64,000 nt of DNA from a virus, in IMG/VR virus record IMGVR_UViG_3300042908_001001, positions 1 through 64,000 of that record; one strand, given 5' to 3'. A program made the translations under genes and the position numbers. This document shows positions 1 to 64,000 of this stretch, piece by piece. Each line of letters opens with the position of its first letter. Position 1 is the stretch's first letter. Under the pieces are notes generated by a model. It saw only the letters and a list, made by a program, of their open reading frames with translations, was not told where the DNA came from and did not search any database.

Positions 1-41
1 TAGGGACTAGCTTTGAGGGTGCGTACCAACTCCCTGATTTA

Positions 42-398
42 TTGGTAGCGGCGATCATCAAATCCTACGCATACAAAGGAAAAGAAATTGCTCAGGATAT
101 TGATTCAATATTAGGAGCCATCGGATTACGGGTTTATATTCAAAACTCACTTGGATGGTCACAACCTGAAAAACAAGTTGAAACTTCCACAACCACAAAA
201 TGGATGGTAGAGCGTTACCTAGAGCTAGGTCAATTAGCTTCCGACCTGTTAGATGAAAACGAAGCTCTCAAGGCTGGTAACGCGAACCTAAGCGCGATTA
301 CTCCCTATCTAGACATGGTGAATCGGTCAGTCAATACCACTCATGCCCTGATACTCCAAACCAAAGCGATCGCCGAAAATATCAAAGCCTATGCCTAA
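42..398 (+). CDS. 5'-truncated hypothetical protein, possibly antirepressor-like
   Basis: Weak TTG start at the window edge; the SYAY...AQ...GAIGLRVYIQ..LGW pattern resembles cyanobacterial phage regulatory proteins. Confidence 0.35.
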   Translation: MVAAIIKSYAYKGKEIAQDIDSILGAIGLRVYIQNSLGWSQPEKQVETSTTTKWMVERYLELGQLASDLLDENEALKAGNANLSAITPYLDMVNRSVNTTHALILQTKAIAENIKAYA

Positions 399-497
399 AC
401 CGCTTTGCTTTTTGAATCCTAAAAATCAAATAGCGATCGCCCATCTACCAAGAAAACTGCGATCGCTACTATTAAACCAAAAGAGAGGTCTAAAACC

Positions 498-875
498 ATG
501 ATATGTCAAAAATGCCCATTTTTCCAAGAGTCCGATATTTCTACTCAGTTCGGTGTGTGTGATGACGTTGAATTTACCCCAGTACGCCGTAATTGGGAGT
601 TTACCGCTATCTGTGAATCCAAGCTCAAAGGTTTTAAATTCGTCAAGTCCCCTATGAGTTTTGCCTTAGAGCGTGGCGATTGGGAGATAAGCATCCCTGT
701 TTTCGGTAACCGCTACGTTGTCACCAATCGTGAATTAAGAATCGGTGTAGAGTTTGATCTGTTGTCAGAAGCCATTGGTTATTGTGATAAACACGATCAA
801 CGGGAAAGACTGGAAAATCCTGTATGGGAACCATTAAAACAAGGTGAATTAGCCTATATTGGGAGTGAATTTTAA
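498..875 (+). CDS. hypothetical protein with N-terminal CxxC
   Basis: ATG with GAGAGG RBS; 125 aa. Confidence 0.7.
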   Translation: MICQKCPFFQESDISTQFGVCDDVEFTPVRRNWEFTAICESKLKGFKFVKSPMSFALERGDWEISIPVFGNRYVVTNRELRIGVEFDLLSEAIGYCDKHDQRERLENPVWEPLKQGELAYIGSEF

Positions 876-919
876 TTTAATTTGTGCTAAAATAATTAAA
901 ACATTCATAAGAGGACAAA

Positions 920-1294
920 ATGAGTTTTGAAAATTACAAAGTAGGTCAAAAGATAGGAGTGATGAGTAATGGCTACGACTCGGACGGAGCTACAAAAATA
1001 GGAGAAATAGTTGACGAAACCCCTACGCTTTGGATTGTTAAGTGGGGGAACGAAATTGGACAACAAAAAAGATTTAATAAAAAGACTGGTTACAACTCTC
1101 CTAAAAACGAACATTATTGCGACAACCTGTATTTATGCTCTGAGCAAGAGGCTATTGACACTCTCAGAGATTACCGACAAAGAAAGGATCGCGAACATTG
1201 TGAATGGCAAGCCAAAAATCTTGGCTGTACCTACTCCCAAGAGTTCCAAGACGACTTGTTAAATTTAATCAAAAAACATAAGAGGACAAAGTGA
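920..1294 (+). CDS. hypothetical protein
   Basis: AGAGGA RBS; stop overlaps the next ORF. Confidence 0.7.
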   Translation: MSFENYKVGQKIGVMSNGYDSDGATKIGEIVDETPTLWIVKWGNEIGQQKRFNKKTGYNSPKNEHYCDNLYLCSEQEAIDTLRDYRQRKDREHCEWQAKNLGCTYSQEFQDDLLNLIKKHKRTK

Positions 1295-1497
1295 TGCACT
1301 ACGGAAAATATGAATTATGGATTTCTACTGGTTTTGCTGGACATAATCACACCGAGACTATCGATGTGTCCAAAGATTTAACAGAGGATGAATGGGATGA
1401 AATGACTGAAGATAAACAGTCTGATTACATTCAAGATTATTTACAAGAATTTATTAATGAAAAAATCGAATCAGGATGGAATGAAGTCGATGAATAA
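1291..1497 (+). CDS. small acidic hypothetical protein
   Basis: AGAGGA RBS; coupled to neighbours; very acidic. Confidence 0.65.
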   Translation: MMHYGKYELWISTGFAGHNHTETIDVSKDLTEDEWDEMTEDKQSDYIQDYLQEFINEKIESGWNEVDE

Positions 1498-2470
1498 CTC
1501 AACATTTGCTAGTTTATTTACAGGATTTGGAGGGGCTGACTTAGGGGCTATTGATGCTGGTTTAGTTCCTATTTGGGGGATTGAAAAAGACCGCGATATT
1601 GGGATAGTTGGACAGTCCAACCTTTACAAAAATCATTGCATTACTTTTGGCGATATTCGTGATGTTGCTTTCTCAAATGTCACCAATAAACCAGACTGGC
1701 TTCATGCCTCACCCCCTTGTACGACTGCTACTGTGGTTAATAAAAAAGGAGAATCACAGGAAGATATTGAGCTTGCGGAAGCGGTTTGTAGAGCGATTGA
1801 GATTCTACAACCTGAATATTTTTCCTTAGAAAATGTTGCGGGGTATCTTAATTACAAGTCTTTTGATTTAATCCGAAAACAGTTATTCGTAAATAATTAT
1901 AATCGTTCTACTGTTGTTTTAGATTGTTCTGATTATGGAGTTCCACAAACTCGAAAGAGATTGTTTTTGATTGCATCTAAAAATGAATCTATCTTTGATT
2001 GGAATGCGAGATTAAAGCCAGTAGAAAAGAAAATTAGTTGGTATGACGCGATCACTGACTTAATCCCTACTCTCCCAGAATGGCATTTAACTGATTCTCA
2101 AAAAGAACGATTAACCGAGTATTTTAACCAAGACATTACTCAAGATAGTTTTAAGATTCCTAATCTTGCAATTCAAAACGCTGGGAATCGTAAAAAGGAT
2201 GGTGAACAAAATCATACTATTCGATTTGCTTACAAGCCTGTATTTACACTTAAGGCTATGTCTGGCAATATTCGAGTTAATCCCCATCAGGTAACTTTAG
2301 TGGTTGATGGGAAAGTATTGCGTACTACTATTGAATGTTATGCCCGTTGGCAATCTTTCCCTTATAACTATCAGTTTAGTGGTGATTTTAAGCTAGATAT
2401 GCGCGGTGTTGGCAATGCCGTTCCGCCGTTAATGTTTTCTCAAATTGTAAGGAGCGTTTTAAATGCTTAA
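1490..2470 (+). CDS. DNA cytosine-C5 methyltransferase
   Basis: Motifs I (LFTGFGG), IV (SPPC), VI (ENV), VIII (QTRKR) and X (GNAVPP); ATG at 1490 overlaps the upstream gene end. Confidence 0.93.
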   Translation: MNNSTFASLFTGFGGADLGAIDAGLVPIWGIEKDRDIGIVGQSNLYKNHCITFGDIRDVAFSNVTNKPDWLHASPPCTTATVVNKKGESQEDIELAEAVCRAIEILQPEYFSLENVAGYLNYKSFDLIRKQLFVNNYNRSTVVLDCSDYGVPQTRKRLFLIASKNESIFDWNARLKPVEKKISWYDAITDLIPTLPEWHLTDSQKERLTEYFNQDITQDSFKIPNLAIQNAGNRKKDGEQNHTIRFAYKPVFTLKAMSGNIRVNPHQVTLVVDGKVLRTTIECYARWQSFPYNYQFSGDFKLDMRGVGNAVPPLMFSQIVRSVLNA

Positions 2471-2672
2471 ATCTGAAATTGAAGCAAACGAGGAAATAAA
2501 CAAAATAGGATACACCGATCCCTTTTTAAGGAATCAAGCCTATAAAACTTTATTGCATTACTTAAGATTGTTTAACGGTGAATATCCACGACTTCCAAGA
2601 AAATTCAAAAAGAAATATCCAGTGTATGCAAACACAATAAAAGCAAGAAAAAGGAGTGTTTTAAATGGCTAA
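2463..2672 (+). CDS. hypothetical protein
   Basis: AGGAG RBS; coupled ORF. Confidence 0.6.
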   Translation: MLKSEIEANEEINKIGYTDPFLRNQAYKTLLHYLRLFNGEYPRLPRKFKKKYPVYANTIKARKRSVLNG

Positions 2673-2856
2673 ACCATACTGCAAAATCGAAACCAACAAT
2701 CAATCAATTCACGACGCTGTAATGGCTACACCGTATTTATTAAAAGCATTAGTTGATTATCAAAGAGCTAATCCTTTAATGACTGATAAAGATCGTGAGC
2801 TTTTTAATGAAGCACAAACCGCTATTGATATGGCACTAAAAAACTATAAGCCTTAA
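2665..2856 (+). CDS. hypothetical protein
   Basis: AGGAG RBS; coupled ORF. Confidence 0.6.
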   Translation: MAKPYCKIETNNQSIHDAVMATPYLLKALVDYQRANPLMTDKDRELFNEAQTAIDMALKNYKP

Positions 2857-2868
2857 AGAGTGTTTTAA

Positions 2869-3078
2869 ATGGAAACTAAGTTTATTAGTAAGTTTTGTTT
2901 GTTTGATGGAATTTTAGTAAAAAGAGGAAATTCTTGGTCATCGCATCCTCTTATGATTGAAGATTGCTATATTCACGACACGCTAGAAGAAGCCAAAATC
3001 AAGGCTGAACAAATGCGTTTAGCTGAGATTGAAAAGCTACAATCCAAACTTACTAAATTACAAGAGTTGAGGTTTTAA
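2869..3078 (+). CDS. hypothetical protein
   Basis: Shares the GAGYGTTTTAAATG start context with the two preceding ORFs. Confidence 0.6.
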   Translation: METKFISKFCLFDGILVKRGNSWSSHPLMIEDCYIHDTLEEAKIKAEQMRLAEIEKLQSKLTKLQELRF

Positions 3079-3080
3079 TT

Positions 3081-3284
3081 ATGATTGTCGAAGCTAAACA
3101 ATTAAAGCGGGGGATGATTATTTATTCTACCTATGCAAAAATCTGTTTAACAGTTCAAGGTGTTTATCATCGAACTTGTGATGACGTTTTGCTCGTATAT
3201 TTTATGGAAGATGATCGCCCAATGGGTTTTATAAATCATGAACGTACTTTTCCTGTCATCGGTCAATCAACTATTTTAACTTAG
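3081..3284 (+). CDS. hypothetical protein
   Basis: GAGG RBS; last ORF of the run. Confidence 0.55.
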   Translation: MIVEAKQLKRGMIIYSTYAKICLTVQGVYHRTCDDVLLVYFMEDDRPMGFINHERTFPVIGQSTILT

Positions 3285-3316
3285 TTAATATCTATTAAAG
3301 AGTTTTTGAAATAGAT

Positions 3317-6148
3317 ATGGCACAGGCGGCGATAGGATTAGGAATATCTACAGGCTTAAGTTTGCTAGGAAATAGCCTTAAGCCTGTTTCTCGTAGTTAC
3401 AACGAGGTAAATAAATCAGATAGCCTTATCCTGCCAAAATCGGGATCGGGCTTCACTCTATCACGTATCTATGGCAAGAAAAAAATAGAATCCTGTTTTA
3501 TTTTTTGGGCAGTCGATAAAATTAATCGTCCGACAACCAGTACCCAAACTTCTGGTAGTAAAAAAAAAGGGAATCGATCATCAGTAACTACTACTACTAA
3601 TAATTATTTTTATACCTTTGCGGTGGCAGTTTGTGATGGGTCAAATAATAGCGTTTCAGAAATTAAACAGATTTATTTTAATGGGAAGATTTGGTATAAC
3701 GCAGAGGGTGAACTAGAGGGAACTGCACAAAATAATAGCTTTATTCTGTCTCAACATTTAGAAATTTATTTAGGAACCAGTGGGCAGGGGAAAAGTCCCA
3801 CCATTGAATCCTATGAAGGGAGTCGCAGAACACCTCCACTAAAGCATACTTGTTATTTGGTTTTTAAAGAAATTCCTGAATCGGTAGTCGGAACATGGCC
3901 TCCGACAATATCCGTCACAATCCAAGGATCAAAGGATAATCTATACACCACAATCAATGATGTTTGCGAATCGGCAGGATTAATAGAGTCGGTTCATTTT
4001 CACGCTGGTACGGTAGGGAATATCACAGTCACAGGAGCCGAATTTAAGCAGGACGGGGGGACTTATTCTGATTTTTTGGATGAACTACTACAGCGTCACT
4101 TTGTAATGGCTAGAATCGCAAATAATGGTAGTTATGGAGACTATAACGGAGCAATTCAATTCCTAAGACAGAATGATGAGGGGTTGACGACTCATACACT
4201 AACTGCCGACGATTTAAGGGCTAGAGAAGTCGGGTCTGGTGAAGACATAGAACCCTACAAAGAAATCTTTGAAGACGCTTTAAAATTACCGTCCGAAGTA
4301 TCAGTTACCGCAGTTGATCCTAACAATAAATTTAAAGCCATTTCGAGGTCTGTAATTAAACATGGCTTAACCCATAGGAATGTTCTAAACATTAACACCA
4401 ACCTTGCAATGACAGAGGGAATGTGTGATGAACTAGCCTATAAAAAACTCAAGCAAGCGTGGATTGAAAGGCGAGAATATGAAGAAATAACATTACTTCC
4501 CCACTGGTTAGACGCTGGTATGATCGCAGGGGATAAGCTGGTTTTGCCATTGGAATCAGGCGATAATGTGACGCTACAAATAACAGAGATTAATATCGGT
4601 GCTAATTTTCTTTTAAACATTAAAGCCAAGGCATTTGAAGAAGATTTATTTACTCAAGTTCCGACTAGAGAATTTAGCAACATTGTAACGGCTTCCACTA
4701 CGATTCAATTACCACAAACTAATTTAGTTAGTTTTACGTCATTAACTAATGCCGATGGAACTGTTGAGTATGAAAAAGATGTTGATTATTCAATCAATCT
4801 AGAAACGGGTGTAATTACCCCTATAGGAGCCGCTATTACATCGGGAAGTAGTTTAGTCGCAAACTATCAATCGGGTGTAGATACGACTACTGTAATCACG
4901 AATGATCCTACTTTAGAAACTCCAAACTATCCTGATCCTGAATTGGTTCTTTTGGATATTTATAAACCTAAATCAACAGATAGAGAAGGTTTATATATTG
5001 CGATTAAAAGCAATGGAGATTTTACGGATACGGGTATTTTTGCGAGAGAATCGGGGGGGACTTTTCAGCAAATTTCGGTTATCTCAAGCTTATCAACTGT
5101 TGGAACCATTTCAAATTCATTGCCCTTGGTGACGGGGGAAGATTTAACCAGTACATTAACGATTGTTTTAGACAATGGAACTATTGACCCTTTAAGCGAT
5201 ACTGATTACGGAAATAATGTTGAGGTATTGTTAATTGGAGATGAACAAGTCTGTATTAAAAACAAAACTTTAACGGCTCCTAATACTTACTCTTGTACGA
5301 CAATCAAGAGGGCTTTAAATGGAACTGTACCAGCTAGTCATGCGATTGGGACTAGGGTGATAATGCTTAAAGGTAATAATGACTTACCCTTGATTGAATT
5401 ACCATCAACTCAAATAGGTAAAACACTGGAATTTAAAGCGGTCGTGGTTGGCAAAACAATTAGTCAAGTTGCGACACAATATTCAATCAATTTTACTGGG
5501 AATGCTTGGGAATGTTTACCCGTTTCAAACGTCACAGCAACCAAGGATCAGGGTGGGAATATTTATATTGATTGGACAGGAAATAATAGAGGGACTGGGT
5601 TAGTATTACCAGAAAAATATGAAATAGATATTATCGATTCGGGAGTTATTAGAACACTAGAGACTTCTGTTAGTAATTGCGTTTATTCTTATACGGATCA
5701 AGTAACTGATTTTGGTAGTATTCAATCCACAATAGAGGTTATTATTTATCAGGTTTCTAGTGAAGTCGGTAGAGGTATTCCCTATGCTATTTCGCTTACT
5801 CCTAGTTTAGTTTCTATTATTCCAACTATTACGGATTTTTCTCCAAGGTCAGGATTAAATGGACAAATTACCATCTACGGAAACGGATTTACTGGATCTA
5901 CTGATGCAAGTATTAACGGTGTTTCAATCACTAGCTTTACTGTGGTTAGTGATGGGGTTATTACTGGGGATATTCCAACAGCCACGACAGGAAAAGTTAC
6001 CGTCACCAATTCAACGGGTACTGGTGAAAGTTTAACGGATTTCTTTATCACAAGTGGCTCTGTTTCTTGGGGTGAAATAGGGGGGACTGTTGGAACTAAT
6101 CCGTCACTTGAATATCAATTATTAAAAACATTTTGGATTTATTCTTAA
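3317..6148 (+). CDS. tail tip / host-specificity protein (GTA-like, J-type) with C-terminal IPT/TIG-like domain
   Basis: N-terminal RIYG...YTFAVAVC...IKQIYFNGK; GDE...RALNGT...HAIGTRV; C-terminal PTITDFSP...ITIYGNGF; 943 aa. Confidence 0.85.
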   Translation: MAQAAIGLGISTGLSLLGNSLKPVSRSYNEVNKSDSLILPKSGSGFTLSRIYGKKKIESCFIFWAVDKINRPTTSTQTSGSKKKGNRSSVTTTTNNYFYTFAVAVCDGSNNSVSEIKQIYFNGKIWYNAEGELEGTAQNNSFILSQHLEIYLGTSGQGKSPTIESYEGSRRTPPLKHTCYLVFKEIPESVVGTWPPTISVTIQGSKDNLYTTINDVCESAGLIESVHFHAGTVGNITVTGAEFKQDGGTYSDFLDELLQRHFVMARIANNGSYGDYNGAIQFLRQNDEGLTTHTLTADDLRAREVGSGEDIEPYKEIFEDALKLPSEVSVTAVDPNNKFKAISRSVIKHGLTHRNVLNINTNLAMTEGMCDELAYKKLKQAWIERREYEEITLLPHWLDAGMIAGDKLVLPLESGDNVTLQITEINIGANFLLNIKAKAFEEDLFTQVPTREFSNIVTASTTIQLPQTNLVSFTSLTNADGTVEYEKDVDYSINLETGVITPIGAAITSGSSLVANYQSGVDTTTVITNDPTLETPNYPDPELVLLDIYKPKSTDREGLYIAIKSNGDFTDTGIFARESGGTFQQISVISSLSTVGTISNSLPLVTGEDLTSTLTIVLDNGTIDPLSDTDYGNNVEVLLIGDEQVCIKNKTLTAPNTYSCTTIKRALNGTVPASHAIGTRVIMLKGNNDLPLIELPSTQIGKTLEFKAVVVGKTISQVATQYSINFTGNAWECLPVSNVTATKDQGGNIYIDWTGNNRGTGLVLPEKYEIDIIDSGVIRTLETSVSNCVYSYTDQVTDFGSIQSTIEVIIYQVSSEVGRGIPYAISLTPSLVSIIPTITDFSPRSGLNGQITIYGNGFTGSTDASINGVSITSFTVVSDGVITGDIPTATTGKVTVTNSTGTGESLTDFFITSGSVSWGEIGGTVGTNPSLEYQLLKTFWIYS

Positions 6149-6157
6149 GGAGATTTT

Positions 6158-6514
6158 ATGGCTTCAACAATTAGTGATCCGCTATTTAAGGCGGTTGTTT
6201 TAAATAGTACGCTAACAACAGAGTTATTAAAAGCCGCTACAGGTACTAGGATAAAAATCACTCATATTACTATCAGTAACGGCGCAACGGCTGGCACTAT
6301 TACGCTAAGTCGTCTTGATAGTTCAAATTCGGTAGTAGCTAGGATTTTAAACGCCGCTCCTATTTTAGGAAATGCTTCTGTTTCGGGTAGTGGTTTTCCT
6401 CAACCGTTTGAATTTACAGAGTTTTATCTAGAAGCTGGCGATGAATTAAGAGGCGGTGCGACGACTACTACAGATGCCGAAATATCAATCGATTATTACG
6501 TTATTACGCTATGA
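6158..6514 (+). CDS. small beta-rich virion/tail protein
   Basis: AGGAG RBS; directly follows the tail tip gene. Confidence 0.6.
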   Translation: MASTISDPLFKAVVLNSTLTTELLKAATGTRIKITHITISNGATAGTITLSRLDSSNSVVARILNAAPILGNASVSGSGFPQPFEFTEFYLEAGDELRGGATTTTDAEISIDYYVITL

Positions 6515-7542
6515 GTTTTCGCAATGTTATTTCTGATAAAGGTAGTAAATTTAGGACTGGATTAGATAAAATAAGTCCGTCTAATACCTCTGTTGTTATT
6601 GACAGTAATGTAGGGAATAATTCAGTTAGATTATTTAGAAGTGGGCTAGGAAAAAGTCAATCCGTAACAACGGTTGATCAGTCAATAATTGAGATTGTTC
6701 GACCCCAACTTTTTAGGAATGGATTAGGAAAATCTAGTCCTGTTGTGACAACTACAACTCAGCCAGTTATTGAAGTTGTGCGTCCTCAATTATTTAGAAC
6801 GGGATTAGGTAAAAGGGATGGGGGTGGCGCGATCGCAGATCCCTTAGAATCCCTAAAAACCAACTTAATAAGTTATTGGAATTTAGACGAATCTAGTGGT
6901 ACTAGAAACGATTCTTTTGGGACTAATCACTTAACTTTATCTGGTACGGTTGACAATAAGTTTAATGGAGCAAATTTTAACAATAGCCCTAGTAATCGAC
7001 TTGCAAAAACTAGTAATTCAGACTTACAAATAAATGGCAGTAGTTTTACTGTTTGTTGTTGGGCATGGTTGCGATCAAAAACAAGTTATAGGGGATTTAT
7101 TACAAAAGATGACATTAGTTCTGGGCGGGAATTTAACATAGCTTACATCGCGTCAGAAGGTGCAATATTAGATAAAATAGTTTTTAACGTTTTTAATTTA
7201 GCCGTAGGAACTGGCGGGGCATCTGCGATCGCGTCAACATTTGGGAGTCCTCCAACGGAACAATGGATCTTTGTTGTTGGGCAATATGATTCAGTTAATA
7301 ATTTAGCCTATATTTCTGCAAATAACGGAGCAAAAAATTCTGTCTCTACAGCAGGAATTTCGGTCGGTGCTGGTAATGCGGATTTTACGATTGGATCTTG
7401 GAGTGGTGGGGTTTTTTCTCTTACTAATGACGGAGGAGTAAAACAAGCAGGATTGTGGAAAAGACTATTAACAGACGATGAAATAACTTTGCTTTATAAC
7501 AATGGACTAGGGAGAAAGTATATAGGATCTAGCTTTGTTTAA
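6511..7542 (+). CDS. LamG/concanavalin-fold tail protein with four N-terminal FRxGLxK repeats
   Basis: LISYWNLDESSG...FTVCCW...QWIFVVGQYD...LLTDDEITLLYN. Confidence 0.8.
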   Translation: MSFRNVISDKGSKFRTGLDKISPSNTSVVIDSNVGNNSVRLFRSGLGKSQSVTTVDQSIIEIVRPQLFRNGLGKSSPVVTTTTQPVIEVVRPQLFRTGLGKRDGGGAIADPLESLKTNLISYWNLDESSGTRNDSFGTNHLTLSGTVDNKFNGANFNNSPSNRLAKTSNSDLQINGSSFTVCCWAWLRSKTSYRGFITKDDISSGREFNIAYIASEGAILDKIVFNVFNLAVGTGGASAIASTFGSPPTEQWIFVVGQYDSVNNLAYISANNGAKNSVSTAGISVGAGNADFTIGSWSGGVFSLTNDGGVKQAGLWKRLLTDDEITLLYNNGLGRKYIGSSFV

Positions 7543-7877
7543 GCACAAGTCACAGCAACGCTTACCTCTAAGTTTCGCGCATCATAAATAATCGTGTTAG
7601 GAGTAGGATCGCCCACTCCACTTCCTGAAGCCTTTGCTATCGAAAACGATATAGGAACGCCTACTAAAAAAGAGCCAAAATTAATTGAGTTACTATATCT
7701 TTTCCATCCAATTTCATTCATGCCAATTCCCACTACAACCCTTTTATTATATTGAGTCGCTATCAATACCAATGGGTAATTATTAGATGGATCAAAAGGA
7801 ATGTTTTCGTCAGACACCCATCGCAAATCGCCAGAAATTTCAAGAATAATATTCTCATCGGCATAGGAAACATACTG
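7539..7877 (-). CDS. in-frame continuation of the DUF2460 gene beyond a TAA (read-through, split gene or nonsense mutation)
   Basis: Same frame as 9398-7878 and open from 7877 to 7539; no convincing start or RBS of its own. Confidence 0.45.
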   Translation of the reverse strand, partial: QYVSYADENIILEISGDLRWVSDENIPFDPSNNYPLVLIATQYNKRVVVGIGMNEIGWKRYSNSINFGSFLVGVPISFSIAKASGSGVGDPTPNTIIYDARNLEVSVAVTCA

Positions 7878-9398
7878 TTACGCACCTTGAGTAAATTCAA
7901 TAGTAACAGGATTGGCTACATTCATAGCCCCCCCCGCATTCATAAGCATATAAATTGGTTGGACTCCTGATTGCCATCCTGGTGTATCCTTACAAGTAGT
8001 TGTATGGTAAACACCCCCCTGATTGATCGCTTTATTAATCACGGATTGATTCGGGGCAGGGGTTCCAGAGCTAGCCCCTCCAGTGGGAATTAATCTTTTC
8101 TTTTGTCCATTCCACATTAGAGTAGCAAAAGATCCATCTACCTCGTAAGTTGCAGTTGAGTAAATACTGCTTTGAACATCAGCATTTGTTGGATAATCTT
8201 CTCTCATAAAAGAAAAAGGAGTAAGAGTTTTAAACACCCAACCTCCACCACACGAATTGTTAGGCCACATTTCACCGCCTTGAGCCGTTCCTGCATAAAA
8301 AGTTACGTTTACGAAAAACCGCCTCAACCTGATCTTAATACAATGACACAAAGTATTGACTTTTGGAGCTTCATGCACAATCGATTGCTTTAAATCAATC
8401 CCTGCAAAGTCCCATCCAAAAGACCTATAAGAACACTTAAAAATATCACTATCAAACCGATAAGATTGACCGCTATAATTAAAAGCGCATTTTCTACCCT
8501 TGGCAACCATAAACAAGGTATAAATCGCTTTTAATTCTTTATCTAACAATCCATTTTGCCCTAGCTTACGAGTTGCTTTTCCTGTTGACTGAATAGCTCT
8601 TTTTTCTTTCTTACTCTGAGTGGTTTTAATCCGAGTAACAGTAAAAGTCCCTTTAGTTATTTCTGGTAACGGGTCGGGAATAAAATCATAATCTATATCA
8701 TCAAAGTCACTCGCAACATAATTATTAAATTTATCATAACTATCTTCAATTAATGCAAATTGTAAAACTTGATAAACGTCATTTGCAGAATGGAAGTTAC
8801 TGTCATTTTCTACTACTTTATGATTTAGCTGATCCTCATCCATGTCAAATCGCATGGGCAAGTCATACTCACAACTAACCGTCAAAGTACCGCTAGGAGT
8901 AAAGCTAAAAGTAACTATTCCCGCATTGATATTTACTGACCATCCAGACGTTAATTCAACTCCATTTGAGTAAACTTTAACCGTACCATTAACAGGCTTT
9001 TTAATCGTCTTATAGGTGTTAGTCCCATTAACGTGATAACGCTTTAAAATCTGGTAGGTTAAACCAGATTTTTGTACTAAAATCCCTTGCTGATAAACCG
9101 TAGTATCACTTGAATAATATTCAGGGGATTGCGTCAAGGTATAGTCTAATTCGTTCTTAAACCTAAACCCTTCATACTTTCCATTTCTAGCGTCAAAAAA
9201 AGCCTTTAGATAGCTAAACTCATCAGCATTTAATAGCATTCCATCGGCATTGATAGAAGTTAAAGATTCCGTGATTCTACAAAATCGTTGCTCCCTACCC
9301 GCCCCGTCTTCCAGTGCCAAGGTATCAAAAGCTGTATCGATCTGCCAGTTGGTTTTAAACAGGTTTAGTCGCGTTTCGGTAAATGGATTTAGGGACAT
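7878..9398 (-). CDS. DUF2460 (TIGR02217-like) distal tail protein, extended
   Basis: GREQR...FFDARNGKYEGFRFK...KPVNGTVKVY...GIVTF...YDLPMRFD. Confidence 0.85.
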   Translation of the reverse strand: MSLNPFTETRLNLFKTNWQIDTAFDTLALEDGAGREQRFCRITESLTSINADGMLLNADEFSYLKAFFDARNGKYEGFRFKNELDYTLTQSPEYYSSDTTVYQQGILVQKSGLTYQILKRYHVNGTNTYKTIKKPVNGTVKVYSNGVELTSGWSVNINAGIVTFSFTPSGTLTVSCEYDLPMRFDMDEDQLNHKVVENDSNFHSANDVYQVLQFALIEDSYDKFNNYVASDFDDIDYDFIPDPLPEITKGTFTVTRIKTTQSKKEKRAIQSTGKATRKLGQNGLLDKELKAIYTLFMVAKGRKCAFNYSGQSYRFDSDIFKCSYRSFGWDFAGIDLKQSIVHEAPKVNTLCHCIKIRLRRFFVNVTFYAGTAQGGEMWPNNSCGGGWVFKTLTPFSFMREDYPTNADVQSSIYSTATYEVDGSFATLMWNGQKKRLIPTGGASSGTPAPNQSVINKAINQGGVYHTTTCKDTPGWQSGVQPIYMLMNAGGAMNVANPVTIEFTQGA

Positions 9399-9490
9399 AT
9401 TGGTGTTTTACTCAAATAATAACCTATTGACATTTTAAAAATCTTGACATAATATCGAATTATCTTTAAAGTTTTTAAAACAAATTTAAT

Positions 9491-10192
9491 ATGGCTAGAC
9501 AAAAGAGATCCGTTTCTAATGATTATGTCAATAAATTGAAAGCAGTTGCTACAAAGGTTTTAGAAGATTGGGAAAAAAGCCCGTCATCCTATGCTGAGTG
9601 CAACATCCAAAAGATAACCTTAGAACGTTGGCGAAAAGGAGATAATTTACCTAGTATCCGTTCAATAGAGAGCTTTTTAGGATTTCTCAGACTCACGATG
9701 AATCGGTGGGATGAATATCTGGACGACAAAATAGATTTTGATACCTTTTGGGGATTAAGGGGGAAAGAACTCGAAGGAAGGGTTATCACTTGGGAATCCG
9801 TAGTAAACGATGCGAGAACCCTAACCCACGAAGAAAGAATGAAAATCGTTCAAGAGTTAGCCATGATAACGGCTGATACCATCGAAAAAGTCGAATTATT
9901 TTCATTGACTAATCAGCAGTTAAAACGTCTTAATACTTTGCTGATTACCTCAAGAGGGAATTTAGGGGATGACGATCTAAAGACGTTTGAAACCATTATT
10001 AATAAAGGCGTTAGTCAGTCTTTAGTTGCCAGTATTATTGATCAAAAAATCATTGGGCTTCCTAAAAAAGAATTTGATATACTGGCAACATTTTTGTTAA
10101 AACCTAGCAGATGGGTGGGTGATACCCTGCTAGGTGTAACAAATCAATTCCTAACTAATTTCGAGGATTTAATTGATGCGCTAGGATCGTAA
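9491..10192 (+). CDS. XRE-like HTH protein, repressor candidate
   Basis: SYAECNIQKITLERWRKGDNLPS HTH; own TTGACA promoter(s) at 9428 and 9444. Confidence 0.55.
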   Translation: MARQKRSVSNDYVNKLKAVATKVLEDWEKSPSSYAECNIQKITLERWRKGDNLPSIRSIESFLGFLRLTMNRWDEYLDDKIDFDTFWGLRGKELEGRVITWESVVNDARTLTHEERMKIVQELAMITADTIEKVELFSLTNQQLKRLNTLLITSRGNLGDDDLKTFETIINKGVSQSLVASIIDQKIIGLPKKEFDILATFLLKPSRWVGDTLLGVTNQFLTNFEDLIDALGS

Positions 10193-10590
10193 ATACCGAT
10201 CACTTTAGTCACAATAATTTGAGGGTCTGTATCATAAATTTTGTTACAGACCTTTATTGTTTTTTCTTGGTCATAAATCTCAATATTGCCATCAATGTAT
10301 AGCCTTGGCTTTTGAATTGAGGGGAAGTCATAATCTTTGCCTAATACCTTTTTGGCTGGTAGGTTAAGGTATTTTTGGGCAGGATTAGTAAAGGGAGATG
10401 AGACAATTGCGGGTTCCCTGTAATTATTAATTTCTTCACACAAAATATCGAACTGAATATTAAATAAGGCTTTTTCTTTTTGAGTAGAACACAATCCAAT
10501 TAACTTTCTTGATTCGGATTTTGCCTTATAATGAAAAAGACCGTTTTTAGAAATCAAAGTCAATAAAAATCCGCAAAAAGTTTGATTCAC
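10144..10590 (-). CDS. hypothetical protein
   Basis: 148-aa ORF downstream of the primase-helicase. Confidence 0.5.
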   Translation of the reverse strand: MNQTFCGFLLTLISKNGLFHYKAKSESRKLIGLCSTQKEKALFNIQFDILCEEINNYREPAIVSSPFTNPAQKYLNLPAKKVLGKDYDFPSIQKPRLYIDGNIEIYDQEKTIKVCNKIYDTDPQIIVTKVIGIYDPSASIKSSKLVRN

Positions 10591-10646
10591 GACTAAACCT
10601 TTTGAAACAACTATAATAATTTAACACAGAACAAATGTTTTAACAA

Positions 10647-13600
10647 CTAAGTTATCAACATTTCAGTGTTTTCACTTGTACCTAAGTTAAAAATACTAAA
10701 ACAACTTAGGAATGAAGACGCGATCGCGTCCTTTTTGTTTACTGGTAAGCAAGAAATGGCCTTGGTGAACAACTCAGAACCATAGGACTGGATAAATACC
10801 CCTATCGAATTAGCTATCTCAGCATCAATATCGGATTGAGGGGCATCGGACTTAGCAACCGAGTCTAGGTAAGGGATGGCGGTGTTCTGAATCTCGTAGA
10901 GTTGAGCTATTTCAGAATCGGTTAATCCGTCATATTTTATTACCGACTCTTCTTTATATACTAGAGACAGTAATAACTTCTTAAAGACCTCGAAACCTTT
11001 ACCCTGTATATCTTTCACGTTTTCGGTAACGTATTGACTGATCCATTTCGATACAGCCCCTTGGGTCACCCCTAAAGCTTGCACAAAATCCTTCATACCC
11101 CCTTTATCTAAGGCTTCCTTGCCTTTTTTGGCTAGTCCTAGACCGATCTGGAATACCTTGGTTTTGACCTGCTCGGACTTAGAACACAAATCGAGGCTGA
11201 TGTCTTTGCATTCGATTTGCTCAAATCGATGGCCTAGTAACTCTAGCCATGAGAGATCGCCGTCTCCACAAATCCAGTAATGCAACTGCTCATCCCCCCG
11301 TCTGTTAGCCCTTAGCCGCCCAATCTCTTGAATTACCTCTGTTCGTACCAAATGTTTGTAGTAGTCGGTAAATGCGCGGTTAAAATGCCCTTTGGAGTAT
11401 TTAAAATTGCGATCGCCCGTCATGGTGATATAGTTCGATACCGCCGATCCGATGTGAGGGAAAGGGATACCGTAAGAAACGACTGATTTTTTTTCCTGAA
11501 ATAAATTAGAGCCGCGACCATCAGCAAAATGAGTTAGATTTTCCCCATCAGCAAAAGCCTTATAGTCAATTTCACCTAAGCAATCTTGCGTAATTCCATC
11601 GGTAGAGAGAATGTATTCTCGCATGATTGCCTTTTTCTTCTCACTCGCTTCTTTGTCCCGTTGCTTATTAAAAACTCCAAAGCCATTAGTAACTTGAGTA
11701 ATCAATAGATTTTCAGGAGTTTCCGAGTATTTAGCGAATACCATCAATTGATTTTTTTCTATACCTAACTGCAAACATAGCCAATCAGGGTTTACCGTAG
11801 CCGATTGCATGATGGAAGTGTTGGTGTTTTTTATACCATCGATCATGCGCTGGTTCTTAAATTGGATAGCGATTTTACTGTCGCTGAATCTTAAAGAGCC
11901 GTTTTCCCTTCCACTCCAGATACCCGCGATCCGTCCGATACCTAGTGCATTGATTAATTCAGTCCGTTTTTTCTTAACTAAATCCCCTAAATCGGGACGG
12001 GACAGAACCTCTATCCTTTCAATTCGCTTCAATAAATCATCAACATTATCGGGAACATCCCCCAACCCTGAGCAAACATCTTTCAACCCAAAAAGAATAT
12101 CATGATTTTCTAGTCCGTAAATCGGTAATTTTTTGCATCCTAGAACATTTTCGACTCCTTTAAAAAAGCCATCAAAATCGGCTCTTAGAGTAGGGTCATG
12201 CTGATTTGATGCGTTCAAAAAAGCGATATAGTCGTTACTGCCAAAATGAATCGTTTTTGCCCATTCATAATTTCCTGAGTCAATTTCATCAAATACTCCT
12301 ATCGTTTTCTTCGTGAATAAATTCTTAGAGATTAATTGAGGTGAGGTACTGGCATATTGCCAAGTCATGGCCTCATGATATTGATATAAAAATCCGTATC
12401 CATCACCCATACCCGTCTTACATTTTTTAAAAAACTCGCAACTTCCGCAAACCTTCTCAGGATCGCGCCCACTGGCATAGATTTGATTAATGGGGACTGT
12501 TAAATGACAGTTAGATTGTGTTCTGAGTTCTGGGATAGTTTCTTCTGTGGCCCGTACTCGGAACGGATTCCCTAAAGCGGTTTTCTTGTCATAATCCAAT
12601 TCATATCCGTCATGACGGGCTGGCAGATCGGGAAAATTTTCTTCGATACCCTTAACCGTTGGATTCCGATGCCCAGGCATTGATAGGATTATCTTGTGAA
12701 ATTCTGACTTAATTTCTTCCCCTTCCATTGGTTCAGGAATTTCAAAACAATTGTTAATTTGAAGCTGACCAGCAACATGGGATTTTCCCGATCCCGTACT
12801 CGAAACATCTAGGGCATACTGCCATTCAGGATCACGGCACACCCGTTCATAAAATTCTTGATAGAGTTCATCCGATACAATCACCATCCGACCTGCCAAT
12901 TGTTCTTTGGTTGGAAGATCTCCGCCCGTGTAGTAATAGTTAATTGGCTTATTGAAAACAAAATCAGCATCTTGCATCATTTTATTGCTTTCTTCCATAA
13001 TCGCCTTAGCAAAGCCAGTTAGGAAGGTCATCAGGGATTTATTTTCTATGCAATCCTTAGCGACTTCTTTAATTTTGGGCATAGTCCCCTTAACGTACTG
13101 AGTAACTTTTTGTTGCCATGATGGTTTATTGATTTTTGGGAATTTAAAACCGTACTCTTTCCCGTAATAAAAAACCGTCCCGATATTGCAGGTTGATCGG
13201 GCCTTGTCATTACTATTAGCAATTTTGTCAATATACCATCCTATCTTTGGATTCGTAGGACTCCAACGTTCTAGCATAGCGATCGCAATGTTTCTTGGGA
13301 TGCCGCTATTCAATACCCCAAATGCAACCCGAATCTGGAAATGGTATTGGTTAGCCCCTTTCATCGTCCGAGGTGGGATACGGTCTAAACAACCTTGGAT
13401 TAAGGTGATTTTTTGATCCTCATCTTGCTCAAAGTTTAAAAAGCTTGGTAGTTGAGCAAGCATCTTTCTCGCTTCTGCTTTTTCTTTTTCTTCTGCTTTC
13501 TTAATTTCTAGCGACGCGATCGCATCATCTACATATTTTTGGGGTAAAGGAACTGCATTCTCATTTTTCCATCTCCACGCACTAGGATCATTATTCCCGT

Positions 13601-14126
13601 AAAATCCACGCCCACCCTCAACCGCCGCAAGGTCTAACCCTGGGTAGTCGTCAACAAACCTAAATTTCATTTCTTCATAAATTTCTAGGGAGACGGGATT
13701 CTCAAAAACAATGATCGCCCGAAAACGAGGCCAGTCTGGTTTTGAACTACAGGTTTCACAGACATAGGCGGTATATTTCTGATGTAATGGAGAATTTAAG
13801 ATACTCCACTGGGTATTTTCAATTTTTTTTATCTTTTGATCTTCCTTTTTCCCTTTTTCGTTGACAACCTGAATAGTTTCGGTATTGTCAAAATCTAACG
13901 CGACTCCATATATAAGGTCAATATTTTCCTTATTCCTTCTTCCATCCCCTTTATAGGTAGCCATAGAGTACGAGAAGCCCATAGACTCCGCCTCTATCAG
14001 GTCATCTATCGATCCTTGGTACGGCTGAAAACCAGCAGTAAACTTCTCATGCTGAGTCGTTTTATTGATAACTAGCGAGTTTACCGAAAATTTGAAGTTA
14101 TCTAGGGATTGAGTAACATTTAGCAT
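10647..14126 (-). CDS. primase-helicase replication protein (AEP-like N-terminus, PriCT-2-like domain, P-loop)
   Basis: LDFD...ETCSS..WPRFR; PriCT-like ERWS...IGTVFYYGKEYG; Walker A STGSGKSH; QEIGRLR. Confidence 0.8.
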   Translation of the reverse strand: MLNVTQSLDNFKFSVNSLVINKTTQHEKFTAGFQPYQGSIDDLIEAESMGFSYSMATYKGDGRRNKENIDLIYGVALDFDNTETIQVVNEKGKKEDQKIKKIENTQWSILNSPLHQKYTAYVCETCSSKPDWPRFRAIIVFENPVSLEIYEEMKFRFVDDYPGLDLAAVEGGRGFYGNNDPSAWRWKNENAVPLPQKYVDDAIASLEIKKAEEKEKAEARKMLAQLPSFLNFEQDEDQKITLIQGCLDRIPPRTMKGANQYHFQIRVAFGVLNSGIPRNIAIAMLERWSPTNPKIGWYIDKIANSNDKARSTCNIGTVFYYGKEYGFKFPKINKPSWQQKVTQYVKGTMPKIKEVAKDCIENKSLMTFLTGFAKAIMEESNKMMQDADFVFNKPINYYYTGGDLPTKEQLAGRMVIVSDELYQEFYERVCRDPEWQYALDVSSTGSGKSHVAGQLQINNCFEIPEPMEGEEIKSEFHKIILSMPGHRNPTVKGIEENFPDLPARHDGYELDYDKKTALGNPFRVRATEETIPELRTQSNCHLTVPINQIYASGRDPEKVCGSCEFFKKCKTGMGDGYGFLYQYHEAMTWQYASTSPQLISKNLFTKKTIGVFDEIDSGNYEWAKTIHFGSNDYIAFLNASNQHDPTLRADFDGFFKGVENVLGCKKLPIYGLENHDILFGLKDVCSGLGDVPDNVDDLLKRIERIEVLSRPDLGDLVKKKRTELINALGIGRIAGIWSGRENGSLRFSDSKIAIQFKNQRMIDGIKNTNTSIMQSATVNPDWLCLQLGIEKNQLMVFAKYSETPENLLITQVTNGFGVFNKQRDKEASEKKKAIMREYILSTDGITQDCLGEIDYKAFADGENLTHFADGRGSNLFQEKKSVVSYGIPFPHIGSAVSNYITMTGDRNFKYSKGHFNRAFTDYYKHLVRTEVIQEIGRLRANRRGDEQLHYWICGDGDLSWLELLGHRFEQIECKDISLDLCSKSEQVKTKVFQIGLGLAKKGKEALDKGGMKDFVQALGVTQGAVSKWISQYVTENVKDIQGKGFEVFKKLLLSLVYKEESVIKYDGLTDSEIAQLYEIQNTAIPYLDSVAKSDAPQSDIDAEIANSIGVFIQSYGSELFTKAISCLPVNKKDAIASSFLSCFSIFNLGTSENTEMLIT

Positions 14127-14488
14127 ATATTTTACGCTCCTAAATACATTTTAACGATAAACACAACAAAACCCTCACACCGTGTAGAGCAGGTGAAGGG
14201 CTGAAAGCTTTGATGGGCAAGGATCGGACTAAATCTTGGATATGGCATAAGGATAATACTTGTCAGGTTAATCCAATAATAACATACATCTTATAAAGGA
14301 TCAAACAAAAAATACCTCCCTTGAGAGGAGGTGAATAATAACCTAACAAAGAGAATCCAGACGCGAACTTAAATAGAATTTATCATAATAAGGAGCGTAT
14401 AAGGCTTTGACGGGGATCTATCATTGTGTGAGCAATTAAAGCATCAAAGCCATATCCTTAAGATACACTTAAAACAAAAATATGTCAA
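14127..14488 (-). promoter_or_regulatory. sigma70 promoter and ~330-nt structured leader of the primase-helicase
   Basis: TTGACA-17-TATCTT (14488-14460); two hairpin plus U-tract terminators; anti-SD at 14391-14399 complementary to the SD at 14133-14141. Confidence 0.65.
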
Positions 14489-14575
14489 GAAAAATGTTTT
14501 AATAATTTTATTGACTTTTTAAAATAGATCATTTATGATTAGGTCATACCTCAAAAAACAAAGGAGATTTAACCC

Positions 14576-14815
14576 TTGACTACATTTTCCGAAGCGTTTA
14601 AAACCATTGACAACTTGACCAGCTACCTACAGTCCCAAGGTATTAAAAACCAAGTTAAGGCTCTTGATACAGCCCGCACTCTTGTAGGTTTTTTGCTTGA
14701 GGGGAAAGAATTACCCGCTAAGTCAGAACAGGCCGAACTACCCTTGGTCGCTCCCGCTTGCCCCGCGCCCGTATCGGAAGAAACGGAAGACGAAGAAGCC
14801 GACGAAGACGAATAA
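14576..14815 (+). CDS. hypothetical protein with acidic tail
   Basis: AAGGAG RBS before a TTG start; follows a promoter. Confidence 0.65.
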   Translation: MTTFSEAFKTIDNLTSYLQSQGIKNQVKALDTARTLVGFLLEGKELPAKSEQAELPLVAPACPAPVSEETEDEEADEDE

Positions 14816-14939
14816 TCTTGAACAGAGGTAAAACAAAATGAAAACTTATTACCTCTGTTTACTCCTCATTCACTTTTTACTTTTGACTAAAGTTCTGAAA
14901 CGTTTTTGCAAACTTAAAACAAATTAACTAATTACGATT

Positions 14940-16145
14940 ATGGCTGAAATTAAATTCGATCTCCAAACCTTTGCTGACTTTACTGAATTTCCTCAAGGTC
15001 TAACCGAAGACGGAAACCCTATCAAATACCGAAGATTTTCCATCGCTGAATTAGAACATTACGGACTTCACTATATCCCTACTGTTTTTTTGTTGCTTGC
15101 TGAATCCTTAGATACTGGTATTGAATTTTGGAGTACAGGGGTACTGCCAGAATCGCTCGACTCAACCAAAGGATTGTTAAAACTTGCCTACGATGAAAAC
15201 GGAATGCCAAACGCATTATATGGCCCAACGATTTGTCGAAACGGTAATCAGCTTGTTTTATCCTATGGTGATTTTGAGTTTCCAGTAAACAATGAAAAAA
15301 ATACTTTAATCATTGGAGGATTACAAGGAAACTTTGAAATCGAAAAAAATCAAGATGGTTCCAAAAAATTCCTAAAAGCACGATTAGCTGACAAAGATTA
15401 CGCCACTGGGGAAGAATTTGTTATTTCTTGCCTATTGGAAGATTGGGAAAATCCCCCAACACTTTCAGAGTTAAATGGCAAGTTAAATAAAAACGAGTCC
15501 ATCGTTGAATTATTCAAGCCCTTGATGCCTCCGATCACTTTAATGGATGAATTGCCTAATGGAGATTACAAGGTAATCAAAATTGGGGAACCCAAAGAAG
15601 GTCAGTATGGCTTAAATGTTGTGATTAATTGTGAGGGAATGTCAACGTTTCTACAAAAAGGGCATCCGTCCCACATGAAAGCAACAAAAGATTTTACTCC
15701 CACAACTAAAGAGACTAAAGACAAATATGCCAAAATCCAAAAAGAATTACGTAATGCTACAGACGAAGCCACTAAATCCGAACTAAAAAAAGAACTTTTA
15801 GTTCTTGCTATGGCAATGGGCGACTGGCAAGTAATTAATTTCCATATTGAAGAAAACAATAAGGAATGGATTCTACGCATCGTTGACGGTGGACTTAAAA
15901 AAACTGGTGTCAACAAAGGGAAGCCCAAAAAGAATAGCCAATTAATTCCTGCTTCTCAATCTTTTCCATCTACTCCAAAAGAAGCCCCCTTAATGCTTTC
16001 TGCAAGCGTTGAAACCGTTCCTTTTGAAGAAGTTGTTAAAGATGCTCAAGCGTCTTTATTCTCTCCTGAAAAAGAGTTAGTAACGGCTGGCAAGTCTGGC
16101 AAAAAAACAAAAGATAAACCCTCTGAAATTGAGCCTCCATTCTAG
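14940..16145 (+). CDS. hypothetical protein, possible ssDNA-binding or recombination protein
   Basis: 401 aa; ends EIEPPF, like an SSB acidic tip. Confidence 0.45.
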   Translation: MAEIKFDLQTFADFTEFPQGLTEDGNPIKYRRFSIAELEHYGLHYIPTVFLLLAESLDTGIEFWSTGVLPESLDSTKGLLKLAYDENGMPNALYGPTICRNGNQLVLSYGDFEFPVNNEKNTLIIGGLQGNFEIEKNQDGSKKFLKARLADKDYATGEEFVISCLLEDWENPPTLSELNGKLNKNESIVELFKPLMPPITLMDELPNGDYKVIKIGEPKEGQYGLNVVINCEGMSTFLQKGHPSHMKATKDFTPTTKETKDKYAKIQKELRNATDEATKSELKKELLVLAMAMGDWQVINFHIEENNKEWILRIVDGGLKKTGVNKGKPKKNSQLIPASQSFPSTPKEAPLMLSASVETVPFEEVVKDAQASLFSPEKELVTAGKSGKKTKDKPSEIEPPF

Positions 16146-16148
16146 CCT

Positions 16149-17018
16149 ATGCTATTTTTAATCATGCCCACGAACCCAAAAAGTAAAGTCGATCAAAAGA
16201 TTCTAATGGATCAGTTTTTAGCTCTACGTTTACTAATGGAAGAGTCGGGCATGATTAAATGGGTAAGCAAGAATGGCAAAAAGAATTTAGAGATTGAACC
16301 CAATTGTATCAGTCAACTAAAATCTCTTTACCCTGATAAAAAAAGAGAAATTCATTTAGGAGAAAAAGCAAAAGACATTTTAGTAATGTCTGTTAAGGGG
16401 ATGGTAATCGAAGTCGCTAGATACTATCTAGCAAAGATGCGCTTAGATAATTCAAAGCTAGATGAATTGATTCAGATGGGCTACTTAGGGGCTACTTATT
16501 CCCTCTATAAGTTTAATCCAACAAAAAATATCAAATGGTCATCTTATGCTTATCTTTGGATAAAAGCCAAAATCTCTAGAGGTTCTTATCAGGATTATCT
16601 AATAAAAGCTAATTTGAAATATGAAGCCTTAATATTGACAGTCCCTCAAAGGATAAAACGTTTTGATTTACTGGCTTTTTCTACGGACTTACTTTGGATT
16701 TATCTTTCCCAAAAGACAATCTATCCTACTTATCCTTTTAAGTTTTATTCGGAAAGTCCACAGGCAGATGACGGGTATACTTCTAGTATTTTTGACACTC
16801 TCCCATGTGAAAATAACAGAAATTTAGTTGATGAAATTCATTTAATTTTATCTCAGGACGAAATTGATATTCTAATGTCAGACGATCAAACCACAAAAAA
16901 GAAAAAAGACAATGTAGGTATTCTCGAAATGGCATTAATGCAAGGGATACCGTTAGACAATTTTTACGACAAAAAACAACAAATCATCAACAAAGTAATG
17001 GAGCGTATTGAATTATGA
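16149..17018 (+). CDS. sigma70-family-like factor (region 2)
   Basis: DELIQMGYLG...KFNPTKNIKWSSYAYLWIK matches sigma regions 2.2-2.4; region 4 not recognisable. Confidence 0.75.
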   Translation: MLFLIMPTNPKSKVDQKILMDQFLALRLLMEESGMIKWVSKNGKKNLEIEPNCISQLKSLYPDKKREIHLGEKAKDILVMSVKGMVIEVARYYLAKMRLDNSKLDELIQMGYLGATYSLYKFNPTKNIKWSSYAYLWIKAKISRGSYQDYLIKANLKYEALILTVPQRIKRFDLLAFSTDLLWIYLSQKTIYPTYPFKFYSESPQADDGYTSSIFDTLPCENNRNLVDEIHLILSQDEIDILMSDDQTTKKKKDNVGILEMALMQGIPLDNFYDKKQQIINKVMERIEL

Positions 17019-17725
17019 TTGCATCTCAAGTAATGATGCCTACTAATGAATATATTTTATCTGGTTTTAACAAAAAATATGGACAGTCAGCATTATTAAT
17101 TGACGGGGGGTATGATTCCGATATTGGAATATATCATTATCAAATCCATAAGATTAATAAGTACGATAAGGTTAACGGAAAGGTTTTTCTGGAAAACATA
17201 GGTTCATACGTTCCTGATGAACAAGGAAATCTCCCATTTAACATGAAGTATGGATTCTCTTTTTTTGAGGGATGTCAACACAAAGGTGTCCCATTTTATC
17301 CAATTTCAAGAAGCACTGTTGCAAGAATATCAATAGAGTACAAACAAACTTCTTACACGGCCTATGGTGGCTGTAGTTCTTGCGAAAACATATTTGAAAG
17401 GTTTTGGGTAAAAAGCTTTGATAATCTACTAAAAAACTGTCCACAAGAATCATTGTCTGTAAAAGATTTGGTGATTTCAGAAATAAAGAAATTGTCCAAT
17501 ATAGCAGTTATGCGTGATTATTCTCGCAATTGGGTGTATTACAAATTTATGGACAAAGTACAAACAATAGACCAAAAAATAAATAATGAAATATTACAAA
17601 ACACTCCATATTACTACTCATCTCAACTTGCTTATAACCAATTTTCTTGGGGCTTAGTACAGTCATCAACAAAAGACAAAAAGAAAGATGATGAAAGATT
17701 GTTTGATTCTTTTTATCGGGTATGA
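17015..17725 (+). CDS. hypothetical protein
   Basis: ATGA coupling to the sigma-like gene. Confidence 0.65.
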   Translation: MIASQVMMPTNEYILSGFNKKYGQSALLIDGGYDSDIGIYHYQIHKINKYDKVNGKVFLENIGSYVPDEQGNLPFNMKYGFSFFEGCQHKGVPFYPISRSTVARISIEYKQTSYTAYGGCSSCENIFERFWVKSFDNLLKNCPQESLSVKDLVISEIKKLSNIAVMRDYSRNWVYYKFMDKVQTIDQKINNEILQNTPYYYSSQLAYNQFSWGLVQSSTKDKKKDDERLFDSFYRV

Positions 17726-18078
17726 TCAACATGAAAAAGCAATTCTTTAAATGGCTAGAAAGTCGCATTATTAAATGCTCAGTCTTTATTCGTAACCTAT
17801 GGACTGGTAAAAATACTTGTGTTATTGCAAGGCTAGTAGTCGATGATGACGGCGATCAATTTGTTCAATATATTAATCGCATTTCTGATACTGGCATTGG
17901 GTATGGATTCTCTTGCAAATTGATTGATGCTAAATGGTATGAATCTCCCAAAAAAGCATTAGAGGATATCGTCAAGCTACCATCTTTGTATAGCTCACAA
18001 AACTGGGAGATTTTCTCTATTAGCGAATATGATGAAAACTCGATTAAAGAAGCTTTATTAAAAGGGCAGGTTTGGTAA
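17722..18078 (+). CDS. hypothetical protein
   Basis: Coupled ORF. Confidence 0.6.
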   Translation: MINMKKQFFKWLESRIIKCSVFIRNLWTGKNTCVIARLVVDDDGDQFVQYINRISDTGIGYGFSCKLIDAKWYESPKKALEDIVKLPSLYSSQNWEIFSISEYDENSIKEALLKGQVW

Positions 18079-18277
18079 TGGAAATAAAGATTAAGCTAAA
18101 CGTAATATTCTTGGCATTTTTTTGTATCTTGTCTATTTTTATTCCTTGGAAAACTATTCTTTTGTGGTGTGGTGCAATCTACTTATTGACAGCCATTAAT
18201 GACTTGTTTGCATTATTACAAGAGGTGAAGAAATGACACTAGGACGGCAATCATATCGAGCCATTATTACTCGCTAT

Positions 18278-19654
18278 TCAAATCTTAAGCTTGACGATAA
18301 TATTCCCGCGATCGCAAGTCACCCGCTCAACCAATTCCCTGAAAATATCTCTCAACTCGAAATTAGTGGCAAGTCCCCAGAAATTAGGGTCGGATGTCGC
18401 TAGTAAATGCTCACTTAATAAATGATTATTTCTTTCTCCATATTGAGCATTAATCAAATTACTTAATTTAGTTTCATCTGCAAGAATAATATCATTCAGT
18501 CTAGGATCGTTTAACGATTTTAGTTGAGTGATATTCTTTCTTAGTTCTCTAATTTCTGGACTTTCTACAATCTCAGATTCACCCTCACATCCCCATTTAG
18601 CAACCTCCTGGGAGCGTAAAATCAAGGCGTCTATCACAGCATCAATATAATCTTGAATCTTTAGTCCGTAACTGGTTCTTATGCCACAAGTCGCACTTTT
18701 TCCGCATCTTGGGTAAGCTCCGTTACAGTACAGATAATAGGCTTGTTTTCGTGCATTGATAACCGATTTGGCTGACATACGACTTCCACAAGTACAAAAT
18801 ATAGACCCTGCTAACGGATTTCTCAATGTATCTGATTTTTTCGTTGTTTTGCTTGAATCTAATATGTTTTGAATATTTAGCCATTCTGATACCGTAATCA
18901 ATGGTTCATGATGATTAGGAATTTCAATTCTTTTGTTTTGTTTCTTTGGAAAATAAACCAACGTACCAATCAATGACGGGTTTTTTAGCCAGTCAATAAA
19001 AGCCGATTGGGTGTGAGGGAAATCATCCTCATGCGCCCTTAATCTCTCAGTGCCAAATCGTTTACACAATGCCCTAACCGTTCCTGAAGCTGTTTGAATT
19101 TCATAAAAGGTATCAATCGCTATTCTTACGACTTCTGGGTAGGTTATTCCCGTATCTTTGTATAGATTCCTATTAATAATTAATTCATCATTCACCATCA
19201 AATAACCAAAACAGGGTTTAAGCGGTAAATGTTTTGATCTGCGGTGTTGCATCCCTTTTAACGCTTGCTCTTGATTTAATCGCCTCTGAAAAGCATCGGT
19301 AGCCGCGATCACACTACTGGTATAAATCCCTACTGCCGATGTAATATCAAGCTTCCCTCTGTCCAAAGAAATCATCGTCACTCGCATTCTTTCGCATCGA
19401 CTTCTCAAATCAGCCCATATCATTTCATCCCTAGCCAGTCTTGATTGCAAAGGAAAAATTAATTCATCCCCTTCTCTCAAGATTTTCATCACAAAATCCA
19501 AACCAGCCCGCCCCATCTTGCCGCCACTGATAATATCGTAATAAATATTTTCAGGCTCCACCCCCGCCGCGATCAATTCCTTGGTGTATCGCTCGCTCGC
19601 ACTATTGTCTTCAAATTGATGTAACGTTGATTGTCTCCAGTAACCGATTTTCAT
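18278..19654 (-). CDS. large serine recombinase (integrase)
   Basis: MKIGYWRQST catalytic Ser motif, SRLAR, recombinase domain, zinc ribbon (CTCG...YLYC); AGAGGGA RBS before ATG 19654. Confidence 0.92.
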   Translation of the reverse strand: MKIGYWRQSTLHQFEDNSASERYTKELIAAGVEPENIYYDIISGGKMGRAGLDFVMKILREGDELIFPLQSRLARDEMIWADLRSRCERMRVTMISLDRGKLDITSAVGIYTSSVIAATDAFQRRLNQEQALKGMQHRRSKHLPLKPCFGYLMVNDELIINRNLYKDTGITYPEVVRIAIDTFYEIQTASGTVRALCKRFGTERLRAHEDDFPHTQSAFIDWLKNPSLIGTLVYFPKKQNKRIEIPNHHEPLITVSEWLNIQNILDSSKTTKKSDTLRNPLAGSIFCTCGSRMSAKSVINARKQAYYLYCNGAYPRCGKSATCGIRTSYGLKIQDYIDAVIDALILRSQEVAKWGCEGESEIVESPEIRELRKNITQLKSLNDPRLNDIILADETKLSNLINAQYGERNNHLLSEHLLATSDPNFWGLATNFELRDIFRELVERVTCDRGNIIVKLKI

Positions 19655-19663
19655 GGCTGTCCC

Positions 19664-19717
19664 TCTATTTGTGATTCCATTATACAGCCCACCCTGTATA
19701 TTCAATGCACAAATAGA
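19664..19717. other. putative attP site
   Basis: TCTATTTGTG-N7-TATACAG-CCCACC-CTGTATA-N7-CACAAATAGA dyad directly upstream of the integrase. Confidence 0.7.
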
Positions 19718-19724
19718 CTGAAAC

Positions 19725-19931
19725 ATGGACAAGGAAAGGCTTCTGGCAAAATCAGCTTATCTCAAAGCAGTTAATACGATGCTACTCATAGGCATTGAAT
19801 CGCAATTTTTTCCGATAGCCGAAACAACCAGTTATGAATTTGCGATCGCGCTTTTGGAGTGCATCAAGTTGTCAAAAAATTTAGCTGAGGATATTTTGGA
19901 AATAATTGAAACGGGAGTAGACGAATATTGA
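19725..19931 (+). CDS. small hypothetical protein divergent from the integrase
   Basis: 68 aa; followed by a bidirectional terminator. Confidence 0.5.
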   Translation: MDKERLLAKSAYLKAVNTMLLIGIESQFFPIAETTSYEFAIALLECIKLSKNLAEDILEIIETGVDEY

Positions 19932-19935
19932 CCAA

Positions 19936-19961
19936 TAAAAAACCGCCCTAAACGGACGGCT
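19936..19961. terminator. intrinsic terminator between convergent genes
   Basis: AAAAAA-CCGCCC-TAAAC-GGACGG hairpin. Confidence 0.55.
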
Positions 19962-20034
19962 CCATTTTAAGCTACAGTTTGACATAAAAACCGATCTGAT
20001 TCCTCCATAAAATTATGATCGTATTCAGTAAATA

Positions 20035-21714
20035 TTAACCATAAAAATCAATCACCCAAGATGGATCGTAACCTTCCACAAAACTAAGAACCAAAGCATC
20101 TAAATCGTCAGGAGAGGATAAACCACGCTTTTTCATATCGTCTTTACTTTCAATCAAAATTTTACCAGTAGTGGTGTATTTTGTGATTGGTTGGGACATT
20201 TGATTGATTAAGCTTCCATCATTAGGAATTGACAATAATTCATCCAAGGGATGGTTTTTGATCCCATGAATCACCTCATAGGTTTTCTTGGCACGTTCTC
20301 TGATCAAATACAATCCCTCTGCTCTACAGTTCCTAAATTTCTCCTTACTGGTTTTCCCTTCCCCTTCCCACACCACGTCATCGGACGGTGTACCATTTCC
20401 ATGAAAAGCCGTTACATTGTATGGTCTGTTTTCAATATTCTCGAAAGGATGAGCGCATCCCTCGCCCACTCCGTCCGAGTCAAAAGCAATTTTTTCTAAT
20501 TCAAATTCTCTCATCAACTCATCAGACTTGAAAACGGTAGGAGTAGGCTTTAATCCCCGCCAACGGATCAACGGTTGAACCACGCAACCAACCCGATGAC
20601 AAAAGACGGTTTGATCGCCTTTTTTGCTTACCGATACGTCTAACCCAGCCGCTTTGGTGCTAGACGCTTCAGCTAGTCCGTCAATGCGTAAATGGCTATT
20701 CACACACGCCATGACATATTCAGGGGGGATAACAACGCCTTGGACAGAGCTTGTGAAGTCCATATCGTATTCCTGCGCCCAAATGAGATCCCCTACTTCC
20801 CTACGCTTGGCAATCTCAAAGGGGTAAACGGCTCCTAATGGAGAATCCCAACCCCAACCAGCATCCCATTCATCCTGATTATTTATAGCCCTTTCGTAAC
20901 CATCTATCATTTCTTGATCCCATACAATCTTTTCTCTTTTGGGAGCAAACCATCTTCCCTTAATAGGGTGATCTTTCCAGTGATAACTGAATACAGGGTA
21001 ATCCCCCGATGTCACCTGCTCATAAAATTTATGGGCAGTCCCATAAACCGTTGACACAAAAAAGACATTATCAGCAACCGCACTAAGGGCTGAAATTTTA
21101 GCGTCTGGACGCTCGCAGTGATTCCACTCATCAATAATTACTTCCGTAGCCCGACCGCCGCGACCAAAACTATCGCCTCCAATTCCTGCTATTTCAGACC
21201 CATTGATGGGATTCTTAATAAATCCTGTTTTGTTATTTTCACGACTATCCCATCCCTCTGGTTGCATCCATTTAGGGAGTCGATTTAAAAGCATCCTATA
21301 TTTCTCCATAATGCTCTTAGAACTACCTTTTTCGTCAACGGTAGAGATTACGTTAGCACCGACCCATCCCACATAATAATCAGTGAAAAGCCATGAATGA
21401 ACCTGATTAATCGCTCCTAATACCCAAGTTGCCCCAATATCCCGTGATTTGGGAACACACGCCCATCTGACTTGTCCCTCCACGCGATCGCGTTTCATGG
21501 CATCTACCCAGTTCAATAGTTCCCGTTGCCTTGGGTATAGGATGAACGGGCTAAACGGGGGTGATTCTCTAGGATTAAAAGCAGTTACAAAATTATCACA
21601 CCACCATAATTTGTCACGTTTACACATCTCTAGGCACAACTGCCTAAACTCTAAATCTTTCTCGCATTTATCTATGATTTGATTACGGATAATCAGGTTT
21701 TGTATAGTGTTCAT
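20035..21714 (-). CDS. terL: terminase large subunit
   Basis: LYPRQ, Walker A PKSRDIGATW, IIDE, GLDVS and SPDDLDAL nuclease motifs. Confidence 0.93.
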   Translation of the reverse strand: MNTIQNLIIRNQIIDKCEKDLEFRQLCLEMCKRDKLWWCDNFVTAFNPRESPPFSPFILYPRQRELLNWVDAMKRDRVEGQVRWACVPKSRDIGATWVLGAINQVHSWLFTDYYVGWVGANVISTVDEKGSSKSIMEKYRMLLNRLPKWMQPEGWDSRENNKTGFIKNPINGSEIAGIGGDSFGRGGRATEVIIDEWNHCERPDAKISALSAVADNVFFVSTVYGTAHKFYEQVTSGDYPVFSYHWKDHPIKGRWFAPKREKIVWDQEMIDGYERAINNQDEWDAGWGWDSPLGAVYPFEIAKRREVGDLIWAQEYDMDFTSSVQGVVIPPEYVMACVNSHLRIDGLAEASSTKAAGLDVSVSKKGDQTVFCHRVGCVVQPLIRWRGLKPTPTVFKSDELMREFELEKIAFDSDGVGEGCAHPFENIENRPYNVTAFHGNGTPSDDVVWEGEGKTSKEKFRNCRAEGLYLIRERAKKTYEVIHGIKNHPLDELLSIPNDGSLINQMSQPITKYTTTGKILIESKDDMKKRGLSSPDDLDALVLSFVEGYDPSWVIDFYG

Positions 21715-21793
21715 TTAATTTGTTTTATAATTTTGTTGACATTTTCGTTGAGTTGCCCTATTCTTGGAATAACCTATAAGAGAGGCAATCGCC

Positions 21794-21961
21794 ATGACCA
21801 CATCACAGTTATTTAAAGAAAAAGACAAAGAATATCAGCTTGCTTATGCTTCTTATATGTCGGGAAGTATGGGTTTTGAAGACCTTAAAAAAATAGAGCG
21901 AGAACGTAGTAACTTGCTTTCCAAAGTCAAAAAAGAAATCAAAAAGAGAGTTAACAAATAA
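21794..21961 (+). CDS. small hypothetical protein
   Basis: GAGAGG RBS after a TTGACA promoter; translated by hand, ~55 aa. Confidence 0.5.
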   Translation: MTTSQLFKEKDKEYQLAYASYMSGSMGFEDLKKIERERSNLLSKVKKEIKKRVNK

Positions 21962-21966
21962 TAGCC

Positions 21967-22251
21967 ATGAATACAGGATTGCCTAAAGACTACTCAAAAA
22001 GAAATTATCCTATTTCTAAAGAGCAAAACACTAAATTCACACAAGCTAAATCAATAGAATTTGAATCATTCAGTATTGTCAAGTCATTAAAAACACCATT
22101 ACTTGTGGAGATTGTGGAAAAGATAGAATCCGTAAACTCCAAAAAAGAATGGGATTTGATTTTATCTACTTACGGGCATGACGCAATTCAATATATCCAA
22201 GATGAATACTTAACAGATAAAATCAATAACAAAATATCGTCTTTTTGTTGA
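21967..22251 (+). CDS. hypothetical protein
   Basis: 94-aa ORF. Confidence 0.55.
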   Translation: MNTGLPKDYSKRNYPISKEQNTKFTQAKSIEFESFSIVKSLKTPLLVEIVEKIESVNSKKEWDLILSTYGHDAIQYIQDEYLTDKINNKISSFC

Positions 22252-23130
22252 TTATTTTTTCTTGTATTTTTCGTCAATAATACAAGGGACTGCATTACTC
22301 CATATTGGGAAATGATGTAGTCTTTTGTGTGTTACTCCCATCATACGAATACACACAAAAGACGGAGAACAAATAAGAGTATAAAAGCTCTTAACATACG
22401 TTCCAGACATCTTATATAAATCCGACATTCCCCCTTCCGACTCCTGAGTAGTTGCCTGATTAATAGATATTAGTGGGATTGTCAAAAATACATTACCCAC
22501 AGAACCCAGTCTAGTATAGGTATTTACGTCTTCATTTATCCTGCCAAAAAACTTAAATGGGCGTTTTGTTGAGCAAATAAAACTGTTCATACACTTTCTT
22601 TTTATAAATGGATATTTCCCGTTTTTATACCCAAAGTTATTCCCCCCACCGATAAAATCACCCCTCTGAGAAAATGCAATAGACAATACTCTATCATCAA
22701 CATCAAAATAGTTAATTAAAGACAAAATAATTGAATCTATATTTTTTATTTCTCTCTGTTTAAAAACACCGTTCTCATCTTCTGTAAAAGAGAAATTACT
22801 ATAGTCATCATCTAACTGCATAAAATAAGCTATGCCTAGATTCTTTGCAATATCAAAACAGGCGTTTCTAGCATAAATAATCGCCCTTCTATCTCCAAAA
22901 TTATCAAACTCGTCAAATGTTTTCGAGATAGCTAACTTGTCAAACATAATGACATTTTCTTTTCCAAAATTCTCATAATACTTATCGGCTGTTTTATCCT
23001 CATTATCTATCACAATATAAACACGCCCAGTGTATCCACATCGTTGTAATGTGCGGCAAGTCTTTACATTATCAGGTCTTCCGTGAGTGAGGATAAAAAT
23101 AGCAAAGTCTTCTAGTTTACTCATCACCAT
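22252..23130 (-). CDS. GT-A fold glycosyltransferase, TAGT/GREB1-like (DNA base modification)
   Basis: FAIFILTHGRP, YARN, QLDDD (DxD), GRINED, TQ...GGM. Confidence 0.75.
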   Translation of the reverse strand: MVMSKLEDFAIFILTHGRPDNVKTCRTLQRCGYTGRVYIVIDNEDKTADKYYENFGKENVIMFDKLAISKTFDEFDNFGDRRAIIYARNACFDIAKNLGIAYFMQLDDDYSNFSFTEDENGVFKQREIKNIDSIILSLINYFDVDDRVLSIAFSQRGDFIGGGNNFGYKNGKYPFIKRKCMNSFICSTKRPFKFFGRINEDVNTYTRLGSVGNVFLTIPLISINQATTQESEGGMSDLYKMSGTYVKSFYTLICSPSFVCIRMMGVTHKRLHHFPIWSNAVPCIIDEKYKKK

Positions 23131-23986
23131 AATCCTCTAAATATTGGTTAGCAATTTCTTCTTTTAATTTGACATAACCAAGTCTCAACGCTTTGTCAAA
23201 ATCAATAATAACTAAAGCAGAATCTTCCATTAGAGATTGAACTTCTTTGTTTGAATGTGCATAAAAATCCGCTATATCTTGATAATTAAAAACAATATGC
23301 CTAGTCGCACATTTTATTAAAAATTCTTTTTCTTCTTTTGTAATATTAGATTCTTGAATATCATTGATCAACTCATTGTATCTGGTGTCATTATAAAGAT
23401 TTTGTATTAATGGCTTATCTTCACTCGGTTCATATATTGGAGCGTCTATTTTATGGGAATATTGACTATCTAAAACATTATTATTTTCTTCTTCCGTAGA
23501 ACCGACTACATTATTGTTGACATTATCCCCAATAACTTGACTACCTTGAAACTCAGTTCCATTCTCCTCATCATTATTAAACCCTGCTAACAAACCAGAT
23601 AAATCATTAGAGTTAAAACCCGTAAAATCAAGATTATAATCATTCAATTGTAATGATTCAAACTCAATCTTTAATAGTTCATTATCCCACCCTGATAATT
23701 CACCAGCACGATTATCCGCAACCCTAGCCGCTTTGACCTCAATCGGTGCTAAATCATCCCTAACAATAACAGGAACCTGTTTAAGAGCTAATTTTAGGGA
23801 AGCTAAACGTCTTCCATGCCCTTTGATAATGACATTTTTAGAATCGACAACAATGGGAACATCAAAACCAAATTCTGCAATCATACTAGCAAGCGTTGTT
23901 ATTTGCTCATCAGAATGCGTCCTAGTATTATTCACATAGGGAATTAAATCTTTCGGATCACGATATTCAATCTTTACTTGGGACAT
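23117..23986 (-). CDS. ParB/Srx N-terminal domain fused to a conserved phage domain
   Basis: LIPYVNNTRTH...FGFDVPIVVD...IIKGHGRR...ADNR; C-terminal RHIVFNYQDIADFYAH...SALVIIDF. Confidence 0.8.
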   Translation of the reverse strand: MSQVKIEYRDPKDLIPYVNNTRTHSDEQITTLASMIAEFGFDVPIVVDSKNVIIKGHGRRLASLKLALKQVPVIVRDDLAPIEVKAARVADNRAGELSGWDNELLKIEFESLQLNDYNLDFTGFNSNDLSGLLAGFNNDEENGTEFQGSQVIGDNVNNNVVGSTEEENNNVLDSQYSHKIDAPIYEPSEDKPLIQNLYNDTRYNELINDIQESNITKEEKEFLIKCATRHIVFNYQDIADFYAHSNKEVQSLMEDSALVIIDFDKALRLGYVKLKEEIANQYLEDYGDE

Positions 23987-24261
23987 TGCAATAAAAGCTC
24001 CTGATATTTTTCTCTTGAATCTTGCTCAATCTTTACCCCTTTTTCGATATTAGAAGTTAGTTGAGCAAATAACTTTCCATAATCATCGGTCTTGATTTCA
24101 TTATTTTTTAACTTAGTCAAAACCTTCAGACCTTCCGATTGCAAAGCCCGACCTAATTCGATTTGTTGCTTTACCGATGACATGGTTTCATCATAGAAAG
24201 CTTGTCTAACTATCAACGGCGCGATCTCCGTAGCCCTTAACTGCCTTTCTGAAATTGCCAT
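23974..24261 (-). CDS. hypothetical protein
   Basis: 95-aa helical ORF overlapping the ParB start. Confidence 0.55.
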   Translation of the reverse strand: MAISERQLRATEIAPLIVRQAFYDETMSSVKQQIELGRALQSEGLKVLTKLKNNEIKTDDYGKLFAQLTSNIEKGVKIEQDSREKYQELLLQCPK

Positions 24262-24301
24262 AAATGAATAAGTAGAATTGTTTTAATAATAGCACAACAT
24301 T

Positions 24302-24805
24302 TTAACCCTGTAATTTCTTCGTCAATTCTTGCATCAATTCATTTTGAGTCATTTCAGAATAATCCTTTTTCCCTCCCTCTTTTTTCTGCTCAAACTCAGT
24401 CAATAACCTGACATTGATAGTATCCATCCCTAATAATCCCTGTAAATGCTTAGTGATAACCGTCATTTGACTGATAGCGGCTGTCTTAGCCCTCATGAAG
24501 GCTACTTTATCCTTTGGACTCTCACAGTCTTTTATTTCATCCTTTATCGTCTTTATATCCTCACAGCAAGCTTCGTATTGACTGTTGTAACGTTCCCACA
24601 ATACAAAAAACTGAGTAGCACCGTCCCCCGCGTCAGGATTAATATTTGCTTTGATATGTAAATTTAGATAGCGGTAAATTCTCCAAAGTTCATCTTCTGG
24701 CAGTCCGATGTAATCGGCGATCGCGGCGTGACTCTTGCCCTCAACGTATAGCTTCCATATTTCACCACACAGACTTAAGCTAGGCTCTACCGTAATCTCA
24801 CTCAT
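24302..24805 (-). CDS. probable terminase small subunit
   Basis: N-terminal HTH (GKSHAAIADYIG), coiled coil, DYSEMTQNEL tail; upstream of terL on the same strand. Confidence 0.5.
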   Translation of the reverse strand: MSEITVEPSLSLCGEIWKLYVEGKSHAAIADYIGLPEDELWRIYRYLNLHIKANINPDAGDGATQFFVLWERYNSQYEACCEDIKTIKDEIKDCESPKDKVAFMRAKTAAISQMTVITKHLQGLLGMDTINVRLLTEFEQKKEGGKKDYSEMTQNELMQELTKKLQG

Positions 24806-24888
24806 AAAATAAAATGTTTTATAAATTTTGTTGACATTTTAATAGTAACCCTGTAAAGTTAATAAAGATTCAATTTTAGAGGTATCTA

Positions 24889-25092
24889 ATGCCAAAAGTT
24901 TATAGTATCGGAACTCCTGAAAAAACATTGCTTGACAACGTTTCAGGTATTGCAAAAAACAGATTTATTGAGCAAATATCTTCCGAAGACTTCTCTATCG
25001 GCTACGCTGTATCAGTTTCCAATATGGACGGAAAAACACTGATTGTCACAGATAATCACGTTTTAGTAGTTAATCCCGTAGAGGCCGAATAA
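24889..25092 (+). CDS. hypothetical protein
   Basis: GAGGT RBS after a promoter. Confidence 0.6.
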   Translation: MPKVYSIGTPEKTLLDNVSGIAKNRFIEQISSEDFSIGYAVSVSNMDGKTLIVTDNHVLVVNPVEAE

Positions 25093-26223
25093 ATGTTAAC
25101 AATCAATGCCAGTGTTTTATTAGAGGCAATAAAAACCGTATCCCCCGCCGTTCCATCCCGTCCTACCCATCCTATTCTAGGAAATATTATCGTAGAGACA
25201 AAAGGCAATCAAGTAACCTTAAAAGCCTTTGACTTATCCACTGGCATTATTGTTACAATCCCCAACATTGAAGTGACAGTTGAAACCGTGATCGCATTAC
25301 CCGCAAAGTTATTTGAAAGCATTGTTGGAAGCCTTGAAGGTGATGTTACTTTTGTTTTTGTCGATATTGATCCCGATAGTCAAAACAAACAAATCGGATT
25401 AAAGGATAAAGATTCATACTCAAAAATCAGCTTTTTATCTGCTGATGAGTTTCCAGAGTTGCCTGAAGTTACAGAAAACTCAATTGAGTTTGATACTGAA
25501 ATCTTTAAGGCCTTAGCGAGTGCAACTCTTTATTCCTGCTCTACCGATGAAACAAAACAAGTTTTAACGGGTGTTCATATTGATTCACAGCCCCAAAAAA
25601 TTGAATTTGCTTCGACCGATGGACACCGTTTGACTAAGGCTTCACACACTTGGGAAGAACCAAATACTAGCGAACCAGTAGCATTAACAATCCCTGCAAA
25701 ATCAATTTCATCCATTCTCAAGGTAGTTGATAGTACAAAATCGTTTACCCTGTTTTTTGATGATAATCAAATCGGTATTAAAACCGATAACAAAACAATC
25801 ACTACTCGCAAATTAGAAGGGGCTTACCCTGCCTATAATCAATTAGTCCCTGCACACTTTGAAAAGAAGGCAATTTTTAACACCAAGGCATTCACAAAAG
25901 CCCTTAATTTTGCTTCCCTTGCAACGGATGATAAGAATCAACTTATTGTACTTTCTTTTCGGAAGGGAAAAGACATCTGCACTATTTACGCTCAAAATCA
26001 ATCGGTAGTTTCTAACCAGTCAAATTGCCCCACTGAAGTGACTGGAATTGATGATATTTTTGAAATTGCTCTTAACTATAAGTACGCATCAGAAGCAATT
26101 AAAAACCTTAAATGTGGTGAGTTTACCTTGAATATGAATCTTGATATTCAACCCGTCACCATGACCCCGTTAGGCGGAGCGAATATTACCGCTTTAGTTA
26201 TGCCTGTAAAAATAGTGAGATAA
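25093..26223 (+). CDS. dnaN: DNA polymerase III beta sliding clamp
   Basis: AVPSRPTHPILG, ADEFPELP, DETKQVLTGV, STDGHRL, LEGAYPAYNQL, LVMPV; cyanobacterial-type sequence. Confidence 0.95.
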   Translation: MLTINASVLLEAIKTVSPAVPSRPTHPILGNIIVETKGNQVTLKAFDLSTGIIVTIPNIEVTVETVIALPAKLFESIVGSLEGDVTFVFVDIDPDSQNKQIGLKDKDSYSKISFLSADEFPELPEVTENSIEFDTEIFKALASATLYSCSTDETKQVLTGVHIDSQPQKIEFASTDGHRLTKASHTWEEPNTSEPVALTIPAKSISSILKVVDSTKSFTLFFDDNQIGIKTDNKTITTRKLEGAYPAYNQLVPAHFEKKAIFNTKAFTKALNFASLATDDKNQLIVLSFRKGKDICTIYAQNQSVVSNQSNCPTEVTGIDDIFEIALNYKYASEAIKNLKCGEFTLNMNLDIQPVTMTPLGGANITALVMPVKIVR

Positions 26224-26226
26224 TTT

Positions 26227-26799
26227 ATGATTTTACCTGATTGGATGATTACAAGTTTATGCAAAGGTTTTATCCCCTTTGCAATAATGGAATATTGCGA
26301 AAATATTGGGTATAGCACGGGCAAAAGCTTGGAAAAGCCAATGGTGACACCGTTTGATCCTGAATTAGTTAATCCTGCTTCCCTAGATATTCGGGTTGGC
26401 AATACGGCTAAATTAAGGACTCAAAAAGGGTACAAAGATATTGATTTGTCCAAGTATTCAAAAGAATCACCCTACGCATTAAAACAGAGCGATCGCGTCT
26501 TGATTGACTCCCTAGAGACATTTAAGCTTCCTAACTTTATATGCGCTCAATTCAGGCTTAAAAGCTCAAGAGGGCGCGAATGGTACGAACACATGGAAGC
26601 GGGTTTTTGTGACCCAGGATGGCACGGTTCAAAGTTGACAATGGAAATTATCAATATGGATTTAGAGCCATTACCGCTTTACACAGGGTTAAGAATGGGT
26701 CAATTAATCTTTAGTTTGATGCTTGCAATTCCCGAAAAAGATTATTCTCAAACGGGAAGATATAACAATGATGAAAAAGTACAGGAGAGTAAGGGTTGA
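26227..26799 (+). CDS. dcd: dCTP deaminase
   Basis: VNPASLDIR, LKSSRGR, AGFCDPGWHG..LTME. Confidence 0.9.
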   Translation: MILPDWMITSLCKGFIPFAIMEYCENIGYSTGKSLEKPMVTPFDPELVNPASLDIRVGNTAKLRTQKGYKDIDLSKYSKESPYALKQSDRVLIDSLETFKLPNFICAQFRLKSSRGREWYEHMEAGFCDPGWHGSKLTMEIINMDLEPLPLYTGLRMGQLIFSLMLAIPEKDYSQTGRYNNDEKVQESKG

Positions 26800-26953
26800 T
26801 TATGATGACAGCAGATGAATGTCCAGATAAAGCTAGTCATACACCATGCCCTGAAACCTATCGTAGCTTTGTTGCATGGGCTGATAATATATCTAAAACT
26901 CATAAACAAATCAAATGTCCGACCTGTAATTTATTTGCTATTTGGATACTAAA

Positions 26954-27325
26954 ATGACAAATCTATCCATTCCCGAACCCCCGCCTATCCCTAATGACAA
27001 TCCTAGTATTCATGATTTAGTCGTGGAGGATTTAAAAAAGGATACTTACATTGTCCTAACAAAAGATATTTTAGATCGTAAAGCTTTTGGGCTTAAAAAG
27101 TATGGAGTTCCTTTACAGCAAGGCAATAGCCGAAACCCGTTAAGAGATGCTTTTCAAGAAGTATTGGATGCGATCTGTTACATCAAACAAGAAGCAATGC
27201 AGTCTAATAGTTTGGAGTCAAAAACGCTTTATTTTAAACTGATAGATATAGCAGAAGACCTTAAGGATTTAATCGAAAATAAACCAGAACAAGGAACAAA
27301 TATTTCAGTATTAGGAGATAAGTAA
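26954..27325 (+). CDS. small all-alpha NTP-pyrophosphatase-like (MazG-like) protein
   Basis: R..FGLKKYG..L...DAFQEVLDAICY; located between dcd and thyA. Confidence 0.45.
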   Translation: MTNLSIPEPPPIPNDNPSIHDLVVEDLKKDTYIVLTKDILDRKAFGLKKYGVPLQQGNSRNPLRDAFQEVLDAICYIKQEAMQSNSLESKTLYFKLIDIAEDLKDLIENKPEQGTNISVLGDK

Positions 27326-28149
27326 TGAACGTAAACAACGAATATCAACGCCTATTAGCTACCATCTTACATGGCGGCGATCGCGTTACAACCCGTAACC
27401 ATGATTGTATTAGTGACATTGACGGGATAAAGGCAAGTTTTGATTATTTCCCATTAGTTACTCTCAGGAAAATTGCGCCGAAAAAGGCTATTCGAGAAAT
27501 GGAATGGTTCATAAGTGGAGATACTAAATGCCCTGATGAATTGCTTGATTGGTGGGATGGACAACTGAATCCCGATGGGCATTATATACATGGATATGGA
27601 CATCAATTAAGAAATTTTAATTATGGATTTGATCAAATTGCCTTTGTAGCTAAAGCATTAAAAGAACACCAAAATAGTCGCAGGATTGTAACGACAACTT
27701 GGAATCCTGAAGAAATGGCAGAAATAACAGAAATAAATCAAAATCCAAACACACCCACGACTTGTCACGGAACTGAAACTCAGTTTTTTGTAAGGAATGG
27801 CAATCTATCAATTCACACTGTTCAACGGTCAGGTGATATACTCTTAGGAGTACCCCATAATTGGGTACAGTATTGGGCTTTGCTGTTGTTTTTTGCCCAT
27901 CATTCAGACTTGGGAGTAGGGAAGTTAGTTTGGACTTTCGGGGATGCCCACATCTATGATGATCCGAGCCATTTAGATTGTGCTAATGAAATTTTAAACG
28001 GTCAATCTTCAAAGGAAAAACCAGACTTAATTTATAAATATTCTGGGGGAGTTGATCATGTTGGATTGCCCGCTTTCAAGGCTTCTGATTTTACTATTGT
28101 CGGGACTATTCCTAAACCAGTAACCACAATTAAGCCAATATTATTTTAA
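27325..28149 (+). CDS. thyA: thymidylate synthase family protein
   Basis: YGHQLR, SRR, TCH, QRSGD, PHN, GDAHIY. Confidence 0.85.
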   Translation: MNVNNEYQRLLATILHGGDRVTTRNHDCISDIDGIKASFDYFPLVTLRKIAPKKAIREMEWFISGDTKCPDELLDWWDGQLNPDGHYIHGYGHQLRNFNYGFDQIAFVAKALKEHQNSRRIVTTTWNPEEMAEITEINQNPNTPTTCHGTETQFFVRNGNLSIHTVQRSGDILLGVPHNWVQYWALLLFFAHHSDLGVGKLVWTFGDAHIYDDPSHLDCANEILNGQSSKEKPDLIYKYSGGVDHVGLPAFKASDFTIVGTIPKPVTTIKPILF

Positions 28150-28263
28150 GAAGACTTGTTTATGGAATACCTCGTTCTAGCTATCATATTCTTTGTTGCC
28201 GCTTTTATCTACATGGAAGCTTGATCGATAAAAACGCTATAATTATTTTAAGGAGATAAAACG

Positions 28264-28530
28264 ATGATTGAGATTGAGCAACCACAACCCCATAAAATAT
28301 CTGTAAGCCTAGACTCGTTTAGCCCGTCATCAAAAAATATTGTAATGATTGATGATAAGGAGATTATAGCGAGTGAGATAACGATAAAAACTGCAATCAA
28401 TAAGCCAACATCAGTTACGATTACAATGCCTTATTGTGAAGTTCAAGCATTGATTAATTCACGATCAAATATTGCCTTGATTCCAAAAGTTAAATCAACT
28501 TTTGATAAAGTTGAAACTTGCAATCAATAA
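28264..28530 (+). CDS. hypothetical protein
   Basis: AAGGAG RBS. Confidence 0.6.
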   Translation: MIEIEQPQPHKISVSLDSFSPSSKNIVMIDDKEIIASEITIKTAINKPTSVTITMPYCEVQALINSRSNIALIPKVKSTFDKVETCNQ

Positions 28531-28668
28531 AGCATCGCCAGAATTGCGGGAATGCTTAAATCACGCAAAAAGATTTGTCTAGGCATTAATCTGAATTATT
28601 TTAAATCCTGTTATTATTAAGGTAACAGGATTTGTCTAAATAAAATGTTAACGGGCTAAGGTTTAACA

Positions 28669-30474
28669 ATGACAGAAAATATTACAATAAGACAAGGGGA
28701 AACTTACTATTTTCCACCATTTGAGATTGATGGTGACTGGACAGGAGGGGTCTGTCGTGGACAAATCAGGGATGATTATAAGTACCTTGATGGTTCAGTC
28801 TTGGCTTATTTGCAATTTGAGGCTTTAACCTATGATCCTGCTACAGAGAAAACAACGGTAAAGCCTTATATTGATCATCAGTTCACATCGTCAATTCCGC
28901 CGCATCCCAAGTGGAAAAGGGGGAGTATTCTTTCGGAAAAAAACGCTTACTTGCTCGACATTGAAATTGAAAAAGATGGGGTAGTTACGAAAACTGATAC
29001 CAACCTTGTAGAGATTATTCCAGAGGTAACAGATAACTCAATCGTAGTTGATCCCCCGATTATTTGGGACGGAAGCATTGATCGTGTTGAATTGACAGAA
29101 GCTAATGGATTGATCAAAACTTATACGGTTTGGGGGACTCCAAACGAAACAGTCAATCTTGGAACCTTTGATGTTGCGGATGGACAAGATGGTGAGGATG
29201 GAGAAGATGGTGAGGATGGAGAAAACGGCGTAGGGGTTGAGTCGGTAACTTATAACGAGTCAACGAATACATTGACTGTTACTTTAACCGATGGAACCTT
29301 AACTGAAACGGGAAGCTTAAAGGGAGGCAAAGGAGATCAGGGTGATAGTATTGACAGCGTTGATTTGTCTGAAACAAATGGATTAATTAAAACTTATGAA
29401 ATAACCAGCAACAACCAGGTTATTGGTACGTTTAATATTGCAGATGGTGCCGATGGTAATAATGCTGATTTAGATCCGTTAACGATTAAAACTCGTTACG
29501 AATCAAATGCAAACACTAACGCTTTTACTGATGCTGAAAAGACTAAACTTGCAAATTTAGAAACGACCCTTAGTGCAAAAGCTGATTTGATTGGGGGTGT
29601 AATTCCTAATAGTCAAATTCCTAGTATTGCAATTACTGAATTTTTAGGAGAAGTTGCTAATGAATCGGCAATGCTTGCTTTAGTCGGACAAAAAGGAGAT
29701 TGGGCTATTCGCGTTGATACAAGCTCAATGTGGATTTTAACTGGCAATACTCCCTCAAGTTTGGATAATTGGTTAGATGTCCCTACGCCTTCCAGTGGGG
29801 TTGCCAGCGTTAATGGTCATCAAGGGATCGTCGTTTTAAGCTATTCAGACGTAGGGGCGGCAAGCTCGGCACAAGGCACAAAAGCTGATACAGCTTTACA
29901 GCATGGTGATATTGGAGTTTCTGTTCAATCCTATAACGTAAATACCGTAATTGATGCGTCTTATGTTCGTACCGACAATAATTATACAAACACTGAAAAG
30001 ACTAAGCTCGCAGGAATTGAGTCGGGCGCACAGGTAAACGTCCGATCTGACTGGAACGCTACTAGTGGTAATGCCCAAATATTAAACAAGCCTACTCTAG
30101 GAACGGCGGCGGCAACAGACACATCAAGTTATGCTACTGCGGCGCAGGGCGCGAAAGCTGATACGGCTTTACAACCAAAACAAAAAAATGTTGTGTCTGT
30201 TAATTCAACCGTAAACCTAACATTAAACTCAGTTTATTATCAGTTTTATACCCCGACTGTTGCATCAGTTGACGTGATTTGTCCTGCCCTAACAATCGGT
30301 GATAATTTTGAGATTGAAATCTTTAATAAGCATGAAACAAATGCTTTGGTTATTAAAGATAGTGCATCTAATACATTAGGAACCTTAAGCCCAACGTCTA
30401 TTACGGAAGATCGTAGTTGTCGTCTTTTTTGGGACGGTGCTGATTTACATTACTTGCCTTTAGGAGGTTATTAA
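28669..30474 (+). CDS. tail fibre / receptor-binding protein
   Basis: Adaptor-like N-terminus, GED collagen-like triplets, duplicated SIDxVxLxExNGLIKTY block, AQGxKADTALQ repeats. Confidence 0.8.
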   Translation: MTENITIRQGETYYFPPFEIDGDWTGGVCRGQIRDDYKYLDGSVLAYLQFEALTYDPATEKTTVKPYIDHQFTSSIPPHPKWKRGSILSEKNAYLLDIEIEKDGVVTKTDTNLVEIIPEVTDNSIVVDPPIIWDGSIDRVELTEANGLIKTYTVWGTPNETVNLGTFDVADGQDGEDGEDGEDGENGVGVESVTYNESTNTLTVTLTDGTLTETGSLKGGKGDQGDSIDSVDLSETNGLIKTYEITSNNQVIGTFNIADGADGNNADLDPLTIKTRYESNANTNAFTDAEKTKLANLETTLSAKADLIGGVIPNSQIPSIAITEFLGEVANESAMLALVGQKGDWAIRVDTSSMWILTGNTPSSLDNWLDVPTPSSGVASVNGHQGIVVLSYSDVGAASSAQGTKADTALQHGDIGVSVQSYNVNTVIDASYVRTDNNYTNTEKTKLAGIESGAQVNVRSDWNATSGNAQILNKPTLGTAAATDTSSYATAAQGAKADTALQPKQKNVVSVNSTVNLTLNSVYYQFYTPTVASVDVICPALTIGDNFEIEIFNKHETNALVIKDSASNTLGTLSPTSITEDRSCRLFWDGADLHYLPLGGY

Positions 30475-30475
30475 A

Positions 30476-31474
30476 ATGGGAAATATTATTTATTCAAGAC
30501 AGCAACTTGTTACGGGTTCTACTTCTATTGCTAACATGACCCCCCAAGGGGTTAGATCAACTGATTTTACGGCTACAGCTAACTCAATTTATGACATTAC
30601 GGCTAGTTGTAGAATGACCTTACCAAGTAATCCTAGTATTGGCGATAGAGTAGCTTTTATTCTTACCTCAAATGCTATTTTTGACATCACATCTACCGAT
30701 AGAATTGATGGCAGAGTATTGGCAACAGATTTTGTTAGAAGAGTACAAGTAACAGGTATTTGGTTTGTTTGGACTTATTCTGGATCAACTAATGGATGGA
30801 TTTGGAATAGTGTTTACACCTCAAGCATAGGTGAGGTTTATGTTGGCACAGGTGACGCTAATACTGTTTTATACCTCAAATTTGATGAAGCTACTCCAAT
30901 AGATTCTTCTGTAATTCCTAAAACCTTAACGGTTGTAGGTACTTCTCAAAATACGAGTGACAAAAAGATTGGTACTTCTAGTCGTTCTTTTGCACAAAGT
31001 AACAGTTATATCACCGTAAACCACCCTGATTTGACTTTAGGGACTGGTAATTTTACGATAGAATCGTGGGTTAAATATTCTTCATTTTCTGGTTCATCTG
31101 CTAGAGGTTTATTTATGGTTAATACTGAGGGTTTAGGTGGGCCAGGGCAATTAAATATAAATCGTCAGGCTAATATGTTTCTTCAAAGTACGGCTATCCC
31201 CGAAGTGAGTGTTAGTAATACATTTGCTCCTATAAATACATGGCATCATTTGGCAATTACAAGGAGTGGTAACACCTTTACTATTTGGGTTAATGGGGTG
31301 GCTCGCGGCTCGACAACAAGCACGTCTAACTTAACAGGTACATTTTGGGCAATTGGGACTTATAATACTTCAAGCTATTGTTGGGGTGGGTTAATTGATT
31401 CTTTCCGAATTACAAAGGGTATTGCGCGATATACAGGTACGTTTAACCCAGAAACGGATACGGGGCTTACTTAG
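30476..31474 (+). CDS. LamG-domain tail protein
   Basis: TLPSNPSIGD N-terminus; LGTGNFTIESW...WHHLAITRSG...IDSFRITKGIARY. Confidence 0.85.
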   Translation: MGNIIYSRQQLVTGSTSIANMTPQGVRSTDFTATANSIYDITASCRMTLPSNPSIGDRVAFILTSNAIFDITSTDRIDGRVLATDFVRRVQVTGIWFVWTYSGSTNGWIWNSVYTSSIGEVYVGTGDANTVLYLKFDEATPIDSSVIPKTLTVVGTSQNTSDKKIGTSSRSFAQSNSYITVNHPDLTLGTGNFTIESWVKYSSFSGSSARGLFMVNTEGLGGPGQLNINRQANMFLQSTAIPEVSVSNTFAPINTWHHLAITRSGNTFTIWVNGVARGSTTSTSNLTGTFWAIGTYNTSSYCWGGLIDSFRITKGIARYTGTFNPETDTGLT

Positions 31475-31520
31475 TAATTGATTTTGTAAGTGCCAATGGG
31501 TTTGGAGATTGTTCTTTTGC

Positions 31521-31745
31521 CTAAACCCCTTCTTTAGCATATCGTTCTAATCTTTTTTCCAACATTTGCAAATACTTACTGGGATTATCTTTCCAGTATT
31601 TTTTTTGCCTCTCGTTTCTTAATTCTTTAAATTCATCCCTACTTGCGACGCATTTTGAACAGACTCCCATTTCATAAGTAGTCTTCCCTTGTAATCTTCT
31701 ATCGCAAATCTGACAAGTTTTTACTGGTATGTATTTTTTAGTCAT
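31521..31745 (-). CDS. small zinc-binding hypothetical protein
   Basis: CQIC...CSKC plus charged helix. Confidence 0.55.
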   Translation of the reverse strand: MTKKYIPVKTCQICDRRLQGKTTYEMGVCSKCVASRDEFKELRNERQKKYWKDNPSKYLQMLEKRLERYAKEGV

Positions 31746-31785
31746 TGTTATTATTTAGATATGTATATTAATTAATAACAATGAG

Positions 31786-33270
31786 ATGGAAAATATTAAA
31801 ACAGATAGCGGGTTGACCGATGTGATGGACAGGGCAAATATCCCCATCAAAGAATCCGACTTAAGCTTAGGGATGATAATTGACGATGTTACGACATTGG
31901 AGCTATATCGCAGTTCTAGCCTTATTAAAAAGATTATTGACGCAATCCCTGAAGCCGCTACAGAGAAGCCCTTTAATATCGATTTAGGGGCATCATCGAG
32001 CGAAGGCGTTGATATTTATGGTGAACTCGAAAAAATACCCTGTTCTATTCATCGAAACGGATTTAGAGAAGAATTTCATGGAGTTAATGAAGCCTTTTTT
32101 GAAGCCGATCAAATGGCTCGATTATTTGGTAACTCCTATATTTTTATGGGTATCAATGACGGTCAAACAAACGATCAACCTGTCAATATAAATAATATTA
32201 CTTCGATTGATTATTTATACGTTTTATCGCATCAACAGTTAACGTCAGACGGGGCTAATAATCGCTATTTCTATTCATACAATATCAATGGACATGAGGG
32301 ATTAAAAGAAACAAATTATATTCACCCTAGTAGGGTATTAAGATTTTACGGCTCTAAGATTCCATCGGGAATAAGTATTGGAACTTATCAAGATGATTCG
32401 ATTATTCAATCTGTTTACAATTCATTCATCAGGATGTCAGGGGCTGTAGGGGCTTCTCACGATATGCTTCAAAAGCATTCGGCTTTTATTTATGCAATTA
32501 AAGGATACGAGAGTGCAATTGGTTGGCAGGAAACAAAAAGGGATTATTGGTTTAAAGGGATATTTAAGGGGGTTTTAGACGCAGTAGGTCGGACTGGGGG
32601 AATATTAATGGACGCGGGATCAACAGCTAGTTTTATTAATAGAAACTATGGAGGTGTTGATACTCTTGTAAATCTATTAATGGGTTGGTTTGTAGCACAT
32701 TCAGGATTGCCAAAATCTATGTTACTAGAAAGTAGTGAGTCATCAGCTTTTAGTGACAAGGGTTTTTCTGATAGGGTACAGTTTGCGCGTTCTACTAGTA
32801 GTTATCAATCAAATCACTATAAACCTAAATTAAAAACATTAATTAGTTATTATTTAGCGTCTAAACAATCCATTATTAAAAAAGTAGATAAGCTTGACAT
32901 TTCATTCCCTAGCGTCTTAGTTTTGACTCCAAAAGAGCAAGCGGAATTAGAGGGGATATATTCCAAAAATGATGACCTTTATATGAAGAATGGGGTATTA
33001 ACCGAAAATGAAGTTAGGCAATCTCGTTTTTCAGGGACTAACTTTGGTACAAGTATCACCCTAGATATTAATGTTACATCCGATTTAATCGAACAAAGGA
33101 GACAAGAAAAGATGACCAACCAAAACAAACTTAATCAACAGCAACAGCAACCAATTATTAAGACGGATTCGGGTGACAAAATAATTATCAATGGCGTTGT
33201 ATTGCCCCTGTCTGAATATGAGTCTATGTACGACATTGAAGAAATGGAAAAACTTGAGGACAAAAAATAG
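31786..33270 (+). CDS. portal protein (DUF1073 type)
   Basis: LYRSS.LIKKIIDAIPE, ARLFG, IHPSRVLRF, G.LTENEVR. Confidence 0.85.
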   Translation: MENIKTDSGLTDVMDRANIPIKESDLSLGMIIDDVTTLELYRSSSLIKKIIDAIPEAATEKPFNIDLGASSSEGVDIYGELEKIPCSIHRNGFREEFHGVNEAFFEADQMARLFGNSYIFMGINDGQTNDQPVNINNITSIDYLYVLSHQQLTSDGANNRYFYSYNINGHEGLKETNYIHPSRVLRFYGSKIPSGISIGTYQDDSIIQSVYNSFIRMSGAVGASHDMLQKHSAFIYAIKGYESAIGWQETKRDYWFKGIFKGVLDAVGRTGGILMDAGSTASFINRNYGGVDTLVNLLMGWFVAHSGLPKSMLLESSESSAFSDKGFSDRVQFARSTSSYQSNHYKPKLKTLISYYLASKQSIIKKVDKLDISFPSVLVLTPKEQAELEGIYSKNDDLYMKNGVLTENEVRQSRFSGTNFGTSITLDINVTSDLIEQRRQEKMTNQNKLNQQQQQPIIKTDSGDKIIINGVVLPLSEYESMYDIEEMEKLEDKK

Positions 33271-33421
33271 ATGCTTAATTTCTTATTTGGTGTGTTAATT
33301 GGATTCGCGATCGCCTATTATGTTTTAACAAAATTAGCCGCTAGACTCGTCATTCTTTCGACTGTTGACATACTCCAGAAAATAGCAGACTCGGAAGGGA
33401 AACAACCTATTAATTTTAAAC

Positions 33422-34090
33422 ATGAACAATCAAATAGAAATTAAAGAAGACGCTAAAACTAGGGATGATTTAATCTGGAATGATAAAGAAAAAATCTACT
33501 ATCACGCTAACGGTAGGAAAATTTCTCAATATCAGATGCTTCAGTTAATTAGGCGTGAACAAAAAGCGTTTAATCAAGATATTGACGTTTACACTAGAGG
33601 GTTATTAAATAAGGCTATAAGTTTTGAAGATTATCAAAAGTTAGTTAAGGAGTCTGTCAGGGATTCTCATGTTCAAATGATGCGATTGGGTCGCGGTGGG
33701 AAGGAACGGACGGCGGCTATCCATTATCTAGACGTTGCCAACGAATTAAGGGAAAATCAATACCCCCCGTTGAGGGATTTATTTCAACAGTTAGCCGATG
33801 GTAAGCTTTCGGAAGCTCAACTCAAGGCAAGATTAAAAGCATACATCAAGGCTTCCAAAATCAGCTTTGAGCGGGGTAGAGAAAGCCAGCAAGCCATGAT
33901 TAAGCCGATGGAGGTTAGATTGTTAGGCTCTACCGATAGGCACTGCTCAGATTGCATTTATTACGCAAGTAGGGGTATTCAACCATTGGGGACGTTGCCA
34001 GTCCCAGGGCAAGCTTGCCAGTGTCGTCAAAACTGCCTTTGCTCTAAGATTTTTGGGACTCTTGAGGAGTTGGTAAAAAGATTAGCTTGA
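33422..34090 (+). CDS. head morphogenesis protein (Mu F-like)
   Basis: C-terminal HCSDC...PG..CQCRQNCLC; follows the portal. Confidence 0.75.
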   Translation: MNNQIEIKEDAKTRDDLIWNDKEKIYYHANGRKISQYQMLQLIRREQKAFNQDIDVYTRGLLNKAISFEDYQKLVKESVRDSHVQMMRLGRGGKERTAAIHYLDVANELRENQYPPLRDLFQQLADGKLSEAQLKARLKAYIKASKISFERGRESQQAMIKPMEVRLLGSTDRHCSDCIYYASRGIQPLGTLPVPGQACQCRQNCLCSKIFGTLEELVKRLA

Positions 34091-34115
34091 CAAAAATTAA
34101 AACATTTATTATGAT
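34087..34115 (+). promoter_or_regulatory. sigma70 promoter of the ncRNA locus
   Basis: TTGACA-17 nt-TATGAT. Confidence 0.8.
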
Positions 34116-34121
34116 TTTAGA

Positions 34122-34427
34122 TAAGGTGATCAAGGCTAGTGAATCCCGAATGGGTGTACCGTTCAGTGACCCACGAGCGTAGTAAGAACGATAAGAGTTG
34201 CACTTATCCATTTATACGGATAAGTCTAGTAATGATCTCCTTTAACGGGCGGAATAGAAAGTGGATTCTCTCGGAATGATCAACCGAATGGTATGTCACA
34301 TCCGTCCATTCCCGTTTTCGGGATACATGGGAGAGATGATAGGGAGTACCCTAAAAAGTGCGATGAACTATCACCACTCCAGCCTAGTGAAGTGTGTCCC
34401 GTTTTCGGAAAAACAAGGCGATCAAAA
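34122..34427 (+). ncRNA. structured non-coding RNA region of unknown class
   Basis: Nested helices GATCA..GCTAG/CTAGT..TGATC, TGGGT/ACCCA, ACTTATCC/GGATAAGT, GGGCGGA/TCCGTCC, TGATAG/CTATCA; no credible ORF. Confidence 0.55.
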
Positions 34428-34526
34428 GCGGCTAATGGCGGAAATATGAGAGACGCGCTTGATTTTATCAGGTTCTTATCCCCTTTTTGAGGGTAAGAGT
34501 CCAGTTGCAAGTTCTGGTTAGCCGCG
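34428..34526 (+). ncRNA. tRNA-like RNA: 8-bp acceptor, long variable arm, 5-nt anticodon loop
   Basis: GCGGCTAA/TTAGCCGC; D arm GCG/CGC; CTTGA-TTTTA-TCAGG; TCTTATCC/GGGTAAGA; CCAG/CTGG. Confidence 0.65.
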
Positions 34527-34539
34527 ATCGCCTTTAATT

Positions 34540-34610
34540 GGGGAGTTAGCAAAGAGGTAATGCAGGGGAGATTCGTCCCCGACACTCAGGTTCGAGTCCT
34601 GAACACCCCA
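34540..34610 (+). tRNA. tRNA-like RNA with 6-nt anticodon loop (pseudo-tRNA or mimic)
   Basis: GGGGAGT/ACACCCC (one mismatch), D arm GCA/TGC, GGGGA-GATTCG-TCCCC, perfect T arm TCAGG-TTCGAGT-CCTGA. Confidence 0.75.
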
Positions 34611-34612
34611 TT

Positions 34613-34792
34613 TTATTTATCCTTAACCGAATTTTGCCCTGTAAGGTATCCGAGTATTCCCCCGATGCCTACCTTGGCAATATCCCCCGCAATGGGAAGG
34701 GATTCAATCGGGTTTTCCCAAGGTTTAGACGATAGCCAAATCACGACAATGGCAGTCACCACAAAGATAGGCAAAAACTCAGCAAGTTTCAT
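34613..34792 (-). CDS. small two-helix membrane protein, holin candidate
   Basis: Hand translation MKLAEFLPIFVVTAIVVIWL...GDIAKVGIGGILGYLTG (59 aa); ATG overlaps the upstream stop. Confidence 0.55.
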   Translation of the reverse strand: MKLAEFLPIFVVTAIVVIWLSSKPWENPIESLPIAGDIAKVGIGGILGYLTGQNSVKDK

Positions 34793-35046
34793 TTAATATT
34801 CCTGTTATTTTTAATGACAAGTAGAGCTATTTTAGGGATTGTAACCCCCATCCAAAAAAGATTAAGCCATGTCGATGAATAAGCACCGTAAAACCCAGTA
34901 TAAATTACAAGAAACAATCCCCCTAAAAAATTAGAAATAAGATATGAAAACGAGTCTGTTGTGATTTTTTTGTTAAAACTTAAATAATAAGACCCTAATA
35001 CTAAAATCGTTCCAATCCACCCAAGAATATCAATTAATAGTTTCAT
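34789..35046 (-). CDS. 3-TM membrane protein (CBU_0592-like)
   Basis: DILGWIGTILVLGSY...Y...N.LGG...AY....LN.FW. Confidence 0.7.
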   Translation of the reverse strand: MKLLIDILGWIGTILVLGSYYLSFNKKITTDSFSYLISNFLGGLFLVIYTGFYGAYSSTWLNLFWMGVTIPKIALLVIKNNRNIK

Positions 35047-35963
35047 TATTCCTCAATATAAATATCGTACCCTATAATATTTCTAATCCCTTGCACAGGA
35101 GAACCATCCGATTCAATTGGTTCAACGTCATGCCATAAAGGGGAACCCACATCAGCTTGAAAAATAGCATCGCCTTCTAACAATAAAGTCCTTAGAAGTT
35201 CGGTTTTTTTGTCATCATCATAGACAACGCTTTCACCTCCAATTATGCCTTTTCGTTCTACTACTAAAGCAGAAACAATATAGTCACATCCATCTTGGTG
35301 AATACCTTCAGGAGCATTAGATTCTTCCCGATTATCATCAGGCTTAGAAACAATTCCCACTTGTTGGCAAATGATTTTTATTTTTTTAGTTTCCCCCTTT
35401 TCGGCAATATCCGTAAACGTTGCTAGGTAAGCCAGTATTTTCCTGAATTCATCATTGCTAGTTACTTCTACAGGAGATGGGGGGAATGATCTTGGTAAGT
35501 TTCGGTAATCAAGTAAAACGTCAGACGTTTGGCGGTACGGGACATAAGGCAACTGCTCAATACTCCATTCAAAGTCTTCACCACTTTTCCCCAATAAAAA
35601 GCTAGATATACCCCGTCTTCGATAGGGTTGAATTTCTTCAAAAGCCGCAATATCTTCTTTGTCAAATCGATCAACAAAACGCCTTAAATCCGACAATGAA
35701 ATTATATCCGCAAAATAATCAGGCAAAAAAGTTTCTAGAAAAAACTCTCTTAACCAAGGAAACTTTTCGATCAGGAAATCTACTTGATCACGCTTAACTA
35801 AATACATATCCCAAGGAAGAGATTCGTAGGTTGGGCATATGTTCTGTAGTTTACCTAAATCAATTCCAACATCTCGCAAATTAAATTTAAGTATTGGATA
35901 TTCTGTATTTAGTTTTTCAACTAATGAATTTGCCAAGGTCAAGGTCTTGTAATAACTGATCAT
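35046..35963 (-). CDS. 2OG-Fe(II) oxygenase (PF10014-like)
   Basis: YRRR; NAPEGIHQDGCD (HxD); LWHDV; distal R. Confidence 0.8.
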   Translation of the reverse strand: MISYYKTLTLANSLVEKLNTEYPILKFNLRDVGIDLGKLQNICPTYESLPWDMYLVKRDQVDFLIEKFPWLREFFLETFLPDYFADIISLSDLRRFVDRFDKEDIAAFEEIQPYRRRGISSFLLGKSGEDFEWSIEQLPYVPYRQTSDVLLDYRNLPRSFPPSPVEVTSNDEFRKILAYLATFTDIAEKGETKKIKIICQQVGIVSKPDDNREESNAPEGIHQDGCDYIVSALVVERKGIIGGESVVYDDDKKTELLRTLLLEGDAIFQADVGSPLWHDVEPIESDGSPVQGIRNIIGYDIYIEE

Positions 35964-35999
35964 AATGTTTATGTTTTACTAATAATAACGAATATAATT

Positions 36000-36599
36000 T
36001 CATCCGATATTACCCTCATCTGAATGAATATCATAATTGTGTGGATTTGAATCCCTGCGGCGAACTTGTATAGGAGGAACTGATACCCCATATTCCCCAA
36101 AGGCATTCTGGAGAGCTTGGTTAACTCGTTCAACTACTTTTTCTGAGTTTCTTTCCTGATTATTTAAGTTTTTATGAACCTCATCAAATCGCCTAGCTAC
36201 TGATTCTTTATGGCTTTCATGATTTTTGTTCATGTTGTGAATTTCTGTAGTCAAATTTTCTATGCTGTTTTGAATCCCTAATAAAATATTTTGCAATTCT
36301 AATCCTTTTATCTTTTCGTTAGCCGCTATTTTTGTGTCAACGATTATGGTTACTTTTTCTAGTATTCTGTTTTCAAAATTTTGCTTATCAGCTTCACTTA
36401 CTTTTTTACTTCCCCCTATTATCATCCCACCTGCGTAACCAACAAGCGCGATAACAAAACCAGCTACAACAGTCGATATAAAAGTTTCCCCAACATACCA
36501 AGGTTTCTCAGGAGTATTCGCCTGTTTTGATTGGGCATAACTAGGAGATACGCCCATCAACAAAACGACTAACCAAGTTTTTATAATAGTTTTTTGCAT
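36000..36599 (-). CDS. signal peptide + TM + coiled-coil protein, possibly lysis-related
   Basis: AYA-type signal, one TM, long coiled coil; preceded by the late motif. Confidence 0.5.
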   Translation of the reverse strand: MQKTIIKTWLVVLLMGVSPSYAQSKQANTPEKPWYVGETFISTVVAGFVIALVGYAGGMIIGGSKKVSEADKQNFENRILEKVTIIVDTKIAANEKIKGLELQNILLGIQNSIENLTTEIHNMNKNHESHKESVARRFDEVHKNLNNQERNSEKVVERVNQALQNAFGEYGVSVPPIQVRRRDSNPHNYDIHSDEGNIG

Positions 36600-36652
36600 A
36601 TTACTTAAATAAAAAATTATACCTAAGCAATATTAACTAACGCTATTTTAAA

Positions 36653-36889
36653 ATGTATGATAGAATAATATTAAAACAATTCGAGGTAATTATGTCTTTC
36701 GCGGAACCAGTTGACGGATTAATTGACGAGGTAAATGATATTGGTTTATTGTTTACTGAGAATAAAGGCAAAATACAGATACAGCCAAAATCAGAAATAA
36801 TGCCCCGAAGAACGAATCCAATTCAAGAAAAAATGGATACACTGTTACTTTATCTTACTCATCCCGAATCCCTTGAAGACGACGAATAA
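36653..36889 (+). CDS. hypothetical protein
   Basis: GAGGT RBS suggests the real start is near 36692. Confidence 0.5.
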   Translation: MYDRIILKQFEVIMSFAEPVDGLIDEVNDIGLLFTENKGKIQIQPKSEIMPRRTNPIQEKMDTLLLYLTHPESLEDDE

Positions 36890-36903
36890 AAACTGAGGTA
36901 ATT

Positions 36904-37137
36904 ATGAAAGAATCCAATATGAGTATTGAACAACTTTGGGAATACGCAAGCAAGAATCAGCAAGTAGGTTTCAACGGAGGGTATTACTACATTGAAACCA
37001 TAACTCAAGATTTCTATCCTAATATCCCCAGATTGGTTGTAATTCTTTCAAATAAAAATGAAGATGAAAAAGACTGGAAAACAATAGAGGTAACAAAAAA
37101 AGAAGATTTAGATAAAATAAGCTTTCCTTTTTACTAA
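36904..37137 (+). CDS. hypothetical protein
   Basis: GAGGT RBS. Confidence 0.6.
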   Translation: MKESNMSIEQLWEYASKNQQVGFNGGYYYIETITQDFYPNIPRLVVILSNKNEDEKDWKTIEVTKKEDLDKISFPFY

Positions 37138-38162
37138 ATCTCATCCCATCCTGTAATCCCTGACGACATCACATAACTGGTTACGGTTGCCTCAAAGAAA
37201 TTAGCTTTGGTGTGACCTTCTTTTTTTGTATCTGAAAAGCGTTCTAAGTGAGTGTAACAGGACTTAGTGTATTGTTCACCCGTATAAATAGGCTCTAATC
37301 CTATCGCCTTCAATCTCATGTTTGCGAGATATTTGGTGTATTGATCGGTTGATTGTTCTGTCATTCCTAAGATGTTATTACCGATTCGATGGTTAGTCCA
37401 ATTAATTTCTTCTTGCACCGTTTTATCGGTCATCTCATTGATTTGATCAACGGAGTGAGGGAATACTTGCATGGCTTCAGGAATAAGCTTTTGATACAAT
37501 CTAACATGGCTCAATTCGTCCCTGTTAATCATACGAAAAACATCAGCACTCCCAGGCATCAGCATCCGAGATGCAAGATTATAAAAACTGATAAATCCAT
37601 TGTAAAAATAAATACCTTCTAACAGGTAATCCGCTACTAACGCAACAAAATAATTTTCTTTACTGGGATTATCTACAAAAGCTTGATATAGACTCGCAAT
37701 ATGCTCACACCTTGCTTTTAATACCTTGTCTTCTCTCCAAAGTTCATAAATACTATCTCTTTTTTCGGTGGGGATGATCGTGTCAATCATGAATTGATAC
37801 GATTGATTGTGCATCCCTTCTTGACTTATCTGTTCAGCCATACAAAGACTTATTTCAGGGGCGGTAATATAGTTTTTGATGTGTGGGATGTTTGTTGTCT
37901 GGATAGAGTCTAAATAGGTCAAATAACCTAACATCCCATCAAAAGCATATCGCTCATCATTGGTTAGATTATTGTAGTCCGTCACATCTTGAGTCAGATC
38001 GAGGCGTTGCGGAATCCAGAAGTTCTCTCTCATCTGAGAATACAATCCAACTGCCCAAGTATATTTTACGTCATTGAGTTGCATCAGGTTTGTGGTATTG
38101 CCAAACCAGATTTGGCGATCGCGGTCATCCCCAGACGGGTTAAAAATGGGAGTCGGTTTCAT
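37134..38162 (-). CDS. nrdB: ribonucleotide reductase class Ia beta subunit
   Basis: FWIPQ, LDSIQ, QEGMHNQSY, LEGIYFYNGF, RDELSH, KANFFE. Confidence 0.93.
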   Translation of the reverse strand: MKPTPIFNPSGDDRDRQIWFGNTTNLMQLNDVKYTWAVGLYSQMRENFWIPQRLDLTQDVTDYNNLTNDERYAFDGMLGYLTYLDSIQTTNIPHIKNYITAPEISLCMAEQISQEGMHNQSYQFMIDTIIPTEKRDSIYELWREDKVLKARCEHIASLYQAFVDNPSKENYFVALVADYLLEGIYFYNGFISFYNLASRMLMPGSADVFRMINRDELSHVRLYQKLIPEAMQVFPHSVDQINEMTDKTVQEEINWTNHRIGNNILGMTEQSTDQYTKYLANMRLKAIGLEPIYTGEQYTKSCYTHLERFSDTKKEGHTKANFFEATVTSYVMSSGITGWDEI

Positions 38163-38613
38163 GAAATGCTTACTGTATAAGGGTTATGTCTAGATTATAG
38201 CACATCATTTTAAATTGTTTTAATTTTTTTGTTGACATTTTATAGGGATTCAGTTTATTATTATTTTTAATGGCTAAAGAAAAAGCCAAGTTTTTATTAC
38301 ATTGAGGATAATTAATCGTGAAATCTACAACGCTTTCGGCTAGTTCTATGCTGGCAATGTTTATTATCTTTACTTCTGTTAGCTCTGTGATCAGTTCATT
38401 TCCATCTACTTATTTAGTAGAATTTTCTACCTCACAACTAAATGGCTGTCGAGTCGTAATTGACAATCCATTAGCAAGAACTGGATTAGGTGTCGTTGGA
38501 ACATGGGGCGGCGGCGTTGGTTTTTGGGGCGGAGCTATTGCTAAAGTCGTGGAATTAACAGTTCCTAAGACTTCTGATATTTTTCGTGGTGACATTTGCA
38601 AATAACTAAAGTC

Positions 38614-38868
38614 ATGACAACAGCAACACTTGATTTAGAACCCGCGATCGCGTCCGAGGTAATCAATAATTGGTATCCAAGGGTCAAAGAATACCCCTGT
38701 ATTTTCTTGACCAAGGAAGCTGATTTATTGTCCAAAGGAGAAACAACCCACGTTTTTATTGATTTTGATTGTGGATACGAAGCGGTTATGTCTGCATTCG
38801 TACCAGTCAAAGATTATCTATTCCATCAAATAAATTATCAAAAGGAGTTGAATGATGATTCAAATTGA
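38614..38868 (+). CDS. hypothetical protein
   Basis: ATG 38614; its C-terminus (SAFVPVKDYLFHQ) resembles that of 39327-39581 (TAFVPLTAYLHWQ). Confidence 0.6.
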   Translation: MTTATLDLEPAIASEVINNWYPRVKEYPCIFLTKEADLLSKGETTHVFIDFDCGYEAVMSAFVPVKDYLFHQINYQKELNDDSN

Positions 38869-39346
38869 ATTTACCGATAGTCAACTCCGTGACATCTTAT
38901 CCCTTGTTGTATATGCTAAAAACAAGTATGGAGGGGAGTCATATCAAATTATTGCCAACCAAATAATAGAGAAATTAAAAATGATTGAGAATATAAACGA
39001 CTTACTCGCAACTGTGCGACTACAAAACGAATCAAAGCGTATCATTGACAGCTTAAGAGGTGTCAAAGCTGAAAATGAAGATCAGGACGCAAAAAATCTA
39101 CGAGATCTCTTTTTCCATCAACGTCTTTTTGATGAACTTCAAAATAAAATTGATGAGTACAAAAAATCTAAGCCTAAAACGATTCAGATTGAATTTACTG
39201 AAGATAAACTACGCTCTTTGATCATGCACTTCAAAGACTTTATTAATCAGCAAGGTTGTGACGGAGCGCATCCCGACGAGCTGGCTACAAAAATTGAGTT
39301 TCTTAAGCAATTTGAGGACGCATTAAATGAATCAAAACAATCCTGA
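38852..39346 (+). CDS. hypothetical protein with duplicated IQIEFTxxxLRxxI module
   Basis: Module occurs at the N-terminus and again internally; AGGAG RBS. Confidence 0.65.
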   Translation: MMIQIEFTDSQLRDILSLVVYAKNKYGGESYQIIANQIIEKLKMIENINDLLATVRLQNESKRIIDSLRGVKAENEDQDAKNLRDLFFHQRLFDELQNKIDEYKKSKPKTIQIEFTEDKLRSLIMHFKDFINQQGCDGAHPDELATKIEFLKQFEDALNESKQS

Positions 39347-39581
39347 TTATTCTTTTCCCGTTGCCAACTTTGTTTTATTAAAATTCAAAGGCATTGAAGG
39401 CAATTCTACCTATGTCGATAAAGCTCATCCGATGGACGGAAAAGACTTTGTAAATATCAATTACGACAATTCTATCTCTGGTATCAAAGGGACTGCATTT
39501 GTACCCCTAACAGCTTATCTACACTGGCAACAAATCTATTATGACAAAAAGAAAAAGGAGTTAGAAAATGCAATCATCTAG
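39327..39581 (+). CDS. hypothetical protein
   Basis: GAGG RBS. Confidence 0.6.
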   Translation: MNQNNPDYSFPVANFVLLKFKGIEGNSTYVDKAHPMDGKDFVNINYDNSISGIKGTAFVPLTAYLHWQQIYYDKKKKELENAII

Positions 39582-39682
39582 CAGATTAATTGTCAAGCCT
39601 ATAGTCATTAAAACAGGCTGTATGAACATTGTTTTTGACCAGTTAAGGAAGTCTAGCAAGCAACTAAAGGAGTCTCTAGAAA

Positions 39683-39880
39683 ATGCAATCAATTGATTTT
39701 ACAAAAGAAGAAATTAGCTTAATCCTTGTAATGTCAACAACTGCTTACAAACAACTTGCCAAATTAGATGAAGACGATTTAACCGAGCAAGTATTGAACA
39801 CAACAGAAGCCATTATTGACAAAATAAAAAAACATCTAGGAGACAATCAAAATGATAACAGCCAAGTGCCTAACGATTAG
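39683..39880 (+). CDS. hypothetical protein
   Basis: AAGGAG RBS; begins SIDFT, like the module above. Confidence 0.55.
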   Translation: MQSIDFTKEEISLILVMSTTAYKQLAKLDEDDLTEQVLNTTEAIIDKIKKHLGDNQNDNSQVPND

Positions 39881-40148
39881 TTTCTTGATTTATCTTTACA
39901 CCCTACATTTTATTTATGGAAACTAAGCAAAAACCACTAGAAGAAAGAATCGATGACTTTCTTGTAACCCAAGGAATTGACGACAGTAATATTGATGAAT
40001 TTCTGAAATCACGCCGTCTTAATTCTCGTTACTTTTACTACGACTATCGAAGTCATGGAGAAAACAGGAGTCATCGTTTTGATGCTCCTAACAATCCCAC
40101 TATCCTGATAGGAAAATCAAACAGAATCACCATAGGAGAGCCTACAAA

Positions 40149-40523
40149 ATGCCCCAAAAGACTAAATCGGAAAGCAGTGAGCAAGCGTCGTTCGTGTCGT
40201 GGTTCAAAACGTTCCAACCGCGCTATTTAATCTTTGCTATCCCTAATGGTCATGTACTCCTGTCTCGCATGGGAAAAGCTATTGTAGAAGGGCTATTAAA
40301 GGGCATCCCTGATATTTGTATCTGTGTCGATGGAGGACGGGCTATCTTTATTGAAATGAAGAAGGCAGGAGAAAAACCTACCCCCGAACAATTCAAGATT
40401 CACCTGATTTTAAAACGTTTAGGTTTCCCTATTTTTGTTTGTTACTCCGATATGGAAGCCCGTACCACTTTCTTGAGGTTTATGAATGAAAAGAATAAAG
40501 TCAGTCAACAATCCACCCCGTAA
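40149..40523 (+). CDS. VRR-NUC nuclease
   Basis: ESSEQ...FAIPNG...GLLKGIPD...FIEMK...PEQ. Confidence 0.85.
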   Translation: MPQKTKSESSEQASFVSWFKTFQPRYLIFAIPNGHVLLSRMGKAIVEGLLKGIPDICICVDGGRAIFIEMKKAGEKPTPEQFKIHLILKRLGFPIFVCYSDMEARTTFLRFMNEKNKVSQQSTP

Positions 40524-40628
40524 AGGTCAATTAATCAAAAGAGAGATTTTATTCTCTCTCGTTAAATGGGATGGTGATAAACATTCCAGATTACTCAATA
40601 ATCACTTATTTACTTTGGAGAATTAATT

Positions 40629-41033
40629 ATGTCTGAGCAAGCAGAAAACCTCTATGATTTCGCTACTCAATGGCTAAAAAATAAAGGATGTAAATTTATC
40701 GATCATGGTGGGTGGGAAGTAACAGAATCTTCGGACTCAAGCCATTGTGATCATCTTGAAGGATACCCTCAAATTGTCATGGGTTGGACTGGACAAAATA
40801 GCAAACGAATTGACTGTGTAAATATTGGTACAAGGCTTTGGGTTAACGATGCTTACAACATTGAATCAAGGGTAAAAAAAATAATCACTTGCTACAGTAA
40901 AGCAGAAGTAATCGCGGCTCTTACCGCTTTACATGAATCATTGTGTCAAGTCAATGAAATGCTTTCTCGGATAAGCAAAAAAGAAGAAAAAGAAGAATTG
41001 TATAAGGAGATGGTTAGTCACTTAACCCCTTAA
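40629..41033 (+). CDS. hypothetical protein
   Basis: GGAG RBS. Confidence 0.6.
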   Translation: MSEQAENLYDFATQWLKNKGCKFIDHGGWEVTESSDSSHCDHLEGYPQIVMGWTGQNSKRIDCVNIGTRLWVNDAYNIESRVKKIITCYSKAEVIAALTALHESLCQVNEMLSRISKKEEKEELYKEMVSHLTP

Positions 41034-41038
41034 ATCGC

Positions 41039-41812
41039 TCAAGGCAGAGGGGCAAAATTCCCATCGGTATAACACCCTCCCCAATGGCCAAGAGCGTTAA
41101 AATGGTCATTGCAAGTTGAATCTGTGCCATTGCACCCAGGGTATATTGTAACCTTGTCCCCAATCTCCCAAGTATAGGGCGCATTAATTTGTAGCCCTAT
41201 TCTTCCGTCATTTTGGACAAAATCAATCCAAAACTTAATCCCAATGTTATCGCCTGAATCAGCTATTAAATAACCACCTCCAGACGTTGCATTAAAGATG
41301 TACGGATCGCCTATATTTTGGTCAAAATAAAACTGTTTTGAACTAACAATATTATTGATTATCCCTGTTATTTTTAGTTGGTTTATATCTTTAGGGCATC
41401 GTTCATCCTCTAGCCTTTTTGTCCATCTACAAACATTAGTAAATTTCTGCAATGCGTTGTTACTTAATAGCGCATCTTTCGTATTAATCTCAAAAAAGAA
41501 AGTATCACCACTTACTTCATACTTCCCTATGTTGCCTTTTGTAACTGCTAATCCATCCTCAAGAGTTGCAGGTAAATTAGCATAATCGACAATTGCCTTA
41601 ACAATTTCAGCCCCATCATAGAGTCCCGCTCTAATATCAACATCACGAATTAGCTCAGAGTCTAGGAATAATTCAACCTCAAAATTATCAGGAGTCAATC
41701 CTATTTGTTTCCTAAGAGCAGTCGGATCAATCGCTGTATTAGCACGATAAGTAATCCCATTAATTACTAAATCATGATCATGGGAAGTAAACCCAATCCA
41801 TTCATCTGTCAT
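41039..41812 (-). CDS. DUF2163 / BR0599-like baseplate hub, lacking its usual N-terminal strand
   Basis: GFTSHDHDL, DIRAGLYDGA, Cys cluster C..C...PGC.....C. Confidence 0.85.
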   Translation of the reverse strand: MTDEWIGFTSHDHDLVINGITYRANTAIDPTALRKQIGLTPDNFEVELFLDSELIRDVDIRAGLYDGAEIVKAIVDYANLPATLEDGLAVTKGNIGKYEVSGDTFFFEINTKDALLSNNALQKFTNVCRWTKRLEDERCPKDINQLKITGIINNIVSSKQFYFDQNIGDPYIFNATSGGGYLIADSGDNIGIKFWIDFVQNDGRIGLQINAPYTWEIGDKVTIYPGCNGTDSTCNDHFNALGHWGGCYTDGNFAPLP

Positions 41813-42177
41813 CCTTGTAACCCATATCCTATTGCAATATATTGATCAAGTATTCTTTTTAGCCGTTGTCCATAGGTAGTTGATAGCCAACTTCCTAGAT
41901 CGGAACTATTCACAGCAAACTCAACTTTATTGTTTTGGGTTTCTACTGTTTTTAGTTGCCCAAATTTCAAAGGATCAACATTCTCTGATGAAAGATTTTC
42001 TGACAAGAATAAATAATGCGCGATCGCCAAACAATATGCTTGCTCTTTTTGAGGCGATTCAATATATTCATAATTCAATTCAATCAAAGTATTTTCGATT
42101 AACTTGGAAACAATATCAGAATCGATTGACTCAAATTCTGGAAACTTATCAATAAAAAAATTGTAGTCAATTGTCAT
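41809..42177 (-). CDS. head-tail connector (DUF4054-like)
   Basis: F..KFPEF...LAIAHYL...STTYGQR. Confidence 0.8.
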   Translation of the reverse strand: MTIDYNFFIDKFPEFESIDSDIVSKLIENTLIELNYEYIESPQKEQAYCLAIAHYLFLSENLSSENVDPLKFGQLKTVETQNNKVEFAVNSSDLGSWLSTTYGQRLKRILDQYIAIGYGLQG

Positions 42178-42395
42178 TATTCAGCCTCTACTAAATTTCT
42201 TAAAACCCCGTCTTTTTGAGACAATCTTAACCGTACTCTAGAATCAGGGATAATCATTTCAGTCCCGTATCTACCCTTCCAAAGACTATCGGAATTAACG
42301 TCAAGTCCGTCTTGTTTCTTGATCATGGTGATACCGTGTAAAGTGTGTTTTACGGTACTACCGAGGGGAATATGGACACTTTTACTCATAGACAA
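42177..42395 (-). CDS. hypothetical late protein
   Basis: Preceded by the late motif. Confidence 0.55.
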   Translation of the reverse strand: MSMSKSVHIPLGSTVKHTLHGITMIKKQDGLDVNSDSLWKGRYGTEMIIPDSRVRLRLSQKDGVLRNLVEAE

Positions 42396-42451
42396 AAAAA
42401 ATAATTGGCTACTAAATAATAACCAATTAATAAAACAATTTTATTTTGTTT

Positions 42452-42745
42452 TTAAGCTACTTTTGAAACTTTGGTATTGACAATAGCTATCGGTTCATCA
42501 GTTGCCTTGTTTTCTGTTACCTTAAACCCTTCTAATTCACCTTTTGCGGTAGGCTCTTTTGTCAAAACAACCAAAGTTCCCTCTTCAAGGTGATGATTAA
42601 AAATAGGGTGCTTCTTAAGATGGTCAATATCATCGTCAGGGATTGCAATATTAACCCCAGGCAACAATTCGATTCGACTAATGCCTTTCCCGTTGGAATA
42701 GTCGATAGTCATTCCAGCCGCTTTGTTATTTTTAATTTGTGCCAT
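42452..42745 (-). CDS. capsid-associated hypothetical protein
   Basis: L.PG.N pattern; directly downstream of the capsid gene. Confidence 0.55.
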   Translation of the reverse strand: MAQIKNNKAAGMTIDYSNGKGISRIELLPGVNIAIPDDDIDHLKKHPIFNHHLEEGTLVVLTKEPTAKGELEGFKVTENKATDEPIAIVNTKVSKVA

Positions 42746-42795
42746 AATTTTACCAAATAAAAGTTAATAGATAGGGCTAAAGGTAGCCCATAAGA

Positions 42796-43716
42796 CTAAA
42801 TACCATCAGCATATAACATTGATTGAACTTTGATTAATTGCTGACCACCGCAACGGGTTAAACAGGGAGTGGTATATTTCCGTTTTTCATACTCAGTAGG
42901 CATAGTCATAAATCCAATCGGAACATGAAAACGAATCTTCTCAGAACGGGGCATATAGCCGACCATAATAGAAGTTCCATTAGTCCCCAAACCCTTAAGA
43001 TAAGGGACTGGAATAATCCGTTTTACACCAAAAGGATTTGATACTTGAGTCTTCAGGAAAAAGCTCAAAATCGTTTCGGTTGCCGTACTGTCAGGATAGG
43101 GAGTTTCTGAAATTAGAGAAAAATTCTCATCATCCATCAAAATCACTTCTGAAAAATGGGCATTCTTGGTATCAATGCGAGTCTTCCGAGCAAAGTTAGT
43201 TAAGTCACGGTATCTCTGCGCGGCCGTCTTGCTTGCCCACGTTGTACTAGAGCTAGTCCCGTCATTGGGGATAGTGTAGGTAGGTACGTTAGCATGACCG
43301 ATAAAACCCATCAGATTATCCTGAGAACTACCACGCCAACCCACGTTATCAAGCGTTTGCTCAATGATTTCACGGGCGGTTAGTGCTAGGGTGGAATCCA
43401 AAGGTACGTTAGCCTGTTGAGCATACTGCATATCCTCCCAAGAATAAGAATATTGATTCCCGATGGTCTTGATCACGCCATAGCGACTTTCCATAAAAGC
43501 CGAAACTTCAGGAAAATCATCGGAGCCGCTAGACATAATCTTGGCAGAACCTAGAGAGGTATAAAGCGAGTATTGGTAGGTCTTAGCCCATGCTGGCAAT
43601 TCAGAGCTAATGGGAACCAGTGAACCGTTAGCCATTTGTCGCTCAGGAAAATCCTGTTTTACGACAATATTTTGGACAGCCCGCAAGCTATTTTGAGCAA
43701 AAAGAGTCATTGACAT
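42796..43716 (-). CDS. major capsid protein (DUF2184 type)
   Basis: G.AK...DDFPEV...YSYSWEDM..A...LD...G.IGHANV...TRCGG...YADGI; GGAGG RBS. Confidence 0.9.
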   Translation of the reverse strand: MSMTLFAQNSLRAVQNIVVKQDFPERQMANGSLVPISSELPAWAKTYQYSLYTSLGSAKIMSSGSDDFPEVSAFMESRYGVIKTIGNQYSYSWEDMQYAQQANVPLDSTLALTAREIIEQTLDNVGWRGSSQDNLMGFIGHANVPTYTIPNDGTSSSTTWASKTAAQRYRDLTNFARKTRIDTKNAHFSEVILMDDENFSLISETPYPDSTATETILSFFLKTQVSNPFGVKRIIPVPYLKGLGTNGTSIMVGYMPRSEKIRFHVPIGFMTMPTEYEKRKYTTPCLTRCGGQQLIKVQSMLYADGI

Positions 43717-43728
43717 AATAAAAACCTC

Positions 43729-44487
43729 CTATAGTAATTCGAGTTCAGCTAAACCAGCCGCCGCCGTTTTGCTAACCCAACGGGCAGTAGTAACTTGATC
43801 GGCGCGTGCAATAGTACCTGACTCTGACCCGCTTGCGATATTTGCGTTAGTCAGAGCAAAAGTGAACGTGGTAGTAGTCGGGGTCGCTACAATCGTGCGA
43901 GTCCCGTTTAAAACCGTATTAGTTGCCAATCCTGCGATCACGACAGATTGACCAACAGCGAAACCATGCGCGGCGGATGTCGTAATAGTGGCAACATTTG
44001 AAGTCAATGCAGTCGTCGTAATAGTTGCGGCATCAGCATCCTTACGAAAGTTACCCGCGATAGATGTACTGTTAGTAATGCCACGCAAATAAACATCATC
44101 GGCAGGGCTAACAGCTTGCTCGGAATAGACCCAAATACGACCACGTGATCGCACAGTGATTTCTTCTTTTTCCCGATAATTGACATCCTGAGTGCCTGTA
44201 ACAACCGTGAGAAAGTCAGGATTATCCCAAGTGTCTTTTTGGACTCGTTTAGCGACTCCCATAAACTTCCCACCAGTTGCGGTAGGAACCTTTACTTTAG
44301 GACTAGAACCCACATAGGTAGAGTCGCGGGTGAACGTGCCACCATTAGCGGAATCGTAAACCAAACCAACTCCAAAATCGACAGCCAAATCAGCAAAGGC
44401 TGAAATATCAAATCGAACCCCCTCCTCCAATGCTTGCCCTTTTAAGGCAACATCGTGATCCCATACAACAGACGTTTGAATAGGCAT
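43729..44487 (-). CDS. capsid decoration protein with an inserted Thr/Ala-rich domain
   Basis: V.FGVGLV, RGRIWV, ARW...A.LEL; insert ATITTSAAHGFAVGQSV. Confidence 0.8.
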   Translation of the reverse strand: MPIQTSVVWDHDVALKGQALEEGVRFDISAFADLAVDFGVGLVYDSANGGTFTRDSTYVGSSPKVKVPTATGGKFMGVAKRVQKDTWDNPDFLTVVTGTQDVNYREKEEITVRSRGRIWVYSEQAVSPADDVYLRGITNSTSIAGNFRKDADAATITTTALTSNVATITTSAAHGFAVGQSVVIAGLATNTVLNGTRTIVATPTTTTFTFALTNANIASGSESGTIARADQVTTARWVSKTAAAGLAELELL

Positions 44488-44499
44488 TTAACAAACCTC

Positions 44500-45681
44500 C
44501 TATTTTAAAGTAATTAAATTTTTAGAACGACTAGAAACATCACCACGAATGGAATCGGTTCTAACCTCATCAGGCGTTAATCCGTCAAGATGTTTTTTGG
44601 TTTCTTCCGTGTGATTCTTGGGAGAATTTTGAGATTGAAACCAAATCCCTTCAATAAAATCAGGCGACTTTTCATCCAACTTGACATCAGGGTACAAAGG
44701 AGCCAAGTAAGCTTTTTTCAACCCCAATTCGTCAAGGTCAAACGGATCGACAGAATCGGAAGTAAAAACGTCTTTGACTTTCTCAAACGTTTTAAGCCAA
44801 GATTTAATAGAAGATGAATCCATGCGGGTATTTTTAGCCGATTCAAGGTCAGATTCAAGCTTTTGAATCTTGGACTCAAGAGCGACTTTTTCACCATCCA
44901 AAGAATCGTACTTAGGCTTAAGCGAATCAAGCTCACTCTTTACCCGTTCACCTAATTCGTATTCCTTGGTAAGCGACGATTGAAGCGAGTCCAAAACAGA
45001 CAAAATCTCAGGCGATTCATCTGTCTTAACTTCATACTTCTCGCCCGTCCGAGGGATAGTATAATTTTTAATAGTTGTTACAGTCATAGATTTTTTGCTT
45101 TTTGAAACAGAATCTATTTTAATAATAACATCTGTTTCTTCACTGTCAAATCGTGCGTTATCCCCAGCCCTAGCTTTTTCGACTAACGCGATATGATTGC
45201 CTCCAATGTCTTCTTGCTCAACATCATATTCATATTCTTTTCCGATTATCCCCATCACGCCTAATTCATCCTTCCATATTCCAGAATCTTTTTTAAGGGT
45301 ACAGGTATAACCACAAGACAACTGTCTATGGGTTGCGATTGCGGCGTTGATAGCGGTTTTGTCAGTGATATGTAGTTTTGCATGAATCCAACCATCATCA
45401 CCGTAATAGCAATCAGGCACAAACCCTTTCTGATGTTGACTAGCATTGTCAGCCGTTACCAATTCTTTAGGATGGTCAAGAGTTACCAGTGAATTTCTAA
45501 AGCTATCAACAGAAGCCTTGACGTTTTCAGGCCTTCTCAACTCTCTAACCAGCTTCCCATCTTTCCAATAATTTTGAACACCGACACGGGCGACCCGCGC
45601 ATCCTCAATAGACAAAAATCCCTGCGGAGTCCATTTAGCACTCTTAGGGATTTTTACGGTATCGTATCTTAATTCACTCAT
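44500..45681 (-). CDS. head maturation protease/scaffold (DUF2213)
   Basis: TPQGFL, ARVGVQ.Y, TLDHP, LSCGY, NHIALV.KARAG. Confidence 0.9.
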   Translation of the reverse strand: MSELRYDTVKIPKSAKWTPQGFLSIEDARVARVGVQNYWKDGKLVRELRRPENVKASVDSFRNSLVTLDHPKELVTADNASQHQKGFVPDCYYGDDGWIHAKLHITDKTAINAAIATHRQLSCGYTCTLKKDSGIWKDELGVMGIIGKEYEYDVEQEDIGGNHIALVEKARAGDNARFDSEETDVIIKIDSVSKSKKSMTVTTIKNYTIPRTGEKYEVKTDESPEILSVLDSLQSSLTKEYELGERVKSELDSLKPKYDSLDGEKVALESKIQKLESDLESAKNTRMDSSSIKSWLKTFEKVKDVFTSDSVDPFDLDELGLKKAYLAPLYPDVKLDEKSPDFIEGIWFQSQNSPKNHTEETKKHLDGLTPDEVRTDSIRGDVSSRSKNLITLK

Positions 45682-45805
45682 AATATTTACCTATAGTTTT
45701 AAGTAAATATTAACCTGTTTATTGTGCTATCATTAATTTATTCACGCTATCAATACTAAGATTTTTAACCGCCACTTAGATGCAACTATGGCGGTCTTTT
45801 ATTGT

Positions 45806-46054
45806 TCATAAAAAATCAATCAATTTCAATCCTAATTCCTTCCGATTGTCTTCGCACTTTTTACTCTGACAACGAAAACGACTTAGCTTACCTTGCAAAG
45901 CCTTATCTTTTCTTTCTTGTAGTGTATTCCCGCACAAAGGGCAATCTCGCTTTTCTATTTTTTGAATCTCTAAATATTTAGATTCATTAAATATTAAATC
46001 TTCCCATTCAGGATCGGGGATTGATACTTGTTTAATTAATTCTTGAGTGACCAT
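45806..46054 (-). CDS. zinc-ribbon hypothetical protein
   Basis: CPLC...C..KKC. Confidence 0.55.
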   Translation of the reverse strand: MVTQELIKQVSIPDPEWEDLIFNESKYLEIQKIEKRDCPLCGNTLQERKDKALQGKLSRFRCQSKKCEDNRKELGLKLIDFL

Positions 46055-46060
46055 GATTAA

Positions 46061-46738
46061 TTACCCTAAAAAGCTAATAGGACTATTCGGATTTTTGCCC
46101 TTTTTAATACAGAAAACAGCGTCCGATTCCTGTCTTCCACTACACATAACAGGCTTACCATTCTTAAATTGTGGAACCCCGTCAATTTCTTTCTGGCATT
46201 TACTCATAGGAACCCCGTCTTTTAAATAGTCAATACGCCAAGGAATAATGTATTGTTCTGCGATATGACAATCTAGTTCTTTAAGCTCTTTTGACCTTCC
46301 TTGACTACTAAAAAAAGATATAGGAAGCAAAAATAATAAACGACTTTCGGGCTTATCATTTAACAGTGGTAATGAATATTTAATGCCTTTGATTGCGTCA
46401 TCAAATGGAGGATTTGTTATGATCAAATCATAACTGTGAAGTTTGATAGAACGGTCAGGAAGAAAGAAATTTGAACAAGAAAAAACAATCTTCTTTCTGA
46501 GAATATCATTGTGGAAATATTTATTAAAAAAGCAATGATACCTTTCTTGATTTACTTCATTAAAATAGAGTTCAGGAATATTTAATTGATTATCTATTAA
46601 ATGCTTAATAATTGCATCAAATAAATAACCTCTTCCTCCAAACGGCTCTAAAATATTCTTATCCGTTGGCAATACTAACTTAGCCATTAAATTAGCTTCT
46701 CTTGGCGGAGTTTCATAGTCGCTTTTGTTCCAATCCAT
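46061..46738 (-). CDS. small amino-methyltransferase (N6-adenine type)
   Basis: YETP, ILEPFGGRG, ITNPPF. Confidence 0.8.
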   Translation of the reverse strand: MDWNKSDYETPPREANLMAKLVLPTDKNILEPFGGRGYLFDAIIKHLIDNQLNIPELYFNEVNQERYHCFFNKYFHNDILRKKIVFSCSNFFLPDRSIKLHSYDLIITNPPFDDAIKGIKYSLPLLNDKPESRLLFLLPISFFSSQGRSKELKELDCHIAEQYIIPWRIDYLKDGVPMSKCQKEIDGVPQFKNGKPVMCSGRQESDAVFCIKKGKNPNSPISFLG

Positions 46739-46802
46739 AGCTTTTTATTGGTTTATTTTCTATTATTTTAATCTAAAACATTTTAATTTGTCAAGAAAGT
46801 TA

Positions 46803-47993
46803 TTAAAACAAATTAAGTTGACCTGATACATTAAAGCTAATCGCCTTTTGTTGCTTCCGAATTAATAACAACTCAGTGCGTTTAGGTCGTGTTTTAGTTT
46901 TGGAGTTGCGAGTAATACCCGCGCTACTGGCTACGGTTTCTTTATAGTGGCGATCCCAATTTTCTTCAGGATAAAGCTCATCTAGCAAGTCGTTAGGATA
47001 ATAGGAAACAATCGCACCCGCGCATTCTACTTCGTTCAATGTTTTAGCCAGTCGATAGTGCATTTCTAGGGTATCATCCTTTGATTGCTTGGCATTGTAC
47101 GAATAATATTTTTCGCAGTTTAGGTACGGGGGATCTGCGTAAAACAAGGTTTCAGGAGTTGCCCAACGCTCGATTACTTTAATGGCATCGTCGCACTCTA
47201 AATAGACTTTTTTAAGGTCGTTTAGGTTTTCTTGCAAGTGTGGGGATGCTGTCAGGATTCGGGAGGGAACGGAGTTATGTACCAATGTTGGGCAAGCGTC
47301 TCCGCCATTGTCATTGCTTGGGATTGTATGCCGATCAGTTCTCCATCCATCCGATCCCCTAAATGACTGCCAATTATCAACCAAATACCGTCTAACTCGT
47401 TCAATCCGAAAATCAACATCAGGCTCTACGAATTGCCTACCCACAGCATTCAGGCAAGCATAGGGATTAATCGCCTCCGATTCCCCTAAATGCGGCGCGG
47501 CGGTTAGGATTCGGGATGGGAGATTGGCAAATCCATCTGGTGATTGTAATGCCCCGATTTCTTCCCCCGTCCTAAATGCCCACCCCTTTGATGGTTCTCC
47601 TCCCATAAATGTCTGAGTGTGACCTACTAAATACTGCCTAGCATCTTCTAAGCGATCGCCGCTTCCCCTTGATTGTGAATCCTTATGTTCTGCCCGACTG
47701 TAGGGAGTGAAATAGACAGAATAGGCTAACAATTCAGGATAATCGCGAACCATTTTATAGAGATTCATTATCTCTCTGTCAGCATCATTCAGAACCGCCC
47801 GAAAATGACGACCCCGCGCTTTAACCTGTTCTGGTATCCCTTCATTTAAAAGGTAAAAATACGTCGCCGCGCTTCCACAAAACGGTTCACAATAAATGCT
47901 GAAATTATGCTCTTTAATAAATTGCAAAATCCAAGGGGCTAATCTTGCCTTACCGCCCACCCGTCCGATCACTGGTTTGATTTTAGTTTTCAT
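46803..47993 (-). CDS. Dam-family DNA adenine methyltransferase with duplicated recognition region
   Basis: GGKARLA, YCEPFCGS, LND, YADPPY, TELL; C-terminal QLNLF. Confidence 0.9.
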   Translation of the reverse strand: MKTKIKPVIGRVGGKARLAPWILQFIKEHNFSIYCEPFCGSAATYFYLLNEGIPEQVKARGRHFRAVLNDADREIMNLYKMVRDYPELLAYSVYFTPYSRAEHKDSQSRGSGDRLEDARQYLVGHTQTFMGGEPSKGWAFRTGEEIGALQSPDGFANLPSRILTAAPHLGESEAINPYACLNAVGRQFVEPDVDFRIERVRRYLVDNWQSFRGSDGWRTDRHTIPSNDNGGDACPTLVHNSVPSRILTASPHLQENLNDLKKVYLECDDAIKVIERWATPETLFYADPPYLNCEKYYSYNAKQSKDDTLEMHYRLAKTLNEVECAGAIVSYYPNDLLDELYPEENWDRHYKETVASSAGITRNSKTKTRPKRTELLLIRKQQKAISFNVSGQLNLF

Positions 47994-48032
47994 GATTAAT
48001 AATAAAACATTTTAATTTTACATATAAAACGA

Positions 48033-49082
48033 TTAAGTGAATGTGAGGGATAGCGTCATTTGAGTTGGTAAAGCCCCGTGTTTTTTAGTGTAAAGCTTTT
48101 CGGCTTTTGTGCGATAAGGTTCATCTAGTTTTTTTAGCCAATCAGAGAAAGTTGATTTACTTTTTCTAACATTGCAGGAATAACAACAAATCACAACATT
48201 GCTTTCAGAGTGCAATCCCCCTCTTGACAAGGGAATTAGATGATCTAGGGTTTTTAGTCTCCCCCTATCGTGTGCCTTATCAGCCATTTTTATCCCACAG
48301 TAAACACACAGGCTTGTCTCACAAAAAAGCTTTGTAATAACTTCTGGAGTGAGAGAGCCATCGCTCTGACTATTTATTCTCTCACGTCTTTTCCCTTGAT
48401 TGCTATTAACTTCTTCCCTGTGAGTATGACGATAAATCCTTGCGTATTCAACGATCTTTTCTTTATTGTTTTTTCTGTACTCCTGATTATATTTATTTAT
48501 TGTTTCTTTATTCCCATAGTAATACTCTTTGCTTTTTTGGTTAAGAGCTTCTTTATTTCTTACATGATATTCTTTACTTTTTGCCAGCATTTGCTCTCTA
48601 TTCCTATAATGATGATTAAGAGAGGATTGTCTTCTTTTTTCTTTGTTTTCCTCATAGTCCACTTTGCGCTTTTCTGTCAAAACGGATTTATTCTTTTCGC
48701 AGTACTCTTTTCTTTTTTGTGCTAGAGACTCTTTATTTGCTTCACAATATCTCTTGTGAGACTCCGCATTTCTTTCTTTGTTGACTTCATTGTATTTTCT
48801 TTTTCGTTCTTTTATGTTTTCTTTGTTTTTTTCGTAATACTCTTTTCTTTTTTCTGCCAATACTTCTTTGTTGTTTTCGTAATACTCTTTTTTCTTTTGA
48901 CAAACTTTTTCTTTGTTGTTTTCTTTATACCTCCGATGAGACTCTTTTTCTTTTTCTTTATTCTTTTTATAATACTCTTTTCTTTTTTCCTTATTCTTTT
49001 CCCTGTATAGCTTGTCTGATAGTCGTTTTGCTTCTTTTCTTTTTTCTATCTTATCAATGTCGTTTTGTGCTAGAATATCCAT
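48033..49082 (-). CDS. HNH endonuclease with a long charged helical-repeat N-terminus
   Basis: ~15-aa YYExNKE repeats; CVYCG...TLDHLIPLSRGGLH...CYSCN..K. Confidence 0.9.
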   Translation of the reverse strand: MDILAQNDIDKIEKRKEAKRLSDKLYREKNKEKRKEYYKKNKEKEKESHRRYKENNKEKVCQKKKEYYENNKEVLAEKRKEYYEKNKENIKERKRKYNEVNKERNAESHKRYCEANKESLAQKRKEYCEKNKSVLTEKRKVDYEENKEKRRQSSLNHHYRNREQMLAKSKEYHVRNKEALNQKSKEYYYGNKETINKYNQEYRKNNKEKIVEYARIYRHTHREEVNSNQGKRRERINSQSDGSLTPEVITKLFCETSLCVYCGIKMADKAHDRGRLKTLDHLIPLSRGGLHSESNVVICCYSCNVRKSKSTFSDWLKKLDEPYRTKAEKLYTKKHGALPTQMTLSLTFT

Positions 49083-49190
49083 ATTGACCTCTGATACAGG
49101 TTAGTCGAATCCCAGACCCTGCAAGGTCGTGGGGTTCTCTTTTATTATAGCTTATTTTAGATGTTTTTAACAAACTAAGACAATTTATTT

Positions 49191-49820
49191 TTATTGGTAA
49201 AAAGCTTCCCAATCTTCTTTTGTGGCAAATTTGCGGTCATATTTTTGATTGTCTAAAATTAGGTGGTATTCATGCCACTCAGCCGTATCATCTCCAATCC
49301 ATTGAACTTGTTTGGAATGAGTGCGTAAAACAGGATAATCATCTATTAATTGGTTAGACTTTTCGAGATAACTAAACCCGTCATCGTCTTTTTCCCAGTG
49401 CCATTTCTTCCCACCAGTCCATTCAATCCCTAATGACTGAATGAAGGGCTTTAAAATAGCGTTACCATGATTCATTATCTGTTCAAAATTTTGATAACTA
49501 TACCCATTTTTATTGATGAGATTAATCAATCTTCCATTATGAATAAAGTTGTGGCAGGGATGACATAATGCACAAGTGCCAACGTATTCGACTCTACCAG
49601 TTGAATAGTTTATGTTATAGGACTCATGGGCTTCTAACCAACTTCTCATTTTTGCTTTGGACTTATGAACACCACAAGCCCAGCAATGATCATTAAATTT
49701 AGCTTTGCATTCTTTTTTGGTTTGTTTCCACCACTTATTCCCCTTAATTGTCCGAGGGTTTAAGGTATGCAATGGCTTGGGAATATTTGGATGACAAAGG
49801 AGGATAGGGAAGGTTTTCAT
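49191..49820 (-). CDS. HNH-like protein
   Basis: CWACG...LEAHE...LCHPCHNFIH.G. Confidence 0.7.
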   Translation of the reverse strand: MKTFPILLCHPNIPKPLHTLNPRTIKGNKWWKQTKKECKAKFNDHCWACGVHKSKAKMRSWLEAHESYNINYSTGRVEYVGTCALCHPCHNFIHNGRLINLINKNGYSYQNFEQIMNHGNAILKPFIQSLGIEWTGGKKWHWEKDDDGFSYLEKSNQLIDDYPVLRTHSKQVQWIGDDTAEWHEYHLILDNQKYDRKFATKEDWEAFYQ

Positions 49821-50038
49821 TTAGGACTATTGTTTAATGCACAATAAAAGAACTTTATATTAAAGTAAAAATCACGCCTTGATGGAAGACTATTCATAAT
49901 CCATTTTCTTCTGTTAAAGGCAATCTTACACCGAGTAAATCCGTACATAAAATCTTTTATTTTATCCATGTTCAATCCTCAACTTTTTATTATCTTCTCA
50001 TCATTCCTGATAATTGTCAAGAAAGTTTATAAAACAAT

Positions 50039-50404
50039 TTAAGCAGTACCGACCAAGATCCCTCGGAGAGGAGTACCAAACCATTGACTCCCCACAAGGC
50101 GATCGCTGGGGCTTGGTAGGGCATAAAAGCGGCCCGTCTTGGTCTCCCCTTGTAAGTCTATCTGTATGGGATAGAATTCGTGCGCTTTGAGGGCTACAGT
50201 CCCTTTTTGGTTGCCAGATAGTTTACAGATTATATTTTCGACACCAGGAAGATCGTAAACGGTCGGATCGCTGTCAGTCTCTAAACTTGCCTCGATAGTT
50301 GCCGTTGTCTCACTAAATATCGGTTCACCCGTCACCTCGCTAAACCCTATAGGTTCACTGGACGCGATCGCGTAGGTTATTCGTGCATTTATCTTCCCTA
50401 GCAT
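50039..50404 (-). CDS. probable head-tail adaptor/closure protein, isolated from other head genes
   Basis: VTGEP motif, beta-rich, preceded by the late motif. Confidence 0.45.
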   Translation of the reverse strand: MLGKINARITYAIASSEPIGFSEVTGEPIFSETTATIEASLETDSDPTVYDLPGVENIICKLSGNQKGTVALKAHEFYPIQIDLQGETKTGRFYALPSPSDRLVGSQWFGTPLRGILVGTA

Positions 50405-50577
50405 TCATTTTCCCTCAATTTCTACTCAATATTAACCATTGCACGGGGTTTTGATGGTACATAGATGGTTTCTATGGTAACTATAGATAGATTTTATGGA
50501 TACTTATCTTAAAATGTTAATCAGTTTATAAAATATATGTTATGATGGATTTATTGAAAGTTTAAAAGGTTTATTTT

Positions 50578-50982
50578 ATGTCAGACAAAAAAAGGTTTAC
50601 TTTTTATGTAGAACGTGGACTGCTGGAAGAGGTTGAATCAATTTCTGTATTGAAAGATTGTTCGGTCGGTAGCATAGTTTGCAATGCGCTTGAATACTTT
50701 ACCGACAATCAAAATGAAGTAGAGCGTTTTTTGTTAATCAAAAAATTAAATGCTTTACAGGAAAAGGCTGAATTAAGACTTAAAGAAATTGAAAATAATC
50801 GCCTTGAATTGTCGTCTGATTCATACGTTGACTTGGTTTTAAAAAACCTTGAGTCATCCATTGAAAATGGGCTACTACTAAAAGCACTTAAGTCTTTTTC
50901 GGAAGAAAAAAAAGAAGCGATCGCGGATTCGTTTTTAACTTGTTTCAATATTTTTAACTTAGGAGCTACCGAAAATGAATAA
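50578..50982 (+). CDS. ribbon-helix-helix (CopG-like) protein sharing its C-terminus with the primase-helicase
   Basis: KRFTFYVERGLLEEV...SVGSIVCNALEYF. Confidence 0.65.
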   Translation: MSDKKRFTFYVERGLLEEVESISVLKDCSVGSIVCNALEYFTDNQNEVERFLLIKKLNALQEKAELRLKEIENNRLELSSDSYVDLVLKNLESSIENGLLLKALKSFSEEKKEAIADSFLTCFNIFNLGATENE

Positions 50983-51955
50983 CGAGTCACTAAATGAACG
51001 ATTAGAAAAATTAGAAACTATGTTTTCTATTCTCAGTACCAAGGTAGATAATGACCTCAAGAAAGTAGTCGAACAAAGCTTGCCAGATAAAATCAAAACC
51101 GATATTTTGGAGGCAGTCGGTCTTGATGGATTGGTTGAAAAAGCTCTTGAAAATTCAGTCCCTATTCAAGAGATAAAACGGATCTCAAGAATTACTCATG
51201 AAACAAAAAAGGATTTATTCACCACTAAAGTGGAAAATCGTACCCTAAAACAAGATGCTGACTTTAAAAAATATGGAGTTGATCCTTATCGCATCAAAGT
51301 TGACGGACTAGAGAGCGAATTAAGGACGATGACAGAAAAACTCATTGCACTCAAAAAGCAACATGAGTTGGTATTGAACAATATTCAGGCTCAGGTATTG
51401 GAATTGTTCAAATACTTATACTCAAAAGACAGCGAATTTACCATGTTTAGCGACACGATGAGTGCCATTGACAAGGCTTTACAGCAGGCGATCGCGGCTA
51501 ACAGGGAATCAGAGATAAATCCCGTCATGACAGTAAACAATGAAATTGTCACAGTGTACCGTCAAGACATTGAGAACCAAGGGGAAATCACTATTTTCAT
51601 GAAAGATTTCAAGCGAAAAGCCTACAGGGATATGTTGGAAAATTACGGTATCTCAAGAAACTCACTTGCGAGGCTCTTGGATGTATCTCCTAATACCCCA
51701 GACCGTATCAAGGGACGGATACAGGATTATATGGCAGAAAAACATCCGTCTATACCAGTTCACGTCAAAATCCGTCTATCCAGATATGGAATTAAGGGGG
51801 ATGACGTTACTATGTTTTTCCCATTGGAGGAAACCCGAAAATCCAACCTGAGATTCTTCTTACCTGAAAAGTTAAACCCTTGGGAGCCTCGAATCAGACA
51901 AGCAATACTGAAAGGAACCGCAAACATAGTCGACAAAAAAGACCAAACACATTGA
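50975..51955 (+). CDS. coiled-coil protein with C-terminal HTH-like segment
   Basis: Heptad pattern; GISRNSLARLLDVSPNT. Confidence 0.6.
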   Translation: MNNESLNERLEKLETMFSILSTKVDNDLKKVVEQSLPDKIKTDILEAVGLDGLVEKALENSVPIQEIKRISRITHETKKDLFTTKVENRTLKQDADFKKYGVDPYRIKVDGLESELRTMTEKLIALKKQHELVLNNIQAQVLELFKYLYSKDSEFTMFSDTMSAIDKALQQAIAANRESEINPVMTVNNEIVTVYRQDIENQGEITIFMKDFKRKAYRDMLENYGISRNSLARLLDVSPNTPDRIKGRIQDYMAEKHPSIPVHVKIRLSRYGIKGDDVTMFFPLEETRKSNLRFFLPEKLNPWEPRIRQAILKGTANIVDKKDQTH

Positions 51956-52010
51956 AACATAAGGGATTCAGCTTATTCTATGCACTAGAAATATTTCAGT
52001 CCATAAAGAT

Positions 52011-52189
52011 GGATCACCTTTTTTGGTCTATTGACCATTACAACCTATACACAGAAGCCGATCCAATGGGGTCAAAAAGTTATTACTAAGGCTAAAAAGA
52101 TATTATATCCAAAGTAATAACTTTCTAAGGGGCTTGGATCGGCTTCTACACAAGACTCTTAACGGTCAATAGATTAAAATACCCGATCC
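52011..52189. repeat. segmented inverted repeat centred on 52100
   Basis: Four paired blocks whose coordinates all sum to 104200. Confidence 0.85.
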
Positions 52190-52392
52190 CCACTTTTTTC
52201 ACTCACTATCTTGACTCATATTTCATCCTCACACCATAGCCATGTCAATCATTGACACAAGAAAACTCACTCATTTAAGCCCGTCCCCTATCTCGCTATA
52301 GTTTCTGCCTTCCGACTACCTAGCCCGCCTAGAATTTAATCCTATGGCCAAATGGTGAGACATTGAGTAAAGCGATCGCATTACAGGTTCAC

Positions 52393-52481
52393 TCTAAAAA
52401 TTAATTTGATTAAATACTTGACAAGTACAAAATATATTGATAGACTTGGGATATACCAAGAAAACAAGAGAGGACGTAGTA
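52393..52481 (+). promoter_or_regulatory. cassette head A1 (promoter + RBS), near-identical to 53148-53237
   Basis: TCTAAAAATTAATTTGAyTAAATACTTGACAAGTA...CTTGGGATATACCAAGAAAAC..GAGAGGAC. Confidence 0.85.
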
Positions 52482-52664
52482 ATGACTACCAAATTTAACA
52501 AGTCTGAAATTAAATTGATTAATCAAATCAAAAAAGCAGGAGAGTTGATCATTTACAATGAACCTAAATTTTGGGATAAAGTGCAAAGAATGATAGATAA
52601 GAGTCCTGATGCTTTTTGCTACGAAGTTCTAAATTCTGGATTAATAGTAATAACCCTTGCATAA
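52482..52664 (+). CDS. small cassette ORF
   Basis: ATG after a GAGAGGA RBS; 60 aa. Confidence 0.7.
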   Translation: MTTKFNKSEIKLINQIKKAGELIIYNEPKFWDKVQRMIDKSPDAFCYEVLNSGLIVITLA

Positions 52665-52670
52665 CCACCA

Positions 52671-52701
52671 CCGCGATCGCCTATCTCGCTTCTGATAGGC
52701 A
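52671..52701 (+). repeat. HIP1-anchored hairpin repeat (other copies 53465-53495, 54329-54358, 54634-54662)
   Basis: CCGCGATCGCCTATC-N9/10-GATAGGC shortly after stop codons. Confidence 0.85.
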
Positions 52702-52716
52702 AATTAAAACAATTTT

Positions 52717-52920
52717 ATGGAGAGTAAAGCAATGTTTAATTATGTCGAGATTGATTGTTTCCGTCTAGAAGACAGTAAATTGTGTGTTGTCGACAAAGGC
52801 AGTGAAGGCTATTTTATGGTGATTACCTCTTTGTCAGGAGAGAACATCGAAAACGAAAAGCATAGACCCATAAATCAAGCATTGTATTACGCTTTACTGG
52901 AAAGCAACCAAGATGATTAA
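52717..52920 (+). CDS. hypothetical protein
   Basis: ORF in the early small-gene array. Confidence 0.55.
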   Translation: MESKAMFNYVEIDCFRLEDSKLCVVDKGSEGYFMVITSLSGENIENEKHRPINQALYYALLESNQDD

Positions 52921-53152
52921 ATGTCCTAAATGCGATCGCCCCTACCGATGCCCTAGATGCGGCGGCGATCGCTTATGGCTTGCTGGTTTTGTTTACGATA
53001 CCGCAAAATTTATCTGTAGTGATTGCAAATTCAAGTCTGCTCACTGTTTCTCCTGTAAAAAGGAAAAGCAGGAAACCGAGGCAATCAAAGCAGAGCTAAA
53101 GAAGCGAAAACCTTCTAAACCTAAACGCCGATGGGGAAACACAGGATTCTAA
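52913..53152 (+). CDS. zinc-finger hypothetical protein
   Basis: Four CxxC motifs and a basic tail. Confidence 0.6.
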   Translation: MIKCPKCDRPYRCPRCGGDRLWLAGFVYDTAKFICSDCKFKSAHCFSCKKEKQETEAIKAELKKRKPSKPKRRWGNTGF

Positions 53153-53237
53153 AAATTAATTTGACTAAATACTTGACAAGTATAAAGTATATTGATAAGC
53201 TTGGGATATACCAAGAAAACAAAGAGAGGACACAGTA

Positions 53238-53459
53238 ATGACCACCGCAACTATCCCCGCCAATATTGAAAAGCAAGTAAAGTTTTTAAATCAATCATTA
53301 ATCAAAGGAAAGATTACAGTCGAGCTAATCATTGAATCTGTAAAGACCTATGCCGATTCTGACAACTACGAAAACGAAGACGTACTGGATGCAATGCTTT
53401 TCTGGTTAGAAGAAAAAATGACCCCCGAATCTTACTCAGAACTTTGTGACTCACTTTAG
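53238..53459 (+). CDS. small acidic cassette ORF
   Basis: Lies between head A2 and a hairpin repeat. Confidence 0.7.
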   Translation: MTTATIPANIEKQVKFLNQSLIKGKITVELIIESVKTYADSDNYENEDVLDAMLFWLEEKMTPESYSELCDSL

Positions 53460-53523
53460 ATGAACCGCGATCGCCTATCTCGCTTCTGATAGGCAGTAAA
53501 TTTATTTTTGAGGATTTAGTTAA

Positions 53524-54327
53524 ATGGAAGATCTGAAGGCTATTTTTAATGACTGGCTTAAACAACAACCTCAATCTTATATGCTGTCTCAACCAGTTAA
53601 AGAATTGTTATTTAAAGCTTTTTTGTTTGGTAACGAAGAGGGTTATAAAAACTTGCCAAAAACCGATCCAGAAAATTACGATCATTTACTTGGCGTGATG
53701 CCCGATTCTGAAATTGCAAAACAATTTTCTATTTCTCGCCACTCTGTTTTATATAGAAGAAAAAAACTAGGGATTCCTGCCTACGATCCCCCTATACCAT
53801 ACGATCATTTACTTGGTACAAAACCAGATTCCGAAATTGCCAAAGATTTTGAGATGTCTGTTACGGCTGTACGCAATAGGAGGATAAGATTAAATATCCC
53901 TGCCTATAAAAACCCACCATTAAACATCCCTATTGATAAAATCCCGCCATCGTATGATCATTTACTTGGCACAATGCCCGACTCGCAAATTGCGAAAGAT
54001 TTTGGCACAACCAGACAATTAGTTCGATACAGAAGGAAAAAAAAAGATATCCCAGCGTTTGATCCTGTCCCAAAAATCGATCATTTGCTTGGCACAAAAT
54101 CCGATCACCAGATCGCCAAGGAGGTGGGAACACCTGTTTGCAATGTATCAAGAAAACGCCGAAAATTAAAAATAGATGTCTATGCCCCAGATTGCTTCTA
54201 TGCCCATTTACTGGGAACGATGCCCGATACTCAAATCGCAAAAGATTTCGGGGTTTCCAGTTCATCCGTTCAGCAACAGAGATCGAAACTAGGTATCCCC
54301 CCTTACAGCAAAAAAACATCAAAATAG
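53524..54327 (+). CDS. protein with five tandem HTH-like repeats
   Basis: 5 x (Y/I)xHLLGxxxDxxIAKx(F/V)...V..xRxxxxI. Confidence 0.8.
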   Translation: MEDLKAIFNDWLKQQPQSYMLSQPVKELLFKAFLFGNEEGYKNLPKTDPENYDHLLGVMPDSEIAKQFSISRHSVLYRRKKLGIPAYDPPIPYDHLLGTKPDSEIAKDFEMSVTAVRNRRIRLNIPAYKNPPLNIPIDKIPPSYDHLLGTMPDSQIAKDFGTTRQLVRYRRKKKDIPAFDPVPKIDHLLGTKSDHQIAKEVGTPVCNVSRKRRKLKIDVYAPDCFYAHLLGTMPDTQIAKDFGVSSSSVQQQRSKLGIPPYSKKTSK

Positions 54328-54389
54328 TCCGCGATCGCCTATCCCAACCCGATAGGCAATAAATTAATTTATTTTGAGGATAAAATCAA

Positions 54390-54611
54390 ATGATAGCCAT
54401 TGACACAGCAATAGTTTTTTCTCTTTACTACATGATAGTCGGAGTCCTTATCAGCACTCATGCGCGAAAAATACTCAAGCCAACAAATCATACAGAAAGT
54501 CTTGGCGCGACTGTCTTGGTAGTTATATGGCCCATCGTATTAATCTTTTATGCAGTCGGATTCATGGAAGGGATGATAAAAGCCATTAAAAGACAAATGA
54601 GAGACCAATAA
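54390..54611 (+). CDS. small 2-TM membrane protein
   Basis: GAGGA RBS; two hydrophobic helices. Confidence 0.65.
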   Translation: MIAIDTAIVFSLYYMIVGVLISTHARKILKPTNHTESLGATVLVVIWPIVLIFYAVGFMEGMIKAIKRQMRDQ

Positions 54612-54747
54612 AGCACGAAACCCAAAAACTTAACCGCGATCGCCTATCCTCACCCGATAGGCTTTTTAATACAATAACCCATAGACAAAATCTATCCCAA
54701 TCCACAAAACCATAGGCATACTAAATAATAGTATCTCATCTCAATAG

Positions 54748-54816
54748 AATGAGAATGATTATCATTCTCATTTTGTTCCATAGATGGTTTCTATGATGAT
54801 AATGATAATCATTCTC
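54748..54816. promoter_or_regulatory. tandem Fur-box-like sites
   Basis: 25-bp palindrome AATGAGAATGAT-T-ATCATTCTCATT, and GATAATGATAATCATTCTC (18/19 to the Fur consensus). Confidence 0.7.
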
Positions 54817-54969
54817 ATTTTTAATACCCTTTACGCTATATATAGGTTAGGGAGCTTGTGTGTATTTGAAAACATTTAGAATCCGAGTAGAAATGTTTTG
54901 AGATTGTAGCCTGTTTTTAATTGACAAGCATATTTTATAATGTTAAGATGGAAAATAAAAAGGTAGATT

Positions 54970-55248
54970 ATGTTTCAATGCTGTGGCGTTTTGATGGCTA
55001 AGAATGGCCTTACCAAGGGCGGTAATCAAAAGTATCGCTGTAAAGTTTGCAAGAAAACTAAAGTAGATAGTCCTCCCAGACTTAGTCGTGAAGAGTATCA
55101 GAGACGATGGAGGGAAGAAAACCCTGATAAGGTAAGTCAGTGGCAAAAAGACTATTTTAAACGTCATCCCGAAAAGTACGAAGAAAAGAAAAAGAAAGAA
55201 ACTGAAAGACAAAGACTGGCTAGACAAGCTAAAAAACAAGCCAGTTAA
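54970..55248 (+). CDS. zinc-ribbon + charged helix protein
   Basis: CCG..KNG....NQKYRCKVC; own promoter TTGACA-17-TAAGAT at 54921. Confidence 0.65.
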   Translation: MFQCCGVLMAKNGLTKGGNQKYRCKVCKKTKVDSPPRLSREEYQRRWREENPDKVSQWQKDYFKRHPEKYEEKKKKETERQRLARQAKKQAS

Positions 55249-55276
55249 TATTTTTTAGGGCATTTAAGGGCATTGC

Positions 55277-55678
55277 ATGGTCAAAGTCATAAGTCACAAG
55301 AAAGAAGTATTAGGACGGTATCAAAGGGCATTTAAAGCAAGTGCCGAGGATTTTGATACCGCCATGACTACCGTGATTAGAGAACCTAGAGACTGGCCGA
55401 GTGGATTCGGGACGACAATCAGGCGTGGCAGTGGTGAAACTGTAGTCGGTAGCTATCGTAATATTGTGGATTATGGCAATTTGAGAGATAGCCAGTTGAT
55501 GAGTGTTGAACAATTTAAGGCGATTTATTCGTGGGATGGTATGGGCGAGACACCCGCCGCTATCGTATTTTTCGGAGCTACCTTGAGAAACGGAACCCAG
55601 ATCCCGCCCAGAGACTGGGTATCAATGGCATTGAGTGAAATTAATTTGAGTGAGAAATTTAAAGACAATTTAGATTAA
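55277..55678 (+). CDS. tail completion protein (HK97 gp10-like)
   Basis: RNIVDYGNLRDS...PPRDWV; late motif upstream. Confidence 0.7.
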   Translation: MVKVISHKKEVLGRYQRAFKASAEDFDTAMTTVIREPRDWPSGFGTTIRRGSGETVVGSYRNIVDYGNLRDSQLMSVEQFKAIYSWDGMGETPAAIVFFGATLRNGTQIPPRDWVSMALSEINLSEKFKDNLD

Positions 55679-55744
55679 ATACTTGACAAGGATAAATTAT
55701 GTTGTTAAGATGGTTAGTATAAACCAAGTAAAGGAATTAATCAG

Positions 55745-55945
55745 ATGACCACTTCAAACGAAATTAAAAAAGCAGTCAAGGCAATCACAGGATTGAAAGT
55801 TAGAATCAAAGATAATAAAAAATTTTATACCATTAGCAACAGCGAAAGTCATCTTCCTAATGGGTTTGGTCACTTTGCGGAAGAATTAAAATCTATGTTT
55901 GCAGTAACCCGTCTTGATGGTTGTTCTTTTGACATTTTGAAGTAA
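55745..55945 (+). CDS. moron-like cassette ORF B1
   Basis: Own promoter head (55677) and terminator tail (55943-55993). Confidence 0.7.
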   Translation: MTTSNEIKKAVKAITGLKVRIKDNKKFYTISNSESHLPNGFGHFAEELKSMFAVTRLDGCSFDILK

Positions 55946-56022
55946 AAACAAAATCAATCAACTTTAACCCTTGCCCTAAAAAGTAAGGGTTAATATTTTA
56001 TAAAACAATCCCACCTTGTTTT

Positions 56023-56292
56023 ATGGAATTATCTCAAGCATTAACGCCCTTTATCACGTTCAACGGTTGCCAAGCCTCGCAATTAATGGTTAGGCATTTA
56101 AGGTATGGTGATAAAAGTTTTTATATTGTTAGAAGACAGTTACTCAAGAAAGGGACAAAACCCTATTATGTTTGCGAGATATTCGGGACTAAATTTTGCT
56201 CTATCTCCCTTGAGCAAATATTAAAAGACATTGAAAGCGTTTACCCCTGTAAAAATTATAAATATTATGGCAATAACACCGTTACAGCTTAA
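56023..56292 (+). CDS. hypothetical protein
   Basis: Late motif 25 nt upstream; overlaps the next ORF. Confidence 0.45.
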   Translation: MELSQALTPFITFNGCQASQLMVRHLRYGDKSFYIVRRQLLKKGTKPYYVCEIFGTKFCSISLEQILKDIESVYPCKNYKYYGNNTVTA

Positions 56293-56689
56293 GTCCGACC
56301 TTGAAAAAGTATTAGAAGTTACCCGTCATCCCACCACCAAGAAAGTGCTTACCTTTGGATTGGTTGGTAAATACACTTATCAGGCTAACGGATTTATTGA
56401 TACCGCGATCGCGATCGGTTCAGCCAAAAGCGGTGTCACAGTCGAGGGATTAGAGATTGTAATTGATTTTCCTAAAACCGAATCATCTTGTAGTACCGAC
56501 AAATACGTGCAATTAACAGAGAAATTTACCGTTAGGATGATTCAACGTAGTGGCGAGAATTTATACCCTGCTAGGGAGATTATTAAAAGGCTAGGGTTAA
56601 GGGATTATACCGACTCATCTATTATTGGGGATGTGATTGGTAATTATCCCCAGTATGTTTTCAGTTTTAGATACTCGGAAGGATTTTAA
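56267..56689 (+). CDS. probable tail terminator protein
   Basis: Position before the tail tube gene; G.YT...AI..G...V.GLE.VI. Confidence 0.55.
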   Translation: MAITPLQLKSDLEKVLEVTRHPTTKKVLTFGLVGKYTYQANGFIDTAIAIGSAKSGVTVEGLEIVIDFPKTESSCSTDKYVQLTEKFTVRMIQRSGENLYPAREIIKRLGLRDYTDSSIIGDVIGNYPQYVFSFRYSEGF

Positions 56690-56744
56690 AAGTTGTGGTT
56701 ATTATTTAATAGCCTATTTTTAAAACTCTAGAGGTAAAATTTTT

Positions 56745-57530
56745 ATGGCTTCCGACTTTGAATTGTTTAGTAATCCGATTACAAGCAAAAACTCAGTTAT
56801 TAATGCAGGATCAAAATTACTATTGTGTGCATTGCCTACTGGGTTTAGCGGTAAGACTGGGCCTCCTGAAATTACTCTCACACAAAAAACATCTACGGCG
56901 GTTTCGGTTGGGGGTACTAGCCTGACGATTACTCCCAGCGAGGATGTGATTTTAGCTGATGGTGTGATTTTGTATTTTACTGGTAACAAAAAATTTGTTG
57001 TTAACGGGACTCAGACCGTTACTGGGACTGATTTTGTGTTGGCAATCGATCCCGCCACAACTGGGAATACCCTTAGCGGTGGTGAAACTTGCCTAACGTG
57101 GGGGGTTTTGGCTTTAAACTCTCCAACCGATATCCCCTTAAACCAAGCCTCCAACATGGAGGGTCGTGGCGATCTTAACTACGGATTCCAAAAAGGGCAA
57201 AATCTGGTTGGTACAACTTTCGCGCCCCAAATTACCTGTTTTACGACTAATGACGATATTGCCTATGATAAGCTTATCAAGCCCTACGATGGGTCTGGTA
57301 ATACTATTTTTGCAATGATTTGGAGGGGGGATGGTCGATGGGCGGCTGGTGAAGCATTAGTCGTTAATCTGACTGAAAACGGGGCTGAATCAACCCAGAT
57401 CAAGCCTACTTTCACGCTTGACTTCCGACCCCCTTGGGTTATGGGGATCAAGTATTCGGAGATGACCGATCCTCAAAAGGCAGAAGCCAACTTGATTATG
57501 AAAAAATCTGGACTGCCCTTGCTTGCTTAA
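56745..57530 (+). CDS. major tail tube protein
   Basis: GAGGT RBS; beta-rich; GEALV...PTFTLDF; precedes the chaperone. Confidence 0.7.
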   Translation: MASDFELFSNPITSKNSVINAGSKLLLCALPTGFSGKTGPPEITLTQKTSTAVSVGGTSLTITPSEDVILADGVILYFTGNKKFVVNGTQTVTGTDFVLAIDPATTGNTLSGGETCLTWGVLALNSPTDIPLNQASNMEGRGDLNYGFQKGQNLVGTTFAPQITCFTTNDDIAYDKLIKPYDGSGNTIFAMIWRGDGRWAAGEALVVNLTENGAESTQIKPTFTLDFRPPWVMGIKYSEMTDPQKAEANLIMKKSGLPLLA

Positions 57531-57671
57531 GTTTTACTCTTTACCCTCTCTTAACCCTTACTCTGTAGGGGTTTCTTTATATCTATATTTTATTTTCCCT
57601 AAATACTTGACAAGTATAAAATAAGGGTATAAGATGGTTAGTATAAACCAAGCAAAGAGAGATTAAAGATT

Positions 57672-57989
57672 ATGGATTTTCAAAAAGAAATCACAATCAA
57701 AGGATGCACCATTAAATTAATCCCATCATCCGAGGTTCCAGTATATGATCGTTGTCAAGGGAAAAGGATTATGGGGGCTGGCTTTTTCCCTATCCCTGAA
57801 ACAAATTTAAAAGCATTATGTGTTTACACTCGGAGTTACGGAAAAAAGAGCTATTCTTTCGACTTTGGAGATACATGGAGTACGGTTAAAGAACACGCTT
57901 TTAGTTATTTCTTGGATTCATTAAAAGCTCAAATCGAAAATGAATTATACAGCACAACAGAAGGGACTTTATACGTCAAAGAAGCCTAA
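57672..57989 (+). CDS. moron-like cassette ORF B2
   Basis: Head at 57601, tail 57987-58038. Confidence 0.7.
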   Translation: MDFQKEITIKGCTIKLIPSSEVPVYDRCQGKRIMGAGFFPIPETNLKALCVYTRSYGKKSYSFDFGDTWSTVKEHAFSYFLDSLKAQIENELYSTTEGTLYVKEA

Positions 57990-58045
57990 AAACAAATCAA
58001 TCAATCCTTAACCCTTGCCCTAAAAAGTGAGGGTTATCATTTTTT

Positions 58046-58279
58046 ATGCTTAAACTACAATCACCTAACGGAAAAGTAATTTTATGGGGTGCTACTGTAA
58101 GCGATCGCACTGTATCGGCTGAGATAGCGTTTATCGGGTCGTCAATTCAAAACCCGATGATTCCACTATCAAAACCTAACAGCAAGACTAGGGAGTGTTT
58201 TGTTAGACTGCCAGACAACTTTTTGATGCAAGCTTTGCCCATGAAAGGGAATAATATTACGCTTGAAATTATTGATTGA
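58046..58279 (+). CDS. small tail-region protein
   Basis: Lies between cassettes B2 and B3. Confidence 0.55.
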   Translation: MLKLQSPNGKVILWGATVSDRTVSAEIAFIGSSIQNPMIPLSKPNSKTRECFVRLPDNFLMQALPMKGNNITLEIID

Positions 58280-58353
58280 TTAGAATGCTTGACAAGTACA
58301 GAATAAGGGGATAAGATGGTTAGTATAAACCAAGTAAAGAGAGATTAAAGATT

Positions 58354-58650
58354 ATGAACGCTAGAAAATACGACGACATTCAAACAAATACAGTTACTCG
58401 CTACGAAATCGCTTTGATGGAAGGCGAAAAAATAATCAAAGTTTTAGGTTACACAGCAAAGAAAACAAAGCAAGCTTTATTCAATACAGTAAGTAATGGG
58501 GATGACTTAACAAAATACTTTCAAGAATCAGAATTAGATTGCGAATATTTTTATGATAAAAAATGGGGGATCGTATTTTGCCCACGATTAAGAGTCGCAT
58601 TTTCTGGTAGAACAGAGAGACAAGTGGCAACAGAAAAAGTATTTGCATAA
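58354..58650 (+). CDS. moron-like cassette ORF B3
   Basis: Head at 58283, tail 58648-58699. Confidence 0.7.
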   Translation: MNARKYDDIQTNTVTRYEIALMEGEKIIKVLGYTAKKTKQALFNTVSNGDDLTKYFQESELDCEYFYDKKWGIVFCPRLRVAFSGRTERQVATEKVFA

Positions 58651-58753
58651 AAACTAAATCAATCCACTCTTAACCCTCGCCCTAAAAAGTGAGGGTTATT
58701 TTGTTTTAATAATTATGGTTATTATTTATTGTCGTTAAATATTTAAAACAATT

Positions 58754-59476
58754 ATGGTACTTGCAGTAAATAGTAATCAGAGAGCGCGATTTGTAAAAAG
58801 TTTAGGGATTGACGAAAATAGTCTCCCTTTTGTATTATTCCCTAAACAATCTTTAATTCAGTCGGTTAGTAACTTAGTGACTGAATCGGTCGCTGGTTTT
58901 GATATTCCCATTATTAATGATTTTACGCCTTCCGAGAAACTCCTTTTTACCGCGATTGATTTAAAAGCCCGTCCTCTCTATATTGAATATCAGGAAGTCA
59001 ATGAGGATCTGGCAGAAGCATTGTCTTTGGTCGTTACCGCCGATGGTTCGCCATTAGTTCCCGATGGAATTGAACCGATTAAATTCATCACTCCTGATTC
59101 TGAATTTGTGCAATCAGAGATTTATACACAAATCACAAAATCACAGTCTTACAAGCGATTTAAACGTGACAACCGTGAGCTATTTGACGATCAGGATCAG
59201 GTCTATACGAAACTGATTATCCTTGACCTCACAATGGGACGTGCCAAAGTTGCTTTATTCCTTTCTACTCGGATTGATACAACTTGGTTTGATCGTGCAA
59301 ACGAGTTAAGTGTTGAGCAAATTAAGGAGATTGTGCAATTTATCCAGAAGGAAGGTAACGGGGGTAAAACGGAAGATGAACCAACAGAAGAAGACGAAAC
59401 TAAAGGAGAGGTAGTTACCGAAAAAAACGACTCCAACAAGAAATCGAAAGATGGTCAGATCACTACTGGGAACTAG
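58754..59476 (+). CDS. tail assembly chaperone (gpG-like)
   Basis: Position after the tube gene; slippery A-AAA-AAC at 59422-59428. Confidence 0.7.
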   Translation: MVLAVNSNQRARFVKSLGIDENSLPFVLFPKQSLIQSVSNLVTESVAGFDIPIINDFTPSEKLLFTAIDLKARPLYIEYQEVNEDLAEALSLVVTADGSPLVPDGIEPIKFITPDSEFVQSEIYTQITKSQSYKRFKRDNRELFDDQDQVYTKLIILDLTMGRAKVALFLSTRIDTTWFDRANELSVEQIKEIVQFIQKEGNGGKTEDEPTEEDETKGEVVTEKNDSNKKSKDGQITTGN

Positions 59477-59835
59477 CGATCGCGCTTCCTAACGATGATA
59501 GATTTGATTATAGAAATTTTGCCAATCAATCACCTAGATTAATTAGGCAAGCACTCAATCAAATCTATCAAAAAAGGAACCTTGACCAGTATTCTACGGC
59601 TTTAGGGATTTCAACTTATGCAAACGCTAATAGAGGAGAAAATAGTCAGCCTATTGAGTTTTATCAATTCTTACCTCATCCATTAGTTTGGAGACAAAAT
59701 AATACTCAGAAGAAAATAAATATTAGTAAGAATACAGCGATTCAATTCTTAGCTGATTACTCTAGCTTTACCTCTGAAATGTTATCCGTCTTTGATGAAT
59801 GGATGGATGAGATAAGAATGACAGCAAGCGGTTAA
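59422..59835 (+). CDS. -1 frameshift extension of the tail chaperone (gpT-like)
   Basis: Open -1 frame KKRLQQEIERWSDHYWELAIALP...IRMTASG* with no start codon near its 5' end. Confidence 0.75.
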   Translation, partial: KKRLQQEIERWSDHYWELAIALPNDDRFDYRNFANQSPRLIRQALNQIYQKRNLDQYSTALGISTYANANRGENSQPIEFYQFLPHPLVWRQNNTQKKINISKNTAIQFLADYSSFTSEMLSVFDEWMDEIRMTASG

Positions 59836-59867
59836 CCCTATTATTTATTTGGTAGGGTTTTCTATTG

Positions 59868-60074
59868 TTAAGACGTAATACTTACTACGCAAGCAGAATG
59901 ATAGGGTTTTGCATATATGTAATGGTTCCCGCCTGTATCTGTTTTCTCTCTTAAAAGAAATACAATTTTATCAAACTCTTTCATCCTATCTTTGTCAACC
60001 GAATCAATCGTGTAAAGCTTGTTTCGGATAAAAATTTTATATCCTTCTTTTACTTGCGACCAAGGTACAATCAT
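59868..60074 (-). CDS. hypothetical protein
   Basis: End of the helicase operon. Confidence 0.55.
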   Translation of the reverse strand: MIVPWSQVKEGYKIFIRNKLYTIDSVDKDRMKEFDKIVFLLREKTDTGGNHYIYAKPYHSACVVSITS

Positions 60075-60076
60075 AA

Positions 60077-60478
60077 TTAAATCCTCTCAATTTGGTTAGG
60101 GTACACGCTTCCTTCCGTCCCGTCTTCATATTTTATATTAATATGGGGGCGAAACGAATCCATCGTAAAATAATCCTCTTTATGAATCTTTTTTAAGCTA
60201 TCATCCCACTCATGACGGGAACCTCTGTAAATACTGACAATGCCTATTTTGCCCGTTATTTTATGCCTTACCCTATCACCATTTGAGACTAGGCTAATAT
60301 CCCATAAAGGATTTTCAGGATTATGGCATATTTTATTCTTTTGGCTTTTAATTCGGTTGAACTCATTTAATTTATCTTCGGGAAGTTGAGATAAAAAATG
60401 AGATAACATACCTTGGGGAATAACATCTAATTGATTGATGTCATTGGTTGCGATCGCACGTTCCAGTAGTTCAATCAT
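60077..60478 (-). CDS. hypothetical protein
   Basis: Coupled ORF. Confidence 0.6.
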   Translation of the reverse strand: MIELLERAIATNDINQLDVIPQGMLSHFLSQLPEDKLNEFNRIKSQKNKICHNPENPLWDISLVSNGDRVRHKITGKIGIVSIYRGSRHEWDDSLKKIHKEDYFTMDSFRPHINIKYEDGTEGSVYPNQIERI

Positions 60479-60804
60479 TTAACTGCTCTCCTTAAAATAC
60501 TTAGTCCAAAATCTGTCTTGGAAAACTCTTTTCCAATCTCTTTGGACTGTTGATTAGTTAATTTTGTTTGATGGTCAACTGTGCCAAAGAATATATCACT
60601 TCCTTTTTTCTTTCTTTGAACCATTGCGACTAATTCAAAATCCCCAAGAATTCCACTACTGACTACTACTCCAACTAGATAAAAGTTAGGGTCTGTAATG
60701 TCTTTTTTTGCCTTATTAGCTATCTCAAAAGCCTTACTATCTTCTAATGCTTTTGTGATGTGCCATTTCTTAACAGGCTGTGTTCCGAAACCTTTAGTGG
60801 TCAT
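60475..60804 (-). CDS. hypothetical protein
   Basis: Coupled to the helicase. Confidence 0.6.
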   Translation of the reverse strand: MTTKGFGTQPVKKWHITKALEDSKAFEIANKAKKDITDPNFYLVGVVVSSGILGDFELVAMVQRKKKGSDIFFGTVDHQTKLTNQQSKEIGKEFSKTDFGLSILRRAVK

Positions 60805-62717
60805 TTCTTTTTAACTCCTAGTAATGGTCTTGATAATCCGAACTCGTAGGCAATATTTAATAAATCACCATCTACATTGCCTTGTAGTAGTTTTTTCTGG
60901 TAACTATCTTTGATTAACTTTTCCTGAGCATATTTGTGAGTCCCTACAATTTCCCACCATTTAAAAGTTTGTAGATTGTCAATCACAACTCCCTTATACT
61001 GCCTTCCGTTGGGCATATAATAGGTTTTGTCAGGATAACCAAACTCAAGATAAAGAAAGTCCTGAATAAGGTCTTTATGAACTCCCATTAACTTAAGTTT
61101 ATCAGAATAAATTTGATGGTTAATGTCTGAATTTTGGAAGTTAAAAACGGCTCCTATGAACCAGTCAGGATGTGGTAAATATCCCCAACGTTCGTAAAAG
61201 TGTTCATAGATTTTATCGAGTGGTTTGTGATTATCGGTAAAGCGTTTATAGAGTTGATAACGTAGCCATTTATAGGCTTTTTTCTTCTCAGGGGAAAGGA
61301 ACTCAGAGACAATAAATCTTACTTCATAGTCTTTTGGTTCAACCTCTTTTTTAGGGAATTCATAATGGCAATGAGGGCATACCCTAGCAAATATAGGGAT
61401 TGATTTTCCGCATCCTCCATCTTTTTCAGGGCATTCCTTTTCTAATGCCATATTCTCCTTTTCAGGAGGGCATAAAGAAACATGAGATAAGTCTAAAGGA
61501 TCATCAATATCAAACTTTTTGCAGATATGTTTAAAGCATTCCCCAAAATCATAAATCGTTTTAAATGGGATACCGTCAAACTTCCTTAGAACCCGTCCTG
61601 CCATTTGGATAATGAGTTGAGGTGAACGACTCGGACGACCGATCAATTCAACCTCTAGACTGGGATCGTCATGCCCTTCTGTGAACTTTCCAACCCCTAC
61701 TAAAACATCAAAATCATGATTAGAATGCTCTAAGAAAATCCTATCAGCATCTTTATCATTTTCCCCTACTAAATATTTAGCAGATACTCCATTATCTAGA
61801 AATTGCTGACACAAATCCTTTGCTTGATTGACATTAGAAGTGAACGCGATCGCTTTCTTCCCTTTTTCGGCATTGATATAGGTTTCAACTATTTTGGCAT
61901 TGTACTCAGTGTTACAAGCCTTGATGAGTGACCCCATAGTATAGTCACCTGAATCATCCGTTTCTAGATTGTCTGTGACCTCCGTTTTAATGTCTAAAAT
62001 TCTGTCTTGTGCTAAATACCCTTGATTGATTAATTCCCTTGGACTAGGGCATTTAACAACAAACTGGACGTATTTACAATACCCTTCTCTACCTTTATCG
62101 GGTTTTCCGTCAGGCAAGTATAATTTGTTGCCTTGATTGTCGGTAAAATGGACAATTGATTCACTTCTCCAAGGTGTAGCAGTTAGCCACAAAAAGAAGC
62201 ATTTTGAGAGTGCCATAATGCCGCCCGAATAAAAGTTTTCAATTATTCGAGAGAATCGGAAAAAACCGCATATATGCGCTTCGTCGGTAATGACTAAGCC
62301 GATATTTGGAGGCATAGCAGACTCACCTAGCCGCCTGTGACGGGCTTCTAATGTTTGAATCATACAAAGTTGAACACTTTTGCTATGATCGTTAATTGCT
62401 ACGTTTTTTAATGCTTCTATGGGCATTTTTAAGTTAGTTGCAAGCCGTTCGATAGTCATCCCTGAAGCGATGATAGAAATATCATCAACTCCAATATTTA
62501 ATAATGCTTTGACGGTTTGAGCTATTAGCTTTTTGCGATGGCAACAGAACAAAACCCTACGATTTTTTTTAGTTGCATCTTGAATAATTTTTGACGCAAT
62601 AGCTGTCTTGCCTGATCCCGTAGGCCCATAAATTAATCCCTGATGAAAACCTTTCTTAAAAAAACTGTAGGCATCCGAGATGACCTGTAATTGATAATCA
62701 CGATAGGCTATCGACAT
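60801..62717 (-). CDS. superfamily 2 (DEAH) helicase with zinc ribbon
   Basis: RDYQ, GPTGSGKT, DEAH, TATP, EGHD, QMAGR.LR; CP....C...CPHC. Confidence 0.92.
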   Translation of the reverse strand: MSIAYRDYQLQVISDAYSFFKKGFHQGLIYGPTGSGKTAIASKIIQDATKKNRRVLFCCHRKKLIAQTVKALLNIGVDDISIIASGMTIERLATNLKMPIEALKNVAINDHSKSVQLCMIQTLEARHRRLGESAMPPNIGLVITDEAHICGFFRFSRIIENFYSGGIMALSKCFFLWLTATPWRSESIVHFTDNQGNKLYLPDGKPDKGREGYCKYVQFVVKCPSPRELINQGYLAQDRILDIKTEVTDNLETDDSGDYTMGSLIKACNTEYNAKIVETYINAEKGKKAIAFTSNVNQAKDLCQQFLDNGVSAKYLVGENDKDADRIFLEHSNHDFDVLVGVGKFTEGHDDPSLEVELIGRPSRSPQLIIQMAGRVLRKFDGIPFKTIYDFGECFKHICKKFDIDDPLDLSHVSLCPPEKENMALEKECPEKDGGCGKSIPIFARVCPHCHYEFPKKEVEPKDYEVRFIVSEFLSPEKKKAYKWLRYQLYKRFTDNHKPLDKIYEHFYERWGYLPHPDWFIGAVFNFQNSDINHQIYSDKLKLMGVHKDLIQDFLYLEFGYPDKTYYMPNGRQYKGVVIDNLQTFKWWEIVGTHKYAQEKLIKDSYQKKLLQGNVDGDLLNIAYEFGLSRPLLGVKKK

Positions 62718-62971
62718 TTCCCCTCATCCGTTCAATCTTGCTGACAAGTTTATCCATATCGGACTGCATGGATGCAAGATAGAAATTGTCGTATTGCAAA
62801 GTTCCAAAACGAAACTTTATGGTCGTAAAAGTGAAAACTTGCACTATTTAGTCCTCCGTACTGGCTTGCTCTTATTATAAACACGGTCTTTTTAAAATGT
62901 CAACAAAGTTTTTAAAACATTTTTAGGTTTTGAGCGTGGTTATTATTCTGTAAGGCTTTTGAGGTTTTGTT

Positions 62972-64000
62972 ATGGCGATCGCACTAGAAGAGTTAATCCT
63001 ACAATTTTCAATCGACTCGGACGGACTAGAGAAAGGTCTGGACTCAGTTTCGGCTAGGGCAAGAGCCAAGGCTAAGGAGATCGAGGGAATGGCGATCGCT
63101 CCTAAAGTCGATTTGAAGGGTTTGCACGACCTTAACAAGCTTTTGGATATAAAACAGAGGCATATAAAGGAAACGGCTGATTTTGCCAAGCGCACCCCCA
63201 TTGTGATGGGTGTGGATGTTAGTCAGGTTAAGGAGGCGAGAAAGGAATTACAGGGATTAAAAGCTGATTTAGGGATGAGTGGAGGTAATCAGACGATCAG
63301 GGTTAAGGTTGAGCATGATTATAAAGTCGATATTCGAGAGTCCAATCGGGATATTGTTAGCGCGATTAATGGGCTAAGAAACGAGTTCAAAGAAGTAGCA
63401 AAATCATCTAAAAAAACAGATACTCCAAAGCAACAAAAAGACCCTAGTAGTGATTTAGCTAAAGAGATTAAGCAGGGCTTTAATCAAATGAAGTCTGGCA
63501 ATATTTTTGAGGGAATTGGCAAAATCGCCTTAAGTCCTGCCAAAGCAATCTTTACGGGATTCTATGAAGGGATAGGTTTAACCGCGTCTTCAAAGCTTAC
63601 CAAGGGTGCTATTAAAAGTATTGAAAGTGAATGGAATTTTACCCTAGATGCACTAGGTAAAGGGACTGGAAAAGCTTTTGGTAGTATCGGTAAGAACGCG
63701 GCTGATTTGTTGTTGCATTCGATGGGGACATCTACAGAACAAATTAATGGGATGTTTGAGGATTTATCCCAAGGCTTTAATGATATTTTTGATGAAAAAG
63801 AAGCTAGAACGCGAATCCAAAATATAGGGGATACTATTAACAAAACCCTAACAAATGCTTTTAAGAATGGCACGTTTATTAGTGACGATATTGCAGAATT
63901 AAAGTCTGCTATCAACGCCTATAAGGGATTAAGGCGGGAAAATATTGACAAAAGAAGAAAGCAGTCTGTAGATGAAACGGCTAGACAGGCAACAGAACAG
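62972..64000 (+). CDS. tail tape measure protein (runs off the window)
   Basis: GAGG RBS; late motif upstream; MAIALEELILQFSIDSDGLEKGL..., long helical ORF not closed in the window. Confidence 0.75.
   Translation, partial: MAIALEELILQFSIDSDGLEKGLDSVSARARAKAKEIEGMAIAPKVDLKGLHDLNKLLDIKQRHIKETADFAKRTPIVMGVDVSQVKEARKELQGLKADLGMSGGNQTIRVKVEHDYKVDIRESNRDIVSAINGLRNEFKEVAKSSKKTDTPKQQKDPSSDLAKEIKQGFNQMKSGNIFEGIGKIALSPAKAIFTGFYEGIGLTASSKLTKGAIKSIESEWNFTLDALGKGTGKAFGSIGKNAADLLLHSMGTSTEQINGMFEDLSQGFNDIFDEKEARTRIQNIGDTINKTLTNAFKNGTFISDDIAELKSAINAYKGLRRENIDKRRKQSVDETARQATEQ

Follow-up and report, generated by a model that had tools for sequence, protein, structure and literature searches.

The morons of lambdoid phages, reportedly described in 2000 by Juhala et al. 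and by Hendrix et al. and summarised in PMC2839356, are said to be single genes that have their own promoter and terminator, lie between genes of a late (tail) cluster that are neighbours in related phages, and differ from those genes in base composition. Flanks conserved from one classical moron to another are not known. Integron cassettes are promoterless and are characterized by attC core sites (RYYYAAC and GTTRRRY) and the IntI integrase. Promoter-early stem-loops (PeSLs), known from T4-type myoviruses, are repeated, conserved intergenic modules in which a terminator stem-loop is fused to a strong promoter of sigma-70 type (Arbiol et al. 2010, PMC2839356; Comeau et al. 2014, PMC4122927). 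They provide the homology by which genes are inserted, deleted, or replaced, with crossovers inside the repeats, and recombination between them yields mini-circles.

Here, we describe three unrelated small genes of an uncultured cyanophage (IMG/VR record IMGVR_UViG_3300042908_001001), each of which has a common host-type promoter 5′ and a common terminator hairpin 3′. These units (B1, B2, and B3) are placed among late virion genes in a window of 64,000 nucleotides (positions 1 to 64,000 of the record). They resemble the moron and PeSL cassettes of other phages and are not a new kind of element. As in PeSLs, a predicted early-type, sigma-70-like promoter is part of the repeat in all three B heads (10 of 12 hexamer positions by consensus match), and the modules recur around small genes that lack known relatives, in three B, two A, and one C unit. 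In contrast to PeSLs, promoter and stem-loop lie on either side of the gene; B2 is the only unit with a hairpin (57553) ahead of its head, at a distance of 30 nt. This parting of head and tail by a gene, unlike the contiguous PeSL, speaks against PeSL-type exchange. PeSLs are packed in a hyperplastic array, whereas the B units occur one at a time, dispersed through the late genes, and one hairpin arm (at B1) doubles as a late motif. Additionally, PeSLs are known from T4-type phages, whereas this phage has an HK97-type capsid, a tape measure of 3,488 aa, and its own sigma factor. The B units are like morons in having sequence features of their own promoter and terminator and a GC3 below that of their neighbours, and they differ from morons in that their flanks are standardised across units.

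Common heads and tails

The heads (~70 nt) consist of TTGACA, a 17-nt spacer, and TAAGAT, followed by a conserved leader as far as the ATG; the tails (~60 nt) consist of the stop codon, a CA-rich (ATCA-rich) spacer, a hairpin of 10–11 bp, and a T-run (Table 1). The head pattern CTTGACAAG-N15-TAAGATGGTTAGTATAAACCAAG has exact plus-strand matches at 55682, 57606, and 58288; neither the window nor the full 76.5-kb record contains a further match at up to three mismatches (shuffles: 0 expected). The tail pattern TTAACCCTYGCCCTAAAAAGTRAGGGTTA is likewise exact at 55964, 58008, and 58670 (0 expected), and an independent repeat finder returned the same two families, of 73 nt (D5) and 59 nt (D6). A common head and tail around three unrelated ORFs is what the earlier note had described, with coordinates that are right within 1 nt.

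Gapped identity between heads is 92 per cent for B2 and B3, 84 per cent for B1 and B2, and 78 per cent for B1 and B3, and that between tails is 85–88 per cent. Conservation of the head begins ~5 nt 5′ of the −35 hexamer and ends at the ATG, and that of the tail restarts exactly at the stop codon and stops after the T-run, such that DNA identity changes from >90 per cent outside the ORFs to noise inside them within one codon of the ATG or stop codon. Even the promoter spacer, which is unconstrained, is alike (13 of 16 positions for B2 versus B3). A1 and C, like the B heads, agree with the consensus at 10 of 12 hexamer positions and have a 17-nt spacer, and this near-consensus sigma-70-type sequence suggests that the B units have a strong early-type promoter. 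The tail hairpins have free energies of −12.4 to −15.2 kcal/mol (z −2.9 to −4.8; B1, −14.2 kcal/mol, z −4.8; B3, −15.2 kcal/mol, z −4.7), and each is followed by a T-run. One stem pair changes from U:A to U:G to C:G across B1, B2, and B3, a series that would fit selection at the RNA level. Promoters, terminators, and expression timing were thus assigned by consensus; as regards the consensus promoter and the hairpin with its T-run, the cassette proposed in the earlier note stands, and its interpretation as a whole is only partly supported.

The same design recurs upstream, in two A-type cassettes (52393–53495), whose common terminator is unlike that of the B units and is identical over 32 nt between A1 and A2, and in a C-type promoter at 54918. 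The stop codon of the C unit sits within the late motif of the following gene. Pattern scans of IMG/VR with the exact head and the exact tail gave 0 matches, megablast of 50–64 kb against GenBank phages gave no match, and an Rfam search of 51.9–60 kb returned nothing credible.

Table 1. Positions of the B, A, and C units, late motifs, hairpins, and flanking genes in the window.
Feature	Position	Strand	Description
A1 cassette	52393–52701	+	Related head, TTGACA-17-TAGACT then CTTGGGATATACCAAG; 60-aa ORF 52482–52664; HIP1-anchored hairpin terminator 52670–52701
A2 cassette	53148–53495	+	Head 91% identical to A1; unrelated 73-aa ORF 53238–53459; terminator 53464–53495
C unit	54918–55248	+	TTGACA-17-TAAGAT promoter; 92-aa ORF with IS1/IS1595-type N-terminal zinc-binding domain; no hairpin
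Flanking late-motif gene	55277–55678	+	133 aa; no family
B1 head	55677–55744	+	TTGACA at 55683, 17 nt, TAAGAT, TG-extended; conserved leader GGTTAGTATAAACCAAG; purine-rich RBS; overlaps stop codon of ORF 55277–55678
B1 payload	55745–55945	+	66 aa; outside known families; homologues P0009 (95%) and P0010 (86%)
B1 tail	55943–56002	+	Stop, ATCA-rich CA-rich spacer, 11-bp stem, 8-nt loop (55964–55993), T-rich run
B1 late motif	55988	+	GGTTAATATTTT; hairpin 3′ arm and next bases; 35 nt 5′ of ATG 56023
Two overlapping flanking genes	56023–56689	+	89 aa and 140 aa; no family
Canonical late motif	56697–56708	+	GGTTATTATTTA; 48 nt 5′ of 261-aa gene
Flanking 261-aa gene	56745–57530	+	‘Tail tube’ guessed, on position alone
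Terminator hairpin	57553–57573	+	3′ of 261-aa gene; AACCCTTAC...GTAGGGGTT and T-run
B2 head	57601–57671	+	TTGACA at 57607, 17 nt, TAAGAT, leader; −35 within dyad ATACTTGACAAGTAT
B2 payload	57672–57989	+	105 aa; outside known families; homologues in a single cluster, ~60% identity (P0012 and 16 others)
B2 tail	57987–58045	+	10-bp stem, 8-nt loop (58009–58036), then TCATTTTTT straight into ATG of ORF 58046
B2 late-like motif	in B2 tail	+	GGTTATCATTTT; 11.2 bits
ORF between B2 and B3	58046–58279	+	77 aa; ATG adjoins last T of B2 terminator T-run
B3 head	58283–58353	+	TTGACA at 58289, 17 nt, TAAGAT, leader; 92% identical to B2 head
B3 payload	58354–58650	+	98 aa; small phage protein family with GYTA[RK]KTK motif, on contigs of 37–67% G+C
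B3 tail	58648–58708	+	10-bp stem, 8-nt loop (58671–58698), then TTTTGTTTT; late-like score 6.0 bits
Flanking 240-aa gene	58754–59476	+	Own late motif
Fifth AACCC...GGGTT hairpin	59834–59859	+	~360 nt downstream of 240-aa gene

Payloads and flanking genes

The B payloads (66–105 aa) match no family in Pfam, PHROG, or NCBIfam; the A payloads likewise match none, and the C payload matches only the IS1/IS1595-type zinc-binding domain. The AF2 model of B3 has a pLDDT of 77, and a fold search with it gave no match in the PDB and a single weak viral match, to an unnamed protein; ESM Atlas gave no usable lead for B1 and B2. No close relatives of B3 were found in IMG/VR and no relatives of its family in species genomes. 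B3-family genes elsewhere are single-gene units within repeated-promoter arrays on unrelated phage contigs, one of which (L006) has 18 TGCTAYAAT repeats in 11.4 kb; L010–L012 are IMG/VR phages of 63–67 per cent G+C. Small early phage genes usually serve host take-over or counter-defence, and the payloads are candidates for such genes, probably with one or the other of these roles.

GC3 is 0.27–0.32 in the payloads, lower than in all six flanking genes (0.35–0.43; exact Mann–Whitney p = 0.012), a contrast that is weak as a moron criterion because the ORFs are short. A homologue of the B1 payload, 95 per cent identical, is on a contig of 56,725 bp, and a homologue of the 261-aa protein, 61 per cent identical, is on a contig also of 56,725 bp, presumably the same one given the equal length. 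Neither neighbour of B1 has a 90 per cent cluster member from a 56,725-bp contig; homologues (at least 90 per cent) of genes on both sides of B1 are in records from 11,901-bp contigs. Strong purifying selection on B1 could be an alternative cause of the 95 versus 61 per cent.

The neighbours of the B units match no family, and their designation as tail genes is positional only. A PDB sequence search with three flanking proteins gave nothing. For the 261-aa protein, tblastn against GenBank phages gave no match, a search for relatives in IMG/VR, JGI metagenomes, and species genomes found none, and the AF2 model (pLDDT 32) has no usable fold. The phage itself has PHROG matches to an HK97-type capsid protein (28 per cent identical to its best GenBank-phage match), a tape measure, a serine recombinase, and a sigma factor.

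Several other classes of element were considered and rejected. The B units are like integron cassettes in being single ORFs that end in an imperfect inverted repeat; they have their own promoters, their arms by eye misfit attC cores, and no integron integrase was seen. A MITE or insertion sequence, which would have terminal inverted repeats and a target-site duplication, was rejected in that the beginning of the head does not return inverted at the end of the tail and the flanks show no duplication by eye, and a free-standing homing endonuclease gene was rejected, the payloads being of 66–105 aa and having no Pfam, PHROG, or NCBIfam match.

Competing readings and the late motifs

The reading that we favour, with a probability of roughly 0.6, is that the B units are autonomous, insulated expression units of a long-tailed cyanophage, read by host RNA polymerase, with flanks that were probably copied or homogenised locally and that may act as recombination handles. 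Transcription by the host polymerase and its primary sigma factor would begin in the head, 6–8 nt after TAAGAT by our estimate, and would run through a leader of ~30 nt, which has a purine-rich ribosome-binding stretch, into one small gene. The predicted intrinsic terminator right after the stop codon (10–11-bp stem, 8-nt loop, and U-run) would keep this early or constitutive transcription from the neighbouring late genes, for which transcription would start anew at −35-less late motifs (GGTTAWTATTTA), one to each unit, probably via the phage sigma factor (16149–17018). At B1, this late motif overlaps the descending arm of the hairpin. Local copying or homogenisation would have kept heads and tails near-identical: B2 and B3 are the closest and the most alike, and the A pair has the same pattern. 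The flanks are likely crossover points at which payloads could be swapped, gained, or lost, as at the PeSLs of T4-type phages, because the units have no other homology to one another. A single recombinase was found, of the large serine type (18278–19732), and no phage single-strand-annealing recombinase is among the ORFs scanned; the earlier remark that no dedicated recombinase is evident stands, because none can be linked to the cassettes.

An exchange between two heads within this genome would delete late genes, an observation that speaks against recombination at the flanks.

That the three genes are diverged paralogues, produced by tandem duplication of one cassette, is scarcely credible. 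The flanks clearly have a common ancestry, and B2 lies next to B3, the unit it most resembles, but the payloads differ in length (66, 105, and 98 aa), their small sets of homologues are separate, and DNA identity collapses within one codon of the ATG and stop codon. Indeed, BLASTP among the payloads (E up to 10, word size 2) detects no similarity and hhalign of their family profiles gives a probability of ≤0.2 per cent, by which payload paralogy was rejected; the simple duplication that the earlier note had set against its own proposal was not borne out. It is also unlikely that the units form a co-regulated regulon, neither mobile nor shuffled, in which the genes are old residents and the heads are alike for the sake of one regulator and the host polymerase. 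Such a regulon would be consistent with the position of the −35 hexamer within a dyad (ATACTTGACAAGTAT in B2 and A2; at least CTTGACAAG in five of the six heads, the reverse strand matching at the same places), with a second inverted repeat over the putative start site (TGGTT-N6-AACCA in B and CTTGG-N6-CCAAG in A), and with a five-HTH protein (53524–54327) and two zinc-ribbon proteins that are encoded in the same block. However, the 92 per cent identity extends over parts of the spacer and leader where recognition by a factor is not expected, and it breaks off abruptly at the ATG; the tails are as conserved as the heads; the A1 and A2 terminators are identical over 32 nt; and payload base composition is unlike that of the neighbours. 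Any binder of the start-site repeat would be hypothetical, and the RNA form of this repeat, the leader hairpin GGUU...AACC, is not a significant fold (z −0.3 to −1.5). The conserved head dyads could nevertheless mean that a shared regulator, in place of recent copying, maintains the similarity.

The earlier note had also suggested that the tail arm re-seeds a late promoter for the next gene. Carried further, the tail would be a terminator plus a movable late promoter, and the unit a module whose insertion leaves transcription undisturbed and which spreads through recombination at the motifs of late promoters; it could enter a late operon anywhere, stop read-through, and restart late transcription. 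We regard this as quite improbable. The letters quoted for the arms are present (GGTTAATATT in B1 and GGTTATCATT in B2), and B1 agrees with the proposal: its motif scores 15.7 bits (genome rank 8), lies within the 26–60 nt that is the normal distance between late motifs and the ATG, and is the sole late motif between hairpin and ATG 56023. All three tails (15.7, 11.2, and 6.0 bits) score in the top 0.1 per cent of genome positions, which fits a single ancestral, motif-bearing tail. In B2, however, the motif is marginal, with a C at a conserved T and a start only 14 nt before the ATG, and the 77-aa ORF that follows has no late motif at normal distance; B3 requires a canonical motif separate from its arm, and one is present 24 nt downstream (58717; other canonical motifs are at 55243 and 62938). 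Moreover, a GGGTT arm with a T-run is what any terminator of the local family has, the arms at 57553 and 59834 lack the motif, and most late motifs have no adjoining hairpin. By motif score, the claim holds for B1 only, is weak for B2, and fails for B3. Approximately 10 of 14 late-motif sites (both strands, whole genome) have no adjoining cassette; therefore, the proposal that the cassettes account for the fragmentation of the late operon is not supported. More likely, a genome with its own promoter for each late unit tolerates terminator-bearing insertions.

Implications and neighbouring hairpins

If the flanks of the B units act as recombination handles, PeSL-type shuffling would extend from T4-type myoviruses to an unrelated lineage of long-tailed cyanophages, and such units could sit singly in a late virion-gene cluster. 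The overlap of terminator arm and late promoter at B1 would be a compact way of insulating an inserted gene without silencing the next gene. Heads and tails are, in addition, candidate ready-made expression parts for cyanobacteria.

The hairpin 3′ of the 261-aa gene has an AACCCTT arm in common with the B tails, and each hairpin family is restricted to one neighbourhood.

Heads, tails and payloads of the B cassettes

The B cassettes (B1, B2 and B3; heads at 55677, 57601 and 58283) each consist of a head with promoter and leader, a payload open reading frame (ORF) and a terminator-bearing tail. The earlier note had described a repeated head and tail around three unrelated ORFs, and these repeats are real and lie where it placed them. 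A degenerate pattern for the head and another for the tail each match exactly three times in the whole record, at the three cassettes (chance expectation 0), and a repeat finder independently recovers heads and tails as families D5 and D6. In alignments, conservation runs from about 5 nt 5' of the -35 hexamer to the ATG, is gone within one codon, begins again with the stop codon and stops past the T-run. Head identity is 92% for B2-B3, 84% for B1-B2 and 78% for B1-B3; tails are 85-88% identical.

In every B head, TTGACA and TAAGAT stand 17 nt apart and together agree with the hexamer consensus at 10 of 12 positions; GGTTAGTATAAACCAAG, a purine-rich stretch and the ATG follow. Each tail comprises a CA-rich (ATCA-rich) spacer of ~20 nt, a 10-11-bp stem, an 8-nt loop and a T-rich run, with hairpin folding at -12.4 to -15.2 kcal/mol (z -2.9 to -4.8 vs shuffles). 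One stem pair is U:A in B1, U:G in B2 and C:G in B3, a series such as selection on an RNA helix would be expected to produce, though in only three sequences. Promoter activity, termination and timing of the units, and their recombination, are predicted. The -35 hexamer lies inside a dyad (ATACTTGACAAGTAT in B2 and in A2, an upstream A-type cassette) at 55678-55692, 57602-57616 and 53167-53182, and the inferred start site falls within another inverted repeat (TGGTT-N6-AACCA in B heads, CTTGG-N6-CCAAG in A heads). Both look like candidate operators; the repeated head dyads could be bound by a protein with five tandem helix-turn-helix repeats (53524-54327) that the cassette block encodes.

The payloads (66, 105 and 98 aa) are indeed unrelated, with no mutual BLASTP similarity and profile-profile probabilities of at most 0.2%, and none matches Pfam, PHROGs or NCBIfam. 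Homologues of B1 form two clusters (95% and 86% identity) and those of B2 a single one (~60%); the B3 family is wider, with a conserved GYTA[RK]KTK motif and members of 26-49% identity on contigs (37-67% G+C) from metagenomes and IMG/VR. Because each payload has its own homologues and the B3 model folds (pLDDT 77, no match among solved structures), the payloads look like real genes. At third codon positions the payloads are poorer in G+C (GC3 0.27-0.32) than every one of the six flanking genes (0.35-0.43; exact p = 0.012).

The neighbours would be tail genes by position only (they share strand and late motif and lie 5' of the tape measure gene); a reverse-strand helicase block separates them from that gene. 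They have no family match, and structure prediction for the 261-aa protein gave no usable fold.

Coordinates of features (gene calls marked as such are PHROG matches)
Feature	Position	Strand	Remark
A1 cassette	52393-52701	+	60-aa ORF
A2 cassette	53148-53495	+	73-aa ORF
C unit	promoter 54918, payload 54970-55248	+	92-aa protein
B1, B2, B3 payloads	55745-55945, 57672-57989, 58354-58650	+	
Start-site inverted repeat, B heads	55708-55728, 57632-57652, 58314-58334		
261-aa gene	56745-57530	+	flanks B cassettes
240-aa gene	58754-59476	+	flanks B cassettes
Tail proteins	3317, 28669, 30476, 41039		PHROG matches
Sigma factor	16149-17018		PHROG match
Large serine recombinase	18278	-	PHROG match
Large terminase	20035	-	PHROG match
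Portal	31786		PHROG match
HK97-type capsid protein	42796	-	PHROG match
Protease	44500	-	PHROG match
Tape measure protein, 3,488 aa	62972-73438 of record (= L009 1-10467)		PHROG 2335

The late motif and the late operon

The late motif, GGTTAWTATTTA, stands upstream of many virion genes on both strands; its weight matrix was built from 11 sites, all outside B tails. The claim that the tail re-seeds a late promoter for the next gene survives in one of the three cassettes. The B1 tail site scores 15.7 bits (eighth in the genome) and lies 35 nt from motif to ATG (26-60 nt at other late sites), with no further late motif from the B1 hairpin to the following ATG; it would likely be the promoter of genes 56023-56689, if those are late genes. 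The B2 site (11.2 bits) begins only 14 nt before the ATG, and the B3 site scores 6.0 bits, with a canonical late motif 3' of it at 58717. The cassettes had also been offered as a possible explanation for the fragmented late operon. Since about 10 of 14 late-motif sites lack a neighbouring cassette, the fragmentation can be explained without them. The reverse is more plausible: a genome with its own promoter for each late unit can accept terminator-bearing insertions. Overall, the first interpretation was right only in part.

A weakly late-like motif, GGTTAGTATAAA (4.4 bits, top 0.14% of positions), occurs in the B heads at 55712, 57636 and 58318. It stands 33-36 nt before the ATG, where late motifs commonly lie; the heads might serve as both early and late promoters or descend from a late promoter. 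At 58032-58048, the ATG of ORF 58046-58279 comes right after the final T of the B2 terminator's T-run and has no ribosome-binding stretch; the ORF may be a leaderless message, depend on read-through or be no gene.

Neighbouring units, possible exchange and kindred systems

The B cassettes belong to a larger local pattern of cassette-like units: the CTTGACAAG-type promoter has six copies between 52.4 and 58.3 kb, all on the plus strand. The A1 and A2 heads are 91% alike, their ORFs unrelated and their terminators identical over 32 nt, the latter forming a family distinct from B tails (a HIP1 site, then a GCCTATC...GATAGGC hairpin). A-family hairpins also close the next two genes (54337 and 54642), and a shared TTTATTTTGAGGAT-type ribosome-binding stretch follows three of the four, A1's being the exception. 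GCCTATC stems are confined to 52.7-54.7 kb and AACCC...GGGTT stems, two of which lie 3' of the 261-aa and 240-aa genes, to 55.9-59.9 kb; because each family keeps to one neighbourhood, this clustering suggests short-range copying or homogenisation. The C payload has an IS1/IS1595-type N-terminal zinc-binding domain (NF050000, 30.4 bits) and no transposase core, and the next gene's late motif contains the C-payload stop codon. Two 19-bp palindromes (54751-54769 and 54798-54816) differ from the classical Fur-box consensus at 1-3 positions (0.02 expected by chance). They are separated by 47 bp, lie 100-170 nt 5' of the C promoter, and suggest that iron may feed into phage gene expression.

A B1 homologue (95%) and a 261-aa-protein homologue (61%) were each reported from a 56,725-bp contig, presumably the same one, and a B3 homologue (86%) and a 261-aa-protein homologue (66%) likewise from a 3,185-bp contig; in the protein databases, no contig of 56,725 bp contributes a 90% cluster member for either neighbour of B1. 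These identities fit cassette exchange between diverged backbones, and stronger constraint on the payload could give the same contrast. In an unrelated 53% G+C metagenome contig (L006, 1-11383), the B3-family gene belongs, as a single unit, to an array that has 18 TGCTAYAAT promoter repeats within 11.4 kb. On its sequence this is a textbook-like array of promoter-early stem-loops (PeSLs) outside T4-type phages, so that the B3 family is met again in unrelated phages as a lone gene with local regulatory repeats around it. Small ORFs there each follow a G/C hairpin and a TGCTAYAAT repeat, and 59-nt tandem repeats are also present.

PeSLs of T4-type phages are conserved promoter and stem-loop elements, running from stop codon to ATG, that flank genes without relatives, terminate transcription and act as crossover sites (PMC2839356; PMC4122927). 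By analogy, the B units would work like PeSLs, although this phage is not T4-like and the B-unit promoter and hairpin are split across the gene. The layout of promoter, gene and terminator within a late cluster is that of morons (inserted autonomous phage genes), which, however, lack the standardised flanks of the B units. Integron cassettes, transposons and homing endonucleases were rejected as readings, the defining features of each failing here.

The phage and its genome

The source record (76,533 bp, of which the window covers bases 1-64000) is rated 88% complete in IMG/VR. HIP1 sites (GCGATCGC), a mark of cyanobacteria and their phages, number 47 in the window against 0.34 expected from base composition. 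The lineage is considered new because the best capsid match among GenBank phages is only 28% identical. The length of the tape measure protein implies a very long tail, and a lysin-like stretch lies near its residues 2314-2501. Genes at 22252-23130, 26227-26799 and 27325-28149 match a glucosyl-hydroxymethylcytosine glucosyltransferase, a dCTP deaminase and a thymidylate-synthase-like enzyme; together with three encoded DNA methyltransferases, they suggest possible hypermodification of the phage DNA. A third family of promoter-like repeats (D7, D10, D11), an AT-rich block such as AATTTGTTTTAWNAWTTTTGTTGACA, occurs at 9460, 14491, 21714, 24809, 38210, 46788, 50014 and 62897, mostly in gaps between gene blocks and several times at strand switches. 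Directly 5' of the first cassette, 51960-52390 forms a stretch of ~430 nt without a credible ORF.
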